A stretch of 57,104 nt of DNA from Macrostomum lignano (Eukaryota). The translations under genes were made by a program, and so were the position numbers. The DNA lies in the NCBI GenBank assembly GCA_002269645.1, contig NIVC01002078.1, forward strand, positions 149,624 through 206,727. The letters are read 5' to 3'. Under the pieces are notes generated by a model that saw only the letters and a list, made by a program, of their open reading frames with translations, had not been told where the DNA came from and ran no database searches. Below, one piece after another: positions 1 to 57,104 of the stretch; within the stretch, counting starts at the first letter, position 1; each line of letters starts with the position of its first letter.

Positions 1-990
1 CAAATTACAATTAAGAATTAATTCAATTTCTAAAACCGGTCTAAGATTAAAAAAACGTCCTATACTTCTTCCAACCCAAACCTGAACGCCTAGGCACCGT
101 TTTAACTTCGCTCGCAATTACCACATTTAATCGTAATTGAATATCTTGTATTCTTCACCTTTGTTCTATCATTTGCTTTCACGTCCTTTTGCTCAGTTCG
201 CTGCCCGTCATAATAGTCTTTGAATAATTGCTTAGTACTAACAGATTAACACTACTTGCAAAAAATGAGTATATGCAACAAGAGAAACTGTAAACAAATT
301 TACAGAGATTGGCACAAAATACAAAAAATATATGAAACTTATTGATGCAGAGGTATATTTGAAAGAAATGTTTTTTTTGGTTTATATAAGTTGACTGTGA
401 TGAATAAAGATAATAAATAAGGAGCTAATTACTATATTCGAACAAGCAAAAGAATAAAAAACAAGGTAAGTCAGTCAACTATTCATTGAGAAAAAAATAG
501 GCCAGATAGCAATAAAATAATATGATTTAACCAAAGTGAATAATTCCTTGGTATTACAATAGCTACGGAATAAATAGAAAGACAAAACTATAACATGAAG
601 TTCACTCAGATACTATATTGAAGAATAAGAACCAAGCTGAAAAAGTACAAAACTCCAATAGAAAAATAATAACAGTAGCAACAATAATAGTGACTATATT
701 CCAAGTCCAAATAAACTACTACGTAATAACAATTAATAAATAAACAATATTAGTACTAAGCAATTATTCAAAGACTATAATGACGGGCAGCGAACTGAGC
801 AAAAGGACGTGAAAGCAAATGATAGAACAAAGGTGAAGAATACAAAATATTCAATTACGATTAAATGTGGTAATTGCGAGCGAAGTTAAAACGGTGCCTA
901 GGCGTTCAGGTTGAGTTGGAAGAAGTATAGGCGACGTTTTTTAATCTTAGACCGGTTTTAGAAATTGAATTAATTCTTAATTGTAACTTG
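1..990. mobile_element. Foldback/MITE-like element with ~240-bp inverted arms and an AT-rich non-coding core (left end may extend outside the window)
   Basis: 1-241 is the near-perfect reverse complement of 750-990 (e.g. acgtccttttgctcagttcgctgcccgtca vs tgacgggcagcgaactgagcaaaaggacgt). No ORF inside. Confidence 0.75.
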
Positions 991-3291
991 ACTATCATTT
1001 ACCTAGATTATTTTTACATTTAGTCTGCTTAACATTTGTTTTACTAAGGACGTTAAAATGGCAGTTTAAGTCATTTTAAGTCACTCGAACGCACCCAAAG
1101 TTTAGCTCGTAGCGTCGTCCTTGTGAGGAATGGAAAAACTTCTTTCACTGAAGTGAAAGATTGAACTGAACTGAACTCACTGAACTCACTGAACTGAAGT
1201 GAAAGATACTTTAAATTCTATGTATATGCTCATCTATGTTTTTTACCTTAAGATTTCTGACAGGGTCATACTGCAGTATTTTTCGCAAGTGAAAATTGTA
1301 ATAAAGGCATGCAGGTACAACCGTACCGCGTACTTTCTTATACATTGGCAACAAAACCACGTATAAATCAGCTTGTTCAACAGCGCAGGTTCCAAGTTGA
1401 TAGCCAGAGAAACGCCCACATGTGCAACTCTACACTCATGTCTAACGGATTAGTTGATTTCAAATCATCTGCAAGATGATAGGATTCACGTAGCCATTTG
1501 CAACAAAACAAACCAAATGTATTTTTTCTACAGTTCCCATTTAATTGATTTATGGCTGTATAATTTCTGCTCACAAATACGCATAGTTCACAGCGAAAAG
1601 CAATCATTAATAATATTATCGCCACATTCACCAGCTAGTATGCACTATGCACGATTTTCAGTTCGTTGCCACTGACAGTCGGAGCATAATTGCGCACGCA
1701 ATTTTCATTGCAATCGGCAATGGGTCATACGAGCTACAGTTCATGACCCAAAAAGAAAATAGATACAAAAACATTTCCATTGGCATTAGCTATTTGGTAA
1801 AATTAAACAGTCTGAAGACAATACGCTAAATGTCTGCGTTTTCAACGACAGAGAAATTTACATTTAGCAACCGTAAAAATAGTCTGCATGGTTGCTAAGG
1901 GCAGCCCTGTGTCTGTCTATTTTCTGTTTCAAACAGTAGGCTAAATCATTACTGAGAGAGTGCAGTCATTTTGCCATTAGCAAAAACTGTAAATCAAGAA
2001 TAAAATGAGAAAAATTCAAAGTAATTTTTTTGTCTAGATTCAAGTAATTAAAAAAACAGATAGACGATAATTGAAACAAAAGTGGCGCAAAAATTAAATA
2101 ATTACAGAAGCACACAAATCAATGCGCTGTTTTAAGGTGAATTTGAAATAATACAAAAACAGTATATTGCAGTGAAGGTACATAAAATATTGCTCATCAT
2201 ATTATTCTTTGTTACGAAACTTTTTCGTTGGCAAAATAGCTTAATACGGTAGTTATTGCAAGAATAAAAATGTATTACTCTTCTCGGTAATTTCCATTTG
2301 AATTTGATTGGCTCAATTCCATGTAAATTGTAAAGTGAGTTTCCGCCAGAGAATTCGTGTTTAGAGAATAATAAAACAATAAATCCGCTTAAACAACCAA
2401 ATATAAAACAGTGGCTGGATGCATTACTACAAGAGCTAGTTAAAAATTACCAACCCATTCATAGAATGGGGTCTTTGGCATTTGAAAACGAAAGAATAAC
2501 TTGAGACCAACACAAATAGCTTTGGCATTGTAAAACAGAGACTTACGCACAGGTATTTCTATACAGCATCTATAATAGAAATATTTGTTTAAATGAATGA
2601 TAGACAATTAGAAACGAACAATTATTAATTGTGACTAAATCATATTTCACTCGGATACACAGTAACTGTGTGAAAAACAACAAGCTTTAATTACAGACAT
2701 AAGTACCGGTTTACTCGGATGTACATTCATATGTCATCTAGCTAGTCACTTTATTAAGAGAAGGGCGGATTTTTATTAGAATATACAAGTACAAACTAAA
2801 CAGAGATTATTGTTGAGACACGGTGAGAATAGATCTAGATTGATTGCTAAGATACGGGGTGAGAATAGATCCATATAGACAGCTGAGATACAGGGTGAGA
2901 AAAGATCTACCTCCCTAAAGATAGATCTAAGAGAATAAAGAAGAAAGAATCTATTATTATTATTAATATTATGCATTCCAACGCATATTATTTATTACAA
3001 GCGCAGTAATGGTAAATACAAGTATAGCAATCTGATTTAGAGTAGATTATTACAAACTTTTAGGTTGACAAAATCCACCAGTACAGATCAGCTATGTTAA
3101 GAAATAAAACACAACTTCAGCCTGTCTGCATGCAAAAATATTTTGAATTAAAAAAATAATAATTAGAATCAATTAATAATAATAAAACGAATACTATAGC
3201 TTTCCAGTTTTATAACAGAGATATTCATAAGTGTCAAGAAAAACAACAAAAAGCATGATTATAAATCATTCAATCCGGCTAGAAGTCTGCG

Positions 3292-6200
3292 TCAGACAAT
3301 GCAGTGCACTGACGAGGCTGACTGAGTGTTTGAATTCTGCGCTGCAAGGTTGATGGGCAATTTGTGAGGACAATTTAATGAGTACAAAATAATATATGTT
3401 GAATATATAATAATTAAATTTTAAATAGAAATAGAAATCATTCATAATGTACTGCAGTGCAAACACTAATGGGTGTCTTAGTGGGTCATAATGCTACCGC
3501 CTACCCCTAATGGGTGTCTTAGTGGGTCAAAATGCTACCGCCTACCCCTAATGGGTGTCTTAGTGGGTCAAAATGCTACCGCCTACCCCTAATGGGTGTC
3601 TTAGTGGGTCATAATGCTACCGCCTACCCCTAATGGGTGTCTTAGTGGGTCAAAATGCTACCGCCTACCCCTAATGGGTGTCTTAGTGGGTCATAATGCT
3701 ACCGCCTACCCCTAATGGGTGTCTTAGTGGGTCATAATGCTACCGCTTACCCCAATGGGGTGTCTTAGTGGGTCATAATGCTGCCGCCTACCCCTAATGG
3801 GTGTCTTAGTGGGTCATAATGCTACCTCCTACCCCTAATGGGGTGTCTTAGTGGGTCATAATGCTACCGCCTACCCCTAATGGGTGTCTTAGTGGGTCAT
3901 AATGCTACCGCTTACCCCAATGGGGTGTCTTAATGGGTCATAATGCTGCCGCCTACCCCTAATGGGTGTCTTAGTGGGTCATAATGCTACCCCTAATAGT
4001 ACTGCTACTATGCTAAATAGGTATTTCTGAAGGTACTGCTACCCTAAATGGGTACTGCTATCCTAAATGGGCATTGCTGTGGGTACTGGCCATCCTAAAT
4101 GGGATGTCCGTGGGTAATGCTATTCTAAATGGGTATTTCTGTTGGTAAATGCATTCTAAATAGGTTTTTCTGTGAGTACTTCTAATCTTAATTTGCATTT
4201 GTGGGTACCCACTACCGCTATAAAACTTGAAATTTTGAGCACAATATTCGAACCCAAAGCAAACTGACTCACCACCGACAGCATCAGTACCGCCAGAGAT
4301 GACTCCATCCGCAGGAGCGCCATTGCCATTCTTAACAATCACATCATTACCGTCACCTGGCAGCTGTGCAGGTAAGGATTCGCTGATCACCTGTACGCTA
4401 TTATTAACGTGTCCAACGCTATTAGAAGTTGCGTCGTTATTGTTGCGAGTTAAATTTGAATAGCGCACAGCTGGCGTTGCTGTTACCGCAGTACTAGCTG
4501 CTGCTGCAGAAACAGTACCGTTGCGCCCGTTGTTAGTAACTAAACTAATGCTGGAACCGAGTCCGATTTCATCTTCTCTGAAATTTAATAGCGAAGGCGT
4601 CACCGGGCCGAATAGTACGTAGCAACAATTTGCTAGGCCGTTGCCTTGATCGAATGGATTTATTAGGTCCGGGTGGCGTCGCTGATTAAAAGAGCCTTTG
4701 ATCTGCGAATTGTAAGCATGGGATAAGTAATAAAGTAGCCAGTCAATAGGAATCGATGCAGTGACACGAAGGCTAGATTACTGCCAGCCAATAGGAATCG
4801 ATGTAAGGGGGGGGCGAAAGTTAGACTACTGCAAGCCAATAGGAATCGATGTAAGGGGACAAGGTTAGATTACTGAAAGCCAATAGGAATCGATGAAGGG
4901 GCGCGAAGGTTAGATTACTGCCAGCCAATAGGAATCAATGAAGGTGACAGAAGATTAGATTACTGCCAGCCAATAGGAATCGGTGAAGGGGACAGAAGGT
5001 TAGATTACTGCAAGCAAATGGAATCGATGTGAGCGAACAAGGTTAGATTACTGCAAACCAATAGGAATCGGTGAAGGGGACAGAAGGTTAGATTACTGCA
5101 AGCCAATAGGAATCGGTGAAGGGACCGAATTACTGCAAGCCAATAGGAATCAATGAAGGGGACCGAATGTTAGATTTCTGCCAGCCAATAGGAATCGATT
5201 TAGACTGCCGGTGAATAGTAAACGATTTAGGGACTCTAAAGCCATATAACGACTAGCCAATAGGAATCAAACTACACGAAGGGGTGCTACTCGTAAGATA
5301 ACAAATTCCAGCCAACAGTAAATATTTCAGACTTATTTTAATATTTCAAGCCAACAGAGAAAGTGAGAACAATAAAATGAAGATAATAAAAATAACTTAC
5401 ATCCTCATTAGTAGATGTCTCCCTGCAGATAAGCATAGTGTGAAAGCCGCCAAGACCGACGACCGACCAGATAGAGAAAAATGCAACTAGTATAGTGAGC
5501 ACAGTTAACGTTGGCAGCGCCAGGGTTAAGGAAAATATCATGATAACTTCACTTCAATACAAAAAGTGTGATTAGGAAAAAATTCATAAACTAAGTAACA
5601 AAGGATATCTTGTAGGCGACTCCTTCATGGCCATTAGGAAATCTTTGCGCATGTTGGACACTGAAATTGAAAATATTTGAATAGGTACTAAAGTATCTAG
5701 ATGGGCCACTCAGGCATATGCTTTCTACTTTCAGTTCAGTAGCAAAGATGAATACATAGGCTATTCTATAAAAATAAAGGCAGCTGAAATGACTTTGATA
5801 AGTTTAGAAGCCCGAGCTTGCAGGCGTAAACAACTCGCTAATTGGTTCAGCAATTGGTCTGGAAGTGAGATTTCATGGTAATGGCCATAGCATCAGGATC
5901 CCAGTGGGAATGCGGAATGGGGGTGTAGAGGCGAAGCCCCCACTTAAAATCAGACTATTTTTTTATTTTACGCTCATAGACCCGTTTTGTTTTCAGACTG
6001 CATTTGAGCTCGCATTGAGTAATTACTAAATGACAGAACATTCTCAAGCATTGACAGCAAAGCTGTAAAGCGAGAAAGAAACTTACGCAGCACCAAATTA
6101 ACAATGCCGAACACCATAACGTATAGGCAATAAACAGACAAGCTGATCAGGAACAGATAAAAATAACGGTAATTCCGCCTGCCAACGCAGTTGCCAACCC

Positions 6201-8045
6201 ACGGGCAATGGTGATCGAATCTATCCACGCAATTGTCGCAGGTTGAGCAGTGACTCGCCCTTGGCGGACGCCACAGTTTGCAGGTGAAGCAGTACTTTAG
6301 CTTGAATACCCTGCCATTAATCTGTACATCTTTCAGGCGTACAGGCGGTCGGTAATTGCCGTCTCGATCGACCTGGGGGCCCTCTGGCAGGTAGGAGAGG
6401 GGGGCGAGTATTGAACTTAGATTAGTATTAATTAGGACACCGCATTCACCGCTAAGGGTGGTTTTCATTACTAGATTGTGTAATCACTAGCCTCTAAGCT
6501 GCCCATTGATCAGCCCCGCCACATTTTAACTTTTGATCAGCTCCGTCACACTCATTAGCCCTTGGATCAGCTCCGTCACACTCATTAGCCCTTTGATCAG
6601 CTCCGTCACACTCATTAGCCCTTTGATCAGCTCCGTCACACTCATTAGCCCTTTGATCAGCTCCGTCACACTCATTAGCCCTTTGATCAGCTCCGTCACA
6701 CTCATTAGCCCTTTGATCAGCTCCGTCACACTCATTAGCCCTTTGATCAGCTCCGTCACACTCATTAGCCCTTTGATCAGCTCCGTCACACTCATTAGCC
6801 CTTTGATTAGCTCCGTCACACTCATTAGCCCTTTAATCAGCTCCGTCACACTCATTAGCCCTTTAATCAGCTCCGTCACACTCATTAGCCCTTTGATCAG
6901 CTCCGTTACACTCATTAGCCCTTTGATCAGCTCCGTCACACTCATTAGCCCTTTAATCAGCTCCGTCACACTCATTAGCCCTTTAATCAGCTCCGTCACA
7001 CTCATTAGCCCTCTAATCAGCCGCAACACTCATTAGCCCTCTAATCAGCCGCAACACTCATTAGCCCTCTAATCAGCCGCAACACTCATTAGCCCTTTAA
7101 TCAGCCGCAACACTCATTAGCCCTTTGATTAGCCGCAACAACAATGTTTAAAACAGACAGAATCGAGCAACAGAATGCCATAGTATTTAGAAAAGACCAG
7201 AGCACACGAGGGTAATATGCAAATAAAGAATTCCATGTTTAATTTACATTGTGGCATTGTGGCAAAGCAGCAAAACATCGATACGTGCAAAGCACTTTCA
7301 CAGATCGGTAAGCATTCAGTAATGTGACACGTGAATTAGACAGCATATTGATCTAAAGTAGCAAGCACCTTTGCACAAAAGCAATTTATGCAAGGGATTT
7401 AGTTAGTCAAATAAAAAATCTAGCTTTGTTTATGCTAAACCTTGCGTAATCCTCTAGGAGCTATGTAAAGAGACTAAAAGAGCTAAAAAAACTATTTATA
7501 CTTAATCGATTGCTGTATTTTTATATACTAGTAATATATCTAGATACAAATTTTAGTGATACTCGTAAATTAATGAAAATTATCGTCAGTGTCTACATAA
7601 TTCTACACTTTTACCGAAAGTTCACTCCGACTTGTCTCCAATTGGTTTTATTTAACCCATAAAAACATGACTTCGACAGTTAAATGCCACAGCAGCTAAA
7701 CAGAAAATTGACCCCTCAAAAGTTTCAAGGCAGCCAGCTCTCACCCAGCTGAGATTCAATCCAGGCAGCTTCGTCTGGCGTGCCCCTAGGAATAATTCCG
7801 GGATCGCTAAATGTAGTTCTCAACAGGCAGCACAGTACAAAGATGAATTGCACAGCGGCCAAGACGGGCACTGATGGAGACAGAGTCACAGCTAGCAGCC
7901 TGCAGTCGAATGCTAAAAATAGGCACGAACTGATGACAATCAGGGCCAGAGTGAGGTAGAACACTGATAGATTCTTGGCCGAGATGCAGCGACCACTGCA
8001 GAGGACCTGACTCTTGCCTGGATACACTTCCCATCGTTTGGGCAT
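3292..8045 (-). CDS. ZDHHC9/14/18: DHHC palmitoyltransferase, ZDHHC9/14/18 (Erf2/approximated) clade, 6 predicted exons
   Basis: Exons (-): 8045-7745 ([11 protein letters not shown]...FSDPGIIPR), 6383-6087 ([39 protein letters not shown]), 5660-5609 ([16 protein letters not shown]), 5503-5401 ([22 protein letters not shown]...TNED), 4702-4273 (IKGSF...NPFDQG...), 3341-3292 (tentative last exon [16 protein letters not shown]). Splice phases are compatible. The last exon is less certain; read-through to the stop at 4058 is the alternative. Confidence 0.93.
3465..3995. repeat. 41-bp minisatellite (~13 copies), with a degenerate continuation to ~4150
   Basis: Unit ctaatgggtgtcttagtgggtcataatgctaccgcctaccc. 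Confidence 0.95.
4738..5270. repeat. Degenerate ~44-bp minisatellite in a ZDHHC intron
   Basis: Recurrent agccaataggaatcgatg...ggttagattactgc. Confidence 0.9.
5504..5608 (-). other. U12-type (minor spliceosome) AT-AC intron in the ZDHHC gene
   Basis: 5' splice site ATATCCTTT (5608-5600), branch site TTCCTTAAC (5533-5525), terminal AC (5505-5504). Splicing gives [15 protein letters not shown], collinear with the family pattern KDSPASVLE. Confidence 0.85.
6527..7137. repeat. 30-bp minisatellite grading into a shorter variant, ZDHHC intron 1
   Basis: Unit ttgatcagctccgtcacactcattagccct; later copies taatcagccgcaacactcattagccct. Confidence 0.95.
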
Positions 8046-8175
8046 TATGATTAATAATCAGTTAATGACTACAGATATCTTCTGTCACCTGTTCAATTCT
8101 GTCTACTTTTATGCATTCAAATCTTGAAGCATTTTTACTCATGAGTTGAAATATGTAGTGATCAGTATTAATGAT

Positions 8176-8437
8176 AAAAATAATAGTTGATTACACCTTC
8201 TCTAATGATAAGACATGCAACCAACAGTTCCACCTGCATATTGCTGTTCAGTCCAAGGACTGGGGTTGTCACACCTTCAATTACTTTAGCTAATGCTGGA
8301 ACCCATTTTAGCTAGGTAAAGCAATGCAGAGTTAAGTATCTTTGCTCAAGGATACAAAACACTTCATGTAGGTCAAGATTCAAACCTCAAACCTTTTAGT
8401 TATGAGCCTGATGTTCTAACCATTAGGCTACAACCCC
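8176..8437 (-). mobile_element. Diverged tRNA-derived SINE copy (same family as 20547-20850)
   Basis: Reverse complement reads ggggttgtagcctaatggttagaac...gtatccttgagcaaagatacttaactctgcattgc...aaaatgggttccagcattagct...ccccagtccttggactgaacagc...ggtgtaatcaactattat, collinear with the + strand copy. Confidence 0.8.
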
Positions 8438-8616
8438 TTGTAAAATCAGAAGACCAGATATATAAAACATGAATCTTACAAGTGTAGATAAGTTATAATG
8501 ACATGAGCCTTATTTTACTGCCAAATAAAAATATACCCTTTTCAATTAAATTTGTCTAAACTATAAAACTTTTTATCTACTGATCCTTATTTAATGGGAG
8601 CTAAATTTTGATCAAG

Positions 8617-8875
8617 GAGCCTCTTCATGGCAATTGATTCCAGAACCAGAATTGGTTTGGATTTCCAAGAAAAAAAGCAGTATAACTATTTAACTTTGTT
8701 GAATGTTTGACTGCCTTAACAGCCTTACTTTGCACAATTTTTCACTTTCTTGGCTATTGGCATTCAATAATCACAATTTTAAAGCACTAATATCCCTCTA
8801 GTTTAGGAGACAAAAAGTTATACTTTACAAATTGGTTCTGGTTCTAGAACCAGAACAAGCAATATAAAGAGCCTC
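8617..8875. mobile_element. ~260-bp MITE-like dispersed repeat, copy 1
   Basis: Highly similar to 12925-13193. Imperfect TIR gagcctcttcat...ttccagaaccagaa / ttctggttctagaa...ataaagagcctc. Confidence 0.75.
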
Positions 8876-8929
8876 AAGCTATTGACAATTGTATTTATGC
8901 AAAGCACTTTGGGAGTACGAGAAATGCCT

Positions 8930-9135
8930 GCCAAGATTTAGCCGCAGATTTGCCCACTGAGCTTTTCCCACCAAGATTTGCCCATAGTGCATTTTGCCCA
9001 TGGAGATTTGCCCACTAATATTTGCCCGCGAGCAAATTGCCCATGGATTTTTTCCCACCAGGGTTTGCCCACAATGCTTTTTTTCTACAGCACATTTAGC
9101 CACACAACAGATTTTGTTTACATTGCTTCCCCAAT
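8930..9135. repeat. Degenerate short-period repeat (tttgccca / ttttccca motif)
   Basis: gatttgccca-like motif recurs about ten times. Confidence 0.6.
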
Positions 9136-10112
9136 GCTTGGTAAGTTTTAATAAAGAGATTTACCAAATCAAAACATTTTGATGTATAGTAACTACATAT
9201 CAAATGCATATTTTTTGAGAGGATAGGCAATAGTATACTAATACTTATATCTATTATAATGATTATAGTTAAGGATTGCAATCTTGGGATTGGGCCTAAA
9301 TCATTATTGCTTCTAGAAAATGTTCTATTTTTAATAACTATACAATAATTTAAACTTTGCAAAGTCTATCAAAAGTATTTGGCTATTTTTAAAGTTTAGG
9401 AATTTTTTTTATTAGGGGCAGGGGGTTGTGTGCACCCTGGTGCACTTTAAGCGACATAGGAACACAATCAGCAAGAGGCATTACTGCCCATTCTGCCAAC
9501 TCCCCTAAGCAGGCATACAAGCACGCAGATATGTATACAGGCACACACTCACACAGGGTATATAATAGCCCTAACTTTATTTTATCATTAGGCATATACA
9601 CTTTATTGCACCTTGGGGGGTTGGCTCTCAAGGCCATTAATTGCACAAGCAGAGCCAAGCCATGATTCCAATTCAGCCCCAAATTAATGTGACTGCACTT
9701 GGAATTGAGCATGGGTCGTTGGCATACCAGAGCCTACACTAGACTGCTAGGTTTGGCTATGGCCCTCCTAAAAGTTTGGGAAAATTATAACATTAATATT
9801 ATTGTTATATCATTTGCATAAAATTATTAAAATTATCTTTTTTGCTTCATGCCTCTTTTTACATCATTTTGTGCTCTCTTTCTCTCTGTCATACATTATT
9901 GTAGGCTGTACTAGGTCCATATAGAAAAATTACCTTCCATTGTGCAAAAACATCTCTTCACACTATTGTTGGTAATTTGATATTATAAAAACAATTTGAG
10001 GCCGAGGGTGGCTGTTAAAGGAATCAATGAAGAAATTACATGTCTGTCATACATGTGGACATCAATAAATGATGGGACATGCAGTCACAGACATGCAGCA
10101 AACGCAAAAGGG

Positions 10113-10310
10113 GTAAATGCTAATAGGAGGAATGCCGGAATGGGACTACTCTAAAAGAAAAAAATTAGCCATAGGCATAAATACTAATAGAAGGAATGCC
10201 GGAATGGGACTACTGTAAAAGAAAAAATTAGCCATCTAGGCATAAATAGAAAGTCGAAGGAATGAAGTAATGGCCAATGGGACTACTCTAAAAGAAAAAA
10301 TTAGCCACTA
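10113..10310. repeat. Three imperfect ~65-bp tandem copies
   Basis: ggaatgccggaatgggactactctaaaagaaaaaattagcca repeated. Confidence 0.75.
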
Positions 10311-10799
10311 TATAGTTTTACAGATTTACATTTTTACAGTTTTATCTGACTTTAGTTAGTCAGAGACAGTGTGTGAGGTATGTGCAGGCATTACGGCTTA
10401 ACAGCATAAAGCTTAAAGACTAGCATAAAGACTATTTGTACTGATTGTATAGTCTCTGTAGTTTTAAAATTAAACATGGCTTTCCATGAATTGTTTCGTT
10501 TAAATTAATGCAAAAAGATTGCTTGTAAATTTTTCTTGTACGTTCAACAGAAAGTTAATTTTTAAAAACTTAATTTGAGTTTAAATTAAAGACTAAAAAT
10601 ATTTTTTAGCAATAGTTTTTTCAAATTTTCTTTTTAAGTAAAATGTCACTTACGATTAATTACATTTTCATATGCCTTAATGGGGACCCTTCAAATTATA
10701 TATTTGCGTCATGACTAATCATTATAGTAACTTAAAATCTCATGCATAATTTTACAATAAAATATTTCATTTGAAATCAGCTATGTCGCTTTAAAGGTC

Positions 10800-11170
10800 A
10801 ATACAGCATTGCTTTTACCGGTAGAACTTGGACACAATATTTCGTCATGCTCCGGCTTTGTGCAGTAATTCGAATTTACTGTTAGATCGCTCGAGTGTCG
10901 GACCGGACGTTCGCTCGACAATCCGACGACGCAGCGATTTAACGTTTATGCATTAACTTGGAGATCAATTTTATGTCGAAGTTGTGTCCCGTTAATTTTT
11001 TAAAATAATGCAAAGTTTGTCAAAAAAGAGAGCCCGAGGCCGAATAGCCTATTTTGATAATGTTCATTTGACGCGATCGCATTTGACGTTGTGAACTCAT
11101 CCCGGACCATTGGCATTGATGTTACTGTTAAATTTTAAGAAAGAAGTGCGCAGTCGTAGTCTTTACTTTA
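10800..11170. promoter_or_regulatory. Candidate bidirectional promoter region for the head-to-head ZDHHC and FBXO28 genes
   Basis: Local CpG-rich island in an AT-rich background between divergent genes. Both ATGs are preceded by splice acceptors, implying non-coding first exons. Inference only. Confidence 0.3.
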
Positions 11171-12059
11171 GGTCGTAACTACTGCTCTTTAGCTACAGAT
11201 ATCATTGTAGGCCTAGCCTAAGTAACAAAGTGTACAGACATCATGATCTAGGCCTAGGCCTACACTAGGCCTGCACTGCATCATGCTGAATTAACAATAC
11301 TAAAAAGGCTGATTATAAGCCATTGTTTGTAGTTGTAGGCTTTATTCGGTCTTGTATTTTTATTTCACTGTTGCCCTTAAAAATTGGAACTTAAAATTTT
11401 AATTTAGATAGGGCCTAAACCTAGCCTAGCCCTAGCCTAGCCTAGGCCTATTCTGTTCTATAACATGATAAATATGCCAAGCCAAGGTAGTACATAGGTA
11501 GGGCCCAAATATCTTTATACATACACCACAAAAAACCTGTGGCTAAGCTACAGATTCATCATTACTACAGATTCAAACTCAACAACTGACTGATCATCAT
11601 GAAGACACTCTATTCTCTAATATCACGCTAGTAGGCCTATACCTTGTTAATTAAAGAAGATGTACAGACTGGCATATAAATTCATGCAGCTTAGCAAGTA
11701 CTAGAAAAATAACTTCACTGTTATTTATCCAATACTGAACAAATAACTTTACTTTTATTTATCTGGTACTAGACTAATAGTTACTGCTTTGTTGCAAATG
11801 CTTCTAAAGGCTATTCTTTCTATATCAGATTTTTTCAATAGCTTATAAATAGGAAAGCTAAAAAATGATATATTACATAAAAAATATTTTTTTAATTGTA
11901 TAACAATGATGATAGTGCTTGAACAGTCCTTGAAATCCATCAATTGAAATTCCATGCCTTGAACCCCATCTTTTAAATTGTCTCCAAATTCTTTACAAAA
12001 CTATTCAATTACCATAGTTCATATATTGTTTTCACTGTTTGCAAAAACTGACCGCTATT

Positions 12060-12400
12060 GTCTAGACTTAGACTCTTGTGTCTCCTCTCTTTCTGTGCTA
12101 TTATTGTTACTCTCTCTCTCTCTCTCTCTCCTCTTATCTCTACTCCTCTCATATTCTTCCCTCTCTTTTCTAATCTCTAATCTCTTCTTTCTCATTTTCT
12201 CACTCATTTTTTTTCTCATTGCATCTCTAATCTCTCCCCTCCTTAGTAACTTCTTCTTTTTCCTTTCTCCTCTCATCTCTACTACCTTATTTATCTCTTC
12301 TCCCTGGTCTTTTGTCTCTACTCCCCTGTCTCTTTTCTCCCCTCTTTTCTCAACTCTTCTCTCTCCTCTCTCCTCTATTCTTTCCTCACCACTCTAGTGA
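12060..12400. repeat. CT-rich low-complexity tract
   Basis: (CT)n and ctctt-type polypyrimidine sequence. Confidence 0.8.
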
Positions 12401-12924
12401 TGATTAAACTTAAACAATGATTACTGTGATTAAATGTTTTTGCGACTTTAGGTTGAATGCCTCAAAGGTCCCAAAGTTAAGTAACTTTACTTATCAACTT
12501 TTTAACAATATAAGTTACTGCAAAAACAGACAATTGTAAAAATGAGCAATATTATATTAAATTTTGCATTCTCATTTTTCTAATTGATTTTTTTTCAAAA
12601 GTTTTATTTTCTTTACATTAGTATAATTTTGTTTTAGTTTTTCAATTTTTTCATATTTGGAAGCACATTTAGAAATTCAGAAAATAAAATTTCCAAATCC
12701 AAAACAATTCAAATCCAAATATTCAGATCCCTCACTAGTTGCTACTTACATAGCAGGTCAAAAAGCATAGCAGATCTTGCTACTTAGACTGCTGCACATT
12801 CCAAATGCTACAGGCAACATAGCTGTATATGCAGTATCCAACTGCCTCTCCAAGGTATCTGTCAGGGTCTAGGTCTCAATGTTGTATAAAAAAATAGTCT
12901 CAATGACTGCCAGAAACAGTCAAT

Positions 12925-13193
12925 GAGCCTCTTCATGGCAATCAATTCTAGAACCAGAAATCAGTTCGGATTTCCAAGAATAAAAGCAGTATAACTATTC
13001 AACTTTGTTGAATGTTTGACTGCCTTAATAGTCTTACTTTGCACAAATTTTCACTTTCTTCTTGGCTATTGCCATTCAATCACAATAATCAAAATTTTAA
13101 AGCACTAATATCCCTCTAGTTTAGGAGACAAAAAGTTATACTTTACTAATTGGTTCTGGTTCTAGAACCAGAACAAGCAATATGAAGAGCCTC
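12925..13193. mobile_element. ~270-bp MITE-like dispersed repeat, copy 2
   Basis: Similar to 8617-8875, same orientation. Termini gagcctcttcat ... atgaagagcctc. Confidence 0.75.
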
Positions 13194-13467
13194 AAGCTCT
13201 GAGCCCATTATCCAGGGCCTTAGAATAGAGCCTGGAGCACATAGAACATATACATGTATTCTAATCATAATTAAATAAGTTTTACTTAGTTTCAGTTTTC
13301 AAATGATCATAGCTCTACTAGGCCTAATCATAGCCATATGCCCATAGTTAGCTACAAAATATACTACTACCACTACTACACAGCTGTCAGTTGACATTAG
13401 TACACATATATTCATCTGGTCTCACTCAACTTAACTTGCCAATTTATGTATAGTATTATGCTTGGGC

Positions 13468-13627
13468 GCAACCTTGGGATTCACCCGGCCATTTCTATTG
13501 GTAACACACACACACACACATGTAAGTTGCTATTGGACGGAATAGTAGTCACATGTCCGCTCTCAGCCAATAGCAACTTACATGTGTGTGTTGCCAATAG
13601 AAACGGCCAGGTGATTCCCAAAGTTGC
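13468..13627. mobile_element. Small foldback element with ~60-bp inverted arms
   Basis: gcaaccttgggattcacccggccatttctattggtaacacac...catgtaagttgctattgg pairs with ccaatagcaacttacatgtgtgtgttgccaatagaaacggccaggtgattcccaaagttgc. Confidence 0.7.
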
Positions 13628-14148
13628 ACATGTATGTATAGTATAATAACATTTATGTGATTATATCAAATCATTATTATATCATTTGCATTTATGCTTT
13701 ATATGTATGAAATAAAGAGTTGTTTATGATGACATTGTTACTATGTCATTGTTACTATTTAGAAAGATAGATTGCTTTTGCTAGTAATACTAATAAGTAG
13801 TAAAGGGTATTATAGTAGTAAGTAGTAGTACAACTATACATGCGCAACAGTTGGCTATATATTAAAACTGTCAATGTTTATGTCAGTGTTTAAGCCATAA
13901 AATCTAAGGGTAGTTTATTTCACACTTTGACTTTGTTCAATTTTCAAACATAGTACCCAAACTCTATTTTAATAAAAAATCTAGTATGAATGGCCAAGTT
14001 ATTAAACTTGAGGAAGATCTTTATTATCAACATTGAAAAAACTGTTAAAGTACTAATGTACTTTTGTTTGTAAAATGCATGCATTTCATACAAAGAAATA
14101 AAAAGTACTGATTTGAGCTTAAACAGTTTTAGAGCTATTAAGTTAATA

Positions 14149-16188
14149 ATGCAGTCGCGCTCAAGCAACTGCAACAGCAATGCTGACAGCAGTAGTTTAT
14201 TATTAGAAGCAGCAGACTCAAGCGGCAATAGAATGATGGGTCTGTTTGAATTGCCAGACCTGGTGCTAGACAAGATTTTCAGCTACCTAAGCTATGCCAC
14301 TATTAGTCAGCTGCGGCCAGTATCTCGTCAGGCTAATCAGCTGTGCGAGCGTCGTTTGAATCGCGGTTTCTATAAACTCGAACGGACTTTGCAAGATAGT
14401 CAGCGATTTGTTAAAGCCAAGCTGCCTAGGCGCGAGTCGGAAAGGAAGCAGCATCCGTTTAGTAGGCATAGCGAAATTCTGTCAGCTGTTGACACGCGGG
14501 TAAGTTCAGTTTAATATTCTTATTATAGGATTGTCCGAAAGAATGGAGAAAGAAGCGAAACCCACACAGGGAACTGGGGAAAATCGGAACCTACACAGGG
14601 AACAGGGTGAAAAGCGGAACCTACACAGGGAACAGGGGGGAAAGCAGAACCCACACAGGGAACAGGGGGAAAGCGGAACCTACACAGGGAACAGGGTGAA
14701 AAGCGGAACCTACACAGGGAACTGGGTGAAAAGCGGAACCTACACAGGGAACAGGGGGAAAATCGGAACCTACACAGGGAACAGGGTAAAAAGCGGAACC
14801 TACACAGGGAACAGGGGGAAAAAGCGGAACCTACACAGGGAACAGGGGGAAAAGCAGAACCCACACAGGGAACAGGGGGAAAATCGGAACCTACACAGGG
14901 AACAGGGGGAAAAGCAGAACCCACACAGGGAACAGGGGGAAAATCGGAACCTACACAGGGAACAGGGGGAAAAGCAGAACCCACACAGGGAACAGGGGGA
15001 AAGCGGAACCTACACAGGGAACAGGGGGAAAGCGGAACCTACACAGCGAACAGGGGGAAAATCGGAACCTACACAGGGAACAGGGGGAAAAGCAGAACCC
15101 ACACAGGGAACAGGGGGAAAGCGGAACCTACACAGGGAACAGGTGAAAAGCGGAACCTACACAGGGAACAAGGGAAAAAGCAGAACCTACACAGGGAACA
15201 GGGAAAAATCGGAACACACACATGAAACTGGAGAAGAGGCGGGATTCACACCGGCACCCATCAAAGGAGATTGGGGTAAACGGCGCAATTAAAAATGGCT
15301 GTTTAAATTGGCATCGCACAGGTGTCCCTGCTCGGCATGACATACGTAAAGCACATGCAATTTGGCCGCTGCTGTTTCATACCGGGCCGAGTATTGGACG
15401 AATTATTTCGAATATTGCGCACAGTTCGAGCCACTGTAGAGCCGCCTAGAGCGCACGAATTATTGCACGAATTGCGCGATCTGTCTAGCATGGCTATGGA
15501 ACACTTTGAAGAGCAGATTGAACCGCTGGTTAAAATTGACGCAGCTGCGGCAGCGGCTGCAGCTTCTCAGCACTCGCTGCCAGTCTATGCGGCAGTTGGA
15601 TCCGCATCAGCTGCCCAGCCTGCCTGCTCGCATTCGCATTCTTCCTCATCGTTGCTGTCGCTGATGGCCGCAGCTGGTGATCAGCGACAATTGTCACGAT
15701 TAGCTGCCGCCGCGGCCGCCTCCGCCACCACCGCGGCACCTGGCGCGGTCGCTGTTTCGAACTCCGCCACAGCTGGTCCGGACGCTGCGGCGGCCGCCAA
15801 TGACGATCGTCAGTGCGTTCAACGACTGCTTGGCGAGATTCTTAGTTTAAAAGCGACTGTGTGCTCAAATTCTGCCACAGTTAAACAGTTGAGATTAAAT
15901 TTGGCCTCTCATGAACGTTCTAGTAGGCAGACTATCAACCAGTTGAAAACTAGAATTGCTTCTTTAGAGCAGAAATTGGCTGCTAAGTCTGCTGTTGTCG
16001 AGGGCGGTGCTGAAACTGAGGCTGCTGCTGCGACCTCTTCATCGCCGAACCGGAAACGCTGCTCAACCAGCGCGACTGATGGGCAACAGTTGGCGAAGAC
16101 TTTACTCGGCAAACGACGGAAGAAAGATTGTTCAACTTTTCCTTTTTCTCCTCACACTAGCGATCGGGTTACTGAGCGCCGTGTATAG
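14149..16188 (+). CDS. FBXO28: F-box only protein 28 orthologue, 2 coding exons
   Basis: Exon 14149-14499 has the F-box LFELPDLVLDKIFSYLSY and LPRRESERKQHPFSRHSEILSAVDTR, donor gtaagt. Exon 15322-16188 reads VSLLGMTY...CCFIPGRVLDELFRIL...RAHELLHELRDLSSMAMEHFEEQI, then an Ala-rich region, a coiled coil and a basic NLS-like tail. Confidence 0.93.
14549..15225. repeat. 29-30-bp minisatellite filling the FBXO28 intron
   Basis: Unit aaaagcggaacctacacagggaacagggg. Confidence 0.95.
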
Positions 16189-16924
16189 TGGAAATTGAAT
16201 GATTCTCGCAGAAAATTAATCATGTTAGCCAATTTTAGCGTCGCTTTATTGAGGTGACAGGTTTTATCGCAAAAGTACATTACGGAATTAGGATGTTTTC
16301 ATTTTGTCAGCACTAAAATTGTTTCTACTTTTGATAGGGAGGAAGACCCTATGTTTATCTTTTGACATGTCTTACCTTTATTATAGCTTTATGAATATCA
16401 ATAGAGCTATAAGTAAGGCATGACATATCAACTGTGGTGAAGAAATAAAAATCTCGCATCTCCGTAATGCATTTTTTCGATAAGAACTGCCTCCTAAAAT
16501 TTTACAAGAAACTTTGTCCTTGGCATGAAACCAGCTCGTTTCTGTTGAATTTTTGTGTATATTTTCGAGTTAATTAAGAAGTAACCTGCATACGTTCGTA
16601 ATTTTGTAGACTCTAACGTATACAACGCTTTCCTGCTTTTCTCCAATTTAATCTTGTGTTACCTTGTGCTGTATTAATGATAGTGTAGTTTCTTGAAAGA
16701 TTTTTTATTATTTCTTTATTACTCGTAAATATTCTCAATCTCTGCTGTGTTTCACAGGTAAAAATATTCACTGTCTTCATTAATAATTAGTACATGAATG
16801 TATATATAATAAATAAGTTGCATATGTAGTACTTGCATTGTTAATCATTTACTTATGAGTCTATAGATAGTTATTATATGCAAAACTAGAGCCGGGAATC
16901 TGATTTTATGTGTTAACTTTAGCT

Positions 16925-17572
16925 CACTTTGAGTCGTGTTAGAGCCCCTTTGAGTCATGTTAGAGTCGCTTTGAGCCATGTTAGAGTCGCTTTGAGTCGT
17001 TCTAGAGTCGCTTTGAGTCGTTCTAGAGTCGTGTTAGAGTCGCTTTAAGTCGTGTTAGAGTCGCTTTGAGTCGTGTTAGAGTCGCTTTAAGTCGTGTTAG
17101 AGTCGCTTTAAGTCGTGTTAGAGTCGCTTCGAGTCGTTTTAGAGTCGCTTTGAGTCGTTTTAGAGTCGCTTTGAGTCGTTTTAGAGTCGCTTTGAGTCGT
17201 TTTAGAGTCGCTTTAAGTCGTGTTAGAGTCGCTTTAAGTCGTGTTAGAGTCGCTTCGAGTCGTTTTAGAGTCGCTTTGAGTCGTTTTAGAGTCGCTTTGA
17301 ATCGTTTTAGAGTCGCTTCGAGTCGTTTTAGAGTCGCTTTGAGTCGTTTTAGAGTCGCTTTGAGTCGTTTTAGAGTCGCTTTGAGTCGTTCTAGAGTCGC
17401 TTTGAGTCGTGTTAGAGTCGCTTTGAGTCATGTTAGAGTCGCTTTGAGTCATGTTAGAGTCGCTTTGAGTCGTTCTAGAGTCGCTTTGGGTCGTGTTAGA
17501 GTCGCTTTCAGTTGTGTTAGAGTCGCTTTCAGTTGTGTTAGACAGTTAGAGTCGCCTTGAGTTGTGTTAGAG
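16925..17572. repeat. 21-bp minisatellite (10+11 subunits) upstream of the first visible Rab exon
   Basis: Unit agagtcgctttgagtcgtgtt. Confidence 0.95.
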
Positions 17573-17720
17573 CCGTTTTGCATCGTTAAATGAGCTTTTA
17601 ATATCCGGCTATTTATCCTACTTTAAGTAGTTGAGAGCTTTGTCACAGAATTCAATTTGCGTTCCCTAAAGTTCTGTATAATATGTATCGTATAATCTGT
17701 CTATCAATTGTATTCTTCAG

Positions 17721-19022
17721 GCGGTCGTAACGAAGAAGGAGCACCTGTACAAGATCCTCGTCATCGGGGACTTGGGCACTGGCAAGACTTCCATAGTGAA
17801 ACGCTACGTTCATAATTTTTTCTCGCAAAATTATAAAGCAACTATTGGAGTGGATTTTGCATTGAAAGTGTTGGATTGGGACGAGCGAACCAAGGTCAGG
17901 CTGCAGCTTTGGGATATTGCCGGTAAGTTGGATGGAATAATTGAGTGCTTGCTTAGGAATTTATAAATGAGGCATTTGGGATAGATCACAGGTATATGGA
18001 CAGGTAGATAGACAAATAGATAGATGGACTAGCAAATGGATGGACAGATATATGAACAGCTAGATTTATAGAAAGGTAGATATATGGACAATTAGATCTA
18101 TGGACAGCTAGAAGATCTATGGAAAGGTTGATCTATGGACAGGTAGATCGACAGGTAAATCTATGGACAGGTAAGTCTATGGACAGGTAGATCTATGGAT
18201 GTGTAGGTCTATGAACGGATAAGTCTATGGACAGGTAGATTGACAGATCTATGAACATGTAGGTCTATGGACAGGTAAGTCTTTGGACAGGTAGATCTAT
18301 GGACATGTACGTCGATGGACAGGTAGATCGACAGGTAGATCTATGGACATGTACGTCGATGGACAGGTAGATCGACAGGTAGATCTATGGACATGTACGT
18401 CGATGGACAGGTAGATCGACAGGTAGATCTATGGACATGTACGTCGATGGACAGGTAGATCGACAGGTAGATCTATGGACATGTACGTCGATGGACAGGT
18501 AGATCGACAGGTAGATCTATGGACATGTACGTCGATGGACAGGTAGATCGACAGGTAGATCTATGGACACTGGACTGACAGATCTATGGACAGGTAGGTC
18601 TGTTGACATGTAGATTTAGTCACATAGGCAGGTAGATAATAGACAGGGGAACAGATAAGAATATTAATAGATAGGCATGCGGATGAATAGACAGGGAGAT
18701 AGGGCCTAGGTTTCTATAAAACGACAAAAATATTGCTATATAATTCCTTGAACATTTCAGGCCAGGAGCGCTTCGGTCAGATGACCCGGGTCTACTATAA
18801 AGAGGCCGTAGGCGCATTTGTTGTATTCGATTTAACTCGCAACTCTTCGTTTGAAGCCGTGCCCAAATGGAAGAGTGATTTAGACAACAAACTGGTGCTA
18901 GCGGATGGTAGCAATATTCCTTGCGTACTACTGGCTAATAAGGTAGGTTTAGTAGTAGTAAAAAATTTTTATCTGCGTCTCAAGTGACTTATTGTGTCTG
19001 TCTTGGTGTCTATCTGTCTGTC

Positions 19023-19061
<39 letters not shown>

Positions 19062-19473
19062 GCCTGTCTGTCTCAAATTGTTCCTCAATATCAAACTGGC
19101 CATTTAGTTATTCTGAATTCTATAAAATTGCCTGCTCTTATTGCGTCAGTAGTTTTAAGTGCCGCGTAATCATGCTGCAATATAATAATTGGGCAATTAT
19201 TATTCCAGTGCGACTGCGTTAAAGACGGCCTGATCCAAAGTAGCCGAACCCAGATGGACGAATTCGCCAGAGATAAAGGCTTTTTAGCCTGGTTTGAAAC
19301 CTCAGCCAAGGATAATATTGGCATTGACGATGCCGCCAATTGTCTGGTTAGAAAGGTGAGCCTTTTATCAGTTTCATAATAGAAGCATTCACTTGACAAA
19401 ATGGTATCTATCTACTCGTATTTATCTATCCATCTATCCATCTACCCTTATCTATCTATCTATCTATCTATCC

Positions 19474-19516
<43 letters not shown>

Positions 19517-19541
19517 CATCTATCTATCCATCTATCTATCC

Positions 19542-19580
<39 letters not shown>

Positions 19581-19581
19581 C

Positions 19582-19648
<67 letters not shown>

Positions 19649-19661
19649 CATCTATCTATCC

Positions 19662-19700
<39 letters not shown>

Positions 19701-19737
19701 CATCTATCTATCCATCTATCTATCTATCTATGTATCC

Positions 19738-19791
<54 letters not shown>

Positions 19792-19972
19792 TATCTATCT
19801 ATTACAGATCCTAGAGAACAGCGAGAAGATGTTGAACGATCGCGAAGACGAGTTGCGCGGCATGCGCTTGGACGATGGCGCCGGAAGTGGCGCCGGAAAT
19901 GGCACCGGCGGTCAGTCTGGCAGCGGCTTTTTAGGCGGCAGTTCAGGCGATAAGAAGCGATCCTGTTGCTAA
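17721..19972 (+). CDS. RAB32: Rab GTPase of the RAB32/38/29 family; initiator ATG not present in the first visible exon
   Basis: Exons 17721-17922 ([19 protein letters not shown]...[14 protein letters not shown]...LQLWDIAG), 18761-18942 ([18 protein letters not shown]...LLANK), 19209-19355 (CD...WFETSAKDN), 19808-19972 (ending KKRSCC*, prenylation motif). GT-AG sites are in phase. Confidence 0.93.
17990..18660. repeat. Degenerate atctatggacaggtag minisatellite (higher-order 44-bp unit in the centre), Rab intron
   Basis: atggacatgtacgtcgatggacaggtagatcgacaggtagatct repeated about six times, with degenerate flanks. Confidence 0.9.
19405..19800. repeat. (TATC)n microsatellite filling the last Rab intron
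   Basis: ~400 bp of tatc/catc. A shorter (TGTC)n tract lies at ~19010-19075. Confidence 0.97.
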
Positions 19973-20389
19973 GTGATTCGGTCAAGTGCTTGTTGCTATG
20001 GAGACAATTATCGTGCGGTGTGGACTGCTACAAGTTCAGGCGGGGATTTTATGGTGCCTCTTTTAATCTTCCCATCGCATTATTATAATTATATATCGTC
20101 TTATCGTTGGCGGGCAATGGTGCTTTCCTAAGACTATAATGGTTTTGGTGTAGAGCTATCTTGGTGACGCAGTAAATCCATATATACTTGTCTGTTTTTG
20201 TAATTTATAACTGACCAATTGACCAAGCATAATAAATTTGCTTCAGTTTTTTATATTGAAGTGTTTTTCATACTAAATGAACTATTTAACGTCTTCTATA
20301 CAAGTCACTAATGAATTTTTGATTAGATTGAAATGATTTTTTTTCCGAGTTTTTCTTCACCTCAGTATTGTTTAACCTGAATCAGTATG

Positions 20390-20951
20390 TTGACAGCACA
20401 ACACAAGTTTACTGCCGATGTTTGTGTTAGGGTTAGCTTTTAAGTTAGGTTTAGGTTAGAATTATAGGTTTTGGTTTTAGGTTACGGTTTAAAATTTTTG
20501 ATTAGGGATAGCTATGGTCTAGGGTTACTGTTTAGGTTAGCCTAGTGGGGTTGTAGCTTAGTGGTGAAAGTCTCGGACTCACGGCCTGAAGGTGGGGTGG
20601 GGTGTTCGATTCTCGGTCCACTCGGAACAATTTGTGTCCTTGACCACGACGCTTAAATCTGCATTGCTTCAGTTCACCCAGCTGTAAAATGGGTGCCAGC
20701 ATTAGCTGGGGTAATTGAGGGTGTGTGACGACCCCCAGTCCCTGGACTGAACAGCCGTACGCAGCCTTCAGATGCGCCGCGCAATAGCTGCGGCTGAGCT
20801 GTCGGTTGCACATCTCCCAATTGGGGCAGGTGTAATCAATTATTATTAAATTAATTTTGTTAGCGTTAGGTTTTTCGTCTAGGGTTAGAGTTTAGGTTAG
20901 AGGTATATGGTGAGGGTCTCATTTGGAAGTTTGGCAATTTGTGGCTGTCAA
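20390..20951. mobile_element. MITE-like element with degenerate TTAGGG-like internal repeats, interrupted by a SINE
   Basis: Imperfect TIR ttgacagcacaa (20390) / ttgtggctgtcaa (20951). Degenerate ttaggg/ttaggt tracts at 20428-20540 and 20860-20910 flank the SINE. Confidence 0.45.
20547..20850 (+). mobile_element. tRNA-derived SINE with a CORE-like central domain and (ATT)n-like tail
   Basis: Head ggggttgtagcttagtggt (A box), gttcgattc (B box, 20604-20612), central tgtgtccttga...cttaaatctgcattgc...agctgtaaaatggg resembling conserved-domain SINEs. Second copy at 8176-8437. Confidence 0.85.
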
Positions 20952-21615
20952 TTATCGTAGACCAGTGGATTATTAGTGCGTCCGCCGTAATCATTTATTA
21001 TTAAAAGTGCATTAAAATCAGTTAACTCTGTTGAGCGACAATCTTTTTAAGATATTTGACAATTTTTTTCCTAATTGTTGGTGCTGACGTTGCTCTATGA
21101 CTGTCTGTCTGTTCTATTCCAGAGTTTACAAAATAACTGCACTTTTTACAATTCATTGTAGAGTGGCAATGTTTTTGTGTGAAATAATACTTTGCCGAAT
21201 TGATTTGTCCCTCTGTGATTAACTTTACAATTTTGTATTAATTTAGTGCTTGTTTATATATACCGTATTTTTGTAGTCTTCTAGTTGATAAGTAGCATAA
21301 GTTAATAAGTAGTATCTAGTAGTATCTATCGCTACAGTGCATTCGTTTGTGCATTCGCTCTGTGACTTAAAATCTGAATATTAGAATATTTAGTCTGTTT
21401 TATGATCACTGATTAATGGTGCTTTTTGATTTAACAATTTACGAATATTTGTAGGCCTTTTTATTATTTAAGTCATTTTTTAGTAGGCAGATGACGGTCA
21501 ATGGCTCAATAAAATAAACTTTATGCTCTGTATGGTGTCATTTTCTGACTTCGTTGTCTTTTCGAATTATTTTATGATTTGGTACAATAGGCTTTTACGA
21601 AACATTGTTATCTAG

Positions 21616-22300
21616 GTTCCCTCACCTGGGATTGGGGTTCCCTCACCTGGGATTGGGGTTCCCTCACCTGGGATTGGGGTTCCCTCACCTGGGATTGGGT
21701 TCTCTCACCTGAGATTGGGGTTCTCTCACCTGAGATTGGGGTTCTCTTGCCTGAGATTGGGGTTCTCTCGCCTGAGATTGAGGTTCTCTCACCTGAGATT
21801 GGGGTTCTCTCACCTGGGATTGGGGTTCTCTCACCTGAGATTGGGGTTCTCTCGCCTGAGATTGAGGTTCTCTCATCTGAGATTGGGGTTCTCTCACCTG
21901 GGATTGGGGTTCTCCCACCTGAGATTTGGGATTTCTTACCTCTTACCTGTCATTGGTAATATCTTACCTGTGATTAGGAATCTCTCACCTGTGATTGTAA
22001 ATCTCTCACCTGTGATTGGGAATCTCTCACCTGTGATTGGGAATCTCTTACCTGTGATTGGTAATCTCTTACCTGTGATTGGAAATCTCTTACTTGTGAT
22101 TGGTAATCTCTTACCTGTGATTGGTAATCTCTTACCTGTGATTGGAAATCTCTTACCTGTGATTGGTAATCTCTTACCTGTGATTGGTAATCTCTTACCT
22201 GTGATTGGAAATCTCTTACTTGTGATTGGTAATCTCTTACCTGTGATTGGAAATCTCTTACCTGTAATTGGAAATCTCTTACCTGTGATTGAGAATCTTA
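21616..22300. repeat. 21-bp minisatellite with a gradient of unit variants
   Basis: gggttccctcacctgggattg, then gggttctctcacctgagattg, then ggtaatctcttacctgtgatt; the period stays 21 throughout. Confidence 0.95.
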
Positions 22301-22537
22301 GCTGAAACTGAATTCTATATAGGATGTGGATGTCTCTATGTTGGACAGTGTATTTACACATGTAGTTATTTTGTTAGTTTTACGTTTAAAATAAAAAATA
22401 ACCGTACTTTAACTCTTGGTCTTACATGCCACTTCGTCTTCGTATTTGATTGATAACATCAGCCATTGTTGGCAATGAATGCATAGTGGCCTGTCAGCTT
22501 CCACCCAGCAATCCATCATCCATTGCTCAGTTGAGAA

Positions 22538-24815
22538 ATGATGCCTAGTCAAGTCGCCGGCTATCACACACGGAGCGAACCTGAAATTGTTTCTGACGAT
22601 TCCATTGTTGCCATTCCTGCGGTTGCCTCAAATCGGATAGCTAATAATAATATTACTAATAGTAATCATAGCAATAGTAATGCAGCGTTTTCGTCTGCGC
22701 CTACAACCGCTGTCAGGCCGTCAGTTCAATTAGATAATAATACTGCTACCCCGATTAGTAATAATGCTAGTAATGCTAATGCTACTACTATTAACGCCAG
22801 AAGTAGTAATAGAAGCGGTCGAGACGGAGACGCCGACAGTCTATTAGAGGTGGTTAGCGCTAGAACTAATTCGCGCGTACCATTGCTGCTGGGCTGGGCT
22901 CAGCTAGTGCTGGGCTTAGTTGGCTGCGTTATTGGCCTATCGGATGCCCTATATAGATCTTGCGCTAATAGGGCTAGCGATCGTAATAACGCTTCTTCCA
23001 CCGCGTTTAGCACCAGCTCGATGTTTAAAGAGACTGAACAGGCTCGACCGTTTGATGTCACCGCGGGGTTTGGCTTTCCGCTCTGGTGCTCAATATCGGT
23101 GAGTCGTTGGCGCGGGAAAGTGCTGGCTTTTGTAGGCTTGTGGGTATCCTACCTGTGGATTGTAGGTATGTCCGTGACAGTGTCGGTGTAGGTTTGAAAT
23201 GTGTCTGTAGGTTTGAGATGTGTCGGTGTAGGTTTGAGATGTGCCGATGTAGATTTCAAGTGTGTCGGTGTAGGTTTGAGATGTGCCGATGTAGATTTCA
23301 AGTGTGTCGGTGTAGGTTTGAGATGTGCCGATGTAGATTTCAAGTGTGTCGGTGTAGGTTTGAGATGTGCCGATGTAGATTTCAAGTGTGTCGGTGTAGG
23401 TTTGAGATGTGCCGATGTAGATTTCAAGTGTGTCGGTGTAGGTTTGAGATGTGCCGATGTAGATTTCAAGTGTGTCGGTGTAGGTTTGAGATGTGCCGAT
23501 GTAGATTTCAAGTGTGTCGGTGTAGGTTTGAGATGTGCCGATGTAGATTTCAAGTGTGTCGGTGTAGGTTTGAGATGTGCCGATGTAGATTTCAAGTGTG
23601 TCGGTGTAGGTTTGAGATGTGCCGATGTAGATTTCAAGTGTGTCGGTGTAGGTTTGAGATGTGCCGATGTAGATTTCAAGTGTGTCGGTGTAGGTTTGAG
23701 ATGTGCCGATGTAGATTTCAAGTGTGTCGGTGTAGGTTGTCTGTATAAAATAAAAAAATTACTGAATAGTGTGCTGCAGTATAGTGTAAAGCTATAAACG
23801 TTAGTAATGTTGCCTGTCAATTTTTTCCGTTTCCAGAATTTTCTATTATATTGTAATATTGATTAATTTGAATAATTGCTTGAAATTGCAGATGATAATC
23901 TCCAGTATTTTCGCTCTTTGGTATTCAAAGACATCGTTGCAGCGCTTGGTAATTAACCATTTTTAATTTTAAAATGCTACTATTCACTTTTTCAACGATT
24001 GCTACTCTTAGTAGGATCCTTCGCTTATTGTTTCATACCTGTCCGCAGTTGCACCTGTATCGCCTGTACTCTCTATTAAACCTTGGCCTGCTCTGCCTAG
24101 GCCTATTGCTACTGGTGCTGTCCTGGGTGTCGCAATCTCAGCCTACTAGCGGCGACGGCGACCATCAAAGCAATTCGCGTAATTGGCCAATTAGATTGTT
24201 GCAAGCGCTGAACGCTATATTGTTAATTACTAGCTGGCTTCTAGTGCTAGCCTGCGTATTGTGCGACTTCTGTATCGGCAAAAATCTATTGCAAGTATTG
24301 GGCATCTTTGTTAGAACCGTGTGCCGAAAGTCACAGCGCGACTCGTTCTCTGAATTAAAGAGGAGCAATAATTCTTTGAATGTGAGTTGAGTCTGATTGT
24401 TTTACCTACGGCTTGTCCGCGTGTATACCGCGTGTATCTTCTCCCGTAGAATCTCCCCTAAACCGCCAATAGAATCTACCCTAAATCGCCAATAGAATTT
24501 TCCCTAAACCGCCAACAGAATCTCCCTTAAATCGCTAACAGAATCTCCCCTAAATCGCTGATAGAACCTCCCCTAAATCGCCAATAGAATCCCCTAAATC
24601 GCTGATAGAATCTCCCCTAAGCCACTAGTAGAATCCACTATGCAAAAAATTCTCTCCTAATTCCTAGATTTTTAATTATCAATATGATAATACTTCCGTC
24701 GTTCGCAATTTCTCATAACGCCAATGTCATATGTAAGCCATGATTTATTGTCTATCTTACATTTGCTTGTCACGCGCAGGTTCAAAGGACCTCCTGTACT
24801 CCAAGTCGGAGTTAA
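22538..24815 (+). CDS. Predicted four-transmembrane protein (MS4A/CD20/sarcospan-like topology); 3' end uncertain
   Basis: Exons 22538-23098 (N/S-rich N-terminus, TM LLLGWAQLVLGLVGCVIG, GFGFPLWCSIS, donor gtgagt), 23892-23948 (MIISSIFALWYS), 24049-24381 (two hydrophobic helices, donor gtgagt), tentative 24780-24815. All junctions are phase 0. Family is inferred from topology only. Confidence 0.65.
23180..23735. repeat. 42-bp (2x21) near-perfect minisatellite, intronic
   Basis: Unit gtgtgtcggtgtaggtttgagatgtgccgatgtagatttcaa. Confidence 0.95.
24447..24630. repeat. ~22-bp minisatellite related to the one at 31820-32065
   Basis: agaatctcccctaaatcgccaat variants. Confidence 0.8.
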
Positions 24816-25254
24816 AACGAAGCAGTCTATTACCGGTTTTTCTTGATATAATTGAATAGCTCGTATTTATATACCTTTCTAAACTTTGGACTGATTTTTT
24901 AAACTACCAAGTTTTTCTGCTTCACAATATCACAGGTACATTCTTGAATATATTTCTGTATTTGGTCTTGTTTTTGTCTCCATGTTGTGTATGGCACTAC
25001 TCTTTGGAATTAAGGTTTTAAACTATAGCTTTTAGCAGTTCCTATTTGCACCGTGTAACTAATGCATGCATTTAGATGCACTATATACTTTCATATTTAT
25101 GCATATAGTAGTGTGAAAGTACTAGCGTGACTGCATTTATATATTTCTGTGTTGTATGCATGTAGATGTTCTGCACAATATGCTATTAGTGCATCATGCA
25201 TCTTATTGCTCTTGTATTTCAACTGTTACCATCTTCGCAGCTCTGGGCCACCAC

Positions 25255-26020
25255 CGCCAGCCTCCCAGATCCTCAGTTGCTGGGCCAGCCTCCCAGATCC
25301 TCAGTTGCTGGGCCAGCCTCCCAGATCCTTAGTTGCTGGGCCAGCCTCCCAGATCCTTAGTTGCTGGGCCAGCCTCCCAGATCCTCAGTTGCTGAGCCAG
25401 CCTCCCAGATCCGGTTGCTGGGCCAGTCTCCCAGATCCTCAGCTGCTGGGCCAGCCTCCCAGATCCTCAGTTGCCGGGCCAGCCTCCCAGATCCTCAGTT
25501 GCTGGGCCAGCCTCCCAGATCCTCAGTTGCTGGGCCAGCCTCCCAGATCCTCAGTTGCTGGGCCAGCCTCCCAGATCAGTTGCTGGGCCAGCCTCCCAGA
25601 TCAGTTGCTGGGCCAGCCTCTCAGATCCTCAGCTGCTGGGCCAGCCTCCCAGATCCTCAGTTGCCGGGCCAGCCTCCCAGACCCTTAGTTGCTGAGCCAG
25701 CCTCCCAGATCCTCAGTTGCTGGGCCAGCCTCCCAGATCAGTTGCTGGGCCAGCCTCCCAGATCAGTTGCTGGGCCAGCCTCCCAGATCCTCAGCTGCTG
25801 GGCCAGCCTCCCAGATCCTCAGTTGCTGGGCCAGCCTCCCAGATCCTCAGTTGCTGGGCCAGCCTCCCAGATCTTCAGTTGCTGGGCCAGCCTCCCAGAT
25901 CCTCAGTTGCTGGGCCAGCCTCCCAGATCCTCAGTTGCTAGGCCAGCCTCCCAGATCCTCAGTTGCTGGGCCAGCCTCCCAGATCTTCAGTTGCTGGGAC
26001 AGCCCCACAGATCCTCCCAG
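25255..26020. repeat. 28-bp (and 25-bp variant) GC-rich minisatellite
   Basis: Unit cctcagttgctgggccagcctcccagat. Confidence 0.95.
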
Positions 26021-26287
26021 TTTAATATCTATCCCCAAGTCATCGAGAATAGCTACATGAATACTCGCAGCTGCATCCCGCCCCATCTCAAATTCCCTCA
26101 GTATCCCTACACAGGAGCGTTCGGCAAGCGGGGCACTGGCAGCGGCAATCGTCCCCTGCTCAAACTAATGATGCCGGAACGATGCGGCCACGTTGGAACC
26201 GACGGCGCTGTCATACGCGGCATCTGCGACGACTGCCAGTCTGAGGATGAGGAAATTTTGGGCAATACCAGCTTTGTAATTAGTTAA
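26021..26287 (+). CDS. Probable terminal coding exon (phase 0), possibly the C-terminus of the four-TM gene
   Basis: Acceptor ctcccag at the end of the repeat, then the open GC-rich frame FNIYPQVIENSYMNTRSCIPPHLKFPQYPY...CGHVGTDGAVIRGICDDCQSEDEEIL...*. Parent gene not established. Confidence 0.45.
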   Translation, partial: FNIYPQVIENSYMNTRSCIPPHLKFPQYPYTGAFGKRGTGSGNRPLLKLMMPERCGHVGTDGAVIRGICDDCQSEDEEILGNTSFVIS

Positions 26288-27104
26288 GCGTGTTTGTTTC
26301 TAATCAAAATGACAATTTTAGTGTGTGCGAAATCGTATTTAACTTATACGCACAAGTTCACCCAAAATTTTGACCTATTTTTGAAGAGCATTAAAAAATT
26401 ATCGATTTTTCTGTACGTCTACTGAGAAACTCTTTAGTTAGTAGCATCATTCGACTATGCGTTGTATTATTTATTTTACTATAATACAAGTTAATCGCCG
26501 CTTTAAATTTGATATTCTTCCGCAAAATTTATTAGCTTTCTTTTGCGCATAAATCTTTTGTTCTAGTCACGCGTGTTTTTTTTTAAATTTGTCTCGGAGA
26601 CAATATTGGTTAATTTTATTAAGGCGCACAAAGTACTTTTTTAAATAAAATTCTATCCGTGCTACTTTTAGTGGTAAAATTAATGACTAGTAATGCATCG
26701 TGCGTTTTTAAGTTCTTTTTATTGCCTGCTCGTATATTTGCATAATGAGTAGCTCTATATGCGTGTATAGTAGTATGTTTAATTAACTGGCACGGATACA
26801 CCAAAATGATTTAAACTGCTCGATATTGTTGTATTGTCACAATTTGCATTGTTTAATTTTTTTTATTTTCCTCCGGTATCATCGTTTGTTAATGAGCGCA
26901 ATTATGATCTTCGTGGAATATCATTGATTAGCTTGAATTGCTTCTTTTGTATATGTCTCTCTTTTATTTCCACTTTTAAGTTTATACTATATATGTACGC
27001 GTAAGTCATATATTAGTTTTTTACTATTCAATATTTCTGTCAATGGCAATTTTATTTTAGTTTATTCATTTCCTTTACCGATTCCGATATTGGCGCAACG
27101 TCTT

Positions 27105-27293
27105 CGGCGGATACTAGTATGCTGGAAAGCACTCAATACACACGCTCCCACGGGGTGTACAACAGCCCGGCGGATACTAGTATGCTGGAAAGCACTCAGT
27201 ACACACGCTCCCACGGGGTGTACAACAGCCCGGCGGATACTAGTATGCTGGAAGGCACTCAATACACACGCTCCCACGGGGTGTACAACAGCC
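27105..27293. repeat. 63-bp tandem repeat, 3 copies
   Basis: cggcggatactagtatgctggaaagcactcaatacacacgctcccacggggtgtacaacagcc x3. Confidence 0.95.
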
Positions 27294-27829
27294 CTTTGGC
27301 GTGTACACTTTGGGCCTTAGAGTTTGGTGTTAATTGGGGTGTGGATTGTGTGAATTGAATTGAATTAATTTTCTGTGGCTCAAGATCGACTGTCACATTG
27401 TCATTTTTACTAATTTTATAATATTGAATTACTTTCCGTCAATTATAATTATTTTGTTCTACTAAACAAGTTTAGTTCTTTCATAACTTTTTTGGCCTTT
27501 TTAGTGTTTCTTTTTCTGTTGCTTTTGTCTCTTATTTTCTTCTGTTCTCTTGCTTTACAATGCTTGCAATATATTTTAAAAGTACTTGTTTTTGTTATTA
27601 ATTTTGTTGAAGCTGAAGAAGAAATGAAAGCTATGCATTGTATTGTCCTGTGTGCAACCCGATGTCCCCGGCAGGTCATATCAGCATTGTGCTCGTCATA
27701 GGCACTTGCGGGCATTATTGTTACTTCTGGGTGCGCGAAATAGTCTGTAAGAATTGAATTGAAATATATTGCGTCAGTTAATGCGATTATATTACGTGTA
27801 TGTTTTTATGTTATTTATTATCAATACAT

Positions 27830-28250
27830 AGATATGCAATATCTCATAGATAATCAGTTTCTTATATAGATTAATCAATTTCTCATAATTTCTCATATAG
27901 ATTACCCAATTTCTCATATAGATTAACCAATTCTCATATAATTTAGCCAATTTCTCATAATTTCTCATATAGATTACCCAATTTCTCATATATTAACCAA
28001 TTTCTCATATAGGTTAATCAATATATTATATAGCTTAATTAATTTCTCATAAAGATTAATACATATATCTTATATATTAATAAGTTTCTCAAAAAGGCTA
28101 ATCAATTTCTAATATAAAATAATCGATTTCTCATATAAATCAATGCATTTCTCATATAGATCAATGCATTTCTCATATAGATCAATGCATTTCTCATATA
28201 GATCAATGCATTTTTCATATAGATCAATGCGTTTCTAATCTAGATTAATC
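27830..28250. repeat. Degenerate ~21-bp AT-rich minisatellite
   Basis: atttctcatatagattaacca / atttctcatatagatcaatgc variants. Confidence 0.8.
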
Positions 28251-28425
28251 GACTTTTCAAATTACTGATAAATGAAATTCATTTCAACTTTCTGACTTGA
28301 CAAACAATTTCTGGCTTACGCGTGAAAAGGAAAAACCAGTGAATCACACAGCACAGCGCTGATAAGCTCTGTACCAATCAGAGAGGCTGCAGGTGCACCT
28401 GTACCGATATTATACAAGCTGGAAT

Positions 28426-38407
<9,982 letters not shown>

Positions 38408-38884
38408 CGAAGAAATCCCATTTGAAGCCACTATCCCTGAATTTCCCCCCAGCTGAGCATCTTAAAACTAAAAGTAATTTTGTTTATTGGCCATGTTTTG
38501 TGCTAACGGCAATGCCACCTGGCTTGCCAGTATTTAACTCTGCTGGTTCAACTGTTTTGCCTTCCATTTCCACTCTCACTCTTTGTGAGCCTTCAGCCCC
38601 CTGCCTTCATTCATTCATTCAAATATGTCCTCGCGTACACGCTGAACTGTGAAAATGTCTGCTACACGAGACCTTAATTCACCTATTTGGTTTCTATTTG
38701 CTCTCCTTATTTTACCATCTGACTGTTGCTTGATGCCAATCTGATAAACTTATACGAGCGTATTTGAAAAAATACCGTAATTCAATTTGCAATTCAAATT
38801 ATGACATATTTAATTTTTCATAATTTGCTGGTCACATACCGTATAAGTAGGCCTGCGAGATTTGGTTTCGATATGTGACGGTCA

Positions 38885-39165
38885 TTTTACCCACCACCCC
38901 ATTTCACCCACCTCCCCATTCCACCCACCACCCCATTTCACCCACCTCCCCATTCCACCCACCACCCATTCCACCCACCACCCCATTTCACCCACCACCC
39001 CATTTCACCCACCACCCCATTTCACCCACCACCCCATTTCACCCACCACCCCATTTCACCCACCACCCCATTTCACCCACCACCCCGTTCCACCCACCAC
39101 CCCATTTCACCCACCACCCCATTTAATCCGCCACCCCATTCCACCCATCACCCATTTCACCCACC
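38885..39165. repeat. 20-bp C-rich minisatellite downstream of XPOT
   Basis: ccaccccatttcacccacca repeated. Confidence 0.9.
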
Positions 39166-40184
39166 GTCCCAGAGCGCATTATACGATATGAAAATACCGC
39201 ACTGCAATCTGCTATCTGTTCTAAGCAACTCAAATGATTTCTTTTTTGCTTTTTCAAATATTTTTAGCATTTCAGCGTCACGCAAGTAGACTAAAGTCTA
39301 AAAGTCCATTTGCTACAAGTTGTTACCTTTACTAAAATATTTAACACCACTTTTTTCGCTTGATTCCATTTAATTTAACTTTGCCTACCCGAAGTGCCTG
39401 CTTATCAGGCGCGTGCTCTGTTATAAAATCATTATCAGCTTATCTCCGCTCTTCAAATTATTAATTTTCTATTTTTGTACAGGACAATCATATCGTAAAA
39501 CCTCAATTTCGCTATTTGTGCCCTGTAGTTGAAATCTAATAGCTGTTCGTAGATGGCATTCCTTCTCGACTTGGCTAAATGATTATCCTATATATCGCTA
39601 TTAATCCTCTTTAGTTTTTTTTCGTTTGACACTGTGCGTTTTAAACTCTCGAGTCTGCCTTGTCTTTCTTCCTTTCATTTGTTGCTGAAATTATCAACCC
39701 TTGCTTTCTGCTTTTTCTGCTCTTCTCTACTTGATTAATTAATTTTTGCGTCCCTAAGTTTTGATTTGCAGTCAGTCCAATTTTCAATACTTTACTTGCT
39801 ACTTATGTCGTGTATAGTAGTATGAAATATGTACACTCAGCTGCTCTCGCCTCACATTTGTTTTCTCTCTTTGTTCAACTTTGTAACGGCATGCGCACAG
39901 AGGTGTTGGGCAAAATTTGTTAATTTTGGTATTTGTTCGACTTTTCAGCACAAGAAAGGGCCTCAATTTAATCCACGTGTGTCCAAATTTTGTCCTATTT
40001 TCCTGGTTGAAGTGAGGTTGCGTTGGATTGAACTAATGCCCGAGTTTTTCCTATTTGTGCTTTGCTTCATTTGACAGTCGGTCTTGTCAGTTAAAATATA
40101 TAATAGTCTACATGATTGAATAATTTGATAATCTCTTGTATATTTAACTTCATTGGCTTCATATAAGCGGCTATACACAGCGTC

Positions 40185-41140
40185 TACACGCCTCCGTCAC
40201 ACAGCCCCGTCTAGCCCTCCACTCTGCCATCTCCAGACACGCTCCCGACAAGTCACCCCTTTAACCCCCCCCACTCAGCCAGTCCCTATGCACACACGCT
40301 CCCGACAAGCCACCCCTCTAACCCCCCCCACTCAGCCTGTCCCTATGTACACACGCTCCCGACAAGCCACCCCTCTAACCCCACTCAGCCAGTCCCTATG
40401 TACTCACGCTCCCAACAATACAAGCAACCCACCCTCTAACCCCACTCAGCCAGTCCATATGTACACACGCTCCCGACCAGCCGCCCACCCCTCTAACCCC
40501 ACTCAGCTACCCCTCTGTACACACGCTCCCGACAAGCCGCCACCCCCTAGCCCCCCACTCAGCCACCCCTCTGTACACACGCTCCCGACAAGCCGCCACC
40601 CCTAGCCCCCACTCAGCCAACCCTCTGTACACACGCTCCCGACAAGCCGCCACCCCCTAGCCCCCACTCAGCTACCCCCTCTGTACACACGCTCCCGACA
40701 AGCCGCCACCCCCTAGCCCCCCACTCAGCCACCCCTCTGTACACACGCTCCCGACAAGCCGCCACCCCCTAGCCCCCCACTCAGCTACCCCCTCTGTACA
40801 CACGCTCCCGACAAGCCGCCACCCCCTAGCCCCCCACTCAGCTACCCCTCTGTACACACGCTCCCTACAAGCCGCCACCCCTAGCCCCCACTCAGCTACC
40901 CCCTCTGTACACACGCTCCCTACAAGCCGCCCACCCCCTAACCCCCCACTCAGCCACCCCTCTGTACACACGCTCCCGATAAGCCGCCCACCCCCTAGCC
41001 CCCCACTCAGCCACCCCCTCTGTACACACGCTCCCGACAAGCCGCCCACCCCCTAGCTCCCCACTCAGCCACCCCCTCTGTCCCTTCTGTACACACGCTC
41101 CCGACAAGCCGCCCACCCCTCTAACCCGCACTCAGCCAGT
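40185..41140. repeat. ~50-bp C-rich minisatellite upstream of the J-domain ORF (probably in a 5' UTR intron)
   Basis: ctgtacacacgctcccgacaagccgccaccccctagccccccactcagc variants. Confidence 0.93.
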
Positions 41141-41218
41141 CTCTGTGCTCACTAATAACAAGGCAAAACAACCACAGCCACTCCTTATCAAAATTCATGC
41201 TTGTCTCACCCTGTTGCC

Positions 41219-41950
41219 ATGCAAACCGCGAATTCAGCCAATCAAGAGCAGTCGGATTGCGTCTCTCGCATTCTAATAGCTAGCCGCTGCGCGAATCACT
41301 ACGAAGTGCTTGGCGTTGCCATGGACGCAACCGAACAGGAAGTGAAGCGAGCCTACCGTAAACTAGCGCTGCTATGCCATCCGGACAAGAATCCGTCGGC
41401 TTCTGGCGCCGCGTCCGAGGCTTTCAAAGCTCTAGTGAGCGCATTTGAAGTTCTGTCCGATCCGATCCGGCGGCGTCAGTATGACAGTCAGGCAATTGGC
41501 TCAGCCAAACCGCGCCAGCCTAATAGTAGTAATAGTAATAATTGCCGAACCAGCCATCAGCCCAGTTACGGGCATCGCAGCACCGCCACCACCGCCAGCA
41601 ATTTGATGGGCGGCAATATGCACTTTTATCCGCACTGTTGGTCTGGAAGTACTTTTCAACAGCAGCAGCAGCGGCAGCGGCAGCAGGCCGCTTTCTGCAG
41701 TTCGACAGCTGGTCACGTGTTCTGGCAGCCGTTCTATCAGTTCGAGTTCGGGCACGCCCAGCATGCGCAGTTCTCTGCCCCGTTTGGCTATCCTCATCAT
41801 CCTCAGCAGCAGCATCATCATCCGTTCCAGCATCCGCAGAATCAGCCTCATCATCATTACCAGCATCAGCATCAATTTAATCCGTTTACCTACGGTCAAG
41901 CGTTTGTGTTCGCGCATCATACGAACAATTTCCCTTATCAGTTTGTTTAA
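41219..41950 (+). CDS. J-domain (DnaJ/Hsp40) protein with a Gln/His-rich low-complexity C-terminus; single coding exon
   Basis: [34 protein letters not shown]...[22 protein letters not shown], with intact HPD. First ATG at 41219. Confidence 0.85.
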
Positions 41951-41958
41951 ACTCAATA

Positions 41959-42466
41959 CACGAGGTGTGGCCAAAAAGTAACGAGAATTTAGCTACAAAA
42001 ACTTTCAGAACAAAAAAATGCAATTTCAGTCAACCGCTGCCTTCAAATTAATTGCCGCCACTTTCAACACATCGCCTCAGGTGCCAGCTCCTGATGCAGC
42101 CCTGGAAGTCCTCCTTAATGATGCCCCTCAGCACCCCTGTCACACTGTCCTTAATGGCATCCAATTCTTCAAATCTGGATCCTTTGAGGACCTGCTTCAC
42201 CTTGGGAAAGAGCCAGAAATCACACGGCGCCATATCTCTTGTCTGTTGGCCAAAAGCTGTCTCGATGTCCAATTGCAGCTGTTTCTGATCATCAGGGAGA
42301 AACTTTGGCACCATCTTCGACGCTCTGCCGTCCATCCTGGAATCGCTTGTACCACTAATACACCCTTGTCTCTGAGACATAGCATCATCTCTATACACCT
42401 CATGAAGCAGCTGGAGGCATTCCGATGGCTTCTTGCAATTCTCGTTACTTTTTGGCCACAACCTCT
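41959..42466 (-). mobile_element. Internally deleted Tc1/mariner (mariner) element with both TIRs and TA flanks
   Basis: TIR gtggccaaaaagtaacgagaatt at 41967-41989 and its reverse complement at 42438-42460; TA at 41957-58 and 42467-68. Remnant peptides MVPKFLPDDQKQ (WVPHEL-like) and DMAPCDFWLFPKVKQVLKGSRF (YSPDLAP-like). Frameshifted, catalytic core missing. Confidence 0.85.
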
Positions 42467-43189
42467 TAACTGGCCGATGCAATTGTGATCTGTTGTTAAT
42501 TTCTGCTCCCGTTCTGCTGAGCGCGCATACAAATTTATTCGTGTTTTTGTACGACTTTTCTGTGTACAAATCCGAATGTAATGCTCTTTCTTTCTTTTAA
42601 AAAGAATTTTAAATATATATAATGTCTGCGATGTGATGCCGTGCTTATATAAGTCAGTTTTTAGCACTGTTATGTACTCTCAATGTGTATTTAAGTGCAC
42701 CCAAATATTTAGATTTTTTCTCTATGCGCTAATAAACTACTGTGAGTAGTTCTGCCTATGTATACACTGCTACTTGCCTGTGAATCATCAGCTATTCCAT
42801 TCTCTTAATATCTTTTTTCTTCTATACTTGCGCTATTTTTCTATTATTATTATCTTGCTTATTGTTGCTTTTTAAAACAAGAATAATTTCAAAACTATTA
42901 AACTATTTATGCAATTGAAGAGCTGCTAAACGGCTGTACACATTGGGAAGTTCTTGCTAATATTATTATGGCTTCGTTTAATTCAAAATTCATGTCTCGT
43001 CTTTTCCAGCCGTTTTGCAGCCTATATAGAGTATAGATTTGCGCGAAATTCTTGTCTAGAATTTCTGGCGCAAATGTTTTTCAACTTGCTGTTTAAACAG
43101 CTGTTTTATTGCTAAGCATTTTCTCTATCTGTTTAAATAACTGTTTAAATTGAGCATTTTCATACTGTAACTCATAAATTACTTTATGC

Positions 43190-43290
43190 CACATGTCGGC
43201 AAACTCAGGCCCGTGGGCCACATGCGGCCCGCAAAGCCTCTCTCCGGCCCTCGGGTCTTTTGAAACTTCACAATAGAAATCCGGCCCGCT
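43190..43290 (+). mobile_element. Fragment resembling a hAT/Charlie-type left end
   Basis: tgtcggcaaactcaggcccgtgggccacatgcggcccg matches the recalled pattern of hAT MITE termini. No matching right end seen. Confidence 0.45.
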
Positions 43291-43304
43291 CAAGGTTTAT
43301 ATCG

Positions 43305-43740
43305 CTTCTCAGTTCTCTCATCTCTTTTTTTCTTTTTTCTTATCTCCTATCCTCTCTCTCCTCTCTCTCGTCTCATCTCATCTCCTCACATCTCTCTTCT
43401 CATCTCCTCTCCTCTCTCGTCTCCTCTCATCTCCTCACATCTCTCTTCTCATCTCCTCTCCTCTCTCGTCTCCTCTCATCTCCTCACATCTCTCTTCTCA
43501 TCTCCTCTCCTCTCTCGTCTCCTCTCATCTCCTCACATCTCTCTTCTCATCTCCTCTCCTCTCTCGTCTCCTCTCATCTCCTCACATCTCTCTTCTAATC
43601 TCCTCTCCTCTCTCTCCTCTCAACTCCTCTACTCTGTCTCTTATCTCCTCTTCCCTTCTCTCCTCTTCTCTCTTCTCATCTTTCATCTCACCTCTCCTCT
43701 ATTCTGTCATCTGTCATCATCTCCTCCTTCTTCTCTCTAG
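43305..43740. repeat. CT-rich tandem repeat (~58-bp higher-order unit)
   Basis: cctctctcgtctcctctcatctcctcacatctctcttctcatctcctct repeated. Confidence 0.9.
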
Positions 43741-44535
43741 TTTATGGTTCATACAGACTGGTCCTGTAGTTCAGAAAGTTTTCCTAGACAAATTAGGTGT
43801 CGAGGTGATTTCTTGAACTGTGTGGCCCAACCCCAAAGTGTAATCCTTTATTCATGTTGAATTTTTGTCATATTATAATTTTTTACGTACTTGTAACTGG
43901 CATAGTATCTGTCATAGTATTTTTCCACTTTTAAATATTGATCAAATCAAATGGCAATAAGAATTTGTTGTGTTCTTGTCCTAATTATTAGGTGTTGTGG
44001 CTAAAGTTTTAGAACAAAATTTGTTATGTTAATTCGTCTTTGTGCCTCGTCGCGTTTCGCAAATTTATATTTGTTTTTTTTTTCTAGTTAGCTGCATGTT
44101 GTAGCTTTTTTAGTAGAAACCTTGCTGGCGCAATAATATATAGTCGTAAGTAAAAAATCAAGCATCGATTGTCAAAAATTTCGTCTACTTTATATATCTG
44201 CCGTTAAGAAGAATTCATTCCGGCTAAAAAATCTACGTCGTTGCGTCGTTTGTGGCTCAATCATTTATTATTTACTTGTAGTAATTTTTCCTAAAGCAGC
44301 TAGGTAACTCCGCAGGTTAAAGTCAGATACACAAATAACCGATATTCACGTCACACAGTACTTGCAGTCTGTTCCTTCAAATTTATTTTTGTTTTATCCT
44401 TAATATAAAACCATGCTGTTATTTTTTGTGTATATGTACATGTACCTATAAGACAAGCATCTTTGTCATGTATCTACAGTGTTTCTAATACCATGTACGA
44501 GCGTGATCTCCCTCGTATCTAGGGGCAGAATGAGT

Positions 44536-44718
44536 TTAGGCAGTAAAAGCGTCTGGCTCTTGCGCCACGACTCTTAGTTCGATTCCGTGCGCGGCCCACA
44601 TCAATTTATGGACTGTGCTGCCGTGCACGAAAAATAGCCTGACCGAGGAAATTAAATCTTCATGCGATTCGTCATAACCATGATAGACAGTCAGATTGTA
44701 CACATCCGACTCAAAAAT
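44536..44718 (-). CDS. Possible terminal exon of an unidentified gene
   Basis: Acceptor ggcccag, then open frame IFESDVYNLTVYHGYDESHEDLISSVRLFFVHGSTVHKLMWAAHGIELRVVAQEPDAFTA*. Upstream exons not resolved. Confidence 0.3.
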   Translation of the reverse strand: MFESDVYNLTVYHGYDESHEDLISSVRLFFVHGSTVHKLMWAAHGIELRVVAQEPDAFTA

Positions 44719-45129
44719 CTGGGCCACAGTACACCCAATAAAACGTGCGTGTATGCGTGCGTGCCTGCCTACAGTATCTGCACGCTTGTATGTGCTTAGC
44801 GTGCACGGCGGAATAAAATAGTTCACTTACTGTTGGTTGTCTAACGATATCAGGCCGTAAGTATTACAGCTTTACTATTGGAGAGTGCTAGCAAACCTTG
44901 CGAATATTTATCATTATCTGTATTATAAAACTTGAAGCAATATAAAGCGAACTGGCAGCTCTTGTTATAAAAACATTTTTTTTTCAATTACATACAGTAA
45001 ATTCCAGTCAAATGTATCATATACGAAATAAAGTTTCATATTGAAAATGTTATGGCTCAATAACTAAATTCTAAGCTGACAGCTTAGGCAAGGAAGTAGA
45101 AGGCATGAGGGGGCTTCTGGGACAAAATT

Positions 45130-45350
45130 TTTCACGTCCTCCATAATCCACCTAAATCCATCCATATTATCCCTGACAGAATCAGAAAAAAAAGGGGGGT
45201 CGCACTCGCTCACAAAACGTCCTCCATAATCCCATTAAATCCATCCATATTATCCCCGACAGAATCATAAAAAAAGGGAGGGGTCGCACTTGCTCCGAAA
45301 ACTTCGAACATAATCGTATTAAATCCATCCATATTATCCCTGACAGAATC
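45130..45350. repeat. Two to three imperfect ~105-bp tandem copies
   Basis: aaatccatccatattatccctgacagaatca...ggggtcgcact repeated. Confidence 0.8.
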
Positions 45351-45550
45351 AGTGCATAACAGATGTCCACTAACACCTGTTATGTTCATTGACACCAACA
45401 TCCACCCATAGCATCTTCGAAACAATCGGAAAATAATCTGCATTCTTCTCCCCACATTCAATCCGAAGCGTTGAAACCAGATCCCTAAAACTTTAAATCC
45501 CCTAACCCAGGGTCCTCACCCTTTGAAAAAAAATTAAATTTTCTCTAAAA

Positions 45551-45787
45551 ATGTTTCCAGTTATCTCTCCAGGTTCTTATTACAAAGCGCACGAGCCTAA
45601 TTACAAGAGCAAGTACCAATGCAAACTAGAATGCAGCGAATACATGAGAAAATATTGGCCCGACGTTGATATCAATGTCCCTAATATTAATCAAGCACTT
45701 AAATCTCACTGGTTTGAAAAACACGGAGTAGTCATTAACAATTTTGACAGCTATTATAACTTTGCTGAAGTTATAAGGCAGTTATAG
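45551..45787 (+). CDS. Small hypothetical protein (78 aa), probably element-encoded
   Basis: Intact ORF with the AAAAATG context shared by the viral ORFs. No recognised motif. Confidence 0.5.
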   Translation: MFPVISPGSYYKAHEPNYKSKYQCKLECSEYMRKYWPDVDINVPNINQALKSHWFEKHGVVINNFDSYYNFAEVIRQL

Positions 45788-45975
45788 TAGCCAACTACAC
45801 TACAAGGTTGTACCCTGTAGAGTGCAGACGCAAGATCTAAAAAATACTGACAAAATCATGTGCAGCATAAAGCGGCTCGTATTTGTAAGCGATAGCTTAC
45901 TGATAGTAAAGCTATTTGAACATGGCGCGAATTCCTCACATGGTGGACTAGAAAATGTCGCCATGTGCAAGGGCG

Positions 45976-46113
45976 TATAAATAGCAGTTCCACTCAGCTG
46001 GCTAGAGGTGGAGCCGACCTCGTGTGGCTATGACTGACTGACGAGGGCAAAAAAGCCCAAAACCGGTCTCAGTCTGCCCCGCATGGTTCGATTCCCACTG
46101 GTTACATGATTTT
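45976..46113 (+). promoter_or_regulatory. Pol III type-2-like cassette around the hammerhead: A-box/D-arm-like, B box, T4 terminator; TATA-like motif just upstream
   Basis: tataaata 45976-83; ctcagctggctagag 45993-46007 (tRNA D-arm-like); ggttcgattcc 46085-95; tttt 46110-13. Confidence 0.5.
46032..46074 (+). ncRNA. Minimal type I hammerhead ribozyme fold (G12-to-A variant) within a Pol III-like cassette
   Basis: Stem I gactga(46032-37)/tcagtc(46069-74); core CTGACGA (46038-44); stem II gggc-aaaaaa-gccc (46045-58); AAAA in place of GAAA (46059-62); palindromic short stem III ACCGGT; cleavage triplet GTC ending 46068. Confidence 0.75.
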
Positions 46114-46260
46114 CACGAACGTTCGTAAAAATCATGTGCAGCATAAAGCGGCTCTCAGTGGTTACATGATTTTTACGAACTTTCGTAAAAATCATGTGCA
46201 GCATATAGCGGCTCTCAGTGGTTACATGATTTTCACGAACGTTCGTAAAAATCATGTGCA
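46099..46260. repeat. 60-bp tandem repeats, each with an internal palindrome (~2.7 copies, plus a partial copy at 45852-45878)
   Basis: tggttacatgattttcacgaacgttcgtaaaaatcatgtgcagcataaagcggctctcag; hairpin acatgatttt...aaaatcatgt. Confidence 0.93.
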
Positions 46261-46500
46261 TAACAGGAATTCGCACGAATTCAACTGTGCAAAATAGCAT
46301 TTTTCTGAGAAAGACTAGTGCGCAGTTGGATTCGCGCCATTTCCTGTCTTAACAGGAATTCGCACGAATTCAACTGTGCAAAATAGCATTTTTCTGAGAA
46401 AGACTAGTGCGCAGTTGGATTCGCGCCATTTCCTGTCTTAACAGGAATTCGCACGAATTCAACTGTGCAAAAAAAGCTTTTTTTCTGAGAAAGACTAATG
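46261..46500. repeat. 89-bp tandem repeats (~2.7 copies)
   Basis: Units start at 46261, 46350 and 46439 (taacaggaattcgcacgaattcaactgtgca...). Confidence 0.93.
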
Positions 46501-46761
46501 ACAGACTTGTGTTTTTTATGTGCGAATACTTGCGAAGTTAACCAACTTTTGGCATAATAAAACAATAGACTGAGCACAGACTATCTTTTTGTGTCCGATT
46601 TCTTTTGTGTTTTCAATCCTTTCACTAAATACTGGTTAGAAAAAAATAATGCTTGGTCAGTCCAAAAAGCGTGAGGTTGCCTACTAATAAGTAATATGAC
46701 TAGAAAAAATATACTCAAAATTCAAAATAAAACTGAAATAAAATATTTAGTAATTTTAACA

Positions 46762-57104: not shown

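Follow-up and report, generated by a model that had tools for sequence, protein, structure and literature searches.

Retrozymes of plants are LTR elements that carry a type III hammerhead ribozyme and are moved by Gypsy retrotransposons, whereas those of animals are described as non-LTR repeats with a type I hammerhead and are tied to Penelope elements (PMC4918200, PMC7229834, bioRxiv 10.64898/2026.07.22.740005, in the text available from each). According to the accessible parts of PMC7229834 and bioRxiv 10.64898/2026.07.22.740005, the animal repeats have no LTR, PBS or PPT, their target duplications are larger and of the LINE type (>4 bp), and their GC content is below 50%. The Schistosoma repeats Sm-alpha and Sj-alpha contain tRNA-derived sequence beside a type I hammerhead. 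They are SINE-like, exceed 10,000 copies, and have no LTR, PBS or PPT reported in the available text of PMC2770079 and PMC4918200. Helenus/TRIMp3 elements are miniature non-coding LTR elements with tRNA-like A and B boxes in the LTR (PMC10886601). Pol III transcription is unvalidated for Helenus itself, and no ribozyme is mentioned in Helenus in the accessible text of that paper.

The window analyzed here is a stretch of 57,104 nucleotides from Macrostomum lignano, and it contains a cassette in which a type I hammerhead is placed between A and B boxes. The cassette is a solo LTR, carried as a passenger; this identity is near certain because target duplications and free elements are both present. 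We hold with good confidence the whole explanation, namely that the LTR comes from a 620-bp non-coding retrotransposon whose A and B boxes flank a type I hammerhead, that it is a passenger of a Polinton, and that the free element is likely an animal LTR retrozyme. The small element crosses the divide between plants and animals: its ribozyme is of the animal type, yet it sits in an LTR element that was inserted by an integrase, and the same genome contains a candidate helper. Because animal hammerhead repeats are stated to lack LTR, PBS and PPT in the sources at hand, the element is an exception.

The hammerhead corresponds to 46032..46074 (+) and is of the minimal type I, with A at the general-base position in the window copy, as seen by Rfam, by a descriptor and in the sequence. 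Stem I is composed of 46032-37 and 46069-74, followed inward by the catalytic core (46038-44), stem II (46045-58), the palindromic stem III (46062-67) and the GTC triplet (46066-68), all on the + strand, and the cut is predicted after 46068. This layout with A and B boxes had been proposed from the letters alone, and every part named then was found in its place. The A at 46059 (+), where G12 belongs, had been recognized in that sequence-only reading and suspected to be mis-called. The A is confirmed and is a real variant, common to 11 of 25 Polinton-borne copies.

An Rfam search had been suggested as a check, and it returned the hammerhead below its cut-off: HH9 matches 46020-46092 with 31.8 bits (E 1.9e-5 in a 2.5-kb search), under the gathering score of 52. 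No Rfam family matches anywhere in the window at gathering scores. Matches to miRNA families below the threshold were rejected as palindromic repeats. When a type I descriptor was run with either G or A permitted at position 12, it had one match in the window and none in 200 block-shuffled windows. In the local fold, stem II pairs with a probability of 0.95–1.0, as do the four outer pairs of stem I, and the two inner pairs of stem I reach 0.43–0.67. The overall stability of the 140-nt cassette is not unusual (z −1.56).

The change G12A slows hammerhead cleavage by >500-fold up to about a million-fold (PMC2553840, available part). Of the free copies, 11 of 14 have the complete three-stem core CUGANGA / GAAA / NUH, and of the Polinton-borne copies 12 of 25 do. 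The window copy departs from this core at G12. G is present at position 12 in 13 of the 14 free copies. The core is broken in 13 of the 25 Polinton carriers, 11 with A12 and two without stem III. Because of A12 and the lack of a partner LTR, the window copy is predicted to be near-inactive.

The LTR itself is located at 45884..46103 (+). It is 10 bp shorter than the 230-bp free copies, and 215 of its 220 letters are identical to a free solo LTR. The unit had been thought to start at 45976, but it begins about 90 bp earlier. A TATA-like motif of putative function is seen at 45976..45982 (+); its first letter differs in free copies, and a similar A-rich motif is seen at the same place in an older family described below. 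The A-box-like segment with a 4-bp D-arm-like stem, a degenerate tRNA head, is at 45999..46015 (+) and fits the box A wording TRGCY...YGG (PMC10886601, available text). The B box at 46085..46095 (+) shows the exact Pol III consensus, and most members of the older family retain it with a T run behind it. Neither ARAGORN nor Rfam calls a tRNA at the cassette, where the boxes and the D-arm-like stem remain.

The right-hand remnant of the 5-bp target duplication of the LTR is 46104..46108, while the left copy was lost in the lineage of the window through a 9-bp deletion. The insertion target was a 60-bp tandem repeat with a 34-bp imperfect palindrome (46104..46260). The TTTT at 46110-13 (+), which had been regarded as the end of the unit, is indeed present but belongs to this flanking 60-bp repeat. 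The 10 bp missing from the window LTR include its own TTTT, and this loss is common to all 25 Polinton-borne copies.

A genome search with 45880-46120 yielded 42 candidates, of which the 40 best were scored and all fetched; 39 are copies of the unit, and the other is a diverged hammerhead. Among these 40, 14 copies at eight loci are found without Polinton DNA. The free repeat is 230 bp long (229 bp in one copy), begins with TG and ends with TA. Five of the loci are solo LTRs, among them one on C63, and three are arrays of two, three and four LTRs. In the arrays the LTRs are separated by a 160-bp internal part, every array consists of n LTRs and n−1 internal parts, and the period is 390 bp. The internal part is confined to these three arrays (six matches). 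One 5-bp duplication frames each free locus, perfect at seven of the eight and at 4/5 letters in the other, with three of the eight loci sitting in short tandem repeats, where duplications are less informative.

The two-LTR copy on C3053, at about 95762-96380, comprises 230 + 160 + 229 bp, and its internal part is non-coding. The PBS starts two letters into the internal part and shows 10 nt complementary to the 3' end of the tRNA-Glu of this genome. The pattern for that tRNA end has 36 matches in the genome, and all five that were checked are tRNA-Glu. The complementarity is limited to 10 nt, which counts against the retrozyme explanation. A purine tract (PPT) closes the internal part just before the second LTR. 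The free element has a GC content of 53%, and the hammerhead is present inside both LTRs, together with PBS and PPT. The free element is a 620-bp miniature LTR retrotransposon. It shows the characters of TRIMs: two LTRs, a non-coding internal part, a size below 1 kb, PBS, PPT, and a target duplication within 4–6 bp. Separately, some tRNA-Glu-derived copies end in an encoded CCA and contain an insertion (L150, L152-L154); they are possibly processed pseudogenes.

A pattern for the junction of LTR end and primer site has 38 matches, against two for the control. Eleven of the 38 belong to a 1.8-kb non-coding LTR family, and four belong to a Gypsy family. The full-length tRNA-Glu primer pattern has eight matches, none of which adjoins an LTR; it was the shorter junction pattern that found the partner families.

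Three full copies of this young Gypsy family (C1189, C1878, and C1405) are 13.75–13.9 kb in length, and their LTR pairs are 99.9% identical. The LTRs are about 1036 bp with a TA end, the PBS is for tRNA-Glu, the purine tract is similar to that of the small element, and the gene order is protease-RT-RNase H-integrase. Duplications of 5 bp are seen in all three. This Gypsy family is likely the helper of the small element, because of the shared end features alone (primer site, TA end, 5-bp duplication). It shares no long sequence with the small element and its LTR starts with TA, not TG, both of which count against the role of helper. This Gypsy family also has a fusion-glycoprotein domain of the Monjiviricetes type (PF24664, E 3e-7); it lies after the zinc knuckle of gag and before the protease, which is unusual for an env-like domain. 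The reading frame is a single long frame in one of the three full copies and is split in two.

The 1.8-kb family (L217:1103-2922 and 10 other loci) has a 447-bp LTR. It has the LTR start, the junction of LTR end and PBS, and the purine tract in common with the small element, and no sequence match to the ribozyme-bearing LTR. It was rejected as a helper since it has no internal frame of 200 codons. The 1.8-kb family is probably a second parasite of the same Gypsy helper.

The older family is dispersed, about 240 bp long, with TG...CA ends, and contains the A-rich motif, hammerhead, B box and T-run in the same layout. The 40 best of 278 candidates were scored and 30 were fetched. It is about 70% similar to the LTR of the small element, with the core kept; the columns are 71% alike on average, and the core letters are invariant or nearly so between the two families. 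No second copy is found within about 1.5 kb at the 30 fetched loci, and the target duplications are indistinct. The older family probably represents decayed solo LTRs of an earlier wave.

Covarying stems had been named as a check of the ribozyme. In 13 sequences of both families, none of the 18 pairs has changes on both sides, no compensatory change is seen, and nothing rises above shuffles. In the same 13 sequences, 84% of the stem cells are paired, versus 23–40% when the partners are slid. Most of the older family has a mismatch at the base of stem II (11 of 13 rows are unpaired there), which counts against the ribozyme reading. The predicted dimer has −55.3 kcal/mol with a 6-bp intermolecular stem III, compared with −52.2 kcal/mol for two monomers, and folding predicts no proper closure of stem III in the monomer. 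Dimeric hammerheads of this sort are described for amphibian motifs (PMC7229834, available part). The 390-nt unit from cut to cut, folded as a circle, has z = −5.0, and none of 100 shuffles is as stable.

The unit is present in 20 of 24 rows of sequencing runs, none of which is recorded as RNA, and four runs were examined. Three of them, which come from two studies and are guessed to be RNA, each contain a single 420-nt contig that spans the complete unit with some overlap and whose ends join up. The fourth run, X19, shows the same closing joint, and there the single-copy flank is covered by contigs as well. Because X19 and tandem DNA arrays give the same joint, it is not evidence of a circle. 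In X1, X3 and X8, the runs guessed to be RNA, the single-copy flank is uncovered and the contig of the unit is without Polinton-type letters, whereas in X19 the flank is covered and the LTR contig carries Polinton-type letters. Since contigs drop rare variants, 111 loose ends went unlisted and short RNAs can vanish, this contrast gives a weak hint only.

It can be considered that the small element is an ordinary Helenus-type element whose ribozyme is idle. A SINE like Sm-alpha, with tRNA and hammerhead, would have been inserted in the LTR and given the promoter; the uncut linear RNA would be copied by the normal LTR route, and arrays would arise by unequal recombination. Kojima proposes SINE insertion as the origin of Helenus LTRs, and tandem arrays are noted for a fish Helenus family (PMC10886601, available text). 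Sm-alpha joins tRNA-like sequence and a hammerhead (PMC2770079, in the part at hand). The stems without covariation and the minimal stem III also suit this explanation. However, the core letters are near-invariant across two families in which an average column is far less conserved, the full core is kept in most free copies (11/14), and the unit from cut to cut folds as a circle with unusual stability. Besides, no stand-alone SINE form is seen among 35 hammerhead matches, and the 12 outside the family have the layout of the older family. We regard an idle ribozyme as unlikely.

If the free element is a retrozyme instead, its likely life cycle can be modeled as follows. RNA would begin in the first LTR, by Pol III through the A and B boxes or from the TATA-like motif, with occasional read-through of TTTT. 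The two hammerheads of a transcript would form a dimer through their palindromic stem III, and cleavage in both LTRs would set a 390-nt monomer free. The monomer could be ligated into a circle by the host tRNA ligase; ligation is proposed because cleavage takes away the terminal repeat on which ordinary strand transfer depends. Circularization by tRNA ligase was shown in vitro for other animal retrozymes (PMC7229834, available part). The Gypsy helper would prime the circle with tRNA-Glu, copy round it to make one or several units, and integrate these with a 5-bp duplication. Recombination between LTRs would leave solo LTRs, one of them in the Polinton. Rolling-circle copying would give arrays of 2–4 LTRs inside single duplications, and unequal recombination could also give such arrays. 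The TTTT of the LTR is 26 nt past the cut site and could stop Pol III short of the internal part, which poses a problem for transcription by Pol III alone. Because the element is young (near-identical copies), low-copy and 620 bp in length, the long-presumed step of reverse transcription from a ribozyme-made RNA circle becomes directly testable in an animal.

In its mode of action the small element probably resembles the LTR retrozymes of plants (Cervera et al. 2016, PMC4918200, available part). Both have the hammerhead in both LTRs, a non-coding internal part, PBS and PPT, as well as solo LTRs, 2–4-copy arrays, end boxes shared with Gypsy, and a stable predicted circle. The plant hammerhead is of type III, while that of the window element is a minimal type I (dimer-type) in an animal host. 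The plant retrozymes use tRNA-Met as primer and have 4-bp duplications and a 600–1000-nt unit; here the primer is tRNA-Glu, the duplication is 5 bp and the unit is 390 nt. The tRNA-like boxes around the ribozyme are a further difference of the window element.

The structural definition of Helenus/TRIMp3 (PMC10886601, available text) also fits the small element by sequence, except for the 4-bp duplication of the animal members. Both are miniature non-coding LTR elements with tRNA-like A and B boxes in the LTR and a PPT. The PBS is for the 3' end of a tRNA, and tRNA-Glu is among those used in bivalve Helenus. Solo LTRs, tandem arrays, a size within 311–1263 bp, and a Gypsy helper, proposed for the animal members, are likewise shared. 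In contrast, duplications of the window element are 5 bp (7/8 loci) and those of animal Helenus are 4 bp; 5-bp duplications are reported in the same source for fungal and plant Helenus and for Ajax. The LTR end TA and the hammerhead between the A and B boxes are also different from Helenus/TRIMp3.

Metazoan non-LTR retrozymes share with the window element a type I hammerhead whose stem III is a single pair with a palindromic tetraloop, as in axolotl HHR_Amex1 (PMC7229834, available part). The monomer falls within their 170–400 nt, and tandem copies are seen in both (type I hammerhead repeats of 150–450 bp). They are distinct in that the window element has LTR, PBS and PPT, 5-bp duplications and 53% GC. 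With the Schistosoma repeats the resemblance lies in tRNA-derived sequence next to a type I hammerhead.

Two wasp consensus sequences in the supplement of PMC10886601, Helenus-2_SyJa-LTR and Helenus-2_SyUm-LTR, contain a putative full type III hammerhead 3' of the B box, recognized by eye. Searches of the available part of that supplement with four core variants show no further hammerhead among the matches listed, where line breaks can hide motifs. The two wasp LTRs imply that sequences of this general kind are already deposited and went unrecognized, and suggest a wider, overlooked class. We lean towards the view that animals have true LTR retrozymes: mini-elements with a Pol III promoter that would be self-cleaving, circularizing and Gypsy-copied. 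They might have arisen at least twice: in the window element the hammerhead is of type I and lies inside the promoter, and in wasp Helenus-2 it would be of type III and follow the B box. Their LTRs would be able to travel on Polintons. No animal LTR retrozyme, hammerhead in Helenus, or hammerhead in a Polinton was found in the accessible text of the literature searched, which lay outside most subscription journals and Repbase. The family pattern has no match in viral and none in metagenome contigs, both being collections without animal genomes. A looser pattern of hammerhead plus B box has four viral matches; two are tRNA-Phe genes and two are identical tRNA-like folds, and they were rejected since none folds as a hammerhead.

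The carrier in the window is a Polinton, as had been called from its letters; terminal repeats, target duplication and gene set support this. The 6-bp target-site duplication is at 45089..45094, and the same six letters follow the right end in both contigs that hold the insertion whole. The left terminal inverted repeat (45095..45783, 689 bp) has an inverted copy at the far end of five sister elements. The genes at 46762..56332 include a penton-like ORF, a double-jelly-roll capsid, a packaging ATPase, an adenain-type protease and a protein-primed DNA polymerase. The penton-like ORF was called by position with no Pfam match, the capsid match is below the Pfam cut-off, the polymerase is split over frames, and the contig ends at 57104. 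Integrase and PLA2-like genes are seen in a complete sister copy (~15.3 kb). The characters of Polinton/Maverick elements are found together: terminal inverted repeats, 6-bp duplication, pPolB, integrase, ATPase, protease and capsid.

The cassette had been placed in the terminal region of the Polinton. It is not part of the terminal inverted repeat but lies about 100 bp inward of it, once per element. The 25 Polinton-borne LTR copies share the insertion point, within the 60-bp tandem repeat. The LTR duplication is perfect in one (C864), 4/5 letters in 12, has lost its left part in 11 including the window, and is unparsed in one. These copy counts are inflated because some contigs are duplicates of each other; a single insertion accounts for C2078, C4261 and C1527. 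With a probe from the adjacent region, the 40 best of 298 candidates were scored, and 16 of the 40 matched only the end of the penton gene. Six such copies were fetched; the LTR is absent from all six, and the terminal repeat abuts the penton gene in four. The exact empty site in a Polinton has no match. Insertion of the LTR into the Polinton is indicated by the duplication and by the copies without the block. The LTR is 98% identical to free LTRs, and the insertion is therefore recent. The mosaic LTR alleles of the Polinton copies, together with their differing cargo genes, suggest that Polintons have recombined with one another and with free LTRs. A single LTR was inserted just inward of the terminal repeat and then spread with that Polinton subfamily, in which it is likely a passenger.

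Adenovirus VA RNAs have A and B boxes inside a DNA virus genome, and the cassette had been proposed as a similar viral ncRNA. A Polinton subfamily could have recruited the LTR, either for a Pol III gene of the VA-RNA kind or to cut the 3' end of an upstream viral transcript. In favor of this are the single position occupied in all 25 carriers, even where the upstream gene differs, the low variation of the A and B boxes (5/598 letters off the majority in Polinton-borne copies), and the TTTT 14 nt beyond the B box. Yet the unit is free of Polintons at eight loci, and it is missing from the six fetched copies matched at the penton end only, a kind that makes up 16 of the 40 scored matches. The core is the most changed part, with 12 of 292 letters (4.1%) off the majority in Polinton-borne copies versus 1.0–1.4% in neighboring non-coding DNA, rates taken from related copies and not independent events. 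The hammerhead core is not protected in Polinton carriers, and is broken in 13 of 25. The free loci, the copies without the LTR and the broken cores together fall under the condition that the sequence-only reading itself set for giving up the viral-ncRNA idea. The cassette differs from VA RNAs as a recent host-transposon insert, missing from other Polinton copies and often broken, and the terminator of the LTR itself is deleted. Domestication is very improbable. The LTR is best seen as a passenger, for which Polintons may offer a way to reach new hosts, and not as a new viral RNA. The proposal of a retrozyme riding on a virus, made alongside, was broadly correct, but what rides is an LTR element of low copy number that has PBS, PPT and 5-bp duplications, not a repeat of the non-LTR or Sm-alpha type.

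A Penelope-derived non-LTR retrozyme, forming a 390-bp tandem repeat with LTR-like features by chance, is hardly credible: its type I hammerhead, palindromic tetraloop and 390-bp period fit PMC7229834 and animal retrozymes are derived from Penelope elements (bioRxiv 10.64898/2026.07.22.740005; available parts of both), but every array is n LTRs and n−1 internal parts in one 5-bp duplication, five loci are exact solo LTRs, the end boxes are common to two other LTR families, and the fixed ends and duplications refute spread of the Penelope type, although the hammerhead itself might be of Penelope origin.

Several other features of the window and the sister Polintons were observed. Between the terminal repeat and the penton-like gene, 46104-46500 of the window contains 60-bp and 89-bp tandem repeats with long imperfect palindromes, and the number of tandem-repeat copies is from two to over 20 across sister Polintons. 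These palindromic tandem repeats resemble the hr origins of baculoviruses. In the same variable region, cargo genes differ among Polinton copies: a 347-aa ORF is seen in one group, and a related-looking ORF in another. Wnt genes that match above the family cut-off show the host to be an animal. The host DNA of the window contains a tRNA-Leu gene at 11370-11450 (−), called by ARAGORN and unrelated to the cassette.
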